Part shown: piece after piece, positions 1 to 64,000 of the stretch
How the letters are laid out: the number at the start of each line of letters is the position of its first letter
Position numbering within the stretch: the first letter of the stretch is position 1
Assembly: GCA_964383765.1 (NCBI GenBank)
Contig: CAYLHT010000001.1
Coordinates: forward strand, 36,998 to 100,997
Reading direction: 5' to 3'
Source of the DNA: an uncultured Gammaproteobacteria bacterium
GTDB lineage: Bacteria > Patescibacteriota > Patescibacteriia > SBBC01 > CAIJZX01
DNA length: 64,000 nt
Program-made: the position numbers and the translations under genes
The notes under the pieces: model-generated
Told to the model about the DNA's origin: nothing
The model's database searches: none
The model's input: the letters and a program-made list of their open reading frames with translations, nothing else

Positions 1-1600
<1,600 letters not shown>

Positions 1601-2433
1601 GTTCTCGCACACCAATCGTGAGACCGATGTGAAAGCGCAATTGAGGTTAGCCCCTAGTGACCAATAACAGTAAGCGACTGGTGTGGGGGTAGCTCTATTA
1701 TTGCTGTGTCACCATTGTTTATCCTGGCGGTGACGGCACCAGGTCAAAATATTGACGTTTGCGATGTGACGCAGGGGATTGAGGGTTGATCAAGCAGTAC
1801 GGTCACGCCCGAAGGCGAGAGACTGGATCAAGAACCCTCAGTTCCCTACATCACACCTGACCCAGCACTAGACGCTACGCGTCAGTACTGGGCTTGTTTC
1901 TTACCACGTTTCGGTTGTCAAAGGACCTGGGAGAGAAAACTCTTCGTTTTCTCTTCCCACGCCTCTCATTCCGCCAGTAGTGTCGACGCTGGCGCCTTCA
2001 GCTAAATCAAGTTTAGCTTCGGCGCTGCGCGCTCGACCTTTATCTGGTCCGACGCGGCTCGCTATCGCTCGCCGCGTAATTCATGAAAGATGCGTCACTG
2101 CCTATTTCACATGAGAGCGAAACAAAAACAGTGAGGTGCCGGTTCATTCTTTAATGAGGTGGCGCCTCGCTGTTCTTATCGTTGAAAGAGCGGCCTATTC
2201 GTCTTGATTCGTCGTCATTGGTAGCCGATAGTGGTTTCCTTTCGTTAGCTGATAGGACCTACTACTAAGCGCCTGGATAGTACCAAATTGCTGATTCCTG
2301 TCAAGTCGGAAAAGCCGTGGAGAACTGGATGAGGTTTTTGGCTAAGGTTAGGGAACATTTGACTCCACCCATCATGTCCTCTACCCTTCGTTTAACGGCT
2401 TCACGGAATCAGTGCTGTCGATAGGGAGGGGCT

Positions 2434-2811
2434 ATGCACCTTCAAAGGGTTCAGCGTGTGGCTGGTGACTTGCTGGTTGCGATACTTGGTTTTGTTTCCT
2501 GTCGGGCATCGTTTATGGAGTGTCGACAACTTGAGGCGGGTATCGGACTTCATTTCCCCGTTATCACCATGCTCAGTGTGGCGTTGACTGGTTGGATCTT
2601 GGGCGCGCTGTTCAGCGTGACCCATCCCAGACACGTCTTCTTTGGACTGTCGGGGTCGGCGGCGATGTGGTTTGTCTTCGCGCCGAAAATCGGAGGACTG
2701 CCAGCGTTCGTTGTAGCACTGGTTGGTGGCGGCCTCGGGGTGATCTTCTACCTCGCTGCCCAGATCTATTACGACCTCACGTCGCCTACGAGAAGCATTC
2801 CCTGCGGTTAA
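2434..2811 (+). CDS. small multi-pass membrane protein (hypothetical)
   Basis: 125-aa ORF with 3-4 hydrophobic helices. The overlapping minus-strand ORF at 2401-2835 is low-complexity and Arg-rich, so the plus strand is preferred. Confidence 0.35.
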   Translation: MHLQRVQRVAGDLLVAILGFVSCRASFMECRQLEAGIGLHFPVITMLSVALTGWILGALFSVTHPRHVFFGLSGSAAMWFVFAPKIGGLPAFVVALVGGGLGVIFYLAAQIYYDLTSPTRSIPCG

Positions 2812-2836
2812 TCCGCAGGTTTTATGTATTCCCATA

Positions 2837-3547
2837 TCATGCCCGCAGCGGCCAAAATTCCAAAATCTCTTTCAGCACTTGATCAGTTTCACAGTCGAGG
2901 AGCATCTCATGACCTGATTTTTCGTGCCAGAGCAATTCTTTTTGAGATTTGAGAAGGTTGTACATTTCCTGGGCGCCGCGGGGGTCGGCCACGTTATCAA
3001 TTCGCGATTGGATAATCCGAACGGGACAACGGACGTGCTCGATGATGCTCCCAACGGTTCGTGTGCGCTCCCAGTACGACCGAAAGGGCGCAATCGGAAA
3101 CCAAAAGTACCCCTTGTCTTCCTTAGCGTAGTCCATGGAGCTGTACCGATCTTTAACAGAGAGGGTTGCACCTTTCACCAATCGCGACACAATCGGTGTG
3201 AGCGCCGTCATTTTGTTCTTAAACTTGATGCACGGTGACAGCAAAACCAAACCAGCCACATGCTTTGGGTGCGCGACCGCTAGTTCCATGGCTAACAAGG
3301 TTCCCATGGAAAGCGCCACGATCACGACCTGGTCGTTGGCCTGTCGCAATAACCGATAGGCTTGATCAACATCATCTTGCCAATGGTGCCAACGCTTATC
3401 CGCCAAATCTTTCGGGTTGGTCCCATGACCTGCTAAGATTGGGTAAGCCCACTCAATCCCCTGTTTGTCCAAAGCCGGCACCAACACCTCAAGCGAGGAG
3501 CGATGCGAGGTGAAACCGTGAATCAGCAGGACGCTGGGTTTATTCAT
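2837..3547 (-). CDS. alpha/beta hydrolase (carboxylesterase-like)
   Basis: HGFTSHRSSLE N-terminal motif, GxSxG nucleophile elbow LSMGT, and 236 aa, typical of the esterase/lipase fold. Confidence 0.75.
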   Translation of the reverse strand: MNKPSVLLIHGFTSHRSSLEVLVPALDKQGIEWAYPILAGHGTNPKDLADKRWHHWQDDVDQAYRLLRQANDQVVIVALSMGTLLAMELAVAHPKHVAGLVLLSPCIKFKNKMTALTPIVSRLVKGATLSVKDRYSSMDYAKEDKGYFWFPIAPFRSYWERTRTVGSIIEHVRCPVRIIQSRIDNVADPRGAQEMYNLLKSQKELLWHEKSGHEMLLDCETDQVLKEILEFWPLRA

Positions 3548-3550
3548 AGA

Positions 3551-4024
3551 CTAGCCTCGAACAGAAATAGTTTTTAGTGTTGCCAGATCAAAACCGCGCG
3601 CATAGAGTTCGTCAGCCTTCCGTAATTCTTCCTCGATCCCCACGTGGGGAAGTGAATTCAACTCCTCTTTCGTGATCCACCGGAAATCAGTAAAGTCCTT
3701 TTCCAGAACAATCGGTCCGTCATTTTCAACCTCACACAAATACGAAAAGAATTTACTATTCTGGCCGTCGGGACGAAGGTAGGTTTTGTCTTTCAACAAA
3801 AACTTCCCAGGTTTCATGGTTAAGCCGGTTTCTTCAAGAATTTCCTTAGCTAAGGTTTCTTCCACCGTGTCATTTCCTTCTACCTTACCCCCGGGAAAAG
3901 TGTACATGCCCGGGTAAGCAACCTCATCATCACGACGTTTCAGGACTAGGTATTTTCCTTCGCCATTTCGAATCACCGCCACAACGGCCACAATATGGAG
4001 CTTCTCGTTCTTAGCGTAGGCCAT
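3551..4024 (-). CDS. NUDIX hydrolase
   Basis: Nudix box GGKVEGNDTVEETLAKEILEETGL (Gx5Ex7REUxEExGU). Confidence 0.85.
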   Translation of the reverse strand: MAYAKNEKLHIVAVVAVIRNGEGKYLVLKRRDDEVAYPGMYTFPGGKVEGNDTVEETLAKEILEETGLTMKPGKFLLKDKTYLRPDGQNSKFFSYLCEVENDGPIVLEKDFTDFRWITKEELNSLPHVGIEEELRKADELYARGFDLATLKTISVRG

Positions 4025-4030
4025 AGAGTA

Positions 4031-4345
4031 TTACGTCGTTACGTTCGATGTTGTTCTGGCTACATACGCCACGATCGCCCAGGCCAGGAGGACAATCACC
4101 AAGCCGATGACTGTTGTTTGTAAAACATTTCTGACTCGTTCGCGCACGACGTCGCTTTGTCCGGATCCTAGGTAATTGAAGGCCACGCCGAACAAAATCA
4201 TCACTAACGCAGTTAATGCCAAATATCCCAGCACGGTGCTCAGTGTATGCAACGTTGCCGTCTTGAGATCAGTGTCGGTAAATCCTAAGGTTGGACCGAT
4301 GGGTTCCAGGCTAATAGCGAGGCGGCTGGAAATAGTGCTGATCAT
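4031..4345 (-). CDS. small two-TM membrane protein, possibly a TrbC/VirB2-like pilin (hypothetical)
   Basis: 104 aa with two long hydrophobic segments separated by a polar loop. Size and topology resemble conjugative-type pilins, but there is no motif-level proof. Confidence 0.4.
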   Translation of the reverse strand: MISTISSRLAISLEPIGPTLGFTDTDLKTATLHTLSTVLGYLALTALVMILFGVAFNYLGSGQSDVVRERVRNVLQTTVIGLVIVLLAWAIVAYVARTTSNVTT

Positions 4346-4364
4346 GGGAGTGCGAGAGTCGACT

Positions 4365-5012
4365 TTAGGTAACTTGGAAAATATTTATTCGACGCTCGGC
4401 CGAGAGGATGAACTTGTGTTGCTCGAGAAACACTTTAAGTCCGTCGATATCCCCCTTCGGTCCCATGTACTCCAAAAAATCTTCAAGTGAATCGAATTGA
4501 AAAATTGTTTCATCCCAAATTTCAGCCACTTCATTCATTCTATCCTGGTTGAGCATAGCCGCATAGGCGAGAGCCTTGACCCGACGCTCATCGCCATCAC
4601 CGGCCCCAAATTTTTCCTCAGTCTGTAAAAAGGTGCCATGATTCCCGGCTTCGAGAAAAATTATCCAACCGCCAGGCTTCGTGACGCGAACGGCTTCGTC
4701 AACTGCTTGAGACATGAATTCCGGCGGAACATGGTGGAGTGACAACGTGAAGAAAACGGCGTCAAAATGTTGCTTTTCGAAAGGAAGCTTTTCAGCCGCG
4801 GCGATGTGATAGGAAATATTTGGTCTCGCATGTAGTTTCTGTGCTTCCGCGATGGACTCAGGGTTTGGGTCGACGCCAACCAGGTTTCGTACTTTTTCTG
4901 CCAAAGTTACAGAACGTCCACCCTGACCGCACCCAACCTCAAGAACATGTAACCCCTGAAGCGGGATTACTGCGTTAACTTTTTGAACAAACTCTTCTTT
5001 AAGTCTTACCAT
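4365..5012 (-). CDS. class I SAM-dependent methyltransferase
   Basis: Motif [11 protein letters not shown], 215 aa, overlaps trmD by 14 nt (operon). Confidence 0.8.
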
Positions 5013-5649
5013 GAACTTTCTTCATCTTTTTTCGCCATTCCGCAATGCCTTTATGATGCCCGCTCAACAATTCTTTCGGCACGCGTTTACCCTTAAACAC
5101 TTCTGGTCGAGTGTATTGTGGATATTCTAACACTCCCGGCTGGCTATGCGACTCATCAACTGACGATTCGTCTTTGCCCAACACACCGGGCAACAATCGT
5201 GTCACCGCATCCATCACGACCATAGCCGGTAATTCGCCGCCGGTCAGGACGTAGTTGCCGATGGAAATTTCTTCATCGACATAATCCACGACACGCTCGT
5301 CCACGCCCTCATACCGGGGACAAATAATGACAATCTGCTTGTATTTCGATAGTCGTTTTGCATCGGCCTGGGAAAATGTTTTTCCTTTGGCCGACATCAA
5401 CAAAATGCGTCGTCTTCCTTTCTTTGGTAGGGCTTTGAGGGCTTTGAAAATCGGTTCAACTTTCATCACCATGCCTACCCCACCGCCATACGGTCGGTCG
5501 TCGACACTACGATGTTTGTCAGATGTGAAATCGCGGAGATCGTGGAAGTGAAACGACACCAGTTTCTTTTTTTGAGCGCGTTTAATGATGCTCTCGTTCA
5601 GGTAAGCATCAAACATTTTTGGGAAAATGGTCAGTAGGTCGAAACGCAT
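4999..5649 (-). CDS. trmD: tRNA (guanine37-N1)-methyltransferase TrmD
   Basis: [16 protein letters not shown]...[13 protein letters not shown] aligns with the E. coli TrmD N-terminus and SPOUT knot. The start is set at the Met of MRFDLL (cat at 5647-5649) rather than the longer ORF start at 5697. Confidence 0.9.
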
Positions 5650-7028
5650 ATATGGTAGTATATAACATGATGGAGAGGACGACGATAACCACCCCAATCA
5701 AGACTACCCGTAAAATCGAAACGAAGGTTGGTTTAACCTTTATTATTGTGGCTACAGGGTTACTCGGGCTTGGCCTACTGGCCGTCGGCGCAACGGCTAC
5801 GAAAGCTTCTTTGACTGGTTATTTTTTTCGCGATAGCCGAACTAACAAGACGTGGTACGCCGAACCAACGACCGGCTACCGCTATGATGTGACGAGTCCT
5901 GCCCGCTGGAAAAAACTTTATCAGCGGACGGCGCTCATCATCTCAACGGACCAGCTTAACTTGATCCCAGTCTTGAATGACTCCAGTCCTGGCGATGACG
6001 CGACTCGGGCGCGGTACTCAGGGCGAGTGGTGACAACCGGAGACGGTCTCTATTGGTATGTGTATCCAGGCACGAAAACTCGATATGCAACTACTGACTC
6101 CGCCGTCCCAACCCAGCTACTCAACGGAAACGTCTCAATCGCACTCATGTTGTGGCCCACTGATCCCGGTATTCGCACGGGAACCACCAAAGTTCAAACC
6201 CGCACGGGTAGCTTCACCGTCAAATACCTGCGGGTGAATCGGATTAATCCCGATTTCCGGTTGATGACCGATAATACCAACCTCGGACAGTGCCACCCAA
6301 CAAGCTGCACTTGCGGACCAGAGTCCTCGCCAGCCTGCCAAGAATTTTATCGAACCTCCTGCCCACTCTGTCGAAGTCAAAGCTTCGGCACCTTTATCAA
6401 GTCACGCGGGGCCTCGGCTGGCATCAATGGAACATATTTCTTTAACGCCGGCGGCGACCTCCGGGACACCAGCCTGTTTATCGTCATGAATTCGTATGCA
6501 CCAATCAGTTCCTTCACCTGGGGCCGGAATCCGTTGGGTGGGAAAAAGCGAGCGGGATTCTCAGTTGATACCTCGAATCGAATATTCTTCGATGTGCCGC
6601 CGACAAAATGTGAGGACACTTTGCGCATTGGCAACTCGACGCCGTTGGAAACAACCGCCCAATGTGTAGCCAGAGTGGTTGGTAGTTGGTCAACCAGTCA
6701 TGGCGGGACGGGTAAACTTCAAGCCCTCGTCAACTCCGATGCAACTCTCGTCCTCAACCGCACGAACGTGATCAGTCAGTACACCTTAGATAGCAAGCAG
6801 AAAACCGCCCACTCCACCCGCAACGGGATTGGATTCCGAGGAAACGAGATCTGGATGTTCGTCGTCTACGGGGCGACCGTTCCGGATGCTGCGGCCGTTG
6901 CCACAGCGATGAAATTTGATAATGCTGTCAATCTCGACGGCGGCGGGTCAAGCACGCTCTACGCGAATGGCCAGTACTTGGTCGGGCCGGGCCGAGCCAT
7001 ACCGAACGCTATTTTGATTGCCAAATAA
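5619..7028 (+). CDS. secreted/membrane-anchored phosphodiester glycosidase family protein (DUF2233-like)
   Basis: N-terminal TM anchor and C-terminal [11 protein letters not shown] motif, characteristic of the NAGPA/phosphodiester glycosidase family. The true start is probably ATG 5667 (MMERTT). Confidence 0.55.
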
Positions 7029-7112
7029 TCATTATCGACTCTGGTCAACTGATAGATACTGTATCAGCTGAACATAATCAACACCTTCATCAGGTGAAGT
7101 TTACATTAGCAT

Positions 7113-7406
7113 TTGTCTAGACTTCTTGGTCGAAGGTGCTACACTAGTTCTTACCTTCGTATGGCCATTATCAAAAAAACCCAGCGGGATGAGTACATCG
7201 TGGTTCACCACGTGCGCGGTGAAGGTGACGTGTTAGATTTTCTGCACATGACCAGCCACATCATTCTCGATCGACTCTGTTTCCAGGCGCGGAACGGCCA
7301 AGCCGCCGAGTTTACGTATCGTAATCGTAAGTACACGATGACCTGGAATTCCCGGGACGACACATTTGAAGTTACTCAGGTTGATGAAGCGGTGGAAGTC
7401 ATGTAA
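7113..7406 (+). CDS. hypothetical protein
   Basis: 97-aa ORF followed by a strong rho-independent terminator; no recognisable motif. Confidence 0.4.
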   Translation: MSRLLGRRCYTSSYLRMAIIKKTQRDEYIVVHHVRGEGDVLDFLHMTSHIILDRLCFQARNGQAAEFTYRNRKYTMTWNSRDDTFEVTQVDEAVEVM

Positions 7407-7435
7407 GGACCATGATCATCACTCAGAAATCACGA

Positions 7436-7470
7436 AAGGCGCGCCCGTTCTCGGGCGCGCAACGTTTTTG
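7436..7470 (+). terminator. rho-independent terminator
   Basis: GCGCGCCC-gttct-CGGGCGCGC hairpin followed by AACGTTTTT. Confidence 0.7.
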
Positions 7471-7581
7471 TGAAGTTTCTGAAATCACCATACTCCCCAT
7501 TTTCATGCATCGGTACTCAGGCTTGACGCATAAGTCGGGATAAGCTAGGTTCTGAACGTTCAGCTGGGAAAGGAGGACACT

Positions 7582-7908
7582 ATGTGCCCCGGCTATCCAG
7601 AACCGCCTCCGGGTAATGACCGATCAAAGTTGGTCGGCGTGACCTACGCTCAAGTCGAGGAACGCTGTTTGCACGTACTGTTGGAAGGATTAGCCGGCGA
7701 AGTCAATTCCGATCGATTGACCGGAGCCTTTAGGGAGGCTTGGCGTCGCGAAGTGGAACCGGCAATCGAAACTCGGGACTCTCGCTTTCGGCACCTGGAT
7801 CCAAAGAAGTCCATCGCCTACTTCGAAACGGCGGTTGTCTCAAGGACCGAAGTTTCCGACGATGGGACTATCAATCTCGAAGACGGTACACCCCGAACTC
7901 TCGAGTGA
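7582..7908 (+). CDS. hypothetical protein
   Basis: 108-aa ORF; no motif recognised. Confidence 0.35.
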   Translation: MCPGYPEPPPGNDRSKLVGVTYAQVEERCLHVLLEGLAGEVNSDRLTGAFREAWRREVEPAIETRDSRFRHLDPKKSIAYFETAVVSRTEVSDDGTINLEDGTPRTLE

Positions 7909-7979
7909 CTCAGGGCAAGATCCTGAGTCTTTTTTACACAAACTCCGCCGCAGCGGAGTTTGTGATTGGTGTGGAGATT

Positions 7980-8321
7980 CTAAATCTTCAAATCATCTCC
8001 CATACCGGAGTCGGCACTGGGCATTTGATCCATCGGTTGCTGGGCGTCTTGGCGTTCGTGGCGCATTTTGCGTGAACCTTCCGGTTCGTAAATCTTGAGG
8101 TTGACGCGGGCATGATTCTTCGCGCCGACAACGCGCAAGAGGGTGCGCAGCGACTTGGCGGTTTGCCCTTGGCGGCCGATGATTTGACCGAGGTCTTCTT
8201 GGTTGACTTTGAGCGTAATTAAGACGCCCATTTCATCAACGGTACGGTCGCAGCTGACCTCCTCGGGGTGATCGACCATCGCTTTGACGACGTATTCAAC
8301 GAAGGCTTGGTCTTGCTCCAT
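7980..8321 (-). CDS. KH-domain RNA-binding protein (YlqC/UPF0109 family)
   Basis: MEQDQAFVEYVVKAMVDHPEEV...IIGRQGQTAKSLRTLLRVVG is the KH fold with a GRxGxxA-type loop, downstream of rpsP as in rpsP-KH operons. The start is set at the Met of MEQDQ (cat at 8319-8321). Confidence 0.7.
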   Translation of the reverse strand: MEQDQAFVEYVVKAMVDHPEEVSCDRTVDEMGVLITLKVNQEDLGQIIGRQGQTAKSLRTLLRVVGAKNHARVNLKIYEPEGSRKMRHERQDAQQPMDQMPSADSGMGDDLKI

Positions 8322-8480
8322 ATATCTGAGTGCGGTTAATGATGGAATATCAGTGCGCGTGGCTCGGTGGACCAACCAAGGCGGCCCTGAAACACTACAG
8401 CCAGGATAGCAAATCCAGTTAGAAGCGCAAATCGGCCTTGTTTTATTATAAAAACTCACCCGCGGCTAGGGTGAGAGTAG

Positions 8481-9011
8481 CTATGTTCCGAGGGACCTGT
8501 CCCAGATGAAGTTCTCGTCTTCGATGAAGTGTCCAAGCTGAATATACGCCCGAATCAGTTCGCGATCCGGTGGGGGGCCGTGCTTGATCACCGTCTCAAG
8601 TCGAACCTGCACGGCCACCAGTTCTTGCAGGAGGCGAGGGTGATTCGGACGCAAGATCTCCTTGCCATAAGGGGTGAGCATTTCCCCACTGTACTGCCTC
8701 GGACTGGTCCAACAGTCGGATTGATCTTGCCATTCCTGGTTGAGTTTCATCCAGCCCAGCCCATCTCCGTCCAGCAGAAACCGTCTGGTGACCGTTGCGT
8801 CTGGTTCGTTGGTCAGGGAGAGCCTGGGTGAAACTGAATTGCATTTCAACCACAGGATCCCTCCCTCTGCCCGGCGAACGAGCAGATCGATACGCACGGT
8901 AAACTGGAACATCTTTCCGCGCGGTCTGACTTGGCGTTTGTCCATAAACGCCCGCACTACGATTCCGGACTTGACAGTTTCCAGCAATGCGTCGTGCAAC
9001 TGCGGTTCCAT
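8481..9011 (-). CDS. hypothetical protein (sits where RimM is expected but has no RimM motifs)
   Basis: 176-aa ORF between rpsP and the KH protein on the same strand. The sequence does not show the RimM beta-barrel/PRC signatures. Confidence 0.45.
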   Translation of the reverse strand: MEPQLHDALLETVKSGIVVRAFMDKRQVRPRGKMFQFTVRIDLLVRRAEGGILWLKCNSVSPRLSLTNEPDATVTRRFLLDGDGLGWMKLNQEWQDQSDCWTSPRQYSGEMLTPYGKEILRPNHPRLLQELVAVQVRLETVIKHGPPPDRELIRAYIQLGHFIEDENFIWDRSLGT

Positions 9012-9177
9012 AGTTCCTCCGGCGCGCCTAGATTCGTCATCGTCGGCTCTGGAAGGATGGTGAAAAGTGCGTGGCCGATTGAGATCCTAGATTCATCATC
9101 GTCGGACCAACCGCGCCGTGAACGGACCGAAAAACAGGTCCAACTCGACCCTACCAGGTTTGATTATCCGAGTAAAG

Positions 9178-9546
9178 CTAGGCCGCCGGCGTTTCAGCTT
9201 TGGCTGGCTCAGCCGGAGCGGCGGGAGTTTCAGGGGTCGGCGTCGGAGTTGCAGCCGCTGGAGGCGTTTCAACTTTCTTGGCTTTGGCGACGACGCGCTT
9301 CGCGCCGGTGATAACACCCTTGTCGACTAACAGATTGTGAACCGTGTCGCTGGGCTGAGCGCCCTGTGAGATCCAATGCTTCACCCGCTCAGCATTCACG
9401 TCGAGTTTCGCCGGCGATTGGTGCGGATCGTATGTACCGAGTTGTTCCAAAAACGTACCCAGCGTATCCTTGCGTTTATCAGACACGACTAAACGGTAGG
9501 TCGCGTGATTTTTTTTGCCGAGACGGGAGAGGCGGATGGAGACCAT
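9178..9546 (-). CDS. rpsP: 30S ribosomal protein S16 with an Ala/Pro/Thr-rich C-terminal extension
   Basis: MVSIRLSRLGKKNHATYRLVVSDKRKDTLG...YDPH is canonical S16. The tail PAAATPTPTPETPAAPAEPAKAETPAA is low-complexity. Confidence 0.9.
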   Translation of the reverse strand: MVSIRLSRLGKKNHATYRLVVSDKRKDTLGTFLEQLGTYDPHQSPAKLDVNAERVKHWISQGAQPSDTVHNLLVDKGVITGAKRVVAKAKKVETPPAAATPTPTPETPAAPAEPAKAETPAA

Positions 9547-9660
9547 GAAGAGGAGAAGTTGGAAGTGAGAATTTGGAAGTTGGATAACTGAAATTTGAGC
9601 AACGGCACGATACCACAGGGCCTCAATGGTGTCAACGACCGATTAATCGACAGATTCGAG

Positions 9661-9689
9661 TTGTCATAACGTCAAAAAAGTGGTAGACT
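9661..9689 (+). promoter_or_regulatory. sigma70-type promoter for pilB-like gene
   Basis: TTGTCA (9661-9666), 17-nt spacer, TAGACT (9684-9689), 10 nt before ATG 9699. Confidence 0.5.
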
Positions 9690-9698
9690 CAATCGGCC

Positions 9699-10898
9699 AT
9701 GGCTCGTCAATCCGATCAAGAATCTTCTGAGGGCGTCATTGTTAAACTCGTCACCAACCTCGTTCGGTTGGCGGTCTTGAATAACGCATCGGATATTCAC
9801 ATTGAGCCCGGTGAAGATAAAATTGGGATTCGTTTTCGCATTGACGGCGTCCTCCGGGAAGTTGAAAGCCATCCGATCAGCTTGCACGAACCATTGGTGG
9901 CGCGCATCAAGGTGCTGTCTAACCTGAATTTATCTGAACGCCGTAAGCCCCAGGATGGCCGGTTCCAGTTGAATGCTGACAACAAACAACTCGATATCCG
10001 GGTCTCGACCTTCCCGACAATTTTTGGCGAGAATGTTGAACTGCGCATCTTGAACAAAACCAACATTCTCCTCGGTTTACCGAGTTTAGGTTTTCAGCCC
10101 GACACTCTTGAGCAATTCAACGGGATGATTCACCAACCCTACGGCATTATTTTCGTGACCGGGCCAAATGGATCTGGGAAAACCACCACGCTGTACTCAA
10201 CCCTCAACACGATCAATACGCCGGACAAAGATATTGTGACGCTGGAAGACCCGGTTGAGTATCAATTGCCGCTGATTCGCCAAACCCAAGTTGACCCTGA
10301 TGTGGGCATGACGTTTGCCGCCGGCTTGCGGTCACGGCTGCGGCAAGACCCGGACGTCTTACTTGTGGGTGAAGTTCGTGACCCTGAAACTGCTTCGATT
10401 GCAGTCCGGGCGGCCCTGACTGGCCACTTGGTGTTAACGACGCTGCATACCAATGATTCCATCGGCGCCATCAATCGCCTAACGGATATGAACGTGGAAC
10501 GCGTGTTGATCGCGTCGGCCACGATCGGGATCCTGGCTCAACGTCTTGTCCGACTCCTGTGTACGACCTGCGCCGAAGCCTATGAAGCCTCAACCTCACT
10601 CAAACAGCAGTTAGCCTTGCCGACCGAAGAGAAGATTACGCTCAAGAAAGGGGTGGGCTGCGAAAACTGTGGGTACACCGGGTACATTGGTCGAACGGGA
10701 ATTTTTGAGATGTTGGTGCCAGATAAGAAAGTCCGGGCAATGATTACCGACGGCGCCAGCCACCAGGACATCAAAACCTATGCCGTTCGAGCGCTCGGCA
10801 TGCGTACCTTGCGCGATGATGGACTCCAAAAAGCTAAACAGGGCCTAACCAGCGTCGAAGAAGTCTTACGCGTGACCGTCGGAGACATTACTGAGTAG
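9699..10898 (+). CDS. pilB: type IV pilus / type II secretion assembly ATPase (GspE/PilB family, short N-terminus)
   Basis: Walker A GPNGSGKTTT, Asp box, His box TLHTND, and C-terminal tetracysteine CTTC...CENC typical of PilB-type ATPases. At 399 aa it lacks the long N-terminal domain. Confidence 0.8.
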   Translation: MARQSDQESSEGVIVKLVTNLVRLAVLNNASDIHIEPGEDKIGIRFRIDGVLREVESHPISLHEPLVARIKVLSNLNLSERRKPQDGRFQLNADNKQLDIRVSTFPTIFGENVELRILNKTNILLGLPSLGFQPDTLEQFNGMIHQPYGIIFVTGPNGSGKTTTLYSTLNTINTPDKDIVTLEDPVEYQLPLIRQTQVDPDVGMTFAAGLRSRLRQDPDVLLVGEVRDPETASIAVRAALTGHLVLTTLHTNDSIGAINRLTDMNVERVLIASATIGILAQRLVRLLCTTCAEAYEASTSLKQQLALPTEEKITLKKGVGCENCGYTGYIGRTGIFEMLVPDKKVRAMITDGASHQDIKTYAVRALGMRTLRDDGLQKAKQGLTSVEEVLRVTVGDITE

Positions 10899-11117
10899 GT
10901 CTACAAATCTCCGCAGCCAACGAATCTACGAATGGGCTGATTTGAGTTTGACAGCTTCCAACGCTGACGCTAGGGTGAAGGCATGCAGTCTATTCAGGCC
11001 ATCATTGTCCTGACGACCATAACTCGGTCTCAGTTTGGGATCGGACTGTTCCGATAACCACCACGGTCCCGCCCGAGCGGGATTTTTGGTGAGCACCTTA
11101 CACATTCGACAGCAGCT

Positions 11118-12122
11118 GTGGAGGAAGTCATGCCGAAAAAGATTGCGGTCTGGCGGCACGATCGGAAGGACTTCGAGTATTTGACACGTGATTCGATTGA
11201 GGCTCGACGCCCCCCGATTGGCCGCGAAGATTATGGGGAACGTTGTTTCACCGGCTCGGTCGCCATCCAGCAGCCAGCCGGTCAGCGAGCAATCTTTCGG
11301 TGGTCGGACCATCTCGACCGGTTCGAACAGAGCGTCGCGGCCGACGCTATGGTCAAACGGCTTCCCTGTTCGCGGGAACTCCTGACCAACGTCGTCAGCG
11401 ATCTGGTCTGGATGAATGATCAACCCTACATCCGTTGCAGCATTGGAAGCGTCGGAGGGGTCCGGGTTTATGCACACGATCCCCAACCTGACTTCCATGT
11501 CTGTACCGAGGACATCGATCCGATCACTCGCACGTACCTTGGCCCGGACGTGTCCACCAAAGGTCTCCGGGTGTTGGTGACCGACTGGCGACGCGGGTTT
11601 CCCGATGCCGTTACCATGGCCAAGTCAGCCAGCAATTACCAGCGCAGCATCAATGCTAAGGATGAGGCCGTCCAGGCCGGGATGGATGATGGCGCCCTCG
11701 TCGATTCAACCGGCGACTACCTATCCGAAGCGTCGGTCGCGAACCTGATCCTGATCAAGGGTCAACGAGCTTTCCGACCGGATCGGCGGTGTGGAGCGCT
11801 GGACAGCATCACCCGTCGGACGGCTGAGCGACTGCTCAAAGACACCGAGCAGATTGAGACCGACCCAGCCCTAATCGGGCCGAGGCTCCTCGAGGAGGCG
11901 GATGAAATCATGGCCTGCGGCACGGCTATCGGTTGCATCCGGATTCGGGAGCTAGCCTGGCCTGCTAAGGGCGTTCACTGGATGCTCCGTCGTGACGAAG
12001 CAGATCAAGTGGCTCTCCGGATCGATCGGAAATACCTGGCCTTGATTCAGGGTCAAGTTCTGGGCTACGACAACTGGTTCACACCGATCGAGAGCATGCA
12101 CGCTCAGACGGTCAGGACCTGA
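11118..12122 (+). CDS. class IV aminotransferase (branched-chain amino-acid / D-amino-acid aminotransferase fold)
   Basis: SASNYQRSINAKDEAVQAG...EASVANLILIKG...GALDSITRRT matches the fold-type IV PLP enzyme pattern (E..s.N.f, G..GITR). The probable true start is ATG 11130 after GGAGGAA. The region is markedly GC-rich. Confidence 0.7.
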   Translation: MEEVMPKKIAVWRHDRKDFEYLTRDSIEARRPPIGREDYGERCFTGSVAIQQPAGQRAIFRWSDHLDRFEQSVAADAMVKRLPCSRELLTNVVSDLVWMNDQPYIRCSIGSVGGVRVYAHDPQPDFHVCTEDIDPITRTYLGPDVSTKGLRVLVTDWRRGFPDAVTMAKSASNYQRSINAKDEAVQAGMDDGALVDSTGDYLSEASVANLILIKGQRAFRPDRRCGALDSITRRTAERLLKDTEQIETDPALIGPRLLEEADEIMACGTAIGCIRIRELAWPAKGVHWMLRRDEADQVALRIDRKYLALIQGQVLGYDNWFTPIESMHAQTVRT

Positions 12123-12130
12123 AGTTCTTC

Positions 12131-12155
12131 AGCAGCTCCCCCGAGCTGCTTTTTC
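12131..12155 (+). terminator. rho-independent terminator
   Basis: AGCAGCTC-cccc-GAGCTGCT followed by TTTTT. Confidence 0.7.
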
Positions 12156-12159
12156 TATC

Positions 12160-12188
12160 TTGATTTTTTGTAAGAAACGTGCTATACT
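12160..12188 (+). promoter_or_regulatory. sigma70-type promoter
   Basis: TTGATT (12160-12165), 17-nt spacer, TATACT (12183-12188), about 20 nt before ATG 12210. Confidence 0.55.
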
Positions 12189-12209
12189 CCCGTCAGAAAA
12201 CAAACACCC

Positions 12210-13196
12210 ATGCGAAAATTGTTCGTCGGATTTTTGGCCATCCTTGGGCTAAGCGCCCTGGTTTTTGCTGTGCCGGCCAAGGCCGCGACCAAGGTCCCTC
12301 GCAAGATTGACGGAGTGATGGTTGACCCAAAAAACGCTAATCCGTGGGTGACGGCGGTCATGATTGATAACCATCCGGCCGCCCGGCCACAATCAGGGAT
12401 GAGTAAAGCCTCAGTCATTTATGAGTCTTTAGCCGAAGGCGGCATCCCGCGGTTCATGGCGCTCTTCGTTGATTATTCAGTCAAAGTCTTCGGTCCGGTT
12501 CGATCGACTCGACCGTATTTTGTGCGTTACGCCGCGGAATACCCGGCGGCGATCGTCCACGCCGGCGGCAGTCCGGATGCCTTAGCGCTCATCCGCTCCC
12601 TTAAGCTCGGGAGCATCGAAGGGATTAAAGGAAAATTTGCGAAACTCTTCTACCGCGGCCCGGGCGGTGGTGTGCACGCCCTCTTCACGACCGGCCCAAA
12701 AGTTTGGACGGCCCTGAAAGCGCTGCGCTACGATCGGGCGACGCCGAAGTACCCAAGCTGGACCTTCGTGGATGAACCGGCGATAGCCGGCCGGGCAACC
12801 GGTAAACATGGTGCCATCATTGACCTGGGCGCAGGCAAACAGTACCAAATTCGGTTTGACTACGACCGCAAAACCAATACCTATAAACGCTTAACCGGTG
12901 GCCGACCCCAGATCGATAAGCTGACTAAACAACAACTGGCGCCAAAAAACGTAATTATCATTGTTGTTCCGAAGGAAAAAATCCTGGATCGCAAAGGCCG
13001 GCTTGATTTGCACACCGTCGGCCAAGATAAAGGCGTGCTCTTGAAAAACGGAAAATCAGTACCGATTGTTTGGAAAAAACCGGGCACGCGAACCCGCACC
13101 CAGTTTTTCACGACCGACGGAAAAGCAGCTGAACTGAATCGCGGTCAAACCTGGATTGTGGTCGTGCCGCGAACCCACAAGTATAATTTGTTCTAA
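12210..13196 (+). CDS. secreted DUF3048 (YerB-like) domain protein
   Basis: Signal peptide MRKLFVGFLAILGLSALVFAVPAKA; ESLAEGGIPRFMALF and HAGGSPDA blocks resemble the DUF3048 N/C domains. Confidence 0.55.
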   Translation: MRKLFVGFLAILGLSALVFAVPAKAATKVPRKIDGVMVDPKNANPWVTAVMIDNHPAARPQSGMSKASVIYESLAEGGIPRFMALFVDYSVKVFGPVRSTRPYFVRYAAEYPAAIVHAGGSPDALALIRSLKLGSIEGIKGKFAKLFYRGPGGGVHALFTTGPKVWTALKALRYDRATPKYPSWTFVDEPAIAGRATGKHGAIIDLGAGKQYQIRFDYDRKTNTYKRLTGGRPQIDKLTKQQLAPKNVIIIVVPKEKILDRKGRLDLHTVGQDKGVLLKNGKSVPIVWKKPGTRTRTQFFTTDGKAAELNRGQTWIVVVPRTHKYNLF

Positions 13197-13199
13197 GTT

Positions 13200-14765
13200 T
13201 TAATCGTTCTCAACCGTCATCGCGGTCAACGTCACCGGCGGTTGATTTGGTTCGAACGACAAGCGAATTTCCTGTATCAAATTTTGTGTTTTTTCCGGCA
13301 AGGGTAAATCGGCTTGTCCGGAGACATCGACCGAGACGCTCCGGCCCTCTCTAAATCGAGTCTGACCAAGCACCATCCAATCAATGCGAACCCGGAAACT
13401 TTTATTATTCTGAGCTGCTAACTTCAGTCGGGGATGGTAACGTGGATCAAGTCGCAAATCTGCTGCCGTGAACACCGTCGCGGGCGGTGTGACAGTGAAG
13501 CTCGTCGACGTCCGATGGAGCTGTTTTCGATCACCGTGCCACGGTATAGCCATCAAACTTGCTGAACGTGGGTGGGTCAGCGCTCGGACAGCGTGAATTT
13601 GGAAATAGCGATGAAGAGTGTTGAGACTAATGAGGTTGAGCGTGATAAACAGTGTCAACGTCAGCGTCGCTGCGGTTGATTGATGCACCCGTGACGTCCA
13701 GTCAGCCACGGTTTTTCCCATGATGATAGCCAGGGCTGGGATCAGCGCAAACAAATAACGACCCTGCGGTTGGAAGAAATAGGTGTTTTGGTAAATCACA
13801 AAGGCGACCGTTAACACCACCCCAACCCAAAGCCAGATCAGTAGTCGATCACGTTTCGCCTGCTTCAAACTCCGCAGCGCCAAGACAGCAATCCACGCCA
13901 ACCCGAGCCCGTACCAGGTCACCGGAATCGAAACATCGAATTTTCCAAACACGCCAATCAAACTGGCAGCCAATTTTCCGATCATGCTGATGAACCGGCC
14001 TGAGGTCGTAATCGGTTCTTGTTGATTGTGCCACCAGACCAGTGTGTGTTTCAGCCCCAAGAGATCGCCGACTCGCATGATGTTGTGCACGAACCACCAA
14101 CCGCTGATAGCAAGGGCAGCAATGCTGGCCTGAATCCAGCGCTGCCACGGCTGTCGCCACAAACGATACAGAAATACCACTGCCACCATTGGAAAAAGAT
14201 TGACCTTTGTGAGCAATGCTAAACCAACCAAGCCGCCAAACCACCAGGCTTGCCCGGACGTAAGTTTGGAGTCGAATGTCACCGCCACTAACCACAACAA
14301 CCCAGACATCACGATCACGAGAATGTCATTGCTGAAACTAGTACCCATATACAACACCATTGGCAACATCAACATGGACATGACTGTCATACACGCCGCC
14401 CGACTCGATGGGAATAACCGTCGACCTAAGCGGTAGAAAATCCAAACGGCGGCGATGATCAATACGATTGAGGTCAGCCGATTCAGCTCAAGCTGGGTGA
14501 CAAACGAAAAATGTTGCGCACCCCAAACCAACGGCAGGCTGAGCAGGTAATACAGCGGCGGTTGGTGACTCTCCCAGGGCAACCATGGGTAGTCATACGC
14601 CGGGAGTTGATGATCAAGCAGAATCGTTCTCGGATATGCCAAGTGCGCGGTTTCATCGGGTGGGCTGGTGACGGGATTGAACCAGGCAAAGGCCCCGACC
14701 AATACCACGATGGCAATGATAACCAGAATTTCCCCGCGACCCCGAAGGGCTGAAATGAATTTCAT
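13200..14765 (-). CDS. GT-C family membrane glycosyltransferase (PMT/ArnT-like, family 39-like)
   Basis: 521 aa with 10 or more N-terminal TM helices and a soluble C-terminal domain. Loop 1 region DETAHLAYPR; typical architecture of dolichyl/undecaprenyl-phosphate-sugar dependent transferases. Confidence 0.6.
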   Translation of the reverse strand: MKFISALRGRGEILVIIAIVVLVGAFAWFNPVTSPPDETAHLAYPRTILLDHQLPAYDYPWLPWESHQPPLYYLLSLPLVWGAQHFSFVTQLELNRLTSIVLIIAAVWIFYRLGRRLFPSSRAACMTVMSMLMLPMVLYMGTSFSNDILVIVMSGLLWLVAVTFDSKLTSGQAWWFGGLVGLALLTKVNLFPMVAVVFLYRLWRQPWQRWIQASIAALAISGWWFVHNIMRVGDLLGLKHTLVWWHNQQEPITTSGRFISMIGKLAASLIGVFGKFDVSIPVTWYGLGLAWIAVLALRSLKQAKRDRLLIWLWVGVVLTVAFVIYQNTYFFQPQGRYLFALIPALAIIMGKTVADWTSRVHQSTAATLTLTLFITLNLISLNTLHRYFQIHAVRALTHPRSASLMAIPWHGDRKQLHRTSTSFTVTPPATVFTAADLRLDPRYHPRLKLAAQNNKSFRVRIDWMVLGQTRFREGRSVSVDVSGQADLPLPEKTQNLIQEIRLSFEPNQPPVTLTAMTVEND

Positions 14766-14801
14766 AGTTACCCAGTCCTGTGCTGACCGGCGATCTGCCG
14801 G

Positions 14802-17456
14802 CTAGAAACTTGTAAACGACCGCTTACCTAGATCTGTACACCCCTGTGAAGAGGTCAGACTGGGTCGACAGGAGGAAATACTCGCGACAAAGGCTTGAGC
14901 CGAAGAGGCCGGAACGCTGACCGTATGGCTGGTCCCGGCTGCAGCTTGCGTATACGTCGTTGATCCAATCGTGATTTTGGCGTTCGTGGCCAGGTTGGTT
15001 GACCACTGAAACGTCATGTTCCCAGCCACAATCGGCCCGAAACGAATATTCCTGATAATCGGTTGGCTATTCGTAATCTGCCCGGATGAAAAGCCGTAGG
15101 GTTTGAGGTTGGCATTTGATTGATAGGTATAGAGCAGGCCGTGAGATGCATAGAGCCGGAACGTCTCCGGTCGATTCTTGATCCCAGCCACCAGAAGGAA
15201 TGGTTTGGTATCGGCCAATCGAATGAATTTCGGAATAACATTGCCCACCGCACCCCCCGACGGAGTGCCACCCAGGGGAACCGGCCAGATGGTATCGTGG
15301 TACAGATTGATGACCATGGGTTGAATCCGACCCCGGGCGGGGCTGAGCGCCAAAACCACATCAGCGGTCTCGTTAGCAGCGATATCAATGTTGACTCCCC
15401 CCGCCGTCAACCACGTGGGGAGACTGATCCGTGGCTGGGTCCCGAAGACATTAGACTGTTTGGCGTACGTGAGTTCTTGGCCAGAGGCGTTGTACACCCG
15501 CACACGTCCGGCCGAGGTTGCCCCACTAGTGACAAAGACATAGTGTGCATCCGAAGCGCTGTAGGTTATTTTGCGAGCAAAAATACTGCCGCCGTACCCA
15601 GGAAACGGAGTGATCGTTTTTGTCCCAAGACGAAGCGAGCGGCCCGTCAGCTTCACGTCGGAAATCGAGGGCAGAACGTTGATGTACCGGTAGGCCGTCC
15701 CATAGGGACCAGAACCAGTGTAGGTCTTGGTGTTGTTGCCAGCCGCGTCGGTGGCGTCGTACCCAACCCAATACTGACCAGCCACGGCGGTGTTGAGCGC
15801 CGGAGTACTGTTGCGAATGCGGTACGTCACGGTCGGATCGAGGTTATCGGTAACGGTCGCTCCTGATTCTGAGTAGGTTGACCCACGTTTAAGGAAGATG
15901 GTTTTTGGTCCGTTGACAACTATGCCGGGATACGTGCCGTCAATTGTATAATCAACACTCAGGCCGGTTGAGTTTCCGCTCAGATCAGAGAAAACAAAAG
16001 AGCACGTTTTGACACCCTCACTGGTTGTGATCGTGGCAGCCGTGACTTGTTTTGACGCGCTGACAATTCCCGAGCTGGTACAGTCTCTTGAAACGACAAC
16101 GGTTCCGGTCTCGGATGATGTCACCACCATGGTTGAGGCAGAGCTGTTCAATTTCGCGTACAGCGTTGGAGCGGTCGTCAAGGTCAATGTCGGGGAAACG
16201 TAATCAACTTCAACCGCACCGATATCGCACACTGAGCTGTTGCCAGAAATACCTACCTGGGGTCGGCTAAAATACCTTTGATCGAGTGATGGACAACCCG
16301 TATTCGTACCGGCGTCAATCACGGGACTGTTCGAGAGCGGTAAATAATTCTTTGTTAGAGCCAGCTGACTGGTAGAATTATTAATGGCTAACGTTGATGA
16401 AAGTTGGGGGTCAGTACCGAGAATATTCCCGGTGGTGGTACCAGTGATGGTGCACCCGATGGTTGACTCAATTAGGTTGTAGCCTTGTGAGGCGAAGGCG
16501 CTTCCTCCACAGTCAGGCGAAGCACCGGAACTATCAACATTGAGCGCAATGATTGAATTTTTTACATTCAACGTCCCGGTGTCATTCCAGATTCCCCCAA
16601 ATCCACTGACGGCGGTATTTCGGGCAACCGTGACATTGGTGAGCGTCATCGTACCCGCGTTGTAGATACCGCCACTGTCGGACGATGACGTATTGGCTGC
16701 GATCGTCGACGTGTCGATGGTGGCGGTTGCAAAATTAACTAGTCCGCCCACGCCTCCCCCCGCCGCTGCGGAATTTTCTGAAACAGTCGACTTTGTCATG
16801 GTTAGCGTCCCACTATCAATCTCAATCCCGCCCGCTTGAAAACCGGCCGTATTACTGGCGACGGTCGTGTCAGACATGTAGAGCGTACCAACATCACTAT
16901 AGATTCCGCCGCCAAACCCGCCGGTACCGGCGGCGGTATTGCTCGTGACCAACACCCCCGATAATGTCAGGGAGCCCGTACTTTGAATGCCACCACCACT
17001 ATCACTCACGTATCCTCCGCGAATGGTGAGTGATTGGATAATGGTTGAACCGGAAATAATGTCGATAATTCGGTCACCGAATGAAGCTCCATTAGCGGTG
17101 ATGGTTGTGGAATTTTGTCCGGCCCCGTTAATCACGACTGAACCTGAGGTGACATCGAGGTCTCCAGTCTGGTTATTGTCTTCGCCGGTTCCGGTGATTG
17201 ATAAAGTGTAGGTGTTTGCCCCAAGAGTGATGGTGTCAGCCGTCGAGCTCGCCCCAGCCGTACAGGCATCAACGGTCGTGTTCGTATTGGCAGCTTGAAT
17301 TGCCTCACGCAACGTACAGTTGCCATTGGTGGTCAGGTCGTCGACTGTTGTCGTGACCGTAATCGTGGCTGCTGAAGCCGAATGTGAGAAGCATGCGGCG
17401 CCGGCAAAGACAATAATGCCGAGTGCGGCACATCGGTTGAGGAAAAGCTTGTGCAT
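14802..17456 (-). CDS. large secreted CSLREA-domain / parallel beta-helix repeat protein
   Basis: Signal peptide MHKLFLNRCAALGIIVFAGAACFSHSASA. CTLREAIQAAN matches the CSLREA (choice-of-anchor Q) motif. Many GGGIYS.../NTA... PbH1-type repeats. The start is set at Met26 of the longer ORF (cat at 17454-17456). Confidence 0.7.
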   Translation of the reverse strand: MHKLFLNRCAALGIIVFAGAACFSHSASAATITVTTTVDDLTTNGNCTLREAIQAANTNTTVDACTAGASSTADTITLGANTYTLSITGTGEDNNQTGDLDVTSGSVVINGAGQNSTTITANGASFGDRIIDIISGSTIIQSLTIRGGYVSDSGGGIQSTGSLTLSGVLVTSNTAAGTGGFGGGIYSDVGTLYMSDTTVASNTAGFQAGGIEIDSGTLTMTKSTVSENSAAAGGGVGGLVNFATATIDTSTIAANTSSSDSGGIYNAGTMTLTNVTVARNTAVSGFGGIWNDTGTLNVKNSIIALNVDSSGASPDCGGSAFASQGYNLIESTIGCTITGTTTGNILGTDPQLSSTLAINNSTSQLALTKNYLPLSNSPVIDAGTNTGCPSLDQRYFSRPQVGISGNSSVCDIGAVEVDYVSPTLTLTTAPTLYAKLNSSASTMVVTSSETGTVVVSRDCTSSGIVSASKQVTAATITTSEGVKTCSFVFSDLSGNSTGLSVDYTIDGTYPGIVVNGPKTIFLKRGSTYSESGATVTDNLDPTVTYRIRNSTPALNTAVAGQYWVGYDATDAAGNNTKTYTGSGPYGTAYRYINVLPSISDVKLTGRSLRLGTKTITPFPGYGGSIFARKITYSASDAHYVFVTSGATSAGRVRVYNASGQELTYAKQSNVFGTQPRISLPTWLTAGGVNIDIAANETADVVLALSPARGRIQPMVINLYHDTIWPVPLGGTPSGGAVGNVIPKFIRLADTKPFLLVAGIKNRPETFRLYASHGLLYTYQSNANLKPYGFSSGQITNSQPIIRNIRFGPIVAGNMTFQWSTNLATNAKITIGSTTYTQAAAGTSHTVSVPASSAQAFVASISSCRPSLTSSQGCTDLGKRSFTSF

Positions 17457-17551
17457 ATTCTTACTTTCAGCAACAGTATAGCACGTCGAAACGGAAAAAT
17501 CCATCGATACCTCTCCTGGCAGAACACCCATTCAGAATTAGATGGATACTC

Positions 17552-18406
17552 TCAACCGTACACCTGATGATATTCTTTGCGTGTTTGCCGCGCGTGTTTT
17601 TCAAAATCGAGAAAAATCCCCATATCTCTCCCTCGAGCTTTCTGTCGGCGAATGAATTGGCGGCGAAAAGTCGACGGAATTATTTGCCACCACCTATACG
17701 GAACATACATATCAAAGCTATTAGGTGGCAACGATAGCAAACGCAACGTTCGTCGGTCCCCAGCTCGGGCATAATAACGGTTTAAACCATCAAATAAAGC
17801 CAGCCGGTATCCAGATCGAATCAGCAATAGTTCCCAGGATTTGAACGATGGGGTGGGGTGCATCGGAAGCGTCGATTCAATCACGATCACCGTCGGTCGC
17901 CAGCGGTTCAAATCAATCGATTTCAGCACATCCCGCTCACTTCCCTCAACGTCAATTTTAAGAAAATCAATTCTTGTGACGCGGTGTTGCGTCAATATCT
18001 GGTTGAGGGTTTGTGTAGGAACACGAATGACGGTTGGGGTTAATCCGAAACGAACATGCTCAGCCGCTGCCCGTTTGTTCGACGTCGCTAAACCCCAGCC
18101 GCCTGCAAACTGGGTTAGTCGAGTGTCATGTCGCGAAGTGCCCACCGCACACTGGAGATTGATATCACGTGGCCGGGCAGTATGTAATACCTTGAAAATA
18201 TTTGGCTGTGGTTCAATATTAATTCCGCGCCAACCGAGATCATAAAAATACTTTGTGACAGAGCTGACGGTTGGGTACGCCGCTCCAACGTCAACATAGA
18301 ATCCCTTGGTTTTGTTTAATGCTCGACGCAAAAGCACGTCCTCACCCTGCTCTGCAAACGAAATCATCGGCTGCAGAGAGGAGCCCACATCAGAACGTTT
18401 CGGCAT
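17552..18406 (-). CDS. FkbM-family methyltransferase
   Basis: FYVDVGAAYPT...IDFLKIDVEGSERDVL is the FkbM-domain signature. Confidence 0.75.
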   Translation of the reverse strand: MPKRSDVGSSLQPMISFAEQGEDVLLRRALNKTKGFYVDVGAAYPTVSSVTKYFYDLGWRGINIEPQPNIFKVLHTARPRDINLQCAVGTSRHDTRLTQFAGGWGLATSNKRAAAEHVRFGLTPTVIRVPTQTLNQILTQHRVTRIDFLKIDVEGSERDVLKSIDLNRWRPTVIVIESTLPMHPTPSFKSWELLLIRSGYRLALFDGLNRYYARAGDRRTLRLLSLPPNSFDMYVPYRWWQIIPSTFRRQFIRRQKARGRDMGIFLDFEKHARQTRKEYHQVYG

Positions 18407-18417
18407 TGAAAGAATCT

Positions 18418-21075
18418 TTATCGATTCCCGTGCTTCTTGATCATCTCCTCAACCTGGTCCATTTTGACTGAGAGGAGTTGTGAGACTCCATCATCACCCA
18501 TGGTCACGCCGTACAAAATCTGGGCTTTCTCCATAGTGGCGCGGTTATGGGTGATGGTAATGAACTGCGTTTTGTGGGCGAGTTGATCGAGAATCGCGGC
18601 AAAGCGTTGCGAGTTGGCTTCATCCAAAGCGGCGTCGACTTCATCCAGCACCACGAACGGCGAGGGATTGTTGGCAATAATCGCGCACAGCAGGGCAATT
18701 GATGATAACGCTCGCTCACCGCCGGAGAGCATGGCAATCGATTGAAGTTTTTTGCCCGGAGGCGTGGCCTTAATATCAATGCCCGTGACAACTTTTTCAG
18801 CTTGGGGTTCGGGTTTTGGTTCGGCGGCCGGGCCGGTGTCTTGAGCCGCCGCGACTTCGGCTTCAGTCATATCATCGTCTTCGCGGATCGCTTCTTTGAT
18901 CAACACCAGTTCGGCCCGGCCGCCGCGGAAGAGCGCTCGGAAGTAGGTGTTGAACTCGGCGTTGATCTTTTTGAAAGCGGCATCGAATTGTTTTTTGATG
19001 ATCTCATCAAGCTCAGCAATGGCCGCTTCCAACTGTGTAATCCCGGCTTTCAAATCCTCGGCTTGCTTGGATAAGAACTCCCAGCGTTGGTTGGTGTCGG
19101 TGTACTCGGCGGTGACCTGCTCATCAATCCCGCCGATCAGTTCCAACTGATGCTTCAGATGTCCAATTTCTTCGGCCAACATGGCGACGTCGCCGTCCAG
19201 TTTTTTCTTGGCGGCGGCAGTGACTGTTTCAACTCCGGCGGGACCCATGGCCTGTTCGATTTCGCGCTGCAGATCCTCTTGCCGCTGCTCCAGGCGGGCC
19301 AACGAGACCTGTAATTCGTTGACTTGATTGGTGGAAATGTTCAAGCGATGCTGGGTTCCACGGAATTCTTTCTGAAGACTAAAGAGTCGATCTTTCTTGG
19401 TGGTTTCATTCTGGTTGAATTGCTGAATGTCGTCGCGGGCAACTTTCAGGCGCTGATCAGCATCTTCAATTTGACCGTCGAGTTTCTTGACCTGGTCAAC
19501 GTACATGGCGTACGCCTGCTCGGGATGCGTTTTCGCGAGTTCTTCCACGCTTGATTCGGCCTGCCAGTGTTCAAAGTCCGATTTGAGTTTTTGTTGCTGA
19601 TCCGACAAGCGTTGCTGCTGGTCGAGATGACGCTGAACCTCGGTTTGAGCCGTGGCGAGGCGTAAACCTAGGGCTTGACGCTGCGTCGCGAGCTCGAGCA
19701 ATTCTTGTTGCTCCGTTAAGAGCGTGAGCGGATCAACCGCATCATTGGCCGCGCCGAAACGCTGGCTCAGGGATGTCAGCTGTTGATGGACTTTCTCAAT
19801 CGCCGTTCGGACTTTGGGTAACGCCGGCGCTTCAGCGCTCAGTTCAGTGGTGACTTGATCCAAGACCTGAGTCAGGCCATCTACTTCAGACTTAGCTTTT
19901 GACCAACTTAAACTTTTTTGGAGTTGTTGACGGAAGCTCGTTAGTCGCTGTTGAACGCTCGCAAACTTTTTTTCGAGCGTCGCCGATTCGTGTTCGGCTT
20001 GTTTCAATTTCTCGCGGCTGCTCTTCAATAGCGGTTCAAGGGCCTCCAACTCTTCTTGAATTTGGGCGAGCGAACGTTTGACGTCTTGCATCTGCTGTTG
20101 CCGGAAGACCGTTTCGGCTTGACCGGCCTGCCGGGCCGCGACGTCGAGCTTCCCTTTGGCGGCCGAGCGTTGTTCGAGCAATTTATTCTTCTGATCGAGA
20201 ATGTGATTGTAGGCTTTTTGCAATCCGGAAAACTGTTCTGAGGCTGACCGCTCTTTTTCGATCTTTTCGAGTTCCTGTTGGATGGCTTCAATTTCCTTTT
20301 GGATCTCGGCGCGGCGCTGATCGGCTTGACCGTGCTCTTCCGTAACTGTTTTCAGTTCCCGCTGTAGCTCCTGCCAGCGCAAGCCAAAGAAACGTGTGTA
20401 TTCTTGTTTGAGTTCCTGTTCAATTTCTTCACGTCGTTCTAACCGTTTAACCTGGCGCGTGAGTGACCGCAGTCGCGGTTCGATTTCTTGCATGATAGCT
20501 TCACCTTGAGCTAGGTTCTCCTTGCTCTGGGCGAGTTTACTGACGGCTTGTTCGCGCTTCATTTGATACTGTCGTACGCCCGCCGCTTCATCGAACAAGT
20601 GTTTGCGTTCCTGCGGACTCGACAGTAAAAACGAGTCGATCATCCCCTGGCCAATCACCGAATAGGTGCGCTGGCCGAAATTTGCCTGAGCGAGCATCAG
20701 GTGAATGTCCTGTAGGCGGGACGGTTGATTATTAATCATGTACTCACCCTCGCCGTCACGGTAGACGCGGCGGGTCAGAATCAGCTCGCCGTAATCAATC
20801 GGCGCGCGGCGATCGCTGTTGTCGAGGTAGAGCGAGACTTCAGCCACGCCTAAACGTGACTTCTTATCCGACCCGGCAAAAATCACGTCGTCACTCTTTT
20901 TCCCGCGCAGTAACTTAAGTGACTGCTCGCCGAGCACCCAGCGAATCGCGTCAGCCACATTTGATTTGCCTGATCCGTTCGGGCCAACAATCGCGGTAAT
21001 CCCACGCCCAAAATCGAGCGACGTACCGCTGGCAAACGACTTGAAGCCTTGGATCTGTAACTTGGATAAATACAT
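18418..21075 (-). CDS. smc: chromosome segregation protein SMC (compact, 885 aa)
   Basis: N-terminal Walker A GPNGSGKSN, long coiled-coil (E/Q/L/K-rich), C-terminal signature LSGGERALSSIALL and Walker B VVLDEVDAALD. Confidence 0.9.
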   Translation of the reverse strand: MYLSKLQIQGFKSFASGTSLDFGRGITAIVGPNGSGKSNVADAIRWVLGEQSLKLLRGKKSDDVIFAGSDKKSRLGVAEVSLYLDNSDRRAPIDYGELILTRRVYRDGEGEYMINNQPSRLQDIHLMLAQANFGQRTYSVIGQGMIDSFLLSSPQERKHLFDEAAGVRQYQMKREQAVSKLAQSKENLAQGEAIMQEIEPRLRSLTRQVKRLERREEIEQELKQEYTRFFGLRWQELQRELKTVTEEHGQADQRRAEIQKEIEAIQQELEKIEKERSASEQFSGLQKAYNHILDQKNKLLEQRSAAKGKLDVAARQAGQAETVFRQQQMQDVKRSLAQIQEELEALEPLLKSSREKLKQAEHESATLEKKFASVQQRLTSFRQQLQKSLSWSKAKSEVDGLTQVLDQVTTELSAEAPALPKVRTAIEKVHQQLTSLSQRFGAANDAVDPLTLLTEQQELLELATQRQALGLRLATAQTEVQRHLDQQQRLSDQQQKLKSDFEHWQAESSVEELAKTHPEQAYAMYVDQVKKLDGQIEDADQRLKVARDDIQQFNQNETTKKDRLFSLQKEFRGTQHRLNISTNQVNELQVSLARLEQRQEDLQREIEQAMGPAGVETVTAAAKKKLDGDVAMLAEEIGHLKHQLELIGGIDEQVTAEYTDTNQRWEFLSKQAEDLKAGITQLEAAIAELDEIIKKQFDAAFKKINAEFNTYFRALFRGGRAELVLIKEAIREDDDMTEAEVAAAQDTGPAAEPKPEPQAEKVVTGIDIKATPPGKKLQSIAMLSGGERALSSIALLCAIIANNPSPFVVLDEVDAALDEANSQRFAAILDQLAHKTQFITITHNRATMEKAQILYGVTMGDDGVSQLLSVKMDQVEEMIKKHGNR

Positions 21076-21166
21076 CTGGACAGCTTTGAGCTGGTAGCTG
21101 TTAGCTTTTAGAAATTTTAGAAACTATGAGTCATGCTAGTACAAGCTATAAGCTACCAGCTAACAG

Positions 21167-21661
21167 CTAGAGTTTTCCCTGTAACCGCAGGATGAACAAC
21201 CCGACCATCCCGATTGATGCGAGAAGTTTCATAATCGTCCCGCCCATGAAGGCGACGATGGTGTAGTTACCGGATTGATAGGAGTAGACTTGGTCATGCC
21301 CGAGCAGCATTTCAGCCGCCAGCGCCCCGGCCAACGGACCAACTAAATATGTACCGATGGCCCCGAAAAAGGATCCGACCAGGCCGCCCACGACCGCCCC
21401 AAAAATTCCCCACGGTCCGGCTCGAAGTTTCTTGACCCCAGATTTACTCAAGGCAAAATCCAAGCCGATCGTGCCGAGCGCGATGATGGACACGAGCACC
21501 ATGAAATTTTGGTTGACCGTTGCAAAATGATGGCTGATGGCGTACAGAAAGATACCAAACCAGATAGTCGGAATTGACGGCGCGACCGGAAAGACGATCG
21601 AGGCGATGCCGCCCAAAATCAGGATGAAACTGAGGAGTGAAGCTAGGCCGCCAATATTCAT
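21167..21661 (-). CDS. DUF456-like small membrane protein
   Basis: 164 aa with 4 TM helices and a glycine-rich GxxxG pattern. Confidence 0.45.
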   Translation of the reverse strand: MNIGGLASLLSFILILGGIASIVFPVAPSIPTIWFGIFLYAISHHFATVNQNFMVLVSIIALGTIGLDFALSKSGVKKLRAGPWGIFGAVVGGLVGSFFGAIGTYLVGPLAGALAAEMLLGHDQVYSYQSGNYTIVAFMGGTIMKLLASIGMVGLFILRLQGKL

Positions 21662-21826
21662 CCCGTTAGAAATTTATCCTGCACATACAATCCGAGTTGA
21701 AACATCATATGATGGCCTAGATTAACCCGTGGTTGCGCAGATGAGCTGGTCTTACCCAGCAGTTTTTCTGGTCTCGTCATCGTGCTCAAGAAAAAAGGCA
21801 TAACGGCTGAAGAATTTCTAACGGGA

Positions 21827-22525
21827 TCATTGGGAATTCCAGCTTTTGGCTTTCAAGCCATTGAAGGCGGCGGCTACTTGGGCCTCTTGTTTCGAAGCGC
21901 CTTCGCCGGTGGCAACTTCTTCTGCCCCCAGGTACACCCCAACTAAGAAATGCTTATCGTGATCCGGTCCCCACTCTTTCAAAACTTTGTAATTGGGCGT
22001 CACCCCGATGACTTCCTGGGCGACTTCTTGGAACCGGCTCTTGGGGTCGATGTAACTCTGGGTGGCCAGGATGTTAGGAAGTTTCGCGATGATATGACGC
22101 TCGATGAATTTTTGAGCCGCATCAATTCCGGCGTCTAAGAAGAGAGCACCGATAATCGCCTCGATGGCGTTGGCATGAATATTCTGTCGAGCTTTTGAAG
22201 CTTTATCTTTAGCTTCACCGCGCGAGAGGAGCAAGTAATTGTCTAAATCAAGTTCTTTGGCGACTTCGGAGAGTGACTTCGCATTTACCAAACTCGCCCG
22301 CCAGTTGGTCAGGTCGCCTTCGGGATTGGGATAATGATGGTAGAGGTATTGACTGACTACCAACTCCAAGACCGCGTCACCGAGATACTCGAGTCGTTCA
22401 TTGTGGCCCAGCGGGAAATCCGGATTTTCGTTCAAGTACGACCGGTGGGCGAGCGCTTGCCGGATCAGGTCCTTGGTAGCGAAATCGTGCTGCAGCAGTT
22501 TCTCCAGGTCGGTCAGTTCAGCCAT
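21827..22525 (-). CDS. rnc: ribonuclease III
   Basis: RNase III signature ERLEYLGDAVLELVVSQYLY plus a C-terminal dsRBD. Confidence 0.9.
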   Translation of the reverse strand: MAELTDLEKLLQHDFATKDLIRQALAHRSYLNENPDFPLGHNERLEYLGDAVLELVVSQYLYHHYPNPEGDLTNWRASLVNAKSLSEVAKELDLDNYLLLSRGEAKDKASKARQNIHANAIEAIIGALFLDAGIDAAQKFIERHIIAKLPNILATQSYIDPKSRFQEVAQEVIGVTPNYKVLKEWGPDHDKHFLVGVYLGAEEVATGEGASKQEAQVAAAFNGLKAKSWNSQ

Positions 22526-22530
22526 AGTGT

Positions 22531-22995
22531 TTAGGCAGTCGGTGGGGGCGCGGCAGTCGTTGGAGCTGTCCCATAGTGCCCGGCGGCCATTAAATCGCGA
22601 TAGATTGCGCCGAGGACGCCATTTACGAACTTACCACTCGATTCTCCGCCGAAACCCTTGGCGACTTCAATCGCTTCATTGATTGCAACTTTGGGCGGGA
22701 CATCCGGGCTGAACTTCAACTCAAAGACACCGAGCCGCAACACATTGCGATCGACGATCGTAATTTGCTCAAGCGGCCATTCCGGCGCGTACTTGACGAT
22801 CACGGCGTCGATCTCATCGCGATGGTCCATCACGCCCTTAATCAGGGCTTCTGAAAAGCCTTGATCAGAGAAATCTGGTGCGAATTCTTTGAGGTTGTGC
22901 CGTAACAACTCGAGTGGGTCAGATTTTTTGCCGTTAAAATCCCACTCATACAGACTCTGCATGGCAATCGTCCGGGCGAGATGGCGGTTAGACAT
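22531..22995 (-). CDS. nusB: transcription antitermination factor NusB
   Basis: ARTIAMQSLYEWDF N-terminal helix; all-helical 154 aa. Confidence 0.7.
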   Translation of the reverse strand: MSNRHLARTIAMQSLYEWDFNGKKSDPLELLRHNLKEFAPDFSDQGFSEALIKGVMDHRDEIDAVIVKYAPEWPLEQITIVDRNVLRLGVFELKFSPDVPPKVAINEAIEVAKGFGGESSGKFVNGVLGAIYRDLMAAGHYGTAPTTAAPPPTA

Positions 22996-23105
22996 ACCCA
23001 GTACTACAACTTAACGTGCAAAAAGAAATTGCCTTGACCTACACGGCTCTTGTCAAAGGAAGTTGTAGTGCTGGGCATACTGAAAGAGCGCCGCGAGGTT
23101 AAAGG

Positions 23106-23342
23106 TTACTTATCGTCGGACTTTTCTCGCGACTGCTTGGCTTGTTTGGCTCGCTTCTCGACTTTTGAAGCCATTTTGATGACTTCGCGGCCTTGGTAAT
23201 ACCCACAGTGCGGACAGACCCGGTGTGGTCGGATGCGGCGGTGGCAATGGCTACAGGTGACGAGCGTAAACTGCTTGAGCGCAAAATGTGCAGCGCGTTC
23301 GCGTTTACTTTGTTTGGTGCGGCGTTTGGCGGGCAGGCCCAT
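23106..23342 (-). CDS. rpmF: 50S ribosomal protein L32
   Basis: MGLPAKRRTKQSKRERAAH...CSHCHRRIRPHRVCPHCGYY shows the L32 KRRxSKxR N-terminus plus Zn-ribbon cysteines. Confidence 0.75.
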   Translation of the reverse strand: MGLPAKRRTKQSKRERAAHFALKQFTLVTCSHCHRRIRPHRVCPHCGYYQGREVIKMASKVEKRAKQAKQSREKSDDK

Positions 23343-23467
23343 GGGATCGGTGATTCAGGAAATAAGGTGGCAGCGCTGGTTAGTACCGGGCAACTGACCG
23401 GATGAGTATACCATTTTTTTCGTCCTTGGCAAGTCTTTGTGTCAGCCGGATGTGGTATACTTTACCC

Positions 23468-24013
23468 ATGGCAAACACTCAACTAGCGACATTCGGAGGA
23501 GGTTGCTTTTGGTGTACAGAGGCGATATTCAAGGACCTGAAAGGCGTCTCGAAAGTTACCTCTGGGTATGCCGGCGGTTCAATGCCTAACCCGACGTACG
23601 AACAAGTCTGTGACGGCTCCACCGGTCACGCCGAAGTCGTGCAAATTGAATTCGATCCGACCGTCATTGGTTACGATCAAATTCTTGAAGTCTTCATGTT
23701 GACCCATGATCCAACGACGATGAATCGCCAAGGCGGTGACGTGGGTGAACAGTATCGCTCGGTGATCTTTGCCCACGACGACATGCAGAAAACCGTGGCT
23801 GAGCAGGTCAAAAACAAGTTGGAAATGGAAAAAGTCTACGATAAGCCGATTGTCACCGCGATTGTGCCATTTACGAACTTTTTCCCAGCCGAAAACTACC
23901 ACCAGGATTACTACGCCAAGAACCCCCAGGCTGGCTATTGTCAGATGGTGATTGATCCGAAGGTAGCGAAATTCCGGAAGAAGTTCGCGAGTCTACTGAA
24001 ATCGAGCGGCTGA
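23468..24013 (+). CDS. msrA: peptide methionine sulfoxide reductase MsrA
   Basis: GGGCFWCTEAIF catalytic motif, YHQDYY downstream. The start is set at MANTQLATF (ATG 23468). Confidence 0.9.
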   Translation: MANTQLATFGGGCFWCTEAIFKDLKGVSKVTSGYAGGSMPNPTYEQVCDGSTGHAEVVQIEFDPTVIGYDQILEVFMLTHDPTTMNRQGGDVGEQYRSVIFAHDDMQKTVAEQVKNKLEMEKVYDKPIVTAIVPFTNFFPAENYHQDYYAKNPQAGYCQMVIDPKVAKFRKKFASLLKSSG

Positions 24014-24193
24014 ACTCAAGCAGTCAGATAACGTTTACGCAAAGCGGTTGGAAACTTCCCAATCGCATATCGCAGCATCGTCCACGGCATGTGTTTGGAG
24101 ATTTTGAAACCTACCAATGTACACTTGACGCCGTAAGATAAAATACATACTATCTATCAACTTCCCAGTAGCAGACTTTCGTTTTTCCCGGAG

Positions 24194-24544
24194 GTGCAGA
24201 TGCTCATTCACCTGTATTACGCTGCGGGTATGCAGGAGAGACTCCTAGCGGAGGTTAGCGACAAGCTCCCAAGCTTGCTGGAGCGGGCCGGCCTACAGCT
24301 AGGCGCAATGTACGACATCCAGAGCTTCCCGCGCCAGCATCGGCGGGGAGATCGTGATGCCGCCGGGGTTCACATTTCGATCGTCATCTGGGGCGACATT
24401 CCTACTCAGATGGACGAGGAGAAACTGACCTCGAATCTGCTCGAGGCTCTGCGGCAAGCCGTACCTTGCCCGGTCTATGGCAAGATCAAGCTCATCGGCT
24501 CGAAGGTCATCGAACCGGCCAGCTTCGTAGCTGATCTTGGGTAG
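24194..24544 (+). CDS. hypothetical protein
   Basis: 116-aa GC-rich ORF with no motif. Confidence 0.35.
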   Translation: MQMLIHLYYAAGMQERLLAEVSDKLPSLLERAGLQLGAMYDIQSFPRQHRRGDRDAAGVHISIVIWGDIPTQMDEEKLTSNLLEALRQAVPCPVYGKIKLIGSKVIEPASFVADLG

Positions 24545-24606
24545 AACCCACAAGCTTCACCGGAGCCCCAGGCTCCTTTTTCTATTGAGAATCTTGCCGC
24601 TGTTTC

Positions 24607-25323
24607 CTAGTTCTGGGCCAAGTAACGCTTTCGTAAACTCTCCGGAAATTTTTCAATTGCATACCGTAGCATTGTCCGCGGCATATGCTTGGCGTGCTGT
24701 TTCAAAAATTTTTCTTCAGCGCCGCGATTGCGATCACCAACTTCGCGCAACATCCAACCCACAGCTTTTTGGATCAAATCGTGTTGATCGCGAACCAAGA
24801 TTTTTGAAATTTTCAACGTGTCTACAAATTGATTATTTCGAATAAAGGTTTGGGTGGCGATGATTGAGACTCGACGCTTCCACAGATTCGGTGAGACGGC
24901 AAGTTTGTACAAAATTGCTCGCGGTCGGTCTAAAAGATAGGTGCCAAGAATGTGTGAAGCTGATGAATCAACGATATCCCAGTTGTTGATGTGCGTAAGC
25001 AACTTCAAGTAGAGTTTCGCGATGGTAGCTTGTTGCGCTGGGGTTCCATGATCAAATTGCCACACCAAAATAATCACGCCGGTTAGCCGGTGCTCGTGGA
25101 TTTTTGATTTCAAAAGTTTCTCAATGTCTCGCAAGGGAAGATCGCGATATTTCTTGGCGACTTCCCGTTGCTCCGGAACCGTGACGCCAAGAAACACATC
25201 CCCATGACCGTATTCTCCGGGGCCGGTCCGGAAAAACCAAGCTGAGGCTTTGGCCTTCTTTGGCGTAGCCAGCCGGCGGAGGTCGGATTGGAGTTGGCTT
25301 ATTTTTCCAGAGGGCGAGCTCAT
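24607..25323 (-). CDS. DNA alkylation repair protein (AlkD/AlkC HEAT-like repeat family)
   Basis: ASAWFFRTGPGEYGHGDVFLGVTVP...WDIVD...KAVGWMLREVG blocks are typical of AlkD-family glycosylases. Confidence 0.8.
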   Translation of the reverse strand: MSSPSGKISQLQSDLRRLATPKKAKASAWFFRTGPGEYGHGDVFLGVTVPEQREVAKKYRDLPLRDIEKLLKSKIHEHRLTGVIILVWQFDHGTPAQQATIAKLYLKLLTHINNWDIVDSSASHILGTYLLDRPRAILYKLAVSPNLWKRRVSIIATQTFIRNNQFVDTLKISKILVRDQHDLIQKAVGWMLREVGDRNRGAEEKFLKQHAKHMPRTMLRYAIEKFPESLRKRYLAQN

Positions 25324-26168
25324 GCCGCCAACTTTCTCGATTCAGGCCTTTCTTCCGCCAACCGAGAAAAATTTTTTTCATGCTCAGCATCGATCGACCA
25401 ACCTTCTTTCTCAGCCCTTTCCAACAGTCGTGGAGCAGCATCAGCAACTGCCTTTTCGAGTTGCTCACGCCATTGACGCATCGAACCATCCAATTCTGCA
25501 TGTCGGGCTGCAGGGGTGGACAGATCAACACCAGCCAGTTCATTTTGCCAGCGATGGTTCCAGGCATCCTCCCATTCCGTACCCCAATACAATTCTAATA
25601 ATTCGCTGGGTCGTTCAAAGTCGTAGGTGTCGATCACCCGGTTGATGCCTAAGTTGGAAAACGAACTTTGCGCTTGACGTTGTTCGGACTCGTATACCCC
25701 ACCCATTGCTCCACTCACCCGTTGACGGGTAATGATCTCAGTCAGACCTTCGTCCATCACCCTTTTCCCAGTCGTGATACCGGCGTGAGTGGCTTCGTGG
25801 ACTAACGTATCTTCATAATGTTCAGGTGGTAAGCCCAGACCTTCCGGCGTGATGGCGGTTTTTCCGGTGGCTGGATTATAAAAAGCCAACACCCCGTTTT
25901 CCGCTTCTTGAATTTTGACTTCCTCAGGGCGCAGACCCGAAGCTGTCAGGGCTTGGCCCATGCGCATGATTTTGTAGGCCAATTCCTGTTTCGCATCGCC
26001 CTCGGCGTTCTTGTACGACTCAGCCCAATCGTCTAAAAGCTGACGAACAGTTTCGGCCGACTCACGGGCTGGTTCTTGCTCAATGCCAGCACCCTGCTCA
26101 TCATCCGGCGGAGGGGCAGGGGCGAGAGAATCTGGAGGCGAACTCGATTCAAACGTTTCCGGACCCAT
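25320..26168 (-). CDS. putative zinc-metallopeptidase-like protein (HExxH) with an acidic disordered N-terminus
   Basis: TLVHEATHAG (HExxH) with DEGLTE 14 aa downstream (possible third ligand). Overlaps the alkD-like gene by 4 nt. Confidence 0.45.
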   Translation of the reverse strand: MGPETFESSSPPDSLAPAPPPDDEQGAGIEQEPARESAETVRQLLDDWAESYKNAEGDAKQELAYKIMRMGQALTASGLRPEEVKIQEAENGVLAFYNPATGKTAITPEGLGLPPEHYEDTLVHEATHAGITTGKRVMDEGLTEIITRQRVSGAMGGVYESEQRQAQSSFSNLGINRVIDTYDFERPSELLELYWGTEWEDAWNHRWQNELAGVDLSTPAARHAELDGSMRQWREQLEKAVADAAPRLLERAEKEGWSIDAEHEKNFSRLAEERPESRKLAA

Positions 26169-26189
26169 ATTTCTAAAGTCTCTCTATAT

Positions 26190-26552
26190 TTACGAGGACA
26201 CAGATTGAACCGACGAGGCCGAGAACAATGTTATTGCCCAAATCACGAAAATAATGGGCAGTGCAATCGAAACGATAAACAAAATTTTCCCCCACATGTT
26301 CCACGGAGCCATGGCCTTCTCAAATTCTTCGCGACTAGACCAAGGGTGAGCATTCCAAGCCCATTCGTTACCTTTCATGCCGAGGACGATCCACCAGATT
26401 CCACCTAGCGCTGGCACGAAGGTGAGAAAGGCTAGCCAAGCATTAAACCGAATTCCCCAAATCCAGGTCAATCCAGCTGCACCCCAGTTCCAGCCGCTGG
26501 GATAGGGATGTTCGTTGTTTACAGATTGTTGGGCGGGAGAGGTTGCGGCCAT
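26190..26552 (-). CDS. small Trp-rich membrane protein (hypothetical)
   Basis: 120 aa with 2-3 TM segments, W-rich. Confidence 0.45.
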   Translation of the reverse strand: MAATSPAQQSVNNEHPYPSGWNWGAAGLTWIWGIRFNAWLAFLTFVPALGGIWWIVLGMKGNEWAWNAHPWSSREEFEKAMAPWNMWGKILFIVSIALPIIFVIWAITLFSASSVQSVSS

Positions 26553-26570
26553 AGTTATTTCGTTAAGTAC

Positions 26571-29036
26571 TTAGACAAGGGTGACACTCGCCACCCGATC
26601 TTTGGCGTCGTTAAATTTCATGACGCGGACACCTTGGGTGTCGCGACCAAGCGTCGAAATCGATTTGAGCGGTAAGCGGATGACTTGACCTTTGGCGGAA
26701 ATGACGATGAGATCCTGCGATTCAGCTTTGGCGTCGACAATCATAGCCGCAGAAATCTTGCCGGTTTTGTCAGTGATCTTGGCGGTCTTAATCCCGGAGC
26801 CAGCGCGGCCTTGGACTTTATAAGCGTTGATGGCCGTGCGCTTGCCGAAGCCGTTCGCCATGATGGTCAATAGCTGCTCAGTCTTGCCTTCTTTCCCTTC
26901 GTCCATCACGTCCATGCCCACAACTTCATCGGTACCTTTTAATCGCATACCGCGTACACCCGCCGCTGAGCGGCCCATGGGTCGAACATCATTCTCTTTA
27001 AACCGGATGGATTGTCCGTTGGCGGACACTAACATCACGTGGTCTTTGCCGGTGGCCGGCTTGACCCAGCGCAAACGGTCGCCGGATTTGAGCTTAATGG
27101 CAATCAAGCCCGAGCGCCGGATATTCTGGAATTGGTCGAGGCTGACTTTTTTGATGACCCCATTCTTGGTGACCATGACCAAGTACTTAAACGGCGACAA
27201 GTCTTCCATACTCAAGACATTGGCAATCTTTTCTTCGCCGGTGAGTTGCAAGAAATTCACGATCGCTTGCCCCTTGGCAGTCCGCGAGGCCGCCGGCACG
27301 TCGTAGGCTTTGAGTTCAAACAGTCGGCCGGTAGTCGTGAAGAATAAGATGTCAGCATGCGTCGTGGTTGAGAAGAAATTCGAGACTTGATCTTCTTCCT
27401 TGGTGGTCAAACCGATCACGCCCTTACCGCCGCGACTTTGGGTTTTAAAGTTTTCTGGTGATAAACGTTTAATATAACCATCGTTCGTCAACACCACGAC
27501 CGTTGATTCATTCGGAATCAAATCTTCTTGCGTAAACGTTCCAACCGCGCCCTTAACGACTTCAGTTTTACGCTCATCTCCAAATTGTTTTTTCAGTTCT
27601 GCCAATTCTTCTTTAACCACGCCCAGAATTTTCTTGGGTGATGCCAGGAGAGCTTCCAATTCCTTAATCAGCGCCAGTTTTTCCTTATGCTCTTGTTCAA
27701 TTTTGAGGCGCTCCAAGTTGGCTAACTGTTGCAAACGCATTTCGAGAATCGCCTGCGCCTGTTTTTCCGTTAACTTGAATTTGGTCATCAAATTTGACTT
27801 GGCTTCGTCCTTATCTTTCGATTTCTGAATAGTCCGAATGACGTCTTGAATGTTGGCCAGGGCGATCAGTAAACCTTTCAGAATGTGATCGCGGTCTTTA
27901 GCGCCTTGGAGTTCATACTCAGCGCGGCGACGAACAACCACTTGGCGGTGCTTCAAATACTCTTCCAACACCATTTTCAAGGTTAGTACCCGTGGTTGAA
28001 TACCGTCGACCAACGCCAGCATGTTAACGTGGAATGTTTCCTGCAACTGCGTCAACGTGTACAGCCGGTTCAAGACTTTCTTCGGGTAGGCGTCCTTTTT
28101 CAGTTCAATCACAATCCGAATGCCTTCTTTGTTTGATTCATCACGCAAATCGCGAATGCCATCAAGTTTTTTCTCGTGGACCAATTCTGCGATGCGTTCG
28201 AGCAGCGTGGCTTTGTTCACCTGATACGGAATTTCGGTGACGATAATGTTGAACGCGTTGCCTTTGCCTTCGACGATGTCGGCTTTAGCGCGCATCACGA
28301 TCGCGCCCTTGCCGGTCGCGTAGGCGGCCTTGATATCGGCGTGGCTGTAAATAATTCCGCCGGTTGGAAAATCCGGACCTTTGACGAATTGCATTAAGTC
28401 ATCGACATCAGCCGACGGATTTTCGATGAGATGTGAAGTCGCGTCGATAACTTCCGTGACATTGTGCGGCGGAATGCTGGTCGCCATACCAACGGCGATA
28501 CCGACGGTGCCGTTCAGCAACAAGTTCGGCAGTTTGGCCGGCAAGACTTTCGGTTCTTTGTGCGAGCCGTCGTAGTTTGGAACGAAGTCAACGGTGTTCT
28601 TGTCGATGTCGAGCAACATCTCAGCCGCGATTTTGTCCATCCGGGCCTCGGTGTACCGCATGGCGGCCGGGGCATCGCCGTCGACTGATCCGAAATTACC
28701 TTGTCCGTCCACCAGGGTGTACCGCATTGCAAAGTCCTGGGCTAAGCGGACCATGGAATCATAAATCGCCACGTCGCCGTGTGGGTGGTACTTACCAATC
28801 ACTTCGCCGACCACGGTCGCTGATTTCCGATATTTCGTGCCAGGCCGATTCCCGATGTCCCACATCGCGTAGAGAATACGACGGTGGACCGGTTTCAAAC
28901 CATCTCGAACGTCCGGTAATGCCCGTTGAACAATAACAGACATTGCATAGTCCAAGTATGATTCCTGCATTTCCGTCACCAGCGGCCGCGGTTCGATTTG
29001 CCCGATCTGGAATTGGGGTTTCGGTTCAACCGCCAT
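26571..29036 (-). CDS. gyrA: DNA gyrase subunit A
   Basis: YAMSVIVQRALPDVRDGLKPVHRRILYAM, active-site Tyr region, and C-terminal beta-pinwheel repeats (821 aa). Confidence 0.95.
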   Translation of the reverse strand: MAVEPKPQFQIGQIEPRPLVTEMQESYLDYAMSVIVQRALPDVRDGLKPVHRRILYAMWDIGNRPGTKYRKSATVVGEVIGKYHPHGDVAIYDSMVRLAQDFAMRYTLVDGQGNFGSVDGDAPAAMRYTEARMDKIAAEMLLDIDKNTVDFVPNYDGSHKEPKVLPAKLPNLLLNGTVGIAVGMATSIPPHNVTEVIDATSHLIENPSADVDDLMQFVKGPDFPTGGIIYSHADIKAAYATGKGAIVMRAKADIVEGKGNAFNIIVTEIPYQVNKATLLERIAELVHEKKLDGIRDLRDESNKEGIRIVIELKKDAYPKKVLNRLYTLTQLQETFHVNMLALVDGIQPRVLTLKMVLEEYLKHRQVVVRRRAEYELQGAKDRDHILKGLLIALANIQDVIRTIQKSKDKDEAKSNLMTKFKLTEKQAQAILEMRLQQLANLERLKIEQEHKEKLALIKELEALLASPKKILGVVKEELAELKKQFGDERKTEVVKGAVGTFTQEDLIPNESTVVVLTNDGYIKRLSPENFKTQSRGGKGVIGLTTKEEDQVSNFFSTTTHADILFFTTTGRLFELKAYDVPAASRTAKGQAIVNFLQLTGEEKIANVLSMEDLSPFKYLVMVTKNGVIKKVSLDQFQNIRRSGLIAIKLKSGDRLRWVKPATGKDHVMLVSANGQSIRFKENDVRPMGRSAAGVRGMRLKGTDEVVGMDVMDEGKEGKTEQLLTIMANGFGKRTAINAYKVQGRAGSGIKTAKITDKTGKISAAMIVDAKAESQDLIVISAKGQVIRLPLKSISTLGRDTQGVRVMKFNDAKDRVASVTLV

Positions 29037-29038
29037 GG

Positions 29039-29473
29039 TTAGGAATTGGTATTACTGAATTGCGGAAAAACTTGCTGTTCGTACTTTTGGATTTCCGGGT
29101 TTTGCGGCGCAGATTTTTTCTCTGGACCGCTTAAGCTGAAACTCCGGATCGCATGAACAAAGTCAGTAAAGAATGTATTCTTTTGTCCAGTCGCCTCAAC
29201 CTCGTATTTAATCGTTGTCAACCAACCGCCGAGAATCAGAAAGGCTCCCACCCCCACCGCCCACCACATCACCCGGCGACGCTGGACTTCGCTGGCTACC
29301 AGCGGGGCTGGTGAAATACTTTTTTTCACTTCTGGTTTTGTCTCAGGAGGTTTGATGGCCTTGACCGGTTCGGGCGGAGCCACCACCGGTCGAGAAATTT
29401 TCTGAGTCGTTGGAACAACCCGAACCTTGATTGATTGTTCAGATTTGCGTTTGGGTGCCGGACGCGTAGCCAT
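29039..29473 (-). CDS. hypothetical single-TM protein with a Pro/Lys-rich N-terminus
   Basis: 144 aa with one TM (VMWWAVGVGAFLILGGWL); translationally coupled to gyrA. Confidence 0.45.
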   Translation of the reverse strand: MATRPAPKRKSEQSIKVRVVPTTQKISRPVVAPPEPVKAIKPPETKPEVKKSISPAPLVASEVQRRRVMWWAVGVGAFLILGGWLTTIKYEVEATGQKNTFFTDFVHAIRSFSLSGPEKKSAPQNPEIQKYEQQVFPQFSNTNS

Positions 29474-29474
29474 G

Positions 29475-30086
29475 TTAGGAGACGCTTAACACAACAATCT
29501 GCGTTTCTTCCGCCGGCAATTCTTTTTTCACGATCTTCAACTTTTCAACCGGCTCGGTCGACTTGGCACCAATTTCTTTCAGAAACGGAGCGACATCTCC
29601 ATAACCGGCTGTGCCACCTTTAACTTTGTATTGAATCGGCACGACAATTCGCGGTTCGATTTTACTAATCAACTCGGACGCTGCCTCATCATCGAGGACT
29701 GATTTTCCGCCGACCGGGATGAATAAAATATCGACACCCTCAAATTGACCGAGTTGGCCGTTGTCGAGTTGCTTAGCCAAGCCGCCCAGGTGACCGAGGC
29801 TAATATCTTCGGCTTCAATTCGGAAGTGGATTCGACCCGGATCGTTTGCGACTGGGACACCGTAGACAAAGACACCCTGACGCTCATACTCGCCCGGGAC
29901 GTCAATCACAAACGGGTCCCCGCTGAGCGATTTCCAATCCCGGCCCGAGCTTTCAGATAAGGCCACGATGTGAGCAGCTTGCTTGCTCGGCCCGAAACCG
30001 GAAGCCTTATCCGGCGGATCAATCAGGACAACCGTATCTTTAACTTGGAGGCGAATTCCGGCTTCGCCCAGCCACGAAATCTGCAT
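29475..30086 (-). CDS. MBL-fold metallo-hydrolase (UPF0173-like)
   Basis: MQISWLGEAGIRL...VLIDP start and HxHxDH-region degenerate motif, 203 aa. Confidence 0.6.
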   Translation of the reverse strand: MQISWLGEAGIRLQVKDTVVLIDPPDKASGFGPSKQAAHIVALSESSGRDWKSLSGDPFVIDVPGEYERQGVFVYGVPVANDPGRIHFRIEAEDISLGHLGGLAKQLDNGQLGQFEGVDILFIPVGGKSVLDDEAASELISKIEPRIVVPIQYKVKGGTAGYGDVAPFLKEIGAKSTEPVEKLKIVKKELPAEETQIVVLSVS

Positions 30087-30200
30087 GCCAGAGGGGGTCT
30101 CAGGTGGGTAAAATTAGCTTGGAAAGTATAGCAAAAAACCGATGTCGCGACAAGGGTTTTTTTGGCTGAGATTAGGCCCGTTTTGGGGCTGTTTTTATCC

Positions 30201-31103
30201 CTAAAATGGAAGCCCTTCGTCCACGTTGACCGGTGGGGTCGGGTGAGCTTCATTTGCCGGCTCTGCTGGGGCTGTTGGCGGCGGTTCGTTCGGTGAGGAA
30301 TCGTGACCGCGCAGGGTTGGAATGGCTAGATTTTGGCTCGGTGGCTCGGTCGGTTGATGAGGCTCAGTCATAGTCCCACCCGTAAAGCCAGCGGAAAATT
30401 GGCTGAGCTTCGGAGCCGCTGGAGCAGCGGGCGGTGGGGTTGGTGCAGTTTGTTCTACTGGCGCAGTGTGTGGTGTTCCGGTTTGATGGTCTGGAGCGGC
30501 CGACCAATTGTTTGGGGTGTCGGACAGTGGAGTGATCGCTCCCATGGCTGGTGTACTCGGCTGGCGTCCGGTAATCGGTGCATGTTGGATGTGAAGCCGC
30601 TCCTGGAGACTTGCTCGATTTTGAGCCGTTGTCGGGGCACCTCGCGTGATCGCTTCGTGCTGGGGTGTTTGCTCAGCCTGTATTTTGATGAGCTTTCCAC
30701 CACCCTGTGTGTCTGTTCCCGAACTCATGCCTGATGCCAGGCCGCCGGCCGCTTGCTTTTGCATGCGTGCAATATGGGTCGCGGCCGCTGCAATTTTCTT
30801 CATGCCCTCCTTTGTCACAACCCCACCACGGGTATATTTGCCGAGAGCATATAACTGTTCCTTGGTGAAGCCTTCGCGTTCACCATGTCGAAAGGCGATC
30901 GCCTCACGATTGAGCTCTTTGTCGATCGGTGATTTGATGTACCCTTTCCCGCCGGCGATTTTCAAAAAACCTTTCATTTGCTCTTTCGCTGATTCCTGAT
31001 GAAATGGTTTTGGGGTCGGCTGTGGGCGCGTAGGTTGTTGGCGAGCAGGACGACTAAGACCTCCGCCAGAGCGGAGAACAGCCAAAGTACTTTTTGCAAT
31101 CAT
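30201..31103 (-). CDS. hypothetical Pro/Thr/Ala-rich low-complexity protein
   Basis: 300 aa; the C-terminal half is a PTPPAAPAAP-type low-complexity region. Confidence 0.45.
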   Translation of the reverse strand: MIAKSTLAVLRSGGGLSRPARQQPTRPQPTPKPFHQESAKEQMKGFLKIAGGKGYIKSPIDKELNREAIAFRHGEREGFTKEQLYALGKYTRGGVVTKEGMKKIAAAATHIARMQKQAAGGLASGMSSGTDTQGGGKLIKIQAEQTPQHEAITRGAPTTAQNRASLQERLHIQHAPITGRQPSTPAMGAITPLSDTPNNWSAAPDHQTGTPHTAPVEQTAPTPPPAAPAAPKLSQFSAGFTGGTMTEPHQPTEPPSQNLAIPTLRGHDSSPNEPPPTAPAEPANEAHPTPPVNVDEGLPF

Positions 31104-31284
31104 AGAGAGATTATATCATTTTTTTGACCCAAAGTCAATCTAGATATGCGAACGCTTGCAAATAATTGCGTCTTCATATATACTCGCCAAGCTTTATTCA
31201 CTAAGAAAACGCTTTTCTTTCCCCTGACGCTCAAGCGTCGTCAGGTCCCGATGTGCTTCGCAATCGGGATAAACAATTGAATAT

Positions 31285-32502
31285 ATGGACCAAACTACGA
31301 CTACAACGCCTGCTTCCCAAATGGAGCAGTTATTGCAATTGCCGAATCAACCGACCATGCCGGGGGTGGGCGATATTATCCAAGGTAAAGTTTTGAGCGT
31401 TTCGAATAACGAAGTGCTGCTCGATATAGACGGTATCACCACCGGCATTATCCGCGGTAAAGAACTGATTGATGAGTCCGGCGAAACCGCTGAGTTGGAA
31501 GTTGGCGACACGGCCAACGCCACGGTCCTCGAACTGGAGAACGAAAACGGTTTGATGGAACTTTCGTTCCGTTCGGCCGGACACCAGAAAGCTTGGGATG
31601 AGCTGATGCGTTTGATGAACACCGGCGAGGTAATTGATGTTCCGGTCGTCGACGCCAACCGCGGCGGATTAATGGTCAAAGTCAATCGGATTGATGGATT
31701 CTTGCCGGTCTCCCAGCTCACCGCCGAGCACTATCCCCGCGTGGAAGGCGGCGATAAGTCGAGAATCTTGGAATTACTGCAAAAGTTCAGCGGCACGACC
31801 TTCCGAGTCAAAGTAATCGATGTCAATGAAGCCGATAGTAAATTAATTGTCTCGGAAAAAGCCGCACGGGCGAAAGAACAAGCTGCGATTGTAGCCGGGT
31901 ACAAAGCCGGCGATACGATTGAAGGGAAAGTTACCGGTGTAGTTGACTTCGGCGCCTTCGTTGAGTTCGGCGAACACTTGGAAGGCCTGATCCACATTTC
32001 CGAGTTGGCTTGGCAGCGCGTTGAGAATCCGCGCGACCTGGTGAAAGTCGGCGACACCGTCAAAGCGTTAATTATTGGTATCGACGGCACGAAGATTTCA
32101 CTGTCACTCAAACGGTTAACCGACGATCCATGGAAGAAAGCGGTGGAGCGTTATGCCGTTGATCAGGTCGTCCAGGGGAAAGTTTTGAAACTCAATCCGT
32201 TCGGCGCGTTCGTGGAACTCGATTCAGAGATTCACGGCCTCGCCCATATTTCTGAACTGTCGAAGAAGGCTGTCCACTCTCCGGCCGAAGTCTTGAAAGA
32301 AGGTGAGACCCGCGCGTTCAAAATTATTTCAATTGAACCGGATTCACATCGACTTGGTCTATCGGTTAAAGCGCTGGACGACGGCGCACCGACCACGGCC
32401 GAAGGTGAACGGGTGAGTGATCCAGCCTTGGCGGGGGTCAGTCTGGATGAGCCGACCACAGAAACTCCGCAAACTGCTGCGGCTGAGGTCAAACCAGAGT
32501 AA
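31285..32502 (+). CDS. rpsA: 30S ribosomal protein S1 (four S1 domains)
   Basis: Repeated GxV..V.DFGAFVEF/GLIHISEL S1 motifs; 405 aa. Confidence 0.85.
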   Translation: MDQTTTTTPASQMEQLLQLPNQPTMPGVGDIIQGKVLSVSNNEVLLDIDGITTGIIRGKELIDESGETAELEVGDTANATVLELENENGLMELSFRSAGHQKAWDELMRLMNTGEVIDVPVVDANRGGLMVKVNRIDGFLPVSQLTAEHYPRVEGGDKSRILELLQKFSGTTFRVKVIDVNEADSKLIVSEKAARAKEQAAIVAGYKAGDTIEGKVTGVVDFGAFVEFGEHLEGLIHISELAWQRVENPRDLVKVGDTVKALIIGIDGTKISLSLKRLTDDPWKKAVERYAVDQVVQGKVLKLNPFGAFVELDSEIHGLAHISELSKKAVHSPAEVLKEGETRAFKIISIEPDSHRLGLSVKALDDGAPTTAEGERVSDPALAGVSLDEPTTETPQTAAAEVKPE

Positions 32503-32554
32503 AATCAGTTTTAGAAAAGTCTGGGCCAAAGTCGCCCGGATTTTTCAACTAAGA

Positions 32555-32590
32555 AAAACGCCCGACCCGGAGGGGAATCCGAATCGGGCG
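32555..32590 (-). terminator. rho-independent terminator, copy 1 of a near-identical pair
   Basis: Minus strand reads CGCCCGATTCGGATTCCCCTCCGGGTCGGGCG followed by TTTTT, placed 11 nt after the stop of the 32605 gene. Confidence 0.7.
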
Positions 32591-32604
32591 GGCGCACTTC
32601 AACT

Positions 32605-33219
32605 TCAGTTTGATCTTCGACGGTAGATCAGCCACAGGATGATGGCGACCAGCAAGATCACCACGTACACCGGACACAGGACCATCAGCACCCAGTTCCG
32701 GATAGCGTAAGCGTAGACGACCCAGAACATGTTGCTGGCTTCGAAGAGTAGCAACAGGCGGATGTCGACAACCCCCGCATCACGTTTTCGCCAGATTTCC
32801 CAGGGCTGAAGCGTCAGGGCGGCCGCTGAGCCACAACTGTAGACGAAGTACCAGCGATCGTGGCCACCGGTCAGCACCATGCCGGCCAGGGAGGCCAACA
32901 ACAATGCGCCGAACCAGTACTCCCACGCCCGGTAGCCTCCAAACTTCCACAGACCGATGGCGATGATCCCGAAGCCAAGACCGAGCACCAGCCCATTGAA
33001 GACCAGGGGCGGCTGTTTCGATGTCCAGCCATAGATCACCGCCGCAGTGCAGAGCGACGTCAGGAACAGCATCATGCCAACCGACATGGATGCTCCTGAC
33101 CGCTGACGCCAGATCTCGCGGATCTGGAATACCAGACCAATTCCCTCCACTACCGTGAAGACATTCACGCCCCAGACGCCAACAGTTTCCGGGGTCCAGT
33201 ACGAAAAGGCTGTATGCAC
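32605..33219 (-). CDS. small multi-TM membrane protein, cassette copy 1 (PQ-loop-like motif)
   Basis: Start set at GTG 33219, preceded by GGAGG (plus CCTCC 33226-33230). The longer ORF reaching 33336 would swallow its own promoter and leader. VFQIREIWRQRSGASMSVGMMLFLTSLCTAAVIYGW resembles a PQ-loop repeat. Confidence 0.5.
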   Translation of the reverse strand: MHTAFSYWTPETVGVWGVNVFTVVEGIGLVFQIREIWRQRSGASMSVGMMLFLTSLCTAAVIYGWTSKQPPLVFNGLVLGLGFGIIAIGLWKFGGYRAWEYWFGALLLASLAGMVLTGGHDRWYFVYSCGSAAALTLQPWEIWRKRDAGVVDIRLLLLFEASNMFWVVYAYAIRNWVLMVLCPVYVVILLVAIILWLIYRRRSN

Positions 33220-33326
33220 CTGGTGCCTCCGATGTGGAACCGTTGGATTGTCCAGGGACCGTGAGAGAATCCACTGAAGTATGGTCGAGCCGAAAACGCT
33301 CGACGTTTCGCAAAGGGCAACGAGCG

Positions 33327-33355
33327 AAATTAGCATAAATGTTAGCCGATGTCAA
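33327..33355 (-). promoter_or_regulatory. sigma70-type promoter of cassette copy 1
   Basis: Minus strand reads TTGACA, 17-nt spacer, TAATTT. Confidence 0.5.
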
Positions 33356-33372
33356 GACTGACACTCTGAAAT

Positions 33373-33410
33373 AAAAAACGCCCGACCCGGAGGTGAATCC
33401 GAATCGGGCG
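33373..33410 (-). terminator. rho-independent terminator, copy 2
   Basis: Same hairpin as 32555-32590 with one substitution (GGGG to GGTG in the loop), followed by TTTTTT on the minus strand. Confidence 0.7.
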
Positions 33411-33454
33411 AACAGATTGCTACTTCAGGGGGACACTGGCATTGACGTACGTCG

Positions 33455-34144
33455 TCAGTGTTGAAGTCTGTAGAAACTGCTCAGCGTGGCAAGTTCATCT
33501 CGCCAGCGGCCGTTTCCGTTCCGCCGATCGTAGTAGATCAGAATACCCAGCGTCGTTGCACTCATCACGGCTCCGCGCAGGGTGTTCACGATTCCATGAT
33601 GGCTGTGAGTCAGCAACGCAGCGATCAAACCGACTGCCGACGCCAAGAAGATCAGGCCCCAGTTACCAATCGAGTCGAAGGCGGCTCGACGTCTCAGGGC
33701 TTTTCCGATCGTGGCGAAGTAGGCCACCACCATCAGCACCTGAGTCGTCCAAAAGGTGACACCGGGTTGATTCCTGTGCAAGCCCCAATAGACGAGGGTC
33801 AAGGCCATGGTCGACAAGCAAGCCGACTGGACGCCATCGAACGCCACGCGCAGCTCCCCCGATCGTGCTTGAACGATCAGAATGCTGAACGTGATGATGG
33901 TGATTTCCAGCGCCGCCGCATACAACGCCGTGTTGGCCACCAGCTTTTCCGAAAAGCTCCGATCCGGAATCGCCTGGTAGGCGATCATCGACAGATTCAT
34001 CGCCAGGCAGGCAATGATCCACGTGGCCGGAGCAGGGTTAACGCGGCGGCGGATCACAAGTGGGCAGTACCAGCCCACCGTTGCCGCGAACAGCAGCAAA
34101 CTAAGCAGACTAGCAAAACTGGCCACGAGTCCTCCCGCTTTCAT
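33455..34144 (-). CDS. small multi-TM membrane protein, cassette copy 2
   Basis: ATG at 34144 (MKAGGLVAS...); 6 predicted TM helices; C-terminus LIYYDRRNG is similar to copy 1's LIYRRRSN. Confidence 0.5.
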   Translation of the reverse strand: MKAGGLVASFASLLSLLLFAATVGWYCPLVIRRRVNPAPATWIIACLAMNLSMIAYQAIPDRSFSEKLVANTALYAAALEITIITFSILIVQARSGELRVAFDGVQSACLSTMALTLVYWGLHRNQPGVTFWTTQVLMVVAYFATIGKALRRRAAFDSIGNWGLIFLASAVGLIAALLTHSHHGIVNTLRGAVMSATTLGILIYYDRRNGNGRWRDELATLSSFYRLQH

Positions 34145-34208
34145 AAGTGGGTCCACTGAAGTATGGTCGAGCTGAAAACGCTCGACGTTTCACAAAGGAC
34201 GACCGGCG

Positions 34209-34237
34209 AGACTACCACAAAATTCGGAAATTGTCAA
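34209..34237 (-). promoter_or_regulatory. sigma70-type promoter of cassette copy 2
   Basis: Minus strand reads TTGACA, 17-nt spacer, TAGTCT, followed by the conserved leader hairpin GTCGAGCgttttcaGCTCGAC. Confidence 0.5.
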
Positions 34238-34271
34238 TCCCTGGGTCGGCTATGTGCTATACTGTGGCCGC

Positions 34272-34970
34272 ATGTCTTTAATCAAACTGGACAATATTAC
34301 TAAAGTTTTCGACGTCGGCGACGACAAGTTCAAAGCGCTCGACGACGTTTCGTTATCTATTTCACCGGGCGAATTTGTCGCGATCATGGGACCGTCCGGC
34401 AGCGGCAAATCAACATTGATGAATGTGATTGGTTTGCTTGACCGTCCGACCGGTGGAACCTACAAACTGGATGGCAAGCCGGTGTCACTCACGATGTCCG
34501 ACCGGGCGCAAGCGAAACTGCGTTCAGAATTTATTGGTTTCGTTTTTCAAAACTTCAATTTATTGCCCAATCTCGATGTTCTCGCCAATGTGATGTTACC
34601 GTCGACGTATGCCCGCTCCTTCTCACCTAACCTCTCCTCCCAAGGGAGGAGAGGAGGGAAGCTGGGGCGCGCCGTCGAGATACTAAACAATGTCGGACTC
34701 GGTCACCGTTTGCACTACCACGTCACGAAGCTGTCCGGCGGCGAAAAACAGCGCGTCGCGATCGCCCGCGCTTTGATGAATAATCCAAAAGTGATTCTGG
34801 CCGATGAACCAACCGGCAACCTCGATTCAAAATCTGGCAAAGAAGTCATGACGTTGTTGATGGACTTGAATACGAAGGGCACAACCCTGATTGTCGTAAC
34901 GCACAGCGATGAATTAGCGGCACTTGCGAATCGGATCATCCGAATAATGGATGGGAGAATAGTTTCATGA
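34272..34970 (+). CDS. ABC transporter ATP-binding protein (MacB/LolD-type) containing an in-frame palindromic insertion
   Basis: Walker [10 protein letters not shown], signature [15 protein letters not shown], Walker B ILADEPT. The start is set at [13 protein letters not shown]. The [12 protein letters not shown] stretch is encoded by the palindrome at 34631-34654. Confidence 0.85.
34631..34654. repeat. perfect palindrome CCTCTCCTCCC-aa-GGGAGGAGAGG (MITE-like element, copy A) inside the ABC ATPase gene
   Basis: The 11-nt arms are exact reverse complements. The core CCTCCTCT/AGAGGAGG is shared with the elements at 42296-42356 and 59611-59682. Confidence 0.7.
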
Positions 34971-36193
34971 TTGGCCAAGCGTTTATCACCGCCCTACGTT
35001 CGATCTGGACCAAAAAAACCAGGTCAATCTTAACGATGCTCGGCGTGATTATCGGCGTCTCTCAAATTATCGCCTTGATCGGTCTTGGGCAGGGCGTTAA
35101 GAAATCAATTTCTGACCAGGTTACTCAACTTGGAACCAATGTCTTATTCGTTCTGCCGGGGAAACTCAAGGGCAACAATGGCAGTTTCAATCCTGCGGCC
35201 TCAGTCGGTGCGTCGACCTTGACCGACGATGACGTGAAGCTGCTCCGACAACAGCCGGAAATGAGGGCTATCGCTCCGACGTCATTATTGGCCGGTTTAG
35301 CCACTGCCGGTAAGACGATTGCTAATGGCGCCCTTCTGGTTGCAACTGAACCAGATTACTTTTCCATCATCACCACGGTCAAATTGACCGCTGGCCGCAC
35401 GTTCACGCTGAAAGAAAATACCGACAAATCCAGAGTCGTCGTGATTGGGAAAAGCGTCGCCATCCAATTGTTTCCGTTAGTCCCAGACAAGGATGTGATT
35501 GGGAAAAAGATGGACATTGGCAAGAATGAGTTCACGATCATCGGCCTGGTTGAAGATAAGGAATCGAATAGTCCGTTCGGACCGAATAACGAATTCAATT
35601 CAATGGTGATTATGCCGTATGTGACCGGCAAGGCCACCAATCCGAATGCCCAAATTTTCCGGGTGGTCATGAAAATTGATCCGAACGCCGATACCAAAGC
35701 GTTCGCTAAACGCATGACCAGTCTGCTGAAGAATCAACACGGGGTTGAAGATTTCACTGTCTTCACGCAAGATGACCTGCTCGGCGTCGTGAACAATATT
35801 CTCGGTTTGATCACGACCGCGATTGTCGGTCTGGCCTCGATCTCGTTGATTGTCGGCGGAATCGGGATCATGAATATCATGCTCGTCGCCGTGTCCGAAC
35901 GCACGAAGGAAATCGGCTTGCGCAAAGCTTTGGGTGCAACACGTGGGAATATTTTGTGGCAATTCTTGACAGAATCAGCAATCATCTCGCTGTTGGGTGG
36001 CGCGATTGGCGTGGCGGTTGTATCAATTGCCAGTATTATTGTGAAACGGAAAGCCAACCTGGATATTATTGTGAATCTTCATTCGATTTTGATTGCGACC
36101 GGGTTCTCACTTGGCGTTGGGCTGTTGTTTGGCTTGTTGCCAGCCTTCCGAGCAGCACGGAAGGATCCGATTGAGGCACTGAGATATGAATAA
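34967..36193 (+). CDS. ABC transporter permease (MacB-type, FtsX domain)
   Basis: N-terminal TM, large periplasmic domain, then C-terminal FtsX 3-TM bundle; 408 aa; 4-nt overlap with the ATPase gene. Confidence 0.85.
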
Positions 36194-36851
36194 ACGCAAA
36201 ATCATTGAGCGTACGGCCACATACGTCCGAAAGGAACTGAGCGGTGAAGGCAGTGGACACGATTGGTGGCATGTGTACCGGGTTTGGAAAAATGCTCAGC
36301 ACATTGGCCGGGGAGAACGAGTCGATATGTTCGTGGTTGAAACTGCCGCCCTGCTCCACGACATCGCCGATTGGAAACTGCATGGCGGAGATGAAGACGT
36401 TGGTCCGAGTACCGCCGGTCGTTGGTTGCGCAAACAGAAAGTCGACGAGACTACCATTCGTCACGTGCAAACCATCATTCGCGGACTTTCATTCAAGGGA
36501 GCTAAAGCGAAGATCGCAAAACTTTCAATCGAAGGCCAAGTCGTGCAAGATGCTGACCGGTTAGATGCGATCGGCGCGATTGGCGTGGCTCGGGCCTTCG
36601 CCTATGGCGGTTTTCAAAAACGCCCGATGCATGATCCAGATGAAAAGCCCGTCCAGCATACATCATCTCAAGCCTACAAAAAAACCTATCAAAACAAGGG
36701 AGGTACCACGATTAATCATTTCTACGAAAAACTGCTTCTGCTCAAAGAACGGATGAATACTAAAACCGCGAAAAGAATCGCTCAGCGTCGCCACCTCTAT
36801 CTCAAGACATTCCTGAAAGAATTTTACTGGGAGTGGGACGGAAAAAAGTAG
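36186..36851 (+). CDS. HD-domain phosphohydrolase
   Basis: H..HD motif LLHDIADWK and downstream QDADRLDAIGAIGVAR. Confidence 0.75.
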   Translation: MNKRKIIERTATYVRKELSGEGSGHDWWHVYRVWKNAQHIGRGERVDMFVVETAALLHDIADWKLHGGDEDVGPSTAGRWLRKQKVDETTIRHVQTIIRGLSFKGAKAKIAKLSIEGQVVQDADRLDAIGAIGVARAFAYGGFQKRPMHDPDEKPVQHTSSQAYKKTYQNKGGTTINHFYEKLLLLKERMNTKTAKRIAQRRHLYLKTFLKEFYWEWDGKK

Positions 36852-36945
36852 TACATCAGATCAACCGGCGAGTACATATTTCTATACAAATAAAAAAGCC
36901 CCCGCCATTGGCGAGGGTAATTCACATGTTGCGTACAGAGCAGGC

Positions 36946-37500
36946 TCACTTGCAGTCCCAACGCTCCCAGACCATCCGGGCGGTGCCAGAGCTGTGCCAC
37001 TCGACCTGGTCTGGAATGGCGGCGGATGTTGCCACATTGCCAGCAGCGCTAGCCCCCCAGCGGATGAAGAAGTCATAGTGGTGCTCGGGTGACAGAGCCC
37101 AGAAGACGGCGACGTGTTCATAGGTGCCGTTCTGATTCGGCAGTGTCAGTTGGGTGTCGGAACCACTGTCCCACGTGGCCGGAGTCTTGATGCTGGTGGC
37201 CTGATCAACTGCCCAGACCGTGAACGGCGGCGGAACGTGATTGTCCGCCTGGGTGTAGACGATCGAAATCGGGAACGCCACGAAGATCGAGTCAGCCACC
37301 AGGCTGACATCACTTGCCAACCCGGCCTCCGACCCAGGCGACGGCAGGGAGAACTCAGAGGTCGTGGTGGTGTGCCACTCTACCATAGTCATGACGCAGG
37401 CCTGCGCGGCCGGCGGTGTCGGTTGGGTCGGTAGCGACTTGGAGTAGCTTCCGCACCCCATCAGACTGAAGATCAGAATGATTGCAACCACGTATCGCAT
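36946..37500 (-). CDS. putative lipoprotein
   Basis: Signal peptide with lipobox MRYVVAIILIFSLMGC, AGGAGG RBS before ATG 37500, GC-rich. Confidence 0.5.
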   Translation of the reverse strand: MRYVVAIILIFSLMGCGSYSKSLPTQPTPPAAQACVMTMVEWHTTTTSEFSLPSPGSEAGLASDVSLVADSIFVAFPISIVYTQADNHVPPPFTVWAVDQATSIKTPATWDSGSDTQLTLPNQNGTYEHVAVFWALSPEHHYDFFIRWGASAAGNVATSAAIPDQVEWHSSGTARMVWERWDCK

Positions 37501-37520
37501 CAGAACCTCCTGGCCAGAGT

Positions 37521-38579
37521 CTAGAAGCGTCGGCCGAGCAGGATCGTGAGTGATCCAGCCGGCAACCATTCGTTCTTGAATTGCGTGTCGCGATTACCAA
37601 AGCCAATCGCGGTCCGAGCCTCAAGGTCGAATGACCTCGAGGACACCCGGGCGACGACACCCACCTTCCCGAACACAGTGCGTTCGGTGTAGTGGTAGGT
37701 CGGGTCCAATCGCCAATCGCCTTCGGCGCCAAGCACCCATGACCATGGCTGCTTGACGCGTCCGAACTCGACTTCACCGGACCACACCTGATCATCGTTG
37801 TTCTTGGCGAACCGACGACCTTCATATCCGGTCAGGCTGGTGACGCGTCCGTTGACGACGTGGCTGAGTCGCACGCCGATGATCGGCATGTGGTAGTTGC
37901 TGCCGGTGGCGACGTGCCAACCGATGACCGGCTCGATCGTCCACATGGCCGGTCGGCTGATCACGTACGGCCGCTCGAATACCGGCGGCGGTTGAGGCAG
38001 CGGCGTGACCTGGGTGACAGGCGTGGCGACCGGTGCGGTGAAGACTTGATACACGCCGCGCCGGTCGTTGATGATGACCGTTGCCAGTACCGTTGAACGG
38101 TACCCAGTCTTGGCGTTGACCCAATTCGCACGGGCCAAACCCAAGCTGTAATTATTCAGTTGCGACAGGTTGCGCGTGTTGCGCTTCCCGTCGAACCGTT
38201 GCGGGTCGGTCGCCCCGATCAGATACCCGCCGGGGTGGAGACGCTGCAGCTGGTCGACCGCGATGTTGCGCGATGCACCCGGGGTGAACCCCGAGACGAA
38301 GATGACACCCGTGACGCGCTCACCGCGGTAGGCGAAGAGCGTGTCGAAGACGGCGTCGGACTGCGGCGTGCGGTCCGGTACCTCGGAACGTCCGGCGTCC
38401 CGCTTGATGGCGCTGTCGACATCCTTCGTATCTGAGTCCCGAGCCTTGTCTCGACCCGCACCGTTCATGATGGCATGGGTGGGACTGTTGAAGGTTGGTC
38501 TCAGATGAACGCTTGGCTGAGCCGAAACGATGCCTGGCAGCAGGAGGCACAGGCCCAACAATACGACTGCTGTTCGCAT
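37521..38579 (-). CDS. secreted beta-rich protein ending in a C-terminal Phe (outer-membrane-barrel-like)
   Basis: Signal peptide MRTAVVLLGLCLLLPGIVSA, alternating hydrophobic beta-strand pattern, C-terminus ...ILLGRRF; GC-rich. Confidence 0.45.
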   Translation of the reverse strand: MRTAVVLLGLCLLLPGIVSAQPSVHLRPTFNSPTHAIMNGAGRDKARDSDTKDVDSAIKRDAGRSEVPDRTPQSDAVFDTLFAYRGERVTGVIFVSGFTPGASRNIAVDQLQRLHPGGYLIGATDPQRFDGKRNTRNLSQLNNYSLGLARANWVNAKTGYRSTVLATVIINDRRGVYQVFTAPVATPVTQVTPLPQPPPVFERPYVISRPAMWTIEPVIGWHVATGSNYHMPIIGVRLSHVVNGRVTSLTGYEGRRFAKNNDDQVWSGEVEFGRVKQPWSWVLGAEGDWRLDPTYHYTERTVFGKVGVVARVSSRSFDLEARTAIGFGNRDTQFKNEWLPAGSLTILLGRRF

Positions 38580-38699
38580 CGGAACCTCACAGGTTGAGAG
38601 GTGATGTCAAAGAACCGGCTATCTGCCAGTCCTCCATTTGGCGCCGAGAGCCTATACAAAAATAGGGAAAAAGTCAAGTCCCCAAAACACGGCGAAATG

Positions 38700-39158
38700 T
38701 TATGCGGCGTTGACTTGGCTGGGATCAGCGACCGATTTTCTCCACGCCACGATTGCCGTTATCAGAATACCCACATAAAACGCTAAACCATACACGCAGG
38801 CCGGCAAAGCGGTCAGATCAATTTTGAGAAAAAATATTTCATAGATCGACAAGAAACCAGAAAACGCGGTGCCGGCCATACCGAGTAGAGTCAAAGTCAA
38901 TCCCAAACTTCGTCTCGCTGTCGAGGTCAGACCGACAATTGCCGTGATCGCAACTGCCAAGAACATCGTAAAACCGTAAATACAGGTCGGCTGGCCGAAA
39001 ATTTTTACGGCTTTCGGTCCACCGCAGGTGACCAGCCAGCTGAGCGGACCGACCGAACAGCCCGGACCGAAGTAATTCCAGTACGACAAGTACCCCGACA
39101 ATAATACGCCAAGCACGGCGAACCCGAGAATGATGGCGAAGTATTTCTTAGGGACCAT
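38700..39158 (-). CDS. VKOR-like membrane protein (degenerate; lacks the CXXC)
   Basis: 4 TM helices, loop Cys pair C-x10-C, but no CXXC; tandem with the VKOR gene. Confidence 0.4.
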   Translation of the reverse strand: MVPKKYFAIILGFAVLGVLLSGYLSYWNYFGPGCSVGPLSWLVTCGGPKAVKIFGQPTCIYGFTMFLAVAITAIVGLTSTARRSLGLTLTLLGMAGTAFSGFLSIYEIFFLKIDLTALPACVYGLAFYVGILITAIVAWRKSVADPSQVNAA

Positions 39159-39170
39159 AAAATCAGGTGC

Positions 39171-39611
39171 TTATGGCGCAAGTGGGCTAAGTGGTTGACG
39201 TCGAGGGCGAGCGGTCACAATGGACACGAACAACAATGTAGTGGTCGCGGCGGAGACTAAACAATACTGGCACCAAGCGTGGATGACCCAGCCTTGTAGG
39301 TACACCAAGACCGCGGTGAATGCCAATCCGAAACTGACGGTCACGGTCAACAAAGTCCACCAACGTGTTTTTCCCAATCTGATCAAGATCGCCATCCCAA
39401 CCATCGCTGCGTAGTAGAGTGCCCCGAGCAAGGCGACCGGAATCGGACCGATGGTTGCATACTTGCTCGTCAAAACAGTTTCACACCCATGAATCGTGCA
39501 GGGTGGAATCGCATTGACGTAGTGTTGCCAGGTTAAATACGACGCATCGACCAAGCCGATGGCGGCCAGGACTATGATGACAGTAATCCAGGTTTTATTT
39601 GTTGATGACAT
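39171..39611 (-). CDS. vitamin K epoxide reductase (VKOR) family thiol oxidoreductase
   Basis: Loop Cys pair PPCTIHGCE and active-site CQYC in the last TM helix (HAWCQYC). Confidence 0.7.
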   Translation of the reverse strand: MSSTNKTWITVIIVLAAIGLVDASYLTWQHYVNAIPPCTIHGCETVLTSKYATIGPIPVALLGALYYAAMVGMAILIRLGKTRWWTLLTVTVSFGLAFTAVLVYLQGWVIHAWCQYCLVSAATTTLLFVSIVTARPRRQPLSPLAP

Positions 39612-40236
39612 CGGTGATGAGTTGAGCGAAAGCGTCGTAACTTCCGGGACTAACGATTTGCTTGCCGTTGAGGAAGAACGTTGGCGTGCCGGGAATTCGA
39701 GCCGCTGTACCGGTGGTCACGTCACGCTCAATCCGATCTTTGACGGCCTGACTGTCCAGATCAGTGGTGAACTTCGCGACATCAAGTTTAAGCTCCTCAG
39801 CGTAACCGATCAAGACAGGCCGAACGTCGAGTGATTGTGACCAGGAGCTTTGACGACTGAAGAGCAGATCGTGAAAATCCCAAAATTTATTTTGCAGGTT
39901 AGCCGCTTCAGCGGCTTGGGCGGCGGTTTGGGCATACTGGTGCAACTGGCGCAGGGGATATTCCCGGTAGACGAGCGTCAACTTGGAGCCGAATTGTTTT
40001 TGGAGTTGCTCAACAATCGGTTCATATTGTCCGCAGGCCGGACATTGAAAATCACTATACTCAATCAAGACCGCCGGCGCGGTGAGTGGGCCGCTGGCGT
40101 GATCAGTCGCATCTGGTGCGGGCACGGTACTCGCACTTCCCCCACCGGCGGCGATGAACAACCAGACAATCAGACCCAGCCCGAGGATACCGCCACCCCA
40201 ACCCAACCATTGCTTTGTCATACGTCGCATAGTCAC
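39595..40236 (-). CDS. DsbA-family thiol:disulfide oxidoreductase (membrane-anchored)
   Basis: N-terminal TM anchor and thioredoxin fold with CPAC active site ([10 protein letters not shown]). Confidence 0.8.
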
Positions 40237-42623
40237 GATGTTAGTGATGAAAATCTTTTTAAGCGCAAGGAATTGAGAACGACAAACAATGACGAAAACG
40301 CCATCGCGCCCGAAGCAATAATTGGGCTGAGCGTCACTTGAAAGGCGGGATAGAGCACGCCGGCCGCAATCGGTAAGCCAAGCAGATTGTAGATAAATGC
40401 CCAGAACAAATTCTGTTTGATATTGCGGAGCGTGGATCGAGCCAGGTCGAGAGCCGTGACTACCTGTTGCAGATCATTAGCCACAATGGTAATTCCTGCG
40501 GCTTCGCGCGCGACGTCCGTGCCGGAGCCCATGGCGATGCCAACATTGGCTTGAGCTAAAGCCGGCGCATCGTTGACGCCGTCGCCGACCATGGCGACGC
40601 GTTGACCTCGTGATTGTAATTCTTTGATCTTGGTCGCCTTATCTTGAGGCAAGACATTCGCGATGACGTTGGCCGGATCAATCCCAGCCTGCTGGGCGAT
40701 GTGGCGGGCCGTAATGTCGTTATCGCCGGTCAGCAGATAGGCCTGAACTCCACGCAAACGAAGTTGTTCAATCGCCTTGGCGGTTGTCGGTTTAATCGTA
40801 TCGGCTACGCCAATCACGCCGGCGCATTCGTTATCAACTCCAACCTGGACTGCGGTTTTGCCGCCCATGGCCAACTCTTCGCGATTCAAGCGGCATCCTT
40901 CCGCATGCATGCCCAGCCGCTCCAGTAACCGTGGAGCGCCAACGACCACACGCTTGCCATTAATTTTCCCACTCACGCCAGTGCCGGGATGGGCTTGAAA
41001 ATCCGTGACAGGCAAGAGTGTAAGTTCCCGTCGTTTTGCTTCAGCCACAATCGCTTGTCCAATCGGATGTTCACTTCGTGATTCGAGTGATGCAGCGTAT
41101 TGCAAAATGAAATCACGACCGAGGACATCAGTGACCGCGAGTTTGCCAGTCGTTAACGTTCCGGTTTTATCGAAGACCACTGCATCGATTTTTTGCAGAC
41201 CTTCTAGCGCTTCGGCATTGCGGATGAGAATCCCATGCTCTGCGCCCTTGCCGACGCCGATCATGACGGCGGTGGGTGTCGCGAGTCCTAATGCGCACGG
41301 ACAGGCGATGATCAAGACGGTGACCGCAAGGATCAGCGCAAAACTCAGCGGCGTGACACCTACCGGCGGGAAGATCATCCACACCACAAACGTCAGGATC
41401 GCAATGCCAATCACGATGGGCACGAACACGCCCGAAATTCGATCCGCTAAACGCTGAATTGGCGCCTGGGAACTTTGGGCTTCTTCCACCAGGTGAATAA
41501 TTTGACTCAGCAGCGTCTGCCCGCCGACTTTGGTGGCACGGAACGTCAGCGTGCCATTGGCGTTGACCGTCCCACCATAGACCGTACTCCCAGCTCGCTT
41601 TTCATTCGGGAGACTTTCTCCGGTGACCATCGCTTCGTCGACCGCCGATTGTCCTTCGGTCACGATGCCGTCGACCGCGATTTTTTCGCCCGGACGCACC
41701 ATGATCAGGTCATTCACCTGAACTTGATCGAGTGAAATTTCAACTTCCTGTCCGTTCCGGATCACGCGTGCAGTTTTGGCCGCCAGCCCAGCCAGCTTGC
41801 GAATCGCGTCGTTGGCGCCGGCTTTCGCCCGCGCTTCCAGTAATTTGCCAAGCAGAATCAGGGTGATGATCACCACCGTCACATCAAAATATGTCGCCGG
41901 CGCATGCCCGCTACCGCTGAACGCGTTTGGCCAAACCACGGCCACCAGGCTGAAGACATATGCGGCGCCGGTCCCCACCGCCACCAGCGTATCCATATTG
42001 GCTTGAAAAAACTTCAACGATTTCCAGGCACTGATGTAAAACTGCGATCCCGCCCAAACAATCATCCCGCTCGCGACGATTAACTTGACGACGTTCCATA
42101 GGTTTTCCGACCCGACCGCGACACCAATCATCCGAGCAATATCCGGAAACATCACGATGACTGAGGCCACGATACCAACGGCAACCTTTGTCTGGAGGGT
42201 GCGGAGTTCCAGCTGGCGGAGTATGCGAGCATGATCGTGGACACTATGATCCAAACCACCCGTTTCGTGGGCGTGTTCGTGGGCATGGGTGTGGTCACTC
42301 TTCCCCCCAATCCCCCTCCTCTCAATTGAGAGGAGGGGGGTGTCGGGGGTGGAGTGAATGACCGCGGTGTACCCAAGGTCGGCAACGCGCTGACCAATAG
42401 TGTCAGGTGAGCACTGATGAGGATCATACTCAACTTTTGCCCTTTCGGTCGCATAGTTGACCTGCGCTGATGTCACCCCCGGCAATTTCTTGACTACGCG
42501 TTCAATACTTTTTGCGCACGAAGCACAGTGCATTCCAATCACCGGGAATGTCAACGTCGACTCAGTCATCCTACTTGACGAGGTTGATTGGTTTTCCTGC
42601 CGCGAACGCTTCAACATTGGCAA
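40233..42623 (-). CDS. copA: copper-translocating P1B-type ATPase with an in-frame MITE-like insertion in the HMA-to-TM linker
   Basis: HMA motif [11 protein letters not shown] motif [11 protein letters not shown], phosphorylation site DKTGTLT, HP and GDGVNDAP motifs. The element at 42296-42356 encodes ...[21 protein letters not shown].... Confidence 0.9.
42296..42356. repeat. nested palindromic MITE-like element, copy B (CACTCttcccccc..CCCCCTCCTCTCaattGAGAGGAGGGGG..gggggtGGAGTG)
   Basis: Outer arms CACTC/GGAGTG and inner 12-nt perfect arms around AATT. Shares its core and outer arms with copy C at 59611-59682. Confidence 0.7.
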
Positions 42624-43569
42624 TGGTCGTGTCGAGGATTCGGCGCAAAGCTTCGCCGGTGTTGAAGGCGTTATGCGGGGTGATGATGACGCGCGGATGA
42701 TTCAAGAGCATGTGGTCTGCCAGAACGGTTTGCAGGTCACACTTGGTTTGGAACACCCCGCTTAGCAATTCACGCTCTTCTTGAATTGCGCATTCCTCTT
42801 CGAGCACGTCTAACCCAACACCGGCTAAGTGTCCGGCATCGAGCACTCGCAACAGCGCTTGAGTATCGATCAGTGAACCCCGCGCAGTGTTGATCAGGAA
42901 GGCCGTCGGTTTCATCAGCGTCAGCCGTTCTTGGTTGAGGAGGTGATGGGTGGCCGGTGTGGCCGGGGCGTGCAAGGAGACCGCGTCACTCTCGGACAAG
43001 ATTTGGTCGAGATCGTGATAAGCGAAATTCAGTTGTTGGGTGAGCTCGGGTCGAGGGTGCGGATCATAGGCGATGACCTTCATCCCAAAACCACTGGCCA
43101 TCCGAATCGCATGTTGCCCAATCTTGCCGGTGCCAATCACGCCGAAGGTTTTTCCGGCCAGGTCAACGCCGCGCAAACCTTCGAGACGGAAATCACCGTG
43201 CTTCGTGCGTTCAACACTCGGTACAATCTTGCGTGTTAGCGCTAATAAGAGGGCAAAGGCTTGTTCGGCGACCGTGTTCTCGCCATACGAGGGCACATTG
43301 CTGACAATAATCCCGCGTTGCTGGCAAGCCGCCACGTCAATGTGATCAAACCCGGTGGACATGGTCGCTACCATCTTCAGGTTGGGAAACTTTTTCAAGG
43401 CCTCGGCCGTGATTGGGCTGTAGATAAACACAATCAATGCTTCGGGGTCGCCGAGGTCGCCAACTTGTTCGAGATGTTTAGTGCTAAATTTCCCGGCGGG
43501 GAATTTCTGCTTCAACAAATCAATTTCCCACTGTTCGAGTTCAACTCCCGCGAGCGCTAGATTTTTCAT
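42571..43569 (-). CDS. D-isomer-specific 2-hydroxyacid dehydrogenase (NAD-binding)
   Basis: [31 protein letters not shown] Rossmann motif and catalytic R/E/H region; overlaps copA by about 50 nt. Confidence 0.8.
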
Positions 43570-43844
43570 AGTCGTTCAAATACCTGCATCAACTCGCCAA
43601 TGGTTTTATCGGCGCTGCCGCCTTTAGAGTCACGCATGTCGCGGGCGACGCAGGTTCGTAAATGTTGACTCAAGACTTGCTCATCAAATTTTTTGAGGGC
43701 CTGTTGAATGGCGCGGGACTGGTGAATGATGTCGATGCAATAGGCGCCCTGGTCAACCATTTGCCGAACTTTCCGGAGGTGACCTTCAACAATCGCCAGC
43801 CGATGGCCGGTCGTTTTGCGCTTATCTACGGTTAGGGTTTTCAT
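43566..43844 (-). CDS. csoR: CsoR/RcnR-family metal-sensing transcriptional repressor
   Basis: 92 aa, RLAIVEGHLRKVRQMVDQGAYCIDIIHQSRAIQQAL...HLRTCV matches the CsoR W-X-Y-Z pattern (Cys in YCIDI, His, Cys). Confidence 0.75.
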   Translation of the reverse strand: MKTLTVDKRKTTGHRLAIVEGHLRKVRQMVDQGAYCIDIIHQSRAIQQALKKFDEQVLSQHLRTCVARDMRDSKGGSADKTIGELMQVFERL

Positions 43845-43875
43845 GAAAATTGGCCTTTATTCGTTGATGAATGAA

Positions 43876-43935
43876 ACTACCTAGGGGGATTCGTGGATGA
43901 CCATGTGGATAGCTCTAATCCCCTATGGGGGGATT
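43876..43935. promoter_or_regulatory. putative CsoR operator boxes (G-tract palindromes)
   Basis: AATCCCC-tat-GGGGGGATT at 43917-43935 and the half-site CTAGGGGGATT at 43883-43893, in the copZ-csoR intergenic space about 80 nt upstream of csoR. Confidence 0.45.
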
Positions 43936-43982
43936 ATATCAAGACCTGCAAAACCGAGCAAATTCCCTATTCGAGATGTGCT

Positions 43983-44192
43983 CTATACAAACTTCTCAAC
44001 CGGATACCCCTCGGACGCTAATGCCCGTTGAAGCTGGTCCGGCTGAACCGATTCATCGTGTTCGACCGTCAATGTTTTTTTGATGGTGTTGACTTCAGCC
44101 TTGGTGACGCCGGCCGTGTCTTCGCAAATCCCTTCCATCACCATCGAGCAGGAAGCGCAGTCGTGTTTGAGAACTTTGAAGGTGGTGGTCAT
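43983..44192 (-). CDS. copZ: copper chaperone CopZ (HMA domain)
   Basis: 69 aa; metal-binding motif LKHDCASCSMV (MxCxxC). Confidence 0.8.
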   Translation of the reverse strand: MTTTFKVLKHDCASCSMVMEGICEDTAGVTKAEVNTIKKTLTVEHDESVQPDQLQRALASEGYPVEKFV

Positions 44193-44198
44193 TTCTTA

Positions 44199-45200
44199 TT
44201 AGACTGCATCAATTGTTCCAGTGTACATACCCATCCCACAACTAAACGTGTATCGACCAGCGGTTGGGAAGGTAACGGCTAAGGTCGTCGTGCCGGTTTG
44301 CTCAACCTGTTGTTCAACTTGAAGTTTTGGGATGCGGAAAATACTTGTGCAACCCAGGCGGCCTTTGGCCGATAATGCTAACTGGACCTCTTGCCCAGCT
44401 GGAACGGTGATTGCATTGGGTGAGTACCCATTCGGCAAAACACTAATCGCCACCATCGTTTCAGCCGCGCCCGAACTTTCCGCGCCGCCGGTCACGGCCC
44501 AGCGTAAGGCCGCGACTTCATTCTGAATAGTGTATGGCGAATCGATCATCACCATCGCCCCGTTGAACGTGTAAACTCCGAGTGCAATCACTATGCCGGC
44601 CGTGGCGAGCGCCAATTTGCGCTGGAACAACATGGTGCCCTTGGCCAAAACCCCAACCAGGAAAAACAGTGGCGCCGTGCCGAGCACAAAGGCCAACATA
44701 ATGGCGCCGCCTTGAATGGCTTTACCGGTCGTAACCGCGGCTGTTTCCATGGCAATGGTCGTGCCGCAGGGAATGAAGATCGTCAGCAGACCCAACATCG
44801 CCGGCGCCAACCAGGTTTCGCTTTTTCCCTGCTTGCGGATAAAGCGTCGGACTCCGGCCGGGGCTTGAATGTTCAACCACGGCAACCACTGCGGCCAGAT
44901 GAGGCGAATGCCGGTGATAACAATGAACACACCGGCGATCGATTGGAGCCACACACTCACCGTGCTGGACAGCTGCAGACGTGAACCAACCGCCCCAAGC
45001 AAGAAACCGAGCAGGGTGTAGGCTATCGTCTTGGCAATCAGAAAACCGCTGACCGGAATAATCATTTGGTGCCATTTTGTTCCGGTTTCACCATCTCCCT
45101 GACGCTTAGCGAGCAAGCCCAACAACAAACCCCCCTGCACAGCCATGCAGGTCAATCCGCCAGTTGAAAGCCCAGTAATAAATGCGATCCAGGGAGTCAT
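44199..45200 (-). CDS. membrane protein with a DsbD/CcdA-like TM core and a C-terminal cupredoxin-like Cys/Met domain (putative copper handling)
   Basis: TM Cys LTCMAVQGG and FIPCGTT. The C-terminal soluble beta domain ...GRYTFSCGMGMYTGTIDAV resembles the plastocyanin-like tail but is Met-rich. Confidence 0.45.
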   Translation of the reverse strand: MTPWIAFITGLSTGGLTCMAVQGGLLLGLLAKRQGDGETGTKWHQMIIPVSGFLIAKTIAYTLLGFLLGAVGSRLQLSSTVSVWLQSIAGVFIVITGIRLIWPQWLPWLNIQAPAGVRRFIRKQGKSETWLAPAMLGLLTIFIPCGTTIAMETAAVTTGKAIQGGAIMLAFVLGTAPLFFLVGVLAKGTMLFQRKLALATAGIVIALGVYTFNGAMVMIDSPYTIQNEVAALRWAVTGGAESSGAAETMVAISVLPNGYSPNAITVPAGQEVQLALSAKGRLGCTSIFRIPKLQVEQQVEQTGTTTLAVTFPTAGRYTFSCGMGMYTGTIDAV

Positions 45201-45264
45201 AAAAAACGAATTTTATCTACTACAGAGCGTAGTAGGTTTAATCACTATTGTCAACTTGTGTATA

Positions 45265-48200
45265 TTACGGCGCCCGCAAATCCGTAATCGCGCCCGGCGG
45301 CGTTGTGTCTGGGATCGGATCACTGACGGTCAGAATAATTGAGCTGCTGGTCGTAGTATTTCCCGCTGCATCCCGCGCAATAGCCGTGATGGTATGATTA
45401 CCGTTGATCAGGTAAGTTGTTGACCACATTGTTTGATAGGGCTCGGTCGCGTCTTCGTTCCCGAGATTTTGCCCATCAACTTTGAATTGGACCCCCACCA
45501 CGCCGATATTGTCGCTGGCAGTGGCAGTCAGGCTGACATCATTGCTGACCGTTGCATTGTTGGTCGGCACCGTAATGGAAATCGTCGGAGGCGTTGTGTC
45601 CGGTACCGCATCGTTCACACTGACCGTTACTGGGCTACTCGTGGTCGTGTTCCCGGCTCCATCGCGAGCGACGGCAGTAATCGTATGACTTCCGTTGAGC
45701 ACATACGTCGTTGACCAGATCGTTTGATACGGCGCTGAAGTAACTTCACTGCCGAGGTTTTGCCCATCAACCTTGAATTGGACTCCGGCGAGAAAGACAT
45801 TATCAGTTGCCGTGGCTGTTAAGGTGACATCATCAGCAACTGTACTACTATTGGTTGGGCTGCTGATTGAGACGGTCGGCGGCGTCGTATCAACCGGAGT
45901 CAATTCGTATACCCCAACACCATACGTGCCGAGGCTGGGACTCAAACTCGTCGAAGTTGAGGTGGCGGTTTGTTGGGTCACGACTTCTTTGGCTGAGCTG
46001 ATGGCTAACCCATTGAAGTTAATCGTCCCGGTAGCGGTCGAAACGCTCTTATTCACGACGATCAAATACGTTTTGCCCGCATACTGTTTCACCCCAACGT
46101 CGAAATTTGAGTTGGTGGATGAGATCGGGTTGATGGTCGGCGCGCCGGTTGATCCTAACACCGGGCCGAGTCGCATCAATTCATTAATGACGTCGTTGAC
46201 TTTGACCCAGTGCCAATCAACTCCCGGCTGAGCCCGAATCTTCGAGTAGCCGTAAATATAGATATTTCGAGCGCCGTGGTTGAGCGCCAGGTACGCCATG
46301 CTCCGTAACTCATCCCGGGTAACGAATCGCGTCGCTAATGGCCAATCCCCGGGCCAAGTGTCATTAATATCCCATTCAAAACCTTCCAAGACCGCATCAA
46401 AGGTTTTTCCACTCGAGGCGGCGCTGTCGAACGTTGTGATGACACCACTCGGTTTGTCGGCCGGAATCGGATAGGAGTCCACTAGCCCCCAATCCATTGA
46501 GTTGAGATAGGGATAGCTCGGAGAAAGCTGCGGCGCCACGATGTTGGCGGGGTGATTCGAGTCATTTTGTTTGACCGCCAGGTAAGCAGTATGCAGGTTG
46601 GTGGCATTAATCCCATTGTTCTCCGGCTCGTCATACATGTCCCAGCCAATTAAGGCTGGATAATCCTTGTTGATGGCGACGCGATTGGCGATGGCGGACG
46701 CGTTTCCACTCGCCACATCCGGTCGGCTGAGTCCGATCAGGACTTCCCGATGCTTGGCCGCCATTTCATCCATGTACAATTTTATTTTCTGATCGGTGTC
46801 GTATTCAAAGCTCGGTCCACTAAACACCGAGAAACGGCTGCGTTCGGCATCTTGAATCTCAAATAACGGCGGCGTATTGGCAATCGATGATAGGCCCGGT
46901 CCGGACAGTCCAGTCCGGAAGGAGGAATTTGGATCAGGCGGGACCCAGTCAGTCGACGGATCGGTGGTGAAACTCAAATCACCGCTTCGGCCCATTCGCC
47001 CACCAGAATCAGCCGATGACACCTGGCAATGGTAGAATGTGTTCGGCGCTAAATTCGTTAGATCAAATGAATGGCTGGCGGACAAAGCGCCCTGAGTTTG
47101 GGTTGTTCCGTATGCCGTCGTGAGCCCGCAGTCAATCCGGCCAGTTGCGTTCTCATCAGTTGTCCAGGTGACCGTGGCCGTCGTTGACGTAATCGGGTAG
47201 ACACTCACGTACGTCAGGACCGGAGCTTGAATGTCGCTCACGATTGGTTCAATTCTCAAATCATCCAACCAGGCATTGACCGGCCCATTATCGTTGGCTT
47301 CAAGTTTGATGCTCATCATCCAGGGCGCCGACCAGCTAAATGAATTTTGCCAGGCCCAGGTGAAGAATTTAGATTTGGGCATAACCACTTGATTCCAGCC
47401 GGCGCTCAATCCAGCGACTGAGGTGAACGTCCAGGCTTGCACGCCCACTGCACCCGAGCGAACGGTAAATACCATTCGACCGAAATTGACGGGTTGGTCG
47501 ACGTACACCCAGGCGACCATTTCCCAGGAGTTCGAAGCGCTCAATCCGCTGACGGGAATGACTCGTTCGGTGTAATCATTGCCACTATTCCCACTCGAAA
47601 GTTTGAGCGAACCGCTGCCTTCGTGAACGTAGGTTGGGTTGGTCTCATGTGTCGGTTCGGCCCGGAACCAATCGGCGCGACTCGACCACTGGTAGGGAAT
47701 ATCGGTATCGGCATGCTTGCCGGCGCTCCAGACCTCGCCCGGATCAAAGCTCGCGAGTTGCAGCGATGAGCCGCTATAGGTCAGGGCTGTCGTCGGGGTG
47801 AGCGTGATGTCGTCCACCCAGATTGTACCGAGACCATTCCCGGCTCCGAAGGTTAAACTAAAACTGGTGGCCGGCATGGAATCGGGCGTTCTAAACGTGG
47901 CGGTGTAGGTTTGCCAGCTGGTGCCAATATTGATCGGATTCTGCATGCCGAGGAAATTGTATGGTAACTTTACGACGTCAACTTCCATCGGTCGTGCGAC
48001 CGATGCCTTAGCTCGGAAGGTGATCGTGTAACTGGTCTGGGCGGCTAGTGAATTCAAATTACCGCCGGTTTGAATCAGGCGGGTATTCGAGTAGTAATCA
48101 ACGGAACCGATGTTATTCACGACCAACCGAGCCACGGTATTACCAGGCTGATCGGGATCAGTGACAGCCGTGACCGAGTTTTGACTGGGGTTCACAACCG

Positions 48201-48411
48201 CGGTGGTCCAGGACGTCAGATCGCCAGTCGAAAAGTCACCGTTTGCGACGATCGGGGTTTGCGCCTCTGCCGTGGGAATTTTTTCTGGGCGTGAAAACGC
48301 TATGCCGATCAATGTCGCGCTTGTCAGGAATCCGGCAATCAACAAAAAAACGCCGTGGCGTTTGTAGCGGGAAAACGTGAAAGAATTTTTTTGCTTTTGG
48401 GAGTATTTCAT
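45265..48411 (-). CDS. large secreted multidomain protein (CBM4/9-like, TIM-barrel glycosidase-like core, FN3, two C-terminal Ig-like repeats)
   Basis: N-terminal anchor; the GDFSTGDLTSW...YTITFRAKAS CBM-like fold; GWDMYDEPEN motif; FN3 PVLTYVSVYPITSTTATVTWTTDE; two ~95-aa C-terminal repeats (TPPTVSISSPTN... / TPPTISITVPTN...). Confidence 0.6.
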   Translation of the reverse strand: MKYSQKQKNSFTFSRYKRHGVFLLIAGFLTSATLIGIAFSRPEKIPTAEAQTPIVANGDFSTGDLTSWTTAVVNPSQNSVTAVTDPDQPGNTVARLVVNNIGSVDYYSNTRLIQTGGNLNSLAAQTSYTITFRAKASVARPMEVDVVKLPYNFLGMQNPINIGTSWQTYTATFRTPDSMPATSFSLTFGAGNGLGTIWVDDITLTPTTALTYSGSSLQLASFDPGEVWSAGKHADTDIPYQWSSRADWFRAEPTHETNPTYVHEGSGSLKLSSGNSGNDYTERVIPVSGLSASNSWEMVAWVYVDQPVNFGRMVFTVRSGAVGVQAWTFTSVAGLSAGWNQVVMPKSKFFTWAWQNSFSWSAPWMMSIKLEANDNGPVNAWLDDLRIEPIVSDIQAPVLTYVSVYPITSTTATVTWTTDENATGRIDCGLTTAYGTTQTQGALSASHSFDLTNLAPNTFYHCQVSSADSGGRMGRSGDLSFTTDPSTDWVPPDPNSSFRTGLSGPGLSSIANTPPLFEIQDAERSRFSVFSGPSFEYDTDQKIKLYMDEMAAKHREVLIGLSRPDVASGNASAIANRVAINKDYPALIGWDMYDEPENNGINATNLHTAYLAVKQNDSNHPANIVAPQLSPSYPYLNSMDWGLVDSYPIPADKPSGVITTFDSAASSGKTFDAVLEGFEWDINDTWPGDWPLATRFVTRDELRSMAYLALNHGARNIYIYGYSKIRAQPGVDWHWVKVNDVINELMRLGPVLGSTGAPTINPISSTNSNFDVGVKQYAGKTYLIVVNKSVSTATGTINFNGLAISSAKEVVTQQTATSTSTSLSPSLGTYGVGVYELTPVDTTPPTVSISSPTNSSTVADDVTLTATATDNVFLAGVQFKVDGQNLGSEVTSAPYQTIWSTTYVLNGSHTITAVARDGAGNTTTSSPVTVSVNDAVPDTTPPTISITVPTNNATVSNDVSLTATASDNIGVVGVQFKVDGQNLGNEDATEPYQTMWSTTYLINGNHTITAIARDAAGNTTTSSSIILTVSDPIPDTTPPGAITDLRAP

Positions 48412-48723
48412 TTTTCCCCCTGACTATGACCCATTATAACATTTTCCAAGCGAAAAATCAAGTGAAGAATATTCTTGAATAAAATTTTTTCTTACAACCC
48501 AAATAAGCTCGGATAATTATTGAACATTCGACTTTACAACGTACCAGGCTGATCTCGAGTGGTTTGTAAATTATTTCTTTATCCACCATCAATATTGACA
48601 GCGGGTTTATACTTAACGTTAGCCTCCCCACGATCGTGCTGTGCCAAGGACGGCACCCAGAAACCGCGGTTCGACCAAGGAGTAGTACCCGAGTCCATCG
48701 CATGGACGCAACCGCGTTTTCCA

Positions 48724-48759
48724 GGGGCGACCCGCAGTCCGGTCGCCCCATTTTCTTTT
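48724..48759 (+). terminator. rho-independent terminator with no annotated upstream plus-strand gene
   Basis: GGGGCGACC-cgcagtc-GGTCGCCCC followed by ATTTTCTTTT. Confidence 0.6.
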
Positions 48760-48783
48760 CCTTTTCGCAGTCGGGTCAATTGC

Positions 48784-48812
48784 TTGTCAAAATACGCCCC
48801 GTCGGATATACT
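48784..48812 (+). promoter_or_regulatory. sigma70-type promoter for ftsH
   Basis: TTGTCA (48784-48789), 17-nt spacer, TATACT (48807-48812), 11 nt before ATG 48824. Confidence 0.55.
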
Positions 48813-48823
48813 CGGCCCGTACC

Positions 48824-50656
48824 ATGAACCCCCTGCTTAAGAATATTCTCATCTTTTTTGGCTCCATTCTCGTCCTGAGCTTCCTGTTTAGCTCAGTCAA
48901 TTTATCGTCCAATGGCGCCAAAACCGTCAGTCTCGGCCAGGTTATCCAGAAAATTAACGCTGACCAGGTCAAGACTGTCGATGTGAATGGTGACCAACTG
49001 AACATCACGCTGAAAGACAATTCAAAGCTGATTGCCCATAAGGAACCGACGGTTGATTGGTCAACTTTAGCGAAGAATTACGGTGTCGATCCACAAAAGC
49101 TGATCGCCGTAGCCGGGACGGTCAAAGACAACTCCAGCACCGTCTTCTGGCTCAACACGATCTTACCAATTGTTGTGCCATTGTTGTTCATTGGCGTGTT
49201 CTTCTGGCTGACGTTCCGTCAAGTCCAGGGCCAGAACAACCGCGCCTTGAGTTTTGGTCAAGTCGCGCAGCGCGAACCGGAGCAACCGACCAAGAAAAAA
49301 CCTGTGACATTCAAAGATGTGGCCGGCGCTAAGGAAGCCAAGGAAGAACTACAAGAGATTGTCGAGTTTTTGAAAAACCCAAAACGTTTTACTGATCTTG
49401 GTGCTCGGATTCCCAAGGGCGCCCTGTTAGTGGGTCCGCCCGGCACCGGCAAAACCCTACTAGCCAAAGCCATTGCTGGTGAAGCCGACGTACCGTTCTA
49501 CAACATCTCCGGTTCAGAATTCGTGGAGATGTTCGTGGGCGTTGGCGCCTCGCGGGTGCGTGATTTGTTCCGCCGCGCGAAGAAAACTGCGCCCAGCATC
49601 GTCTTCATCGATGAAATCGACGCTGTCGGCCGCCAACGCGGAGCCGGTCTCGGTGGCGGCCACGACGAGCGCGAACAAACTCTTAACCAGATCTTGGTCG
49701 AGATGGACGGCTTTGATACCGACACGCACGTGATCGTGATCGCCGCCACCAATCGCCCGGACATTCTTGATCCAGCTTTGTTGCGCCCCGGCCGTTTTGA
49801 CCGACGGGTGACAATTGATTTGCCGGACATCGGCGAACGGGAAGCGATTTTGAAAGTTCACGCCGTTGGGAAACCACTTGGTCAAGATGTGAACTTACGC
49901 CGTGTCGCCGAACGCACACCTGGCTTCTCCGGCGCCGACTTGTCGAACCTGCTAAACGAAGCCGCGATTTTGACCGCTCGCGACCGCCGCACCACGGTCA
50001 CGTTCAACGATTGTATCAACGCCATGGAAAAAGTTTTGCTCGGGCCCGAACGGCGGTCGAAAGTCATGAACGACGAAGAGAAAAAACTGACCGCTTTCCA
50101 CGAAGGTGGACACGCCGTCGTCGCCCATTTCTTACCGGACGCCGATCCCATCCAAAAAGTCTCGATTATTTCCCGCGGCCGAGCTGGTGGTTTCACCTTG
50201 AAAACGCCAACCGAGGATAAGAACTATCATACCCTCAAAGAATTCCAGGCCGACCTGGCAGTTATGCTGGCCGGTCAGCAAGCTGAACAGCAAACCTTCG
50301 GACAAGTCTCAACCGGCGCCAGTAGTGATCTCCAAAGTGCGACCCGGCTCGCCCGGCAGATCGTCACCCGCTTCGGCATGAGCGAGCTTGGCCCTCGGAC
50401 CTTCGGTCAATCCGAAGAAATGATTTTCCTGGGCCGCGAAATCCACGAGCAACGTGACTACTCAGAGAAAGTTGCGCAGCAAATTGACCAACAAATTGAC
50501 CATTTGTTAACCACCGCCCGCCAAACAGCCGCCGATATCCTGAAACACCACAAATCTCTCCTGCAGAAAATAGCCGACGAGCTGCTGATCAAGGAAACGA
50601 TCGAAAAAGAGGAATTCGAGGCCTTGGTTGGCCCGAAGCCAACTACTCGGGTCTAG
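48824..50656 (+). CDS. ftsH: ATP-dependent zinc metalloprotease FtsH
   Basis: N-terminal TM, AAA Walker [17 protein letters not shown], and zinc motif HEGGHAV. Confidence 0.95.
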
Positions 50657-50752
50657 CTCGGACCACGGAGCGATTAGACTGGTAGTGGGTTTTATGGTAT
50701 ACTCTAGCCCGTTCGATTAGTCCCGATACATCAACTCAAATCCAGCACGTTC

Positions 50753-51706
50753 ATGGCGTCGTTCTACCGACGGGAGGTACTCCAGCAAGCTTGGGCCATT
50801 ATTTGGCGGAAGAAGTATTTGTGGTTCATCGCCTTTTTCGGCGGCCTGGCTTCCTACGGGGGCGAAGTCAATTTTCTGTTCCGAAAATTTAATGCGGTCG
50901 CGACCTTCCAGTCGTACCTGGTCGCCATTCGCAAACTATTCGTTGAGGGGAAAGCCCAAACCTATCTCCATCAATTTACGCACGTTTTCCAACAGGCGCC
51001 CGGAGTAATCTTGGGCTATCTTGGCGTTGGCCTCGCGATCCTCGTGATCGGGCTCTGGTTGATGTTCGTGTCCCAAGGCGCGGTTATTCGCATTGTTGGT
51101 CGGTCACAAGAGAAGAAGTCTAGCGATTTTCTTGATGGCGTGGCCACCGGCGCGGAGAAATTTTGGGCAATTGTGCAGCTTAACATCATTGCTGTTCTAC
51201 TGGGATGGGCCGGGTGGATTATTGTGGCCGGCCTACCGGCGACCATTTATTTCCTGTCCGGTCAGGTAGCCTGGGCGGAAATCGCCCGAGTGGGGGCGGT
51301 GGTGTCGGTACTCTTGAGCGCTATTATCACGCTGGTCACCCAATATTCAACGGCAGCGGTGATCTTGCGAGGCCTCAGTCCGGTGCCGGCGTTAGCGGAT
51401 AGTTGGAAACTGTTCCGTCGCAATGTTGCGGTCAGCATCGAAATGGCATTGATCATTTTCCTGATTAATCTCGGGATCTTGGTTGTTTCGTTTGGAATCT
51501 TCGACGCCTTCGGTCTGTTCTTCTCGGCGGCCGGCTTGATTACACTCCTGGTCTTAATCGCGGTTGAGTTCGGTGCACTGAGTGCCTTCAACCTGTCGGC
51601 CTGGACAATTCTCTACCAGAAACTCGTGGCCGGCCGGGTCAACAGTAAAATCGGCGAGTGGACAACGCAGCTGGCGAGTTTCGCCAAGAACAAACAAACC
51701 ACCTAA
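50753..51706 (+). CDS. hypothetical polytopic membrane protein
   Basis: 317 aa with 6 or more TM helices. Confidence 0.45.
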   Translation: MASFYRREVLQQAWAIIWRKKYLWFIAFFGGLASYGGEVNFLFRKFNAVATFQSYLVAIRKLFVEGKAQTYLHQFTHVFQQAPGVILGYLGVGLAILVIGLWLMFVSQGAVIRIVGRSQEKKSSDFLDGVATGAEKFWAIVQLNIIAVLLGWAGWIIVAGLPATIYFLSGQVAWAEIARVGAVVSVLLSAIITLVTQYSTAAVILRGLSPVPALADSWKLFRRNVAVSIEMALIIFLINLGILVVSFGIFDAFGLFFSAAGLITLLVLIAVEFGALSAFNLSAWTILYQKLVAGRVNSKIGEWTTQLASFAKNKQTT

Positions 51707-51759
51707 CTTGAATTTGCCGAGTCGGAGTGGTAGAGTTCGGGCGGATTTACTGTAGCTGC

Positions 51760-51939
51760 GGGCAGGTAGCTCAGCTGGTTAGAGCAGTCGTCTTACCCGC
51801 CTGCCTAGCCGGCCTCTAGCTCAATGGCAGAGCGTCCGTCTTATACACGGATGGTTCCAGGTTCGAATCCTGGGAGGCCGACTAGGACGGCGGGCAGGTA
51901 CACGACCGGTCGATGGTTCGAATCCATCCCTGCCCACCA
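51760..51939 (+). tRNA. tRNA-Val(UAC)-like gene split by a 103-nt insert after anticodon nt 36 (exons 51760-51796 and 51900-51939)
   Basis: The 5' exon is GGGCAGG-TA-GCTCAGCTGGTTAGAGC-A-GTCGT-CTTAC. The 3' exon is AC-ACGAC-CGGTC-GATGG-TTCGAAT-CCATC-CCTGCCC-A-CCA. The acceptor stem has 7/7 bp, the anticodon stem 5/5 bp, and the reconstituted loop is CTTACAC. Confidence 0.5.
51810..51881 (+). tRNA. tRNA with anticodon UAU (tRNA-Ile2-like), embedded in the insert of the split tRNA-Val
   Basis: CGGCCTC-TA-GCTC-AATGGCA-GAGC-G-TCCGT-CTTATAC-ACGGA-TGGTT-CCAGG-TTCGAAT-CCTGG-GAGGCCG-A forms a perfect cloverleaf; no CCA is encoded. Confidence 0.7.
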
Positions 51940-52643
51940 TGAATATTCTGATCACCGGGGGTAGTAGTGGCATTGGGCAAGCGATTGCCCAAGCATGTGC
52001 TCAGGGCGGGCATGATATATTTTTGGTGGCGCAGGAGGTCGGGAAGCTTGAACGAGTTGCCAATGAATTGACCGCGGCGACGGGTCGGAAGGTCTTATCA
52101 ATGACTGCCGACGTGTCTGATCCGAAGCAAGTCGAGGCCATTCAGCAACGATGTCGGAAAGAAAAGTTTTCACCCGACGTGCTCGTGCTCAACGCCGGAA
52201 TTTGGCTGAGCGGCGGAATCATGGGCGTCAAACCTGAGGAATTCGATCAAATTATGCACGTCAACGTGGCGTCAATGTTTTATTTTATCAAAGCTTTCCG
52301 CGAAACACTCAAACGCAGTGTCTATCCACGCATCATCATCACCGGCTCAACCGCGGGACTCGAGGGCCATCACCGGAGTGGTGGTTCACTCTACAGCGTT
52401 AGCAAATGGGCGGTGCATGGTTTGACAGTCAATCTGCGCCAAGAATTAATGTCCGATAACATCGGCGTGACCCATATCGCTCCTGGGAGCGTGATGAGCG
52501 CGATGTGGGACGCTGATGAAGCTGAGCCGAAAAGAATGCTCGAAGCAGCTGATATTGGGAAAGTTGTCTCAGCACTACTGGAGTTGAGCCCGCAAGCCGT
52601 TGTCGAAGAAATCGTGATTCGGCCGATGGGTGGGAATATTTAA
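51939..52643 (+). CDS. SDR-family short-chain dehydrogenase/reductase
   Basis: TGGSSGIG cofactor motif, catalytic YSVSK (YxxxK). The ATG overlaps the last A of the upstream tRNA CCA. Confidence 0.85.
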   Translation: MNILITGGSSGIGQAIAQACAQGGHDIFLVAQEVGKLERVANELTAATGRKVLSMTADVSDPKQVEAIQQRCRKEKFSPDVLVLNAGIWLSGGIMGVKPEEFDQIMHVNVASMFYFIKAFRETLKRSVYPRIIITGSTAGLEGHHRSGGSLYSVSKWAVHGLTVNLRQELMSDNIGVTHIAPGSVMSAMWDADEAEPKRMLEAADIGKVVSALLELSPQAVVEEIVIRPMGGNI

Positions 52644-52652
52644 TCAACAGCT

Positions 52653-53282
52653 GTGACTACTCAAGTCACTCAATCCAAACTCTCCGTCCGCAAAGCCTTT
52701 CAGCGAATGTGGGTGGCGGGTACGCTGGGCGCGTTTTTCACGGCGATTGTTCGAACGATCCCGATCGACATTCAACGCTTACAGTCCGGGCCGGACGCCG
52801 GCTTGATTCTGGACCGGGCGCTGCGGTATGGGTATCTCCTGTGGTTGCTCAGCTACTTTTTCATCACCAATCTTCGTCTTGAACAAGGTGAACATCCATC
52901 CCGACGCGACTTGGTCTTTGATGTGATTCAGTCTGTGGCTGGGCTGAGTGCCGCATACGCCCTGGGATTCGTGTCGGAAACTCGAGGGTTCGGTCCCCAT
53001 GAATCCGCCGGAGCTATCATAAGTGCCAACCTCACCATTCTTAGTATTGCTCTCATTGCATTCTACCTGTTTCGATCAGAAGCTGACCGACGGATTCATC
53101 AGCTCCGATTTGTTGGCGCAATCCTAGCAGCTGCGTCCATCCTAACGGCCAGCGTGGTGACATCAACAATCTGGATGTTGACGAGCTCAGCCTTATTTCT
53201 CCTCGCGCTCTGGGTGACTCTGTGGCGATACATCCGATTGCGCCTGCGCCCAGAGTCACCAAGTCGAACCTCTACTCTTTGA
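52653..53282 (+). CDS. hypothetical membrane protein
   Basis: 209 aa with 5-6 TM helices. Confidence 0.4.
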   Translation: MTTQVTQSKLSVRKAFQRMWVAGTLGAFFTAIVRTIPIDIQRLQSGPDAGLILDRALRYGYLLWLLSYFFITNLRLEQGEHPSRRDLVFDVIQSVAGLSAAYALGFVSETRGFGPHESAGAIISANLTILSIALIAFYLFRSEADRRIHQLRFVGAILAAASILTASVVTSTIWMLTSSALFLLALWVTLWRYIRLRLRPESPSRTSTL

Positions 53283-53648
53283 GGGTTCCATCGCGGGCCA
53301 GAGATTGGATCGCGCCTGAGCGTGCTTGTGGTACACTTGGCTAGCCACCGTTCCGGCCTTTGACCGGGAAGGAGGTGATCCTCAGTGACGGCCGGAATTG
53401 CGGCTCGAAACTTGAATGGATCAACCTTTGAACGGAAAGGTGGTGGCCATGGACTTTACATGGCTGGCCTCGTTGCTCGGACTGTTCCGAGAGATCGGAA
53501 CGTTCGCCGCAGTCGAAGCCGATCCGGACGGACCCTGCGGTCCGAGCCGGCATTTCCCCGGCTAGTGGACGAAGGTCCAACTGCCGGTTCATCGCCTTGC
53601 GATTCAGTGGGTTCCCCCCTCCTGGATCTCGAGGGATCTATTGACCAG

Positions 53649-53676
53649 GCGCACGCAGGACGCGTGCGCCGTTTTT
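53649..53676 (+). terminator. strong rho-independent terminator closing an ORF-free GC-rich region
   Basis: GGCGCACGC-agga-GCGTGCGCC followed by GTTTTT. Confidence 0.65.
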
Positions 53677-53792
53677 CTAAAAAGTTTTTCTGGTGGGCGG
53701 TAGAGGATTCGCCCCTGCGGGGCCGGGGTCGCCACCGGCGACCCGTTGCTCGACGACTCGCAACCCTCTGACCTTTCTTTTTACCTCTCCGC

Positions 53793-53870
53793 TGGTGCGC
53801 GCATCTGGATTTGAACCAGAGACCTTCACAATGTCAATGTGACGCTCTAACCGGGCTGAGCTATGCGCGC
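53793..53870 (-). tRNA. tRNA-Val(GAC)
   Basis: Minus strand GCGCGCA-TA-GCTCAGCCCGGTTAGAGC-G-TCACA-TTGACAT-TGTGA-AGGTC-TCTGG-TTCAAAT-CCAGA-TGCGCGC-A-CCA. Confidence 0.9.
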
Positions 53871-53902
53871 ACAAGCAGAGAAATAAATATGTAAAGTTCT
53901 TC

Positions 53903-53971
53903 CTTCACAATGCCTGCCCTGAGCCTGCCGAAGGGTCAATGTGACGCTCTAACCAACTGAGCTAACCGCCC
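53903..53971 (-). pseudogene. tRNA-Val(GAC) 5' portion (acceptor to anticodon stem) with a 23-nt insert after nt 36 and no adjacent T-arm
   Basis: Minus strand GGGCGGT-TA-GCTCAGTTGGTTAGAGC-G-TCACA-TTGAC-[CCTTCGGCAGGCTCAGGGCAGGC]-AT-TGTGA-AGG, followed by non-tRNA sequence and then the complete tRNA-Val(GAC). A possible matching 3' remnant ...GGGGCGAATCCTCT-ACCGCCC-A-CCA lies at 53691-53725. Confidence 0.45.
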
Positions 53972-54062
53972 ATGAAAGCACAAGAGAAAATATCATATCT
54001 CCTCCATATCATCAAGCATACCAAAACACCCCGCCAGGCGGGGTGTTGTGTTTGAAAGCGAT

Positions 54063-57000
54063 TTAGCTTTCTAATCCGAGATCACGGCGATAGCGCTTGA
54101 GACCCACGAAGCCTACAATCATCAAGATCAAACCGATCATGAAGATCATGTAGTCGCGGAGACCAACGCCGGTCGTCGCCAGACCGAGGACTTGTGGAAC
54201 CTTGACGGTGACTTGGGCGGTTGCGCTGACGGGATCAACTCCGTTGGCGGCTACGACTGCAGTGTTCGTGTAGACGCCAGCTTTAACATCCGAACCAACT
54301 TTGACCGCATAGGTCAGCGTGGTCGAAGCGCCGGCGGCGAGCGTACCGAGCGACCATGACTTGGTGCTGTCGCCGCCATCCACAAAGGTGAAGCCGGTTG
54401 GTAGCGTGTCGGTCATAACCGTATCGGTCGCATCGCCGTCGCCGGTGTTGGTGATCGTGACCGTGTACGTGACCGTTCCGCCCGGATTAACCGTGGTTGG
54501 ATTCGCCGACTTGGCAATGGTGAGATTTGGCGATTTGGCGGCCAAGACTTGCGGGATCCGGACATCCACATTTGATGTGGCTGAGACCTGGGTGGTGTTG
54601 TCGCCCTTGGCCGTGGCGGTGTTGGTATGAATACCAGCGGCTGCGGCCGGACTAATGTTGACAGTGTAGGTCACCGTCACGGAAGCGCCTGGCGCGAGAT
54701 CACCGATGGACTGCGAGCTGGTGGTGCCGCCGCCGAGGAAGGTGAAGTCAGCCGGCAGGAGATCAGTCAGAATCACGTTGTGCGCCATATCGGTCGCGCT
54801 GGCGCTGTTGGTCACTACCACCGTGTAGATGACTGTCGTTCCCGGATTCGTGAAGGTGGTCAAGTTATTGACCTTGGTGATGGAGATGCTCGGCGCGGAA
54901 CTGACCGTGGTGCGGGCGCCGTCGCAGACTTGATCGGTTTGATCGGTGTCGAAGCAACCGGTGTTACTGATGACCGTGTTATTCGCAATCGGGCTGGCTA
55001 CCTTGACGACTAAACCAACCGTTCCGCTCGCGCCTGGCGCTTTGGTGCCGAGGTTCCAGGTGACCGTCTTGGTCGCGGCGTTGAACGTCCCGCCGTTGTC
55101 GGCCGAGACGAAGGTGGTGTTGGCCGGAATGACATCAGTAATGACGGCGTTGGTGGCCGTAGTATTTCCAGCGACCGTCCAGGCTAGCGAGTAGCTAATG
55201 TTTCCGCCGGCGTTAACTGTGGCCGGACCAGTCTTGTCGACCGTGATGGTCGTCAGATCCTTGGTGTTCGTGAAGACACAGATAATATTTTGATTATTGT
55301 GCAGGCTCAGGTCGACCGAAGTGGTTTGCGGTAGGTTCTGGTCGAGGTTACAGCTGACACTGGTGAAGTGGAAGCCAGTCTGCATGTTCTCAGAGATAGT
55401 GTAGGCGCCGGTGTCGAGCGTACGGCTTTGACCGGTGGCGATGTTTTGTTCGCCGCCTTGGATATTCCAGCTCCAGTTCGTCGCGCCGAAGACGTCGACT
55501 TTACCGTCGCCGTCCGTGTCGACATTCTTCAGGACCGTAATCGTGCCAGTTTGGCGGGTGTTCGTGAACGTACACACGACAGCGCTGCCGTTGCCGACGG
55601 TGATGCTACCGTCTTGACCCGCCGAGATCGGTTGACCGTTGTCGGTGCAGACGAGCGCGGGGGTGTAATCGCTCAACCCACCATTTTCCGAGACATAATA
55701 CGTTCCGGTGTCGACGGTATTCGATCCGGTCGTGCCATTCGCACCGACCACGAGTTGGCTATCAACTTCGTTGCCCCCAGCCGTGGTGCCGATCATCAAG
55801 GTCGTTGTTCCGGCGGTTCCAGACCAGACTTTCTTGAGTTCAATCGTACCTTGCTGACGTGTGTTCGTGAACGTGCAAACGACCGCGTGACCCTTCCCAA
55901 CGGTCAAAGAGTTATTGGCGCCGGGGGTGACGGCTTGACCATTGTCGGTGCAAACGAGTGCGGAATCGTAGTTCGTCAGTCCGCCTGTTTCTGACACATA
56001 AAATGTGCCAGTGCCAACGGTTTTGGTACCAGTTGTGCCGTTGCCTGAAACTGGTTGGCTAGCAATTTGGCTACCACCAGCCGTCGAGCCGATGTTCAGT
56101 GTGGTCGAACCGGCTGTACCAGACCAGATTTTCTTGAGTTCAATGGTACCCGTATCGCGGGTGTTCGTGACGGTGCAGGTTTTAACATCGCCGCCAGCCA
56201 CCGAACCGCTGCAGTCCGCGCTGTAGCCGGCGGTAAAGCCAGTCGGACCGCTTTCAGTGACATTGTAATTACCAACCGTAACCGTCTTGGTTGTACCGGC
56301 TTCTGAACCTGGGAAGGAGTTACCGCCGGTCGCAGTTACGCCGTTGATGGTCATGGTGAAGTCACCGGCGACGTTTTGACTGCCACCGCCATTGACGACA
56401 TGTTTTATGACCGTTAATTTCGGTGCAGCGACCGTAACCTTGGGTTGGGGTCGGGCTTGGGACGGCGCATTTTGATCATTCGTAATGTTGGCGACGTTGT
56501 GCACGATGGTTTCGCCGACCGGGAATGATCCGCCGGTCAGGGTGCCGTGGATAGTAATACTACCCGAGGCTCCCACCGCTAATGTCCCGATATTCCAGAC
56601 ATTGTTACCGCTGGATGGTGCTGGGGTTGAGCTCGTGAACACGAAGTGTGAATCGTAGGTCTCCGTGATCACGACGTTCGTTAAGTCGATGTTACCCGTG
56701 TTCGAGTAGTTCAAGGTGTAGGTTAAGGCATCGCCGGGATTGGCCGTGCTCTTATCAACGAGTTTTTCCAAGGCCGACTTCGGTTGGATCGGAACCGTGA
56801 TGGCGCTGTTCTGGTCGATGTTGTAGTGGAAGCTTGAACCAGACTGGTCAAGCACGGTGTAGAGCAAGTCTTGGTTACCGGCGGCTAAGGCGCGGAAGTG
56901 GAAGTCCGAGTTGACGGTGTTGCCTTCGTTGGTGGCGTAAATATCATTTTCGGTATTGCCATCACTGTAGGCCGTCATCACCGATTCGAGTTGCACGCCC

Positions 57001-57755
57001 GCCGGGTTGTAGGTCATCTGCGGGGTGATGTTGTCGTAGACGCTGGCGGTTTGGTAGACGACGTGCACGACGAACGGCTGACCGACTAATGGGTTCGGTG
57101 GGATGACCGTGTTCGAGATGACGTGGTTCCGACTTTGCGAGTTGAGGTGCTCAATCAACAGCGTCTGGCCGTCACTCGAATTCGCGGCGTCTGGAGACGT
57201 CGTGGTGATCGTGAATGGACGGCTGGTGTTAAAGGCTGCGTTGCTTGGCGTGTCTGGGCTTGGTGCCGGGGTAATCAGCAACACATAGAACATGTCCTTG
57301 GACGCGCCGGCCGCAATCGTGTTCAGCGGTTGAACCGGTGTAGAAACCAACGACAAGTACGGATCAGCTGTGCCTGATCCCCAGGTGAAATTGGTTTGGA
57401 CTGCGCTGGCCGGGTTAGCGCCAGTGTTCGTGATCCGGGCTTGGACTAAAAACTTTTTTGGCAAAACAGAAACTGGATCGTTGCTGTCCAGACCGATCGT
57501 GTTCCACGACAAAATCTGAGTCGTGAGACTCGTACTAGCAGCTGCGGCAACCTTCGGCGCAATCAACGCGCCGACGGCGCTCATATTTAAAATCGTCGTG
57601 ACTGCGATGACGGTGCTCAGGCTTTTCCAAGCCCGTTGGCGGACCTCCCGCCGGAAGATGTTGGCCATAGATGTGGCGTTTACCATTGAAAAATGATAGT
57701 TGAGTATAGCACTTTGGCCGTCCGGCGGTCGACCGACTCGCCCTCTGGCCACCAA
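54063..57755 (-). CDS. giant cell-surface protein with an LAxTG-type sorting signal, DUF11-like domain and tandem prealbumin-fold repeats
   Basis: N-terminal signal/TM. C-terminus LATTG + hydrophobic segment + KRYRRD (sortase-type sorting signal). Three ~100-aa tandem repeats (GTIELKK[IV]WSGTAG[ST]TTL...CTFTNTRQ). TYTLNYSNTGNIDLTNVVITE is DUF11-like. Confidence 0.7.
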   Translation of the reverse strand: MVARGRVGRPPDGQSAILNYHFSMVNATSMANIFRREVRQRAWKSLSTVIAVTTILNMSAVGALIAPKVAAAASTSLTTQILSWNTIGLDSNDPVSVLPKKFLVQARITNTGANPASAVQTNFTWGSGTADPYLSLVSTPVQPLNTIAAGASKDMFYVLLITPAPSPDTPSNAAFNTSRPFTITTTSPDAANSSDGQTLLIEHLNSQSRNHVISNTVIPPNPLVGQPFVVHVVYQTASVYDNITPQMTYNPAGVQLESVMTAYSDGNTENDIYATNEGNTVNSDFHFRALAAGNQDLLYTVLDQSGSSFHYNIDQNSAITVPIQPKSALEKLVDKSTANPGDALTYTLNYSNTGNIDLTNVVITETYDSHFVFTSSTPAPSSGNNVWNIGTLAVGASGSITIHGTLTGGSFPVGETIVHNVANITNDQNAPSQARPQPKVTVAAPKLTVIKHVVNGGGSQNVAGDFTMTINGVTATGGNSFPGSEAGTTKTVTVGNYNVTESGPTGFTAGYSADCSGSVAGGDVKTCTVTNTRDTGTIELKKIWSGTAGSTTLNIGSTAGGSQIASQPVSGNGTTGTKTVGTGTFYVSETGGLTNYDSALVCTDNGQAVTPGANNSLTVGKGHAVVCTFTNTRQQGTIELKKVWSGTAGTTTLMIGTTAGGNEVDSQLVVGANGTTGSNTVDTGTYYVSENGGLSDYTPALVCTDNGQPISAGQDGSITVGNGSAVVCTFTNTRQTGTITVLKNVDTDGDGKVDVFGATNWSWNIQGGEQNIATGQSRTLDTGAYTISENMQTGFHFTSVSCNLDQNLPQTTSVDLSLHNNQNIICVFTNTKDLTTITVDKTGPATVNAGGNISYSLAWTVAGNTTATNAVITDVIPANTTFVSADNGGTFNAATKTVTWNLGTKAPGASGTVGLVVKVASPIANNTVISNTGCFDTDQTDQVCDGARTTVSSAPSISITKVNNLTTFTNPGTTVIYTVVVTNSASATDMAHNVILTDLLPADFTFLGGGTTSSQSIGDLAPGASVTVTYTVNISPAAAAGIHTNTATAKGDNTTQVSATSNVDVRIPQVLAAKSPNLTIAKSANPTTVNPGGTVTYTVTITNTGDGDATDTVMTDTLPTGFTFVDGGDSTKSWSLGTLAAGASTTLTYAVKVGSDVKAGVYTNTAVVAANGVDPVSATAQVTVKVPQVLGLATTGVGLRDYMIFMIGLILMIVGFVGLKRYRRDLGLES

Positions 57756-57832
57756 GAATATGGGATGGCTTTACCACAGGCCGAAATTTTTGTCAACCCC
57801 CAGGGGCTGAAACGGAAAGCTTCGCTTAGGGA

Positions 57833-58675
57833 ATGCTGAAGATATTGACCATCCACAGAGCCATGCACAGTCTTTCCCCAGCGTGGTATTCTTACGCTAT
57901 GCCAGCTCGCAAAACCCATCCCAGACATCCCCGCGACCAATGGTTCTATGTACCCATGGTGGCAGCCGCGATTGTGGTGATTGTGGCCGCAGGATATTTG
58001 ACGCGGCCGAACCAAAATTCTGAATCAACCAAGGCTTCCAAAACCAAGCCCACCATTTCCATTCCAACTACGGACGGTCTCATGCTAACCGCTGAATTGT
58101 CTCTACCAAAAGGGACAAATCAAGTGCCAGCCGTCATCTTGATTCACTCATTCGCCAAAGATCATCACGAGTGGGATCCGTATGTAAAAGATTTTACTGA
58201 TCATGGCTATGCAGTCTTGGCCTACGACACGCGTGGATTCGGGGAAAGTAAACTACCTTCTATTCCAACCGATTTCATGACGTGGGACAACGCCATGCCG
58301 ACCGATGTGACGGCGGTTGTTCAGTATCTCAAAACACAATCACGAATTGATGCACGCCGAATCAATGTGATTGGAGCGGAGCTTGGAGCCAACGTCGCCT
58401 ACGTCGCGAGTGGAAGCAATTTGGGAATTCACCGCACCGTCTTGTTGACTCCCCATCAAACCGGCGAAGCACTGAACGGAAAAAACATTTCCAACTTCAC
58501 CCCCACAAACAATTTTGGCGTGTCCGACATCAACGGTTCAGCAGATTTAGATCCATTCATGGCGTATGTGCCGGAACCGAAGGACAAATATGTGACCGAG
58601 ACACCAGCCACCGGGGTCAAGTTACTCAGCGTGACTTCAGTCAACACTCGAGTGATGGCTTGGTTGAGCCAATGA
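57833..58675 (+). CDS. alpha/beta hydrolase (dienelactone-hydrolase-like), membrane anchored
   Basis: TM helix MVAAAIVVIVAAGYL and VILIHSFAKDHHEWDPYVKDFTDHGYAVLAYDTRGFGES core. Confidence 0.65.
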   Translation: MLKILTIHRAMHSLSPAWYSYAMPARKTHPRHPRDQWFYVPMVAAAIVVIVAAGYLTRPNQNSESTKASKTKPTISIPTTDGLMLTAELSLPKGTNQVPAVILIHSFAKDHHEWDPYVKDFTDHGYAVLAYDTRGFGESKLPSIPTDFMTWDNAMPTDVTAVVQYLKTQSRIDARRINVIGAELGANVAYVASGSNLGIHRTVLLTPHQTGEALNGKNISNFTPTNNFGVSDINGSADLDPFMAYVPEPKDKYVTETPATGVKLLSVTSVNTRVMAWLSQ

Positions 58676-59604
58676 GCGATACACAAACCTTAGTTGTGCC
58701 GGCTGATCGTCAGCCAGTGCGGCTGGATGTTTTTTTGGTTGAACACGCAGACTTGTCTCGTTCGCAACTCCAAAAGAAAATCAAAGCCGGCCACATTTCC
58801 GTCAACGACAAATCCGTGAAAGCCCATCACCTGGTTCATCCGGGTGACGTGGTCGCGATTGAAGGGTTAGAAGTTCCGGTTCATGCCGAAGCCAAATCAA
58901 TGGATGGATTGGAACCAGAAATTTTACTTGAGAATAATGAATATCTAGTCGTCAACAAGCCGGCTGGACTGGTCGTGCACGGTGGTCTAGGGATTCATGA
59001 ACGGACATTAGCGGATTGGGCGGTTGAGCACGATCCGAAAATCGCGGAGGTTGGTGATCAACCCAAACAACGACCGGGCATTGTCCATCGTCTCGACCGT
59101 GATGTCTCAGGCGTAATGGTGATTGCGAAAACACAGGATGTTTTCAACGATCTCAAAACGCAATTTCAAGATCATTCGATCACCAAAGAGTATCTGGCGC
59201 TGGTCTACGGTCGCGTCGTGGATCAGGCTGGACGGATTGATTTTGCAATTGCGCGGAAAGCAGACAAATCCGGACTGATGGTGGCGCGACCGAAGTCGCA
59301 GGAAGGAAAGTCGGCAGAGACGTTGTTTCATGTTGAGCGCTATGTGAAGGGCAATACGCTGGTTCGCGTCCAGACGCTGACCGGCCGCTCGCACCAAATC
59401 CGCGTGCATTTCAAAGCTATTGGTCATCCGCTCGTTGGCGATCCACTGTACCGTGTCCGCAAGCTGAAAATCCATAAACTGACGCCACCGCGGCTGTGTT
59501 TGCACGCCACCAAGTTAGAATTTGATGATCTTGGTGGACAACGAATGAAATTTGAAGCCCCGCTGCCGAAAGACTTGGCGCAGTTTTTGGCGCGGGCGGG
59601 GTAA
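58660..59604 (+). CDS. rluD: RluA-family 23S rRNA pseudouridine synthase (RluD-like, S4 domain)
   Basis: N-terminal S4 domain (RLDVFL...SRSQLQKKIKAGHISVN) and catalytic motif HRLDRDVSGVMVIAK. Confidence 0.85.
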   Translation: MVEPMSDTQTLVVPADRQPVRLDVFLVEHADLSRSQLQKKIKAGHISVNDKSVKAHHLVHPGDVVAIEGLEVPVHAEAKSMDGLEPEILLENNEYLVVNKPAGLVVHGGLGIHERTLADWAVEHDPKIAEVGDQPKQRPGIVHRLDRDVSGVMVIAKTQDVFNDLKTQFQDHSITKEYLALVYGRVVDQAGRIDFAIARKADKSGLMVARPKSQEGKSAETLFHVERYVKGNTLVRVQTLTGRSHQIRVHFKAIGHPLVGDPLYRVRKLKIHKLTPPRLCLHATKLEFDDLGGQRMKFEAPLPKDLAQFLARAG

Positions 59605-59610
59605 GACTGT

Positions 59611-59682
59611 CACTCCACCCCCTCGGCTGCGCCGGTCCCCCTCCTCTGAATTCAGAGGAGGGGGACGATGGGGGGAGGAGTG
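59611..59682. repeat. nested palindromic MITE-like element, copy C (intergenic, 7 nt after the rluD stop)
   Basis: CACTCCACCCCC..GTCCCCCTCCTCTGaattCAGAGGAGGGGGAC..GGGGGGAGGAGTG; the inner 14-nt arms are perfect. The right arm forms AGAGGAGGGGG-ACG-ATG (an SD plus start) for ORF 59668-59934. Confidence 0.7.
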
Positions 59683-60074
59683 AAGAAACACCCGGTGTTG
59701 ACCAGGCAAGTTAAGCCTGGTAGCGTTTGGACGCACTGGAAGGCTCTTAGTTGCTTGGTCAACCCAAGCTCACAACGCGAAGGAGTGAACATGATCCCAC
59801 GGGCGGTTGCAACCACAGGAATCGGCTACACTCTCCTCGTTGGAGTTCTAGAAGGACTTCGATGGTTGGCCAAACGGTTGTGGCCACAGGAGGTAACCAA
59901 GCATGACATCGCAAAATGCACCTCCCAGAAGTGAAGGACTAGGGAAGCCGATCATCTTAATGCTCATCGTGCTGGCTCTCGGGATAGGATTCGCTCTGTT
60001 CCTCAACGAGCTCGATCACAACCGAAAGCCTGGAGTCACACACCACCAACCATTCCTGCCGTAAGGAGGGATGT

Positions 60075-60341
60075 ATGAGTGCTGATGAAGGACCGGCGCC
60101 GGAAGAGTTTAGCCTCGAAGAGGTGTTTGGGAATTCGACCGAACGGGGACGTGGTAACTCGCGTTCCCAACCCGTCGATGAGATCCTCATACCTGTTTGG
60201 CTATCAGGTTTACTCAGCGGCTGCTCGATCCTGGCGTTCATCATTACGAGTCGCCCCTGGAAGATTCTCTGGGTGATCGCCTTCGCCCTGGGAGTGTACG
60301 GCCTCCTCTTCTTCGGCCGACTGCTCCCCCGCCGACCCTAA
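60075..60341 (+). CDS. small membrane protein (hypothetical)
   Basis: 88 aa with RBS AAGGAGGG 6 nt before the ATG and two TM helices. It is preceded by a 35-codon hydrophobic mini-ORF at 59958-60065. Confidence 0.45.
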   Translation: MSADEGPAPEEFSLEEVFGNSTERGRGNSRSQPVDEILIPVWLSGLLSGCSILAFIITSRPWKILWVIAFALGVYGLLFFGRLLPRRP

Positions 60342-60401
60342 CCCGGTTGGCCTTTTCTTGACCGGAAATCATTCTTTTGATAGAGTGCTTGAGCGAAATT
60401 T

Positions 60402-60710
60402 ATGTCCGACAACCAACGCACCCAACTCAAACCCGGCCAAACCGTCCGCGTCCACCAGAAAATTCAGGAAGGCGGAAAAGAACGTCTGCAGATGTTCGAA
60501 GGTTTGGTGATCGCGACGCGTCACGGCGCCGGTCCGACCGCGACGTTTACCGTCCGCAAAATCTCCGATGGGATCGGCGTTGAACGCATTTTCCCGCTGC
60601 ACTCGCCGATGATCGCGAAAGTTGACGTCGTCCGCTCGGCCAAAGTCCGGAAAGCCAAACTCTACCACCTGCGCGATCCAAAAGCGCGGCCGTTGAAGGA
60701 AAAGAAGTAG
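60402..60710 (+). CDS. rplS: 50S ribosomal protein L19
   Basis: ...[57 protein letters not shown] matches L19 closely. Confidence 0.9.
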
Positions 60711-60934
60711 GCAAGTTAGCCAAATCAAACAATTTTCCACCGCCGGGACCTGGACAGTGGGAGGTTTTTGTGCAAGCATAACAACGTGAACCACTCGACG
60801 TTTATTCTTAGCCTGATTACCACCCCTCATCGAGGGCGCGGTCGCTGCTGAGCATAATCGTCTCCGACACCGCCGCCCTCGATGGGCGGTTGTTTGCATA
60901 TTGGACAGCTGCACTTTCAACATGGAGGTGACCC

Positions 60935-61129
60935 ATGTCACACCCCAATGCCGAACCGCAATGGATCGGTAAGCACACTCGAGTCAAGGAGAAAACTTGT
61001 TTCCGGGCCGACGATCCGAATGATGAGCCTGTGCCGGTTGAGGTATTTTTCTGCGAGACTTGTGGTGCTTGTGAAGAGACACGACACGAGTTGGTCAATG
61101 AACACCCGACGTGTCAAGCTGCAGCCTGA
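60935..61129 (+). CDS. small Cys-rich (zinc-ribbon-like) protein
   Basis: 64 aa with RBS GGAGGTGA before ATG, cysteines C22/C40/C43/C46/C60 (CETCGAC), and a terminator at 61134-61163. Confidence 0.45.
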   Translation: MSHPNAEPQWIGKHTRVKEKTCFRADDPNDEPVPVEVFFCETCGACEETRHELVNEHPTCQAAA

Positions 61130-61219
61130 TTGAACACCCACCTTGGTAACAGGGTGGTTTTTCTATTTTCCTCTCTTGCCAAACAGTAAAAAAACTGACA
61201 CAATCTGTCCCTGTGACAG

Positions 61220-61308
61220 GCGGACGTGGCGGAACTTGGTATACGCGCCAGCTTGAGGGGCTGGTGGCCGCAAGGCCTTGGAGGTTCGAGTCCTCTCGTC
61301 CGCACCAA
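61220..61308 (+). tRNA. tRNA-Leu(GAG)
   Basis: Type II tRNA: GCGGACG acceptor, anticodon arm CCAGC-TTGAGGG-GCTGG, long variable arm TGGCCGCAAGGCCTT, T-arm GGAGG-TTCGAGT-CCTCT, CCA encoded. Confidence 0.85.
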
Positions 61309-61320
61309 GTCGCTCTTTCC

Positions 61321-61397
61321 GGACGATTAGCTCAGTTGGTTAGAGCGTCTCGTTTACACCGAGAAGGTCGTAGGTTCGAATCCTACATCGTCCACCA
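61321..61397 (+). tRNA. tRNA-Val(UAC)
   Basis: GGACGAT-TA-GCTCAGTTGGTTAGAGC-G-TCTCG-TTTACAC-CGAGA-AGGTC-GTAGG-TTCGAAT-CCTAC-ATCGTCC-A-CCA. Confidence 0.9.
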
Positions 61398-61416
61398 AAC
61401 ATGTTAAACTAAAAAC

Positions 61417-61659
61417 ATGAAGTGGCTGATCGCAATTGCCGTTATCGGTGTGGGTAGTCTGATGGTTATCAAAACTCAGTGGATCACGGATTTTACCGGA
61501 CCGATTGATTGGGCCGAACAACATCTCGGATCTGAGGGCGGGACACGACTTTTCATCAAACTCCTGGGCGTGATTCTGATCCTGGGCGCATTCCTTGGGG
61601 TGACGGGAATTCTGGGTGGATGGATTACTGGATTTTTTGGGGGGTTGGGACAGAGATAG
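61417..61659 (+). CDS. small membrane protein between tRNA genes (hypothetical)
   Basis: 80 aa with two TM helices and a glycine-zipper-like C-terminus; located between tRNA-Val and tRNA-Ala. Confidence 0.3.
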   Translation: MKWLIAIAVIGVGSLMVIKTQWITDFTGPIDWAEQHLGSEGGTRLFIKLLGVILILGAFLGVTGILGGWITGFFGGLGQR

Positions 61660-61663
61660 TATT

Positions 61664-61736
61664 GGGCCAGTAGCTCAGTTGGTAGAGCATCCGGTTTGCA
61701 TCCGGAAGGTCTGGGGTTCGAATCCCCACTGGTCCA
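61664..61736 (+). tRNA. tRNA-Ala(UGC)
   Basis: GGGCCAG-TA-GCTCAGTTGGTAGAGC-A-TCCGG-TTTGCAT-CCGGA-AGGTC-TGGGG-TTCGAAT-CCCCA-CTGGTCC-A; no CCA encoded. Confidence 0.9.
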
Positions 61737-61744
61737 CTAAAAAA

Positions 61745-62240
61745 ACACCCGGTCTCGGAGTCGTGTCGAGGATTATCCATCCAGGATGCACGACCCGAGG
61801 CCGGGGTTGGTGGAGCGACGCGCGAATGCCCGGAGAGCCGGGTAGGCTGTTATCCGTGCAAGCGCCAGTGGCGCTGCAATACGGGAGCCTTGAGCCTCGG
61901 CGATGGGCGCCGCCGCGAATGCGGCGGTCTAGTGCGCGGTATCAACTTGCGCGTGAGCGAGCCCAACGACATCGTCGTTGTGTTCCCTATTCGAGGGAAC
62001 CTATCGGTGTTTTGGGTGAATCTCAATTCACCGACTGGCTCTTGCGGCCTCACGCCGCGGCGGTACTCTTCTTCATGGCGACCTCCATGGTTGGCCAGAA
62101 AGCGGGCGCACTCCCAGGGTTGGGACTGCCCCGACAGTGAAGACTTTTTCAAGATGCCCGAGCAGTATACACCCTTTTCGGATTTTGTCAAGACGGGCTT
62201 GAAAATAATGCCCAAGTCAGCTATCCTTGCCAGGCAATTT
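61745..62240 (+). other. GC-rich, hairpin-dense, ORF-poor block between tRNA-Ala and tRNA-Phe; unassigned structured RNA candidate
   Basis: Contains the hairpins CCCGGTCTCGG...CCGAGGCCGGG (with inner GTCGTG/CACGAC), GCGCC-agt-GGCGC and CCGCCGC-gaat-GCGGCGG, plus the 12-mer CCGGGTAGGCTG and CTTGAGCC seen in bacterial RNase P RNA. The only ORFs here are low-complexity or span the tRNA. Confidence 0.25.
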
Positions 62241-62245
62241 TGATC

Positions 62246-62320
62246 GCCTGGGTAGCTCAGTGGTAGAGCGCAGCCCTGAAGAGGCTGGCGTCGTCAGTTC
62301 GATTCTGACCCCAGGCACCA
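62246..62320 (+). tRNA. tRNA-Phe(GAA)
   Basis: GCCTGGG-TA-GCTCAGTGGTAGAGC-G-CAGCC-CTGAAGA-GGCTG-GCGTC-GTCAG-TTCGATT-CTGAC-CCCAGGC-A-CCA. Confidence 0.9.
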
Positions 62321-62321
62321 C

Positions 62322-62397
62322 GGCCCGATAGCTCAATTGGTAGAGCAGCTGCCTCTTAAGCAGCGGGTTGCAGGTTCGAGTCCTGCTCGGGTCACCA
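62322..62397 (+). tRNA. tRNA-Lys(CUU)
   Basis: GGCCCGA-TA-GCTCAATTGGTAGAGC-A-GCTGC-CTCTTAA-GCAGC-GGGTT-GCAGG-TTCGAGT-CCTGC-TCGGGTC-A-CCA. Confidence 0.9.
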
Positions 62398-62460
62398 ACA
62401 ATATTTCAATTCACCAAAACACCCCGCTAGGCGGGGCGTTCGGTTGACATAATTCGAAAA

Positions 62461-62796
62461 CTACATGGCCGGAGCCATTGGTTCAGTCGGGGCGGCCGGA
62501 GTCGGAGCTGATGTCCCCATCATTTTCAAAGCGTCCTTGAGCGACTTACCAGCTTTGAATTTCGGCACGGTGACAGCCGGGATCTGGATTTTCTCGCCGG
62601 GCTTTTGTGGATTGACGCCCATGCGCGCTTCCCGTTTCTTGGCCATGAAGGTACCAAAACCAGTCAGGGTAACCTCCCCGCCGTCTTTCAAGGTCATGGT
62701 CACGGTTTCCTCAAAGGCGTTGAGCATGTCCTCAGCCTGTTTCTTGGTGACGCCGATTTTCTCCGCAACTTTTTCGGCCAATTCGATTTTGTTCAT
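62461..62796 (-). CDS. hup: DNA-binding protein HU with a short Ala/Pro-rich tail
   Basis: MNKIELAEKVAEKIGVTKKQAEDMLNAFEETV...GFGTFMAKKREARMGVNPQ.PGEKIQIPA is canonical HU. Confidence 0.9.
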   Translation of the reverse strand: MNKIELAEKVAEKIGVTKKQAEDMLNAFEETVTMTLKDGGEVTLTGFGTFMAKKREARMGVNPQKPGEKIQIPAVTVPKFKAGKSLKDALKMMGTSAPTPAAPTEPMAPAM

Positions 62797-62870
62797 ATGC
62801 TCACCTCCTTTTCCGGCAGAGCCGGACCCGGCTCTGCCGGACGACTCTGGTTGATAGATGATGAATAAAG

Positions 62871-63677
62871 TTAAACTCGGATATGTCGCGTAACTCGTTC
62901 AATCGTGACACCTCGCCCCTTCTCACTGGTGATCAGAACCGCATTGACCGTCACGTCCCCATGCTCCGGAATGTCGAAGTGGACGGATTGCTCGGTTAGG
63001 AAACGTTGCAAGGCCAAGTCTTTATCGACGCCCAGCGAGGAATCAGTCAGTCCAACCATGCCAACGTCGGTAATGTAGGCCGTGCCCTTCGGTAAGATCC
63101 GTTCATCAGCGGTTGGGACGTGGGTATGCGTGCCAATCACGGCGCTGACGTAGCCATCGAGGAGCCAACCCATCGCAACTTTTTCACTGGTAGCCTCGGC
63201 GTGCATGTCGACAATAATGGCGTCGACATCTTTTGGTAATTCCGATCGCATTTTCTGCATCATCGGAAAAGCACTGTCCACAGGCGCGGGATTGATTGCA
63301 AAAGAGCCCAATAAGTTTATCACCATGACTCGTTTTTGGCCAATCTGAAAGGTTTTTTGACCTTGGCCAGGTGTCCCGCGCTCGAGATTCAGCGGCCGCA
63401 CCAAAATATTCGGTTCCTCGGAAAATAATTCCTTGGCCTCAGGTTTGATAAAGGTGTGATTACCGCCGGTACCGATGTCCACGCCGGCCTCGATCACGTC
63501 CTGAAGGGTTGTTCGAGTTATTCCTGTGCCGTGTGCTAAGTTTTCTAGGTTGGCAATCACAACATCGGCGCCAAATTCCTGTCGGAGTTTTGGCGCTAAT
63601 GCCTTCAGCGCCAATCGCCCGGGTTTTCCGACAACATCGCCGAAGAACAGGATTTTCACACTACCGGGCGTATTCAA
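62871..63677 (-). CDS. ymdB: YmdB-family metallophosphoesterase (TIGR00282; 2',3'-cNMP phosphodiesterase)
   Basis: [13 protein letters not shown]...[12 protein letters not shown]...GNH motifs; follows rny as in the rny-ymdB operon. Confidence 0.85.
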
Positions 63678-64000
63678 TCACGCGTTTTTCGCGAATGACC
63701 GTAACCTTAATCTCACCCGGATACTGGAGTTCAGCTTCGATTTTCTGGGCGATATCAGCGGCCAACTTGGTGGCGGCGAAGTCGTCGATTTGTTCAGGTT
63801 TAACGAAGACGCGGATTTCCCGTCCAGCTTGAATCGCAAAGGCGCGTTCGACACCGGGGAAACCTTTCGCCACGCTCTCAAGTTCATCGAGGCGTTGCAC
63901 GTAATTCTCATATGTCCCCTTGCGCGCTCCAGGTCGAGCGCCGGACAAAGCGTCAGCCGCTTTTACAACGCAACCCTCAACTGTACGTGGCGTGTCTTCA
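63661..64000 (-). CDS. rny: ribonuclease Y, C-terminal part (gene continues beyond the window end)
   Basis: ...[51 protein letters not shown]...[20 protein letters not shown] matches the conserved RNase Y C-terminus; overlaps ymdB by 17 nt. Confidence 0.8.

Follow-up and report, generated by a model that had tools for sequence, protein, structure and literature searches.

A long Shine-Dalgarno motif, predicted to be masked, in a hairpin-dense, tRNA-flanked islet of a Kerfeldbacteria-like genome

Introduction

What is a perfect 13-14-nucleotide (nt) complement of the 16S rRNA 3' tail doing in a stretch of bacterial DNA that holds no credible protein gene? The question is raised by an element of about 400 bases in the genome of an uncultured, Kerfeldbacteria-like member of the Patescibacteria, which we analyzed as part of a 64,000-nt stretch of DNA (hereafter, the window). 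To our knowledge, post-transcriptional regulation in Patescibacteria/CPR is essentially unstudied.

A first-pass annotation of the window had proposed that the element is a discrete, terminated non-coding RNA. Here, we examine the motif itself, the reading frames behind it, the likely extent of a transcript, the predicted RNA fold, and the same locus in related genomes, and weigh the explanations that each of these bears upon. The coordinates of the relevant features are collected in Table 1.

Table 1. Features of the element and its surroundings, and comparison Shine-Dalgarno (SD) sites elsewhere in the window
Feature	Position	Strand	Remark
SDR oxidoreductase gene	51939-52643	+	Upstream of and co-oriented with the element; syntenic in relatives
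Orphan membrane protein gene, 209 aa	52653-53282	+	Upstream of and co-oriented with the element
Candidate extended -10 promoter, TGgTACACT	53329-53337	+	Predicted transcription start at ~53344
5' domain	53344-53447	+	Predicted closing helix GCCACC.GUUCCG with CGGAA.GGUGGU, around the SD, the GTG and both anti-SD segments
Upstream anti-SD segment, CCUUU	53357-53361	+	Predicted to pair with GAAGG 53368-53372 (MFE helices)
Extended SD motif, GAAGGAGGTGATCC	53368-53381	+	Perfect 13-14-nt complement of the canonical 16S 3' tail
GTG start codon	53385-53387	+
Mechanical ORF, 128 aa, GTG start	53385-53771	+	Judged non-coding, at most an orphan
Downstream anti-SD mimic, GGAUCAACCU	53418-53427	+	Predicted partner of AGGU and GAUCC in the SD
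Second, weaker SD-like site CGGAAAGGUGGUGG with ATG 53449 and 38-aa ORF (MDFTWLASLLGLFREIGTFAAV...)	53433-53565	+	TAG at 53563-53565
Array of five stable hairpins	53445-53637	+	MFE helices
Hairpin GGACCctgcGGTCC	53530-53543	+
Hairpin CCGGCatttccCCGG	53547-53561	+
Intrinsic terminator, GGCGCACGC-AGGAC-GCGTGCGCC	53648-53670, then GTTTTTCT T-run to 53677	+	9-bp stem
Disrupted native tRNA-Val copy, 3' end (T arm, acceptor, CCA)	53691-53711	minus	Right-hand boundary of the element
tRNA-Val	53793-53870	minus	Downstream of the element
SD of another window gene, GAAAGGAGG-N5-ATG	7568
SD of another window gene, AAGGAGG-N5-ATG	60063
SD of another window gene, AAAGGAGGTGA-N4-ATG	62811	minus

Results

Genomic setting

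The element lies between the membrane-protein gene, which ends at 53282, and the tRNA-Val locus, as the first-pass annotation had it. The description of the region as GC-rich was likewise accurate: its GC content is 59.3% against a window mean of 53.2%, within the top 5% of 408-nt windows. No relatives of the 209-aa membrane protein were detected in genome, metagenome or viral contigs. Disrupted and nested tRNA copies flank the element, and the disrupted copy at its right-hand edge is 100% identical over 21 nt to the 3' end of tRNA-Val in one relative (L082). The adjacent nested tRNA genes may hold more interesting biology than the element itself.

The motif reads most simply as a Shine-Dalgarno site

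The complement of the canonical 16S tail (...GGAUCACCUCCUU) is present and perfect, although the first-pass annotation had placed it at 53359-53372, that is, 9 nt away from its actual position, and had counted 5 nt from the motif to the GTG. The start codon in fact follows 3 nt past the 14-mer and 9 nt past AGGAGG, which is canonical spacing. Complementarity was measured against the canonical tail only because the 16S gene in the window (minus strand, 1-1600) is truncated at model position 1488 of 1533, leaving its own 3' tail off-window; GGAGG-type SDs ahead of other window ORFs support a canonical anti-SD indirectly.

The 14-mer occurs once in the window, and its 13-mer AAGGAGGTGATCC was matched in none of 100 dinucleotide shuffles. 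The uniform chance expectation of about 0.002 per 64 kb for a 13-mer, put forward in the first-pass annotation, is arithmetically right. The longest match to the SD template is 11 nt in 843 kb of sequence from 85 related CPR and Chloroflexi loci, and the rest of the window offers at best 11 nt (minus strand, 62811, ahead of a 111-aa ORF), followed by 10 nt. GGAGG-type SDs of 7-11 nt stand at the same spacing ahead of real-looking window ORFs. Compared with these ordinary strong SDs of the small genes of this genome, the motif has the same core and spacing, but it exceeds every one in the window and in the 843 kb of relatives by 2-3 nt, is fully paired in the predicted fold, and precedes an ORF that is not protein-like. 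An arithmetic estimate gives a chance of about 28% that a start codon falls within range of a random SD. Most simply, and in a way that the first-pass annotation did not weigh, the motif can be read as a Shine-Dalgarno site that stands ahead of a start codon with canonical spacing.

The frame behind the motif is not a credible protein gene

The region had been called ORF-free, which is not strictly so: mechanical ORFs of 128 and 49 aa are present on the plus strand, and of 83 and 43 aa on the minus strand. The longest opens at the GTG, as annotated. A strong SD, a start codon and 128 open codons are what an ordinary protein gene, possibly interrupted by a sequencing frameshift, would display, but a long open frame is not rare in such GC-rich, stop-poor sequence, judging by stop counts, and the remaining evidence points the other way. 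The product was rightly described as Arg-rich and not protein-like (22 of 128 residues are Arg). The codon log-ratio of the ORF, -0.09, lies about 4 standard deviations below that of true gene windows of 128 codons (0.21 +/- 0.08) and matches that of stop-free non-coding frames (-0.10 +/- 0.16). Having no stop before the terminator, the frame runs through it into a conserved non-coding module associated with the tRNA, ending some 95 nt farther on (stop at 53769-53771).

Database searches agree. The first-pass annotation had named a confident protein homolog as evidence against its reading, and none was found among about 15 billion proteins. A word-indexed search of 5.8 billion proteins returned no match, not even a self entry; FtsH and SDR of the same contig are in the protein collection, and this ORF is absent from it. 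Exhaustive HMMER comparison with 1.84 billion representatives gave three weak, multi-stretch, low-complexity matches to unrelated repeat proteins, which we judged spurious. None of the four mechanical ORFs matched Pfam, NCBIfam, PADLOC or PHROGs. A frameshifted gene was considered and rejected, as no frame carries a sustained coding signal. The 128-aa ORF is not a credible protein gene, and the explanation of the locus as one is close to refuted.

Transcript boundaries

At the 3' side, the strong plus-strand terminator reported inside the ORF is indeed there, with a loop of 5 nt (AGGAC) and a stem at 53648-53670 in place of the loop and span first given; eight of the nine stem pairs are GC. 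It is the only plus-strand terminator-like site from the SDR gene to the tRNA-Val locus and has no T-tail on the minus strand. As no terminator separates the element from the SDR and membrane-protein genes, the element may also be their 3' UTR.

At the 5' side, TGgTACACT is the sole promoter-like site that a lineage-style rule picks out on both strands of 53150-53900, and a consensus scan found no sigma-70 site. The 12-mer TTGTGGTACACT of this candidate also occurs upstream of RluD in a relative (L092), and TACACT serves as the -10 in tRNA promoters of L086 and L081 that are built as TTGnnn-17-TACACT; TGNTACACT, for which 0.7 occurrences are expected, appears twice in the window. Taken alone, the promoter evidence argues weakly for transcription from this site. 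The predicted start coincides with the first base of the closing helix of the 5' domain. A transcript that began there would be about 335 nt long, and the 3' end of an SDR/membrane-protein operon transcript about 395 nt. The SD lies about 25 nt from the predicted 5' end, with some 300 nt and the terminator downstream and no cargo gene.

Predicted fold and masking of the motif

All structures and energies given here are predictions, and the canonical 16S tail is assumed throughout. The whole region folds more stably than its shuffles (z -5.45 on the plus strand and -4.55 on the minus strand) against a background over 62 windows of -0.92 +/- 1.34, with a minimum of -4.26; the plus-strand fold contains 12 G-U pairs versus 7 in the minus-strand fold. 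Stability is spread over two parts. The segment 53336-53452, which covers the 5' domain, folds at -52.8 kcal/mol (z -4.65; none of 200 shuffles is as stable), and the segment 53440-53680 at -123 kcal/mol (z -6.65), with a centroid identical to the MFE structure. The two hairpins singled out in the first-pass annotation are present within the array in the second part.

The pairing predicted between the motif and two internal anti-SD segments had been missed. In the MFE structure, the downstream mimic contributes two helices (53373-53376 with 53424-53427, and 53377-53381 with 53418-53422), and the SD nucleotides have unpaired probabilities of at most 0.37, mostly near 0. Accessibility of the SD is predicted to drop from 0.3-0.5 to at most 0.1 after the downstream mimic and the 3' arm have been transcribed. 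The sequestration of an SD by intramolecular anti-SD pairing, by which type I toxin mRNAs are recognized, is thus found here as a thermodynamic prediction. We infer that the SD would be masked in the free RNA by the two segments.

Against this stands the sheer length of the motif. Its duplex with the canonical tail is predicted at -29.4 kcal/mol and the cost of opening the SD at 8.7-14 kcal/mol, which leaves a net SD:anti-SD binding of -15 to -21 kcal/mol; nine starts of the window that follow an SD give -1 to -9 kcal/mol. Opening the footprint costs 24 kcal/mol, the highest value among the starts compared. Owing to the length of the SD, the 16S tail is predicted to win this competition thermodynamically in spite of the masking, and capture of the 30S subunit is therefore likely to be slow or conditional.

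These predictions fit a mechanism in which the motif, close to the 5' end of a self-contained, highly structured RNA, would act as a true ribosome-binding site of unusual strength. In the free RNA, the 5' half of the SD would pair with the upstream CCUUU and the 3' half with the downstream mimic of the 16S tail, and the long closing helix would lock the masked arrangement. Capture of a ribosome might then lead to translation of a non-conserved frame, either that of the GTG or the nearby 38-aa frame of ATG 53449; alternatively, a ribosome could be parked near the 5' end and shield the RNA from decay. The explanation that we tentatively place first is that a short, terminated transcript carries a true translation-initiation site in masked form.

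Known RNA families and further copies

A length of about 335-395 nt falls within the size range of RNase P RNA and tmRNA, RNAs of CPR bacteria are often divergent, and complementarity to the 16S tail could point to ribosomal RNA; one might suspect a known class in divergent form (RNase P, tmRNA, SRP, 6S, T-box, riboswitch or ribosomal-protein leader) or the decayed remains of an rRNA operon spacer. The Rfam comparison suggested in the first-pass annotation, covering tmRNA, RNase P, SRP, 6S and leaders, yielded no family at even a weak score: nothing in the element reached the gathering threshold in a scan of the whole window, and at E values up to 10 over 53000-54200 the element gave noise only, the best being CC2171 with 14.4 bits against a gathering threshold of 75. 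ARAGORN reported no tmRNA, and on the plus strand the element is not followed by a gene that it could regulate. The idea of an rRNA-operon remnant fared no better, the element having no similarity to the in-window 16S gene (1-1600) or its 5' leader; the 3' flank and ITS of that operon are off-window. Neither an rRNA-spacer remnant nor a conserved small RNA is supported, and we regard a known class or a spacer as a highly improbable origin.

Further copies were sought widely. The element is single-copy within the window and was not matched in phages and plasmids by a distant-mode DNA search, nor in viral contigs by a two-part pattern of SD plus anti-SD mimic or by the internal-repeat consensus. 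An exact 20-mer recovered two chance matches in metagenome contigs, both inside coding sequences (KEVILSG), and in 511 kb a covariance model built from the single sequence of the 5' domain recovered no match but itself. A marginal DNA match of 45 nt at 80% links the element to 38351-38394, within the gene at 37521-38579. We rejected the notion of a pseudogene fragment of that gene because the DNA match is not accompanied by protein similarity; beyond this match, no target complementarity was found.

The same locus in related genomes

Nine syntenic Kerfeldbacteria-like relatives were obtained by anchoring on FtsH and SDR (syntenic loci examined: L081-L086, L089 and L092-L094). The check for conservation that the first-pass annotation had proposed came out negative: by blastn with word size 7, nhmmer, and local alignment against shuffles, the element was found in none of the nine relatives. 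The interval from tRNA-Ile to tRNA-Val is hypervariable and holds, depending on the relative, nothing, GpsA, SDR by itself, a pair of small ORFs, or GC-rich DNA that is unrelated and free of ORFs. Conservation or covariation is the usual evidence for a functional non-coding RNA, and neither can be shown for an element of which no copy was found in syntenic relatives or in the other collections searched. What stands of the proposal of a discrete non-coding RNA is a discrete and strongly structured region ended by a strong terminator, with no Rfam family and no conservation found. With nothing alike in the related genomes and databases searched, the element looks like a one-off curiosity, not a new RNA family.

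Hairpin-dense, ORF-free DNA unrelated to the element recurs at this locus in L081 (5464-5770, z -7.06) and L086 (z -5.04), and a strong fold alone is consequently no proof of function here. These observations favor seeing the element as barely functional or non-functional DNA in a rearrangement-prone, tRNA-flanked islet, where the SD and GTG would be left over from a decayed or truncated gene and the hairpins would be palindromic filler around the tRNA-Ile and tRNA-Val of the lineage, serving at most as a 3'-end stabilizer or terminator of the SDR/membrane-protein operon. The disrupted and nested tRNA copies on either side and the want of a coding signal in any frame are in keeping with decay. 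However, a perfect 13-14-nt SD would quickly erode without selection, and it is intact at canonical spacing; each half has a matching partner within the element, and the first base of the closing helix falls on the predicted transcription start, so that the element looks organized rather than decayed. Moreover, no frame has a homolog by which the supposed ancestral gene could be identified, and CPR genomes are compact. A relic in decay comes second among the explanations, nearly as likely as a masked start.

One of the relatives also offers a parallel that bears on the masked start and on the second, smaller frame. At the syntenic site of L086, a minus-strand mini-gene has a TTGACA-17-TAGAAC promoter, a hairpin leader, a terminator, and an AGGAG SD paired to an upstream CUCCU, and encodes an 18-aa hydrophobic peptide, MDFALVLVLVDILWWIRR; it forms a mechanistic parallel at this locus. 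In type I toxin systems such as hok, tisB and aapA, a structured mRNA keeps the toxin untranslated, and the 38-aa peptide from ATG 53449 could be held back in the same manner. An SD-like GGAAAGGUGGUGG lies 4-5 nt ahead of this ATG, both are predicted to be paired, the ORF finishes 85 nt before the terminator (a 49-aa version begins at ATG 53416), about 20 N-terminal residues are hydrophobic or amphipathic, and the codon score of this sub-window, +0.24, is the only positive one. The score is ambiguous, though: at 0.04-0.07, the 38-/49-aa frame is above 10% of true-gene windows and below 16% of stop-free non-coding windows. R and E residues break up the hydrophobic stretch, and the other, C-terminal half of the peptide is polar and rich in Pro and Gly. 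The peptide has no homolog or family match among the collections searched and no significant similarity to the L086 peptide; the homology of the window's MDF... peptide with the latter was accordingly rejected as evidence. Net binding predicted at the second SD is -1.7 kcal/mol, the extreme SD serves another frame, and the minus strand of 53150-53900 yielded no promoter for an antisense antitoxin. A small-protein mRNA of the type I toxin kind is very unlikely.

Discussion

The masked translation-initiation site, our tentative first choice, has to be set against readings in which binding of the 16S tail is itself the function. A dedicated RNA of this kind would either park ribosomes as a STAB-SD-like 5' stabilizer of its own transcript or titrate them as a decoy or sponge. 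It would fit an SD complementarity longer than any other in the window or the 843 kb from relatives, the predicted net binding far above that of the other SD-led starts compared, and the position of the SD near a predicted 5' end ahead of an ORF that is not protein-like; the Bacillus stabilizers that act independently of a start codon (PMC5737220) provide a precedent. Nonetheless, the motif is predicted to be buried in the free RNA, a start codon at ideal spacing is needless for a decoy, only about 300 nt without a cargo gene would be stabilized, and the element occurs once, in a single genome, and searches revealed no conservation. A single RNA species would presumably titrate ribosomes only at very high abundance. 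We consider a dedicated 16S-tail-binding RNA unlikely, and a ribosome sponge in particular possible but unsupported. A variant in which a structured anti-anti-SD RNA, arisen de novo in the variable tRNA-flanked islet of a Patescibacterium with a reduced genome, opens conditionally to capture or park the 30S subunit, as a decoy or as a 5' stabilizer independent of a start codon, is unlikely as well.

A striking motif and a strong predicted fold do not establish a new RNA family, especially amid recurring hairpin-dense filler, and with the present evidence confined to a single unconserved locus, the main practical value of the case is caution. Should the element be functional, it would take a familiar principle, an SD masked by internal anti-SDs, to an extreme, the masking being offset by the great length of the SD. 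It may then serve as a natural test case for the limits of SD:anti-SD pairing in ribosome parking, RNA stabilization and conditional translation.

Type I toxin mRNAs are silenced by SD-sequestering hairpins (PMC6733600). Like H. pylori aapA3/IsoA3 and aapA1, hok and tisB, the element is short, highly structured and independently terminated; it shares with them, by prediction, a strong SD paired to CU-rich anti-SD segments both up- and downstream and a masking that grows as transcription proceeds (PMC6733600, PMC5416894). Unlike them, it lacks a small hydrophobic toxin ORF behind its extreme SD, a strong long-range 5'-3' lock and a sequence family; its SD is far longer, and an antisense promoter was not found.

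Arrays of REP-like hairpins and small RNAs embedded in 3' UTRs, which stabilize the 3' ends of operons, form a second point of reference. The element follows directly on a two-gene operon with no intervening terminator, and it has in common with such RNAs a shared operon terminator, a possible internal promoter and multiple stable hairpins; it differs from REP-like arrays in lacking a repeat family and in being single-copy in the window.

A third comparison is with the STAB-SD and related 5' stabilizers of Bacillus. In B. subtilis, according to PMC5737220 (citing Agaisse and Lereclus 1996), a ribosome bound to a strong SD-like sequence stabilizes the RNA downstream, and does so even where a start codon is lacking. 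The element shares with the cry3A STAB-SD and the hbs and aprE leaders, as presented there, an SD-like perfect complement of the 16S 3' end near the 5' end, which in our case is a predicted one. A bound 30S or 70S could, on the same model (PMC5737220), block 5'-to-3' decay irrespective of productive translation. The Bacillus elements described there shield long coding mRNAs, whereas some 300 nt of hairpins and a terminator would be shielded here; furthermore, the SD of the element is masked by predicted structure and followed by a start codon. The element is a member of no known family, and its putative mechanism resembles that of SD-sequestering toxin or leader mRNAs or of the Bacillus STAB-SD.

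An extended Shine-Dalgarno motif in ribosome-binding-site form

The hairpin-dense stretch between a membrane-protein gene and the tRNA-Val locus (hereafter, the element) contains the only copy in the window of a 14-mer complementary to the canonical 3' tail of 16S rRNA. The first-pass annotation recognized this 14-mer, placing it 9 nt too far to the left, and correctly identified the GTG opening a 128-codon frame (ORF128), which lies 3 nt past the 14-mer, not 5 nt, and 9 nt past the AGGAGG core. Complementarity was computed against the canonical tail; the 16S gene in the window (1-1600, minus strand) is cut off by the window edge at model position 1488 of 1533. Compared with the bacterial model, it also has ~156 nt inserted near the 5' end (about 1362-1530, minus strand). 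The source organism is a Patescibacterium whose FtsH has its nearest matches at 76-86% identity, some of them proteins labelled as Candidatus Kerfeldbacteria.

The bare 13-mer was absent from all 100 dinucleotide shuffles and is more than a chance occurrence, though Shine-Dalgarno (SD) motifs are functional sequences. The source genome clearly uses SDs: such motifs stand ahead of window ORFs of 50-180 codons with spacers of 3-8 nt (GAAAGGAGG, AAGGAGG, AGGAGGT, GGAGGTGA and the 11-nt AAAGGAGGTGA), and the motif of the element is the long extreme of this length distribution. It is rare, since no match longer than 11 nt was found in 843 kb from 85 related CPR and Chloroflexi loci, yet its form and spacing are those of a ribosome-binding site. 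Elsewhere, a 10-nt SD, AGGAGGTGAT, at 42938 precedes an ORF of only 28 codons. The element also contains a direct repeat, each copy of which forms a mini-hairpin, CCUUU...AAGG, with an SD-like run and then a start codon behind it (GTG 53385; ATG 53449), suggesting local duplication of the initiation region.

Features of the element, with predicted folds and a candidate small-peptide gene in a relative
Feature	Position	Strand	Property
Element	53283-53690	+	fold z-score -5.45
Element	53283-53690	-	fold z-score -4.55
SD domain	53336-53452	+	fold z-score -4.65
3' domain	53440-53680	+	fold z-score -6.65, centroid equals MFE
62 control 400-nt windows		+	fold z-score mean -0.92, sd 1.34, minimum -4.26
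Other unusually stable 400-nt window	42001-42400	+	fold z-score -4.07
Other unusually stable 400-nt window	54001-54400	+	fold z-score -4.26
Other unusually stable 400-nt window	35001-35400	+	fold z-score -3.68
Candidate extended -10	53329-53337	+	TGgTACACT
Closing helix, SD domain	53344-53355 with 53433-53444	+	predicted to lock domain
Upstream SD partner	53357-53361	+	CCUUU, predicted pairing with GAAGG
Direct repeat	53357-53377 / 53425-53445	+	CCTTTGACCGGGAAGGAGGTG / CCTTTGAACGGAAAGGTGGTG, 86% identity, 68 nt apart
14-mer	53368-53381	+	GAAGGAGGTGATCC
ORF128	53385-53771	+	GTG start
Downstream SD partner	53418-53427	+	GGAUCAACCU, predicted pairing with AGGU and GAUCC; resembles 16S tail
38-aa frame	53449-53565	+	MDFTWLASLLGLFREIGTFAAV..., ATG start
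Terminator	53648-53670	+	9-bp stem, 8 GC pairs, 5-nt loop, then GTTTTTCT
L086 mini-gene promoter		-	TTGACA-17-TAGAAC
L086 mini-gene leader		-	115 nt, three hairpins
L086 mini-gene SD		-	AGAAAGGAG, AGGAG paired to upstream CUCCU
L086 mini-gene product		-	18-aa hydrophobic peptide MDFALVLVLVDILWWIRR
L086 mini-gene end		-	bidirectional terminator

Coding potential

A codon log-ratio trained on 26 long window ORFs gave 0.21 +/- 0.08 for true 128-codon windows and -0.37 +/- 0.21 for wrong frames; ORF128 scored -0.09, the mean of stop-free non-coding frames. ORF128 matched nothing in Pfam, NCBIfam, PADLOC or PHROG, nor among 5.8 billion proteins, a set that lacks its self entry and includes its same-contig neighbours FtsH and SDR (an SDR oxidoreductase). 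An exhaustive search of 1.84 billion representatives yielded three weak multi-stretch matches, all to unrelated repeat proteins. The frame also reads through the terminator into a segment alignable to non-coding, tRNA-linked DNA of relatives. That the GTG opens an ordinary protein gene is the least probable of the readings considered. A toxin-like gene in the 38-aa frame, whose codon score (0.04-0.07) is ambiguous, is quite improbable. A frameshifted gene is unlikely as well, because no frame across 53283-53790 sustains a coding signal.

Transcript boundaries

The terminator is plus-strand-specific and is the only terminator-like site on that strand past the upstream genes. None was found between the element and the upstream SDR (51939-52643) and orphan 209-aa membrane-protein (52653-53282) genes, so the element can serve as their 3' UTR. 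Across both strands of 53150-53900 a single promoter-like site turned up, an extended -10; from it the RNA would begin at ~53344, exactly where the closing helix begins. The 12-mer TTGTGGTACACT of this site recurs upstream of RluD in the related locus L092, and TACACT also forms the -10 of tRNA promoters (TTGnnn-17-TACACT) in L086 and L081; these recurrences back a candidate promoter that is statistically weak. The GC content of the element is 59.3%, compared with a window mean of 53.2%.

Predicted fold and masking of the SD

The predicted fold has 12 G-U pairs on the plus strand versus 7 on the minus strand. Both hairpins named in the first-pass annotation are present, and its description of the region as non-coding, terminated and structured is borne out by the codon score, the terminator and the fold z-score. 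The SD is almost wholly paired in the predicted fold (probability unpaired near 0), and predicted AGGAGG accessibility, 0.3-0.5 while the RNA is nascent, falls to <=0.1 after the downstream partners are transcribed. The predicted SD:canonical-tail duplex (-29.4 kcal/mol) compares with an opening cost of 8.7-14 kcal/mol, and predicted net binding is -15 to -21 kcal/mol versus -1 to -9 at nine SD-led window starts. Opening the whole footprint is predicted to take 24 kcal/mol, the highest among the starts compared. Pairing of the long SD with the canonical tail is thus predicted to more than repay the opening cost.

Comparison with relatives

Anchoring on FtsH and SDR identified nine syntenic relatives (L081, L082/83, L084, L085, L086-91, L092/93 and L094) with the conserved order FtsH - membrane protein - tRNA-Ile(UAU) - [variable] - tRNA-Val(GAC) - [DUF11 protein, hydrolase] - RluD - L19. 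The variable position is either empty or occupied by GpsA, SDR alone, two small ORFs or unrelated GC-rich DNA. The element and the 209-aa protein, for which no relative was detected, are absent from all nine; the conservation check proposed at first pass thus leaves the element an orphan. Searches of phages, plasmids, viral contigs and metagenomes yielded no real match, and a covariance model built from the SD domain hit that domain alone. With no relative or copy found, a covariation analysis, which would be decisive for a functional RNA, is impossible. A divergent known RNA or an rRNA-spacer remnant is very improbable.

Unrelated hairpin-dense, ORF-free segments recur at this locus (L081 5464-5770, z -7.06; L086 4735-5034, minus strand, z -5.04), so strong folding characterizes the locus and does not prove function. 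A decaying relic or filler within a rearrangement hot spot is somewhat unlikely, though almost on a par with the reading preferred below.

Nested and disrupted tRNA genes

Among Kerfeldbacteria-like genomes, the tRNA-Ile-to-tRNA-Val slot (window 51700-54070 versus L081-L094) forms a hypervariable islet, filled in the window by SDR, the orphan membrane protein and the element. Partial tRNA 3'-end copies are scattered in it (e.g., L082 11141-11167). At 51760-51939 (plus strand), 51760-51795 and 51899-51939 join into a perfect 77-nt tRNA-Ile(UAU) (ARAGORN), split at the anticodon by a 103-nt insert holding an intact 73-nt tRNA-Ile(UAU) (51810-51882). Identity to tRNA-Ile of relatives is 93-94% for the outer halves (against L085, whose gene is uninterrupted) and only ~81% for the inner gene (against L082). 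L081 shares this layout (4941-5084), and we came across no published account of bacterial tRNA genes nested in this manner. The A of the SDR ATG (51939) is also the last base of the CCA that ends the outer 3' half, and the deposited protein uses the same start (100% self match P0124).

The native tRNA-Val(GAC) is likewise disrupted (53691-53975, minus strand). Its 5' part (53972->53898) is 100% identical to L082 over 41 nt, with a 23-nt insert directly past the anticodon, as are its final 21 nt (53711->53691); the parting insert holds an intact, more divergent tRNA-Val (53870->53793, 84% to L082). Compared with most relatives, the entire tRNA-Val complex lies in inverted orientation. A conserved ~100-nt module, GGGTCGCC-GGTG-GCGACCC CGGCCCC-NNNN-GGGGCGAATCC...CCGCCCACCA, has an end resembling a tRNA acceptor with CCA and no match in Rfam. 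The module comes after the inner tRNA-Val in the window (53691-53792, minus strand) and after tRNA-Ile copies in relatives (L081 5100-5310; L092 20-130; L093 1-40).

Comparison with known systems

The best-supported reading, which we hold tentatively, is a translation-initiation site that is genuine, though masked, and lies on a transcript that is short, terminated and highly structured; it would be a masked ribosome-binding site rather than a new class. The motif, its spacing, the terminator, the fold statistics and the absence of both a coding signal and detectable conservation are established here, whereas the masking, the capture of a ribosome and the promoter are predicted. The functional proposals made at first pass are unsupported; among them, a dedicated 16S-tail decoy or stabilizer is improbable. 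The L086 segment is a candidate small-peptide gene in the SDR-to-tRNA-Val spacer, identical in L087-L091, and offers a mechanistic parallel to the element, not a homolog. In type I toxin mRNAs, hairpins sequester the SD (PMC6733600), and the element, with its predicted masking, may behave in the same way. Alternatively, given the predicted ribosome capture, it might behave like the Bacillus 5' stabilizers, described as RNAs that a ribosome bound to a strong SD-like stretch shields whether or not a start codon is present (PMC5737220).

Follow-up and report, generated by a model that had tools for sequence, protein, structure and literature searches.

An intact tRNA-Val(GAC) gene nested within the pieces of another in a patescibacterial genome, a probable scar of tRNA gene replacement

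The stretch of DNA analyzed here (64,000 nt, hereafter the window) contains two loci, at which the pieces of one tRNA gene surround an intact one, and tRNA relics were found within the window only at these two places. At locus 2, a complete ancestral tRNA-Val(GAC) gene is present on the minus strand, between 53971 and 53691, in the form of four pieces separated by three inserts, one each in the anticodon, variable and T loops (Table 1). The joined pieces are identical at 75/75 positions to the uninterrupted tRNA-Val(GAC) of the relative L002, and hence they do not reflect a chance resemblance; the sole difference from this orthologue is the absence of T54-T55. The span 53935-53971, which overlaps the first piece, was identical to the L002 gene at 37/37 positions (BLAST), and the fourth piece at 21/21 positions, while each piece of the outer tRNA-Val and the outer tRNA-Ile occurred only once in the window (BLAST). 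The outer tRNA-Val pieces carry no substitutions despite the three insertions, and all stems of the cloverleaf are intact.

Table 1. Positions of the tRNA gene pieces, inserts and promoter-like hexamers at the two loci of the window.
Feature	Position	Strand	Description
Outer tRNA-Ile(TAT), 5' part, to A35	51760..51795	+	35/36 bases identical to L001
Locus 1 insert, 103 nt	51796..51898	+	Arm CCCGCCTGCCTAGC, inner tRNA-Ile(TAT) at 51810-51882, arm CTAGGACGGCGGG and CAGG tail
Outer tRNA-Ile(TAT), 3' part, T36 to CCA	51899..51939	+	41/41 identical to L001
Outer tRNA-Val(GAC), piece 4, CGAATCCTCTACCGCCCACCA	53691..53711	-	T loop from C56, T-stem 3' strand, acceptor 3' strand, A73, CCA
Insert C (E53), 53-nt three-hairpin element	53712..53764	-	T loop, replaces T54-T55
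Outer tRNA-Val(GAC), piece 3, TCAGAGG	53765..53771	-	End of variable loop and T-stem 5' strand
Insert B, 130-nt cassette	53772..53901	-	Variable loop; AAGG at both ends
Inner intact tRNA-Val(GAC), GCGCGCA type, encoded CCA	53793..53870	-	ARAGORN; Rfam tRNA 70 bits
Outer tRNA-Val(GAC), piece 2, CATTGTGAAGG	53902..53912	-	C36 to variable loop
Insert A, 23-nt hairpin, CCCTTCGGCAGGCTCAGGGCAGG	53913..53935	-	Position 35/36, anticodon loop
Outer tRNA-Val(GAC), piece 1, GGGCGGTTAGCTCAGTTGGTTAGAGCGTCACATTGA	53936..53971	-	Acceptor 5' strand, D arm, anticodon stem 5' strand, loop to A35
Weak promoter-like hexamers, TTGATG-17 nt-TATTTT	53987..54015	-	15 nt upstream of the outer tRNA 5' end

The sequence-only reading, an earlier annotation of this DNA, had described a 5' tRNA portion, GGGCGGT...CATTGAC, on the minus strand, and this portion was found at 53971-53935. 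As it had also described, a 23-nt insert follows and the tRNA then resumes, with the sequence ATTGTGAAGG. The complete tRNA-Val(GAC) that it placed about 30 nt further lies 31 nt away, a 20-nt exact match confirms that the inner and outer copies share identical D and anticodon arms, and the sequence end ...GGGGCGAATCCTCTACCGCCCACCA was located at 53691. Other parts of that description have to be revised. The outer copy, which was thought to have no T-arm, possesses one, but its halves, TCAGAGG and CGAATCCTCT (53711-53702), are split by the structured insert C, and the supposed degenerate T-loop GGCGAAT is the junction of this insert with the T loop. The inner tRNA-Val, which had been placed relative to the anticodon-loop break, does not lie within that insert but in a separate one. 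Since this tRNA-bearing insert is located in the variable loop, the statement that both loci were broken by a tRNA after nucleotide 36 does not hold for locus 2. Owing to a C/C ambiguity, insert A itself could be placed at 35/36 (CCC...CAGG) or at 36/37, so that a break after nucleotide 36 is possible, but the 35/36 register agrees with locus 1 and with the relatives.

Insert A consists of a hairpin only, with no tRNA inside; it folds with a closing helix CCCU/AGGG and a CAGG tail, and belongs to a 5'-CCC...GGG-CAGG-3' hairpin family. In insert B, the inner tRNA is preceded by a leader (53901-53871) and followed by a trailer (53792-53772), and nothing is present besides the tRNA and these arms. 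The leader and trailer are mutually complementary (duplex of -18.2 kcal/mol, z = -3.6), and their helix is also present in the MFE fold. Except for the ambiguous AAGG that bounds insert B, no target-site duplication was found at the insert junctions, and no common core of the two window junctions was detected by eye. The inner tRNA-Val is presumed to be the working gene, because it is the sole intact tRNA-Val(GAC) at locus 2. The relative L008 has an inner tRNA-Val of exactly the same sequence (100% identity), although the neighboring protein is only 52% identical, while a search of viral contigs with the window gene gave no match. With T54-T55 lost to the T-loop insert, and with GGTTCGAAT not restored by any choice of boundaries for this insert, the outer copy can no longer give a canonical tRNA, and we regard it as a relic.

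At locus 1, the joined outer pieces are identical at 76/77 positions to the intact tRNA-Ile(TAT) of L001. This outer gene is split between A35 and T36, that is, within the anticodon (TA/T), and the excision of the insert would restore it (76/77). The inner and outer tRNA-Ile(TAT) are different genes. In the fold of the insert its arms extend the acceptor stem of the inner tRNA, and the duplex they form has an energy of -25 kcal/mol (z = -3.5). An assignment of the outer gene as tRNA-Val(TAC) broken after nucleotide 36 was ruled out, as the comparison with L001 shows a tRNA-Ile(TAT) broken at 35/36. A "minihelix" in which GGGCAGG, located before the 3' half at locus 1, would pair with CCTGCCC was also dropped, as it is not conserved in L005 or L007.

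The insertions are precise, so that their removal restores the exact tRNA sequence at the D-loop, anticodon-loop and variable-loop sites. This precision, together with the reassembly of the exons at locus 1, the lack of accumulated substitutions in the outer pieces and the fact that every insert closes on itself, would also be consistent with a functional outer gene. The inserts would then be a new kind of bacterial tRNA intervening sequence, handled by a protein endonuclease and a ligase, which would either be excised or have the tRNA halves joined in trans, and each transcript would give two tRNAs. In the split tRNAs of Nanoarchaeum GC-rich complementary arms are located next to the break, and the GC-rich complementary arms that adjoin the break here resemble them. 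The window inserts also share with archaeal multi-intron and split tRNAs of Thermoproteales and Nanoarchaeum the character of short structured inserts in D, anticodon, variable and T loops (PMC4090602, PMC4033280). However, the archaeal genes contain bulge–helix–bulge (BHB) motifs, are spliced by EndA and a ligase, and are the sole genes for their tRNAs (PMC4090602, PMC4033280), while here the host is bacterial, there is an intact isoacceptor in every case, and truncation has affected many of the outer copies. By manual inspection, no BHB motif (3-nt bulge, 4-bp helix, 3-nt bulge) could be drawn at the Ile 35/36 junction or at one D-loop junction; here 0-1 nt separate the 5' junction from the start of the insert helix, and 4-5 nt lie between the end of this helix and the 3' junction. 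Removal of the inserts would not leave a sole canonical gene either, as the outer gene of locus 2 is devoid of T54-T55 and an intact isoacceptor lies inside both loci.

The position of the break is itself a proven intron site, because group I introns have been described at 35/36 of tRNA genes in Patescibacteria (Nakagawa et al. 2026, PMC13011429). The window inserts are similar to these introns in the phylum-level identity of the host, in the unusual site and in ending with G. On the other hand, the group I introns are full-size self-splicing ribozymes following U, according to the rule that U ends the 5' exon and G ends the intron (PMC13011429), while the inserts described here are 23-130 nt long, follow A, and hold a tRNA or a hairpin. 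The 5' pieces end at A35 (CTTA and TTGA), the inserts end with CAGG, and no P3-P9 catalytic core was found by Rfam matching. More generally, the Rfam search of window positions 50500-55000 (E <= 5) and of L002, L005, L007 and L008 (E <= 0.5) gave only tRNA and sub-threshold noise, and no group I intron, ribozyme, tmRNA or other Rfam family was detected in the inserts at these permissive thresholds. A sub-threshold match to YrlA in L005 reflects tRNA-likeness. Pfam matching of the principal ORFs between ~36.9 and 63.7 kb gave no splicing endonuclease or RNA ligase. The outer copy is also redundant, as an intact isoacceptor is always present, and its homologues in L005, L007 and L008 are truncated beyond repair. 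Because insert C is not cleanly excisable, no known splice signal is present and the copies in relatives are broken, we consider functional splicing of the outer genes very unlikely; if any outer copy were spliced, it would be the first case of tRNA splicing other than by group I introns in bacteria. Bacterial 23S rRNA genes contain intervening sequences, which are hairpin inserts in loops that are cut by RNase III, and the fragmented rRNA is functional. The inserts described here are similarly hairpin-shaped and located in loops of genes for structured RNAs, but, unlike the fragmented rRNA, a tRNA nicked in the anticodon or deprived of T54-T55 would not work.

The window is chromosomal, with genes for 16S rRNA, FtsH, a short-chain dehydrogenase, a DUF11 surface protein, a pseudouridine synthase and a copper ATPase. 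Its own proteins had no exact match in the records, and the sole named homologues of a neighboring 317-aa membrane protein come from MAGs of Candidatus Kerfeldbacteria and Kuenenbacteria, which places the organism among Patescibacteria. The syntenic contigs of relatives were fetched using this 317-aa protein as an anchor, and the search of genome contigs with it gave one short contig, L001. A homologue of a 209-aa protein (P0021, contig L018) was not syntenic. In the relatives the arrangement ranges from plain tandem Ile-Val genes through two- and three-layer nests. The more distant relatives L015 and L017 (42% and 45% protein identity) have a plain tandem of tRNA-Ile(TAT) and tRNA-Val(GAC) with no fragments, which, in view of the comparison of these loci, is likely the ancestral state, and in L002 both genes are intact. 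The fragment-free loci of L015 and L017 and the intact genes of L002 thus indicate that the window inserts are derived. The sequence-only reading had named a simple single tRNA-Val in relatives as an observation that would speak against it. Such a gene is indeed present in L002, L015 and L017, but the fragments align perfectly to it, which argues that the uninterrupted tRNA-Val is ancestral and the inserts were acquired later.

The other relatives contain nests in various stages of disruption. L001 has an intact G-type Ile gene, then a degenerate Ile-like copy with the 53-nt element E53 in its T loop, and then Val. In L005, there is an Ile nest like that of the window, with the break at 35/36 and the arms CCCGCA.../...TGCGGG-ACAGG, but the 5' and 3' parts of the outer Ile neither match nor pair, and further inserts, including E53, are present. 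In L007, a 5' Ile fragment with a D-loop hairpin is followed by an intact Ile gene and by two successive 3' halves starting from T36. The same relative has a three-layer Val(GAC) nest, in which a copy of the GCGCGCA type, which is intact in the window, is cut at 35/36 by another intact copy; both the middle and outer copies are truncated, and the middle one is devoid of CATTG. In L008, the outer Val carries a D-loop hairpin and most of its 3' half is gone, with positions 37-62 missing. Overall, the same architecture was found in L005, L007 and L008 for Ile, Val(GAC), Val(TAC), Leu, Ala, Phe and Lys. At the Leu, Val(TAC), Ala, Phe and Lys loci, an intact isoacceptor is preceded by 5' fragments, followed by 3' fragments, or both, and small hairpins are present within the loops of the fragments. 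Many of the outer copies in these three relatives are truncated or mismatched and hence dead, and in every case an intact isoacceptor is located inside or adjoining them. The proposal of the sequence-only reading that the nesting does not result from random decay is supported by the recurrence of precise insertions at 35/36 in Ile and Val genes of several relatives, where the broken copy is always paired with an intact isoacceptor.

The comparison of the inserts showed that some of them belong to families. The hairpin family has the form 5'-CCC(C)GC(A)CC ... GG(T)RCGGG(G)-CAGG-3', and its members, with or without a tRNA in the hairpin loop, occupy D loops or the 35/36 site of various tRNAs in several genomes. 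Hairpins related to insert A were found in D and anticodon loops of tRNAs in L005, L007 and L008, and hairpins of ~42 nt with the same sequence recur in the D loops of more than one tRNA and in more than one genome. The closing helices or arms covary, with CCCGCC/GGCGGG in the window, CCCGCA/TGCGGG in L005 and CTCGCC/GGCGAG in L007. E53 has the same three hairpins in four copies of divergent sequence, from which a covariance model, R1, was built. This model finds six copies, one in the window (79 bits), one in L001 and four in L005, including two that were outside model building (E = 7e-7 and 2.5e-4), and all six are located in T loops of broken tRNAs (Val, two Ile types, Lys and Ala). A search for the E53 core in a metagenome collection gave four matches, all of them unrelated and mostly in coding contexts, which were judged to be chance, and hence E53 was not found in that collection.

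The third kind of insert, the tRNA flanked by complementary arms, is also recurrent. Thirteen intact tRNAs, all at loci bearing fragments, are flanked by leader–trailer duplexes of -13 to -31 kcal/mol (z <= -3.1), which often include the CCA end; no strong leader–trailer duplex was found at fragment-free tRNA loci, and several intact tRNAs near fragments also have none. The arm sequences differ between tRNA types and travel with the type, for example the TTTTCCCT/AGGGAAAA arms, which accompany the GCGCGCA-type Val in both L007 and L008, and the inverted repeats are unique to each tRNA and often perfect. Hence, the cassette arms are not the inverted repeats of one transposon. In comparison with MITE- or REP-like elements, the inserts have a palindromic body and occur in multiple copies (several CCC...GGG-CAGG hairpins in L007 and L008, and six E53). 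On the other side of this comparison, there is no target-site duplication, the copies are located only in tRNA loops, the arms differ between cassettes, and the window contains just two inserts of the hairpin family. The CCC...GGG-CAGG hairpins, the 53-nt T-loop element and the helix-flanked tRNA cassettes of this clade of Patescibacteria may be small elements of a kind not described before, with tRNA loops as their precise insertion sites. They might even act at the RNA level, as intervening sequences that are excised or whose flanking halves are joined, in which case at least those outer genes that can be fully reconstructed, such as the one at locus 1, would still be functional, and one transcript would give two tRNAs; we regard this reading as very unlikely.

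Some of these features could also be explained without any mobile element, if the nests arose from local errors of replication or repair at hairpin-rich tRNA DNA. The routes could include partial tandem duplication, fold-back or template-switch events extending the acceptor-stem palindrome, and gene conversion between paralogues. Partial tandem duplication predicts fragments identical to the adjoining intact gene, and such fragments are present at the Lys and Phe loci of L008 and the Ala and Lys loci of L005. The extension of a palindrome from the local leader would predict flanking inverted repeats that are tRNA-specific and often perfect, as is the case. In L005, perfect 20-nt palindromes are found at sites containing CCTGC, and in the nest of L007 the innermost Val is of the same type as the outermost, which would also agree with a local origin. 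However, the inner gene is not a simple duplicate of the outer one at either window locus, since the two have different acceptor stems and T arms. Additionally, the inner Val and its arm type are common to the distantly related window, L007 and L008, but absent from the closer L001, L002 and L005. The ~42-nt hairpins of the same sequence in different tRNAs and genomes are not expected from local errors, and neither is the presence of E53 in T loops of four different tRNA types. Hence, the foreign-type inner genes, the shared hairpins and the spread of E53 point to dispersal rather than generation in situ, and we consider the local routes, taken jointly, unlikely.

As tRNA genes are the usual integration sites of integrative elements, which commonly leave tRNA gene fragments (van der Gulik et al. 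2023, PMC9897764), the pieces could also be attL and attR remnants of an island or prophage that was integrated by a tyrosine integrase into a tRNA gene and later deleted. The window loci resemble such fragments in that partial, non-canonical tRNA sequence is present beside a canonical gene. L002 even has a typical 21-nt repeat of the Val 3' end, CGAATCCTCTACCGCCCACCA, ~105 nt downstream of its tRNA-Val. The fragments described in PMC9897764 are, however, duplicated 3' (att) segments at island ends, while in the window the old gene is split once, its pieces are unduplicated and it encloses a new gene. The 5' fragment is located upstream of a self-consistent complete gene, and no hybrid is formed. 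There is also no direct repeat of a tRNA segment at the junctions, and by eye they share no core. The Pfam search of the 20 principal ORFs between ~36.9 and 63.7 kb gave no integrase, recombinase, transposase or reverse transcriptase. The integrase attB-like targeting suggested by the earlier annotation is likewise not supported at locus 2, as neither an integrase or transposase among the searched ORFs, nor an att-type tRNA duplication, nor a common core was found. The classical att-remnant explanation is thus largely refuted for locus 2, and we regard it as highly improbable.

A closer parallel is the tRNA-dependent lysogeny of actinobacteriophages, for which it was shown experimentally that the phage breaks a host tRNA gene and complements it with its own isoacceptor (Guerrero-Bustamante and Hatfull 2024, PMC10865867). 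As in that system, the window inserts break an essential host tRNA gene without rebuilding it, and they supply the isoacceptor, since a Val(GAC) is found inside a Val(GAC) and an Ile(TAT) inside an Ile(TAT). On the other hand, tRNA-dependent lysogeny involves a whole prophage with a tyrosine integrase and a common core of ~10 bp (PMC10865867), while the window inserts are 103-130 nt long and contain only a tRNA and complementary arms, with no integration machinery of their own and no core, and their layers are up to three deep in the clade. In full-text searches of a literature collection, neither isoacceptor tRNA genes nested in one another nor mini-inserts specific for tRNA loops were found to have been described in bacteria.

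Taken together, the nested arrangement is a solid observation, and its evolutionary interpretation is well supported. We interpret locus 2 as the scar of a tRNA gene replacement, resulting from a recurrent insertion of isoacceptor cassettes, with the outer copy as a co-transcribed relic, and assign this interpretation a probability of about 0.7. According to it, the ancestral GGGCGGT-type tRNA-Val(GAC) would have taken three precise loop insertions, among which the 130-nt cassette, carrying the GCGCGCA-type Val into a loop of the resident isoacceptor, would have killed and replaced the resident gene. The old pieces would persist as leader and trailer, gain further small inserts and deletions, and finally be lost. 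An insertion into a single-copy essential tRNA gene by the elements of this clade would survive only if the same isoacceptor were supplied, and such a survival filter would explain why the inner and outer genes share the anticodon. Hairpins without cargo would survive only in copies that are already dead.

The expression of the inner gene would then depend on its relic. The promoter scan found no sigma-70 site at the locus; the weak TTGATG/TATTTT pair, read by eye, matches the consensus at 8/12 positions, below the threshold of that scan, and similar hexamers were seen by eye at the same position upstream of tRNA-Val(GAC) in L001, L002 and L005. No such pair was seen by eye in the leader of the inner tRNA. 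The location of the hexamers upstream of the outer 5' end, with none in the inner leader, suggests that the inner Val may be transcribed from the promoter of the old gene through the outer 5' piece. It would be freed by ordinary processing of the 5' and 3' ends, and the long leader–trailer helix may serve as an additional processing site.

Several observations are not easily reconciled with the replacement scar. The absence of substitutions in the outer pieces could also mean purifying selection on the outer exons. Moreover, none of the outer stems is disrupted, and each insert forms a closed structure of its own, in the manner of introns or expansion segments. The arms adjoining the inner tRNAs covary, which implies that a helix, of RNA or DNA, is under selection; a pure scar would have no need of one. 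There is also no recombinase, transposase or reverse transcriptase among the ORFs searched (~36.9-63.7 kb), and no core. Models of crossover by a serine or a tyrosine recombinase were rejected, as no dinucleotide or core fits both junctions.

If the replacement scenario is correct, it represents a mode of tRNA gene turnover in ultra-small bacteria, in which an insert both splits the resident gene and supplies the substitute for it, repeatedly and in up to three layers. It would extend the disrupt-and-complement logic of phages to minimal cassettes of ~100 nt, in an iterated form. The comparison of the clade also brings to light at least two families of small structured inserts, which are strikingly specific for tRNA loops. 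For annotation these loci are a hazard, as tRNA finders report the inner gene only, and the outer pieces can be mistaken for introns, pseudogenes or att sites.

The carrier of the cassettes could have been a small integrative element with its own isoacceptor, since decayed and similar to one seen in L008, or the insertions could result from a loop-targeting process. A possible vehicle and a possible driver are present in relatives; neither is present in the window, and hence any mechanism of insertion is only a proposal. The Ala nest of L005 contains an ORF for a GIY-YIG nuclease, which has no counterpart in the window, and a homing endonuclease of this type as the driver of insertion is a possible lead only. 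In L008, a 2.6-kb element is inserted after A73 of the host tRNA-Lys(CTT); it encodes a large serine recombinase and a tRNA-Lys(CTT) of its own, has long inverted repeats, and is possibly a live vehicle for the cassettes.

The window was examined together with contigs of related Patescibacteria-like genomes (L002, L005, L007 and L008). The apparently invading tRNAs, which lie inside other tRNA copies, have in common the acceptor stem GCGCGC and the T-arm sequence CTGGTTCRARTCCAG; these are found in the tRNA-Val of the window and of L008, in the middle tRNA-Val of a nest in L007, and in the tRNA-Ile of L007. The D and anticodon arms of these tRNAs are nevertheless of the host type, so that the invading tRNAs look as if their top half had been swapped and their bottom half kept.

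The L007 nest consists of three layers. The outermost is a GGGTTCG-type copy with two D-loop hairpins, which contains a GCGCGCA-type copy broken at the anticodon-loop position 35/36, and the latter contains an intact GGGTTCG-type copy located between TCCCGCACTTTCTGGT and ACCAGAAAGCGCGGGA. In L007, the GCGCGCA-type tRNA-Val, which acts as the invader at the window locus, has in its turn been invaded.

Features of the window and of related contigs
Feature	Location	Strand	Pfam E
GCGCGC-stem tRNAs	window 53793-53870	-	
	L008 3801-3878; L007 9161-9237 and 11107-11141		
Three-layer tRNA-Val(GAC) nest	L007 10981-11330		
2.6-kb element with large serine recombinase gene	L008 6992-9576		
GIY-YIG nuclease ORF, 80 aa	L005 11701-11943		1.4e-16
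20-nt near-perfect palindrome CCTGCCTRCCGGCAGGCAGG	L005 about 5292-5311, 12201-12220, 12558-12577 and 12701-12720		
Structured element GGGYAGRAGCRAG...TTGCCAGYGRCA...CGCTRCCC	L002 about 10146-10216; L005 about 11258-11325 and 12523-12603		
GC-rich stretch, about 400 nt, downstream of nested Val locus	window 53283-53690		
GC-rich, highly self-complementary spacer, ~500 nt, tRNA-Ala/tRNA-Phe interval	window 61738-62245		
Bacterial 16S rRNA gene, incomplete at window edge	window 1-1600	-	

The 2.6-kb L008 element is inserted after A73 of the host tRNA-Lys(CTT), the displaced end of which, GGTCACCA, is found at about 9566-9576. The recombinase gene of the element is enclosed by a 103-nt perfect inverted repeat, and a 70-nt inverted repeat encloses an ORF and a second tRNA-Lys(CTT), which shares 85% identity with that of the host. 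The GIY-YIG ORF of L005 is located within a nested tRNA-Ala locus, with a copy of the Ala 5′ end (GGGCCCTTAG) on either side, and it may be a homing-endonuclease-like driver; no homologue of this ORF was found in the window.

Smaller inserts were also observed. The palindrome occupies four insertion sites in L005 without duplication; three of these sites belong to broken tRNA copies, where they lie on the 3′ strand of the T stem. The structured element common to L002 and L005, which precedes displaced T-loop 3′ fragments and is also present in a D loop, is a putative third insert family.

In the window, the spacer between tRNA-Ala and tRNA-Phe contained no Rfam match, tRNA relic or copy of E53, the 53-nt three-hairpin insert of T loops in broken tRNA copies. 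The stretch downstream of the nested Val locus contained no convincing ORF or Rfam match; a strong hairpin at 53648-53670 looks like a plus-strand terminator. The 1600 nt of the 16S rRNA gene span model positions 1-1488, which is about 110 nt above expectation, and this surplus may reflect the type of insertion that has been described for the rRNA of Patescibacteria.

Follow-up and report, generated by a model that had tools for sequence, protein, structure and literature searches.

Introduction

Small stable RNAs occur in tRNA clusters, among them the species 1 and 2 RNAs of phage T4 and RNAs derived from tRNA spacers, and prophages carry as cargo so-called morons, which are autonomous units made up of a promoter, a gene and a terminator. 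The larger RNA ROOL is about 580 bases in length. ROOL and GOLLD, the latter longer than 800 bases, are big non-coding RNAs with elaborate structure and no known function; they are encoded in mobile DNA, in phages as well as prophages, and 'often near tRNA islands' (PMC12286853).

We analysed a 64 kb stretch of DNA (hereafter the window) from a candidate-phyla bacterium, in which a GC-rich, hairpin-dense block interrupts a tRNA cluster. The block lies inside this cluster at a site that in relatives holds a recombinase or defence islands, which matches the setting of ROOL and GOLLD in mobile DNA near tRNA islands (PMC12286853), and like them it is a candidate for a large folded RNA at a variable, mobile-element-prone tRNA site. 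By context, ROOL and GOLLD are its nearest known kind. However, the block is smaller (~415 bases), has no adjacent phage genes and belongs to no family of relatives, and membership in either class was rejected because their Rfam models gave no match at E ≤ 10. A likeness to morons lies in the organization of the insert as one self-contained unit, running from a sigma-70 promoter to a factor-independent terminator with a GC content unlike that of the host, although its content appears to be RNA rather than protein and no prophage surrounds it. Finally, the block resembles RNAs of the T4 species 1 and 2 type in its position inside a run of tRNAs, and if the plus strand were the sense strand, tRNA processing would release an RNA from it. 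RNAs of that type are, however, much shorter and lie on the strand and promoter of the tRNAs, whereas the best signals of the block are on the opposite strand.

A hairpin-dense non-coding block between tRNA-Ala and tRNA-Phe

The block (61738-62245) fills the gap between tRNA-Ala and tRNA-Phe (62246-62320, plus strand) in a plus-strand run of five tRNAs ordered Leu-Val-(80-residue membrane protein)-Ala-Phe-Lys. Its GC content is 62-66% compared with ~53%, reaching 0.62-0.655 over 61700-62000 against 0.49-0.57 in the surroundings, a level that equals that of the tRNAs (0.59-0.62) and is unlike that of the genome. Within 170 bases there are five different stems of 6-7 base pairs, all of them perfect and with loops of 3-5 bases, and the hairpin density of the block is the second-highest in the window. 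On a codon model trained on the long genes of the window, all six frames of the block score between -0.14 and -0.56, compared with +0.10 to +0.46 for real genes, small ones included. An earlier note on this DNA had described a hairpin-dense, GC-rich, non-coding block here, and GC content, folding statistics and codon scores all bear this description out, as does the presence in the block of every hairpin that was quoted. The block is therefore real and non-coding.

Folding energies are far below those of dinucleotide shuffles on either strand, with z-scores of -5.7 (minus) and -5.0 (plus); when both strands were folded over the same coordinates, the z-scores were -6.15 (plus) and -5.83 (minus). 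The minimum-energy folds reach -203.3 kcal/mol with 14 G.U pairs on the plus strand and -185.0 kcal/mol with 4 on the minus strand; the plus-strand fold is thus 18 kcal/mol more stable, but the z-scores are equal once composition is controlled. The two folds have 117 base pairs in common and are predicted to contain long-range helices and a multi-way junction (Table 1), and we identified no GNRA loops, other recognised tertiary motifs or pseudoknots in the block. Hairpin H8 as folded has a mutually exclusive alternative, a perfect 7-pair stem GGTGAAT/ATTCACC at 62015-62032. Most of the stems are perfect Watson-Crick palindromes, which are uninformative on strand and could reflect an origin at the DNA level.

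Table 1. Features of the block and its immediate flanks, by position in the window
Feature	Position	Strand	Basis
tRNA-Ala, left flank	61664..61737	+	ARAGORN, alignment
Run of seven U directly after H1	61741..61747	-	sequence
Putative terminator hairpin H1, 17 stem pairs, -36.6 kcal/mol on the minus strand	61749..61806	-	folding
Folded body of the predicted RNA, ~350 bases, non-coding	61808..62157	-	folds of both strands, codon usage
Long-range helix with partner 62060-62068, closing a central domain of ~240 bases	61813..61823		predicted on both strands
Predicted stacked-helix domain: GCCC/GGGC, GCCGGG/CCTCGGC, AGGCT/AGCCT and hairpin H3 (61854-61884)	61828..61908		folds
Hairpin H4, CCGCCGC-GAAT-GCGGCGG, the stretch earlier called tag-like	61910..61927		stem search, folds
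Predicted junction domain: closing helix GAGCC/GGCTC round hairpins H6, H7 and H8	61959..62041		stem search, folds
Hairpins H6 and H7, perfect 7-pair stems each	61964-61980; 61982-62000		stem search, folds
Hairpin H8, predicted pairing TCGGTG/CACCGA (6 pairs) plus TTG/CAA	62004-62034		folds
Hairpin H9, GCGGC/GCCGC	62044..62058		folds
Hairpin H10	62077..62096		folds
Hairpin H11, 12 pairs, CGGGCGCACTCCCA / TGGGACTGCCCCG, 5' domain of the predicted minus-strand RNA	62103..62133		folds
-10 hexamer TATACT of the putative minus-strand promoter	62164..62169	-	consensus match; spacing would place the transcription start at ~62157
-35 hexamer TTGACA of the putative minus-strand promoter	62186..62191	-	consensus match
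Promoter of tRNA-Phe/tRNA-Lys, TTGAAA-17-TATCCT	62199..62227	+	consensus match, alignment

Predicted transcription signals delimit a candidate unit on the minus strand

At the right-hand end of the block, a putative minus-strand sigma-70 promoter, TTGACA-16-TATACT (62191-62164), matches the consensus at 11 of 12 positions. Only two sites of 11/12 or better occur in the window (128 kb counting both strands), where shuffles lead one to expect 0.67, and the consensus can be considered predictive in this DNA because six of the eight sites with at least 10/12 matches lie upstream of genes or of the 16S rRNA. The other 11/12 site, at 31110-31138 on the minus strand, ends 6 bases ahead of the ATG of gene 30201-31103, a spacing that suggests a leaderless mRNA for this gene.

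At the left-hand end, the sequence just past hairpin H1 is UGUUUUUUU on the minus strand and GUUGGUGG on the plus strand, such that H1 together with its seven U reads as a canonical terminator on the minus strand only. The neighbouring minus-strand HU gene closes with a terminator of the same kind. In the tail of that HU gene terminator (62409-62423), a stretch in inverted orientation has 15 of 16 bases in common with 62006-62021 of the block (GGTGTTTTGGGTGAAT), a similarity that may be due to chance.

Taken together, promoter and terminator define a predicted minus-strand unit from ~62157 to ~61741, or roughly 415 bases, in which a non-coding body is bracketed by its own promoter and a factor-independent terminator, as in a stand-alone RNA gene. 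Whereas the earlier note had taken the plus strand to be the sense strand, it is the minus strand that carries the clearest transcription signals.

The block is an insertion at a variable tRNA site

Among Patescibacteria, 50 relatives of the 80-residue flanking protein were identified, a number of them under the name Kerfeldbacteria. In L095, the closest relative (flanking protein 89% identical), the gap between tRNA-Ala and tRNA-Phe measures 105 bases, and in two others (L082 and L084, 84% identity) it measures 138 bases; given these 105-138 bases between the same tRNAs, the block represents an insertion of ~450 bases. The tRNA-Phe promoter aligns across the window and all three relatives, and what is extra in the window extends from the U-run through 6 bases past the -35 hexamer of the minus-strand promoter, with boundaries at about 61741/61748 and 62197. 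Kept in relatives and divergent from the element's own promoter, the tRNA-Phe promoter marks the right edge of the insertion. As judged from these alignments, the inserted DNA consists of exactly the promoter, the folded body and the terminator with nothing left over. Placement in a tRNA operon had been regarded as typical of rnpB, ssrA or 6S-like RNAs, but L095, L082 and L084 lack the block at this site, and because it is missing from the same cluster in the closest relatives, it is not a conserved housekeeping RNA of the tRNA operon. At its 3' end (61735-61740) tRNA-Ala reads CCA-CTA where relatives have CCACCA, a change that coincides exactly with the insertion's left edge; tRNA-Ala is the sole tRNA of the cluster without an encoded CCA.

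Homologue searches returned a single similar piece of DNA, a 935-base contig that is identical and derives from one sequencing run. The organism occurs in run SRR12313480. No block homologue was found by blastn and nhmmer in 95 fetched loci, nor by a covariance model built from the single sequence of the central 158 bases in the window plus 37 loci, and blastn against phage and plasmid records revealed nothing similar to the block. Pattern searches fared no better: twelve degenerate patterns on both strands against JGI metagenome contigs and six plus-strand degenerate patterns against viral contigs came back empty, and three exact hairpin patterns gave one chance palindrome match (L094) among viral contigs. 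Protein-space searches with the three long block ORFs, meant to pick up mistaken gene calls in homologous elements, were likewise empty. A scan of GTDB genomes for synteny anchored on YmdB found no close relative (best 52% identity). Across the collections searched, the block therefore appears to be an orphan, found only in this candidate-phyla bacterium.

The site itself is highly variable among relatives. In L082 it holds a duplicate of the 3' half of tRNA-Ala (4333-4405) and a large serine recombinase (4725-6308), in L090 an island of SMODS, SLATT and DUF2188 (4421-6350), and in L095 a duplicated 5' fragment of tRNA-Phe (about 470-494); other relatives display inverted and reshuffled tRNAs and partial tRNA duplicates. 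These contents mark the tRNA-Ala/tRNA-Phe site as a hot spot for integration and for defence islands. Round the block we found no convincing flanking att-type direct repeats or terminal inverted repeats, and within it no tandem or interspaced repeats such as CRISPR-like or TIGR-like arrays. An origin of its hairpins from tRNA fragments was rejected, as the block contains only chance words of 8-10 tRNA bases. In L085, a spacer beside tRNA-Phe (6874-7313) is made of repeated tRNA-Phe fragments and has a strongly negative fold z-score, and one of these fragments carries an insertion of ~33 bases in the anticodon loop.

A candidate gene for a structured RNA

We tentatively favour a reading in which the block arrived by horizontal transfer and is a self-contained orphan gene on the minus strand that encodes a structured RNA of ~415 bases. 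In this model, ~450 bases of foreign DNA sit between the 3' end of tRNA-Ala and the tRNA-Phe promoter and would form one complete, compact minus-strand transcription unit with a near-consensus sigma-70 promoter. The GC-rich body of ~350 bases would fold into several domains of short stable helices, and the strong hairpin followed by seven U would end transcription just short of tRNA-Ala, giving a stand-alone structured non-coding RNA of ~415 bases that is antisense to the direction of the tRNA cluster. By analogy with the large structured RNAs near tRNA islands, such an RNA may be cargo of a mobile element and may act by its shape rather than by base-pairing to a target. Both transcription of the minus strand and the RNA as its functional product are what we infer from these signals and folds.

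Alternatively, the block could be a non-functional relic of a mobile element or island, with promoter and terminator as leftovers of a lost cargo gene and hairpins without a role. The hypervariability of the site in relatives, with a recombinase, a defence island and tRNA-fragment scars, agrees with this, as do the restriction of the block to one assembly contig and one sequencing run, its GC content foreign to the genome and the presence of other GC-rich hairpin blocks next to tRNAs both in the window and in relatives. Yet promoter, folded body and terminator account for all of the inserted DNA, neither tRNA-derived fragments nor att-type direct repeats flank or fill it, and decay is unlikely to leave a z-score of about -6, five perfect stems of 6-7 pairs and an 11/12 promoter. 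We consider a relic possible but on the unlikely side.

Strand assignment

The strand call is partial: G.U counts in the modelled folds (14 versus 4) lean towards the plus strand, and the transcription signals point to the minus strand. Were the plus strand the sense strand, the block would be a structured trailer or spacer that is co-transcribed with tRNA-Ala and freed by tRNA processing enzymes. Such a trailer would have the same orientation as the five tRNAs and the more stable of the two folds, and the plus strand has more G than C (137 versus 119) and more T than A (85 versus 76), as is usual for sense strands of structured RNAs, a bias that counts against the minus-strand reading. The marginal RNase P-like chain of matches described below also lies on the plus strand, where a branched helix (62070-62143) is followed by CUUUUUC just ahead of the tRNA-Phe promoter. 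This terminator-like helix is weak, however, with a z-score of -1.7 and no place in the centroid structure, and the advantage in fold stability vanishes in the z-scores when composition is controlled. A trailer would moreover leave the 11/12 promoter and the hairpin and seven-U terminator of the minus strand unexplained, and in relatives tRNA-Ala runs directly into the tRNA-Phe promoter with no trailer between them. Overall, a plus-strand trailer strikes us as unlikely.

The open reading frames of the block

Three overlapping ORFs of more than 100 codons run through the block, and the public record of this genome annotates a 104-residue protein (P0051) on its plus strand. An orphan small protein gene, either this call or a minus-strand ORF of ~100 residues, could therefore be envisaged; the minus-strand ORF (62152 to 61850) fills the promoter-terminator unit, beginning just past the predicted transcription start and stopping 44 bases ahead of the terminator. 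It has no ribosome-binding site ahead of it, though, and three overlapping ORFs of this length indicate that open frames come cheaply at such a GC content. Their translations are rich in Arg and Pro, as non-coding GC-rich DNA would give, and the codon-usage scores are negative, although a foreign gene could score low too. Searches with the three long ORFs in 1.84 billion protein representatives and 5.8 billion clusters found no relatives other than P0051, which is the same genome's own gene call and a singleton. Pfam gave no match for these ORFs, and PHROGs gave only noise for the block ORFs, the one weak match (E 0.022) being to a family without known function. These findings agree with the earlier statement that the block holds no credible ORF. 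We therefore regard an orphan protein gene as very improbable and the 104-residue annotation as probably spurious. On the minus strand, 62059-62087 contains GGAGG in the loop and stem of H10 followed 5 bases on by an ATG and an 8-codon ORF (MKKSTAAA-stop).

Relation to RNase P RNA, tmRNA, 6S RNA and introns

The earlier note had further proposed that the block might be RNase P RNA, tmRNA or a 6S-like RNA, and had called for covariance searches with these and with intron models. What has stood from that interpretation is a strongly folded non-coding element without a gene for a known protein; none of the named RNA identities has. At gathering score, Rfam detects only tRNAs in the block region on both strands, and at E ≤ 10 the searches with RNase P, tmRNA, 6S and intron models on both strands yielded no supporting match.

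Two RNase P-like words in the stacked-helix domain, at 61838-61849 and 61889-61896, are truly present in E. coli rnpB: compared with a fetched E. coli rnpB sequence, CCGGGTAGGCTG equals positions 289-300 and CTTGAGCC equals positions 301-308, directly next to it, and thus rnpB 289-308 is matched at 20 of 20 bases in two collinear pieces with a 39-base hairpin between them. The first word includes G292-G293-U294, the residues that bind the CCA of tRNA. Further short matches, collinear with these words, extend as a chain up to the 3' end of rnpB, and the block is similar in length and GC content to type A RNase P RNA (RF00010). The excess over chance is marginal, as the 12-mer arises in 2.5% of shuffles and the score of the chain is attained by 2% of composition-matched shuffles and by 0.6% of other windows.

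Against the reading of the block as a plus-strand RNase P RNA, either intact or as a degenerate fragment, bacterial A and B, archaeal and type T RNase P models gave no match at E ≤ 10 on either strand, in searches of 1.1 kb and of 201 bases, and the block thereby fails the models of both RF00010 and RF00011. Both strands of the P4 catalytic helix, GGAAAGUCC and CCCGGCUUA, are absent from the block, as is any close variant pair, and no P4 pairing is possible between the nearest candidates, AGAAAGCGGGC and GAACC-UAUCGG. The 12-mer with its GGU, unpaired in the P15/16 loop of RNase P, is predicted to be fully paired here, buried with the second word in local hairpins that are unlike the helices of RNase P. 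As had been recognised before, there is too little room for a full-length rnpB on the plus strand: just 100 bases precede the words up to tRNA-Ala, which leaves no space for the 5' two-thirds of the molecule. Because the block is not conserved in close relatives, it cannot be the essential RNase P gene; when the loci of 14 relatives were scanned with Rfam for an rnpB with which to compare it, none turned up. RNase P identity is hence exceedingly unlikely, and as far as these alignments go the words seem to be a coincidence or at most a relic, which we record as unexplained.

That the block is a tmRNA or 6S RNA has next to no chance of being correct, since despite a 5' GGGGC and a 3' GCUCCACCA just ahead of the terminator on the minus strand and short Ala-rich frames closed by stop codons on both strands, ARAGORN predicts no tmRNA in the block region, tmRNA models (permuted included) and 6S models gave no acceptable match on both strands at E ≤ 10 in the 1.1 kb and 201-base searches, the top tmRNA-family score (15.7 bits against a threshold of 47) overlaps tRNA-Ala, and no T-arm or T-loop stands beside the acceptor strand GCUCCACCA. 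As far as ARAGORN and Rfam models can test them, both readings are refuted. The stretch likened to a tmRNA tag (GAAANAAV-stop) is the palindrome of hairpin H4 read in frame. Group I and II intron models, group II domain V included, found nothing at E ≤ 10 in the 1.1 kb search, and the sole intron-family match, an 11-bit partial match to group-II-D1D4-2 in the 201-base search (E 4.6), is noise. For annotation, the region should be labelled neither rnpB nor ssrA, and the protein call in it should be treated with the caution expressed above.

Possible significance

If the predicted RNA is real, it would add a large, independently transcribed structured RNA to the Patescibacteria (Kerfeldbacteria-like), a lineage whose repertoire of non-coding RNAs is hardly known, and would provide a further example of folded RNA carried as cargo where elements integrate at tRNAs. 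One could go further and regard it as the founding representative of a new class of large structured RNAs that are mobile cargo at tRNA islands of candidate-phyla-radiation bacteria, with a lifestyle comparable to that of ROOL or GOLLD but an unrelated sequence and fold, a reading that we think unlikely. A still bolder variant would have the block RNA reuse an RNase P-like CCA-binding module to contact the 3' ends of tRNAs. As a singleton the block carries no larger claim yet, and the outcome is a clear rejection of the identities proposed for it, together with a plausible candidate for a new RNA.

Other structured regions of the window

A second GC-rich, hairpin-dense non-coding block of ~400 bases (53283-53690, z -5.45) lies beside tRNA-Val(gac) and closes with a plus-strand terminator (53648-53670, then GTTTTTCT). 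It belongs to no Rfam family, its ORFs are negative on codon usage and it has no similarity to the 61738-62245 block. Relative to L082, the window has ~1.9 kb extra between tRNA-Ile and tRNA-Val, comprising an SDR-type dehydrogenase, a membrane protein and this hairpin block. Just past tRNA-Val(gac), a partial tRNA copy (53884-53964; 16.4 bits, model positions 8-63) resembles an integration scar.

The strongest fold residual of the whole window is found at 59604-59800, a long nested palindrome round GTCCCCCTCCTCTGAATTCAGAGGAGGGGGAC situated between an rluD-like gene and the small membrane ORFs that precede the L19 gene, with only noise in Rfam. Searches of these two other hairpin blocks with Rfam, at gathering score and at E ≤ 10, gave tRNAs and noise only. 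Lastly, the 16S rRNA gene (minus strand, 1-1600) takes up 1600 bases for model positions 1-1488, which implies ~110 bases of insertion; rRNA insertions of this kind have been reported in bacteria of the candidate phyla radiation.
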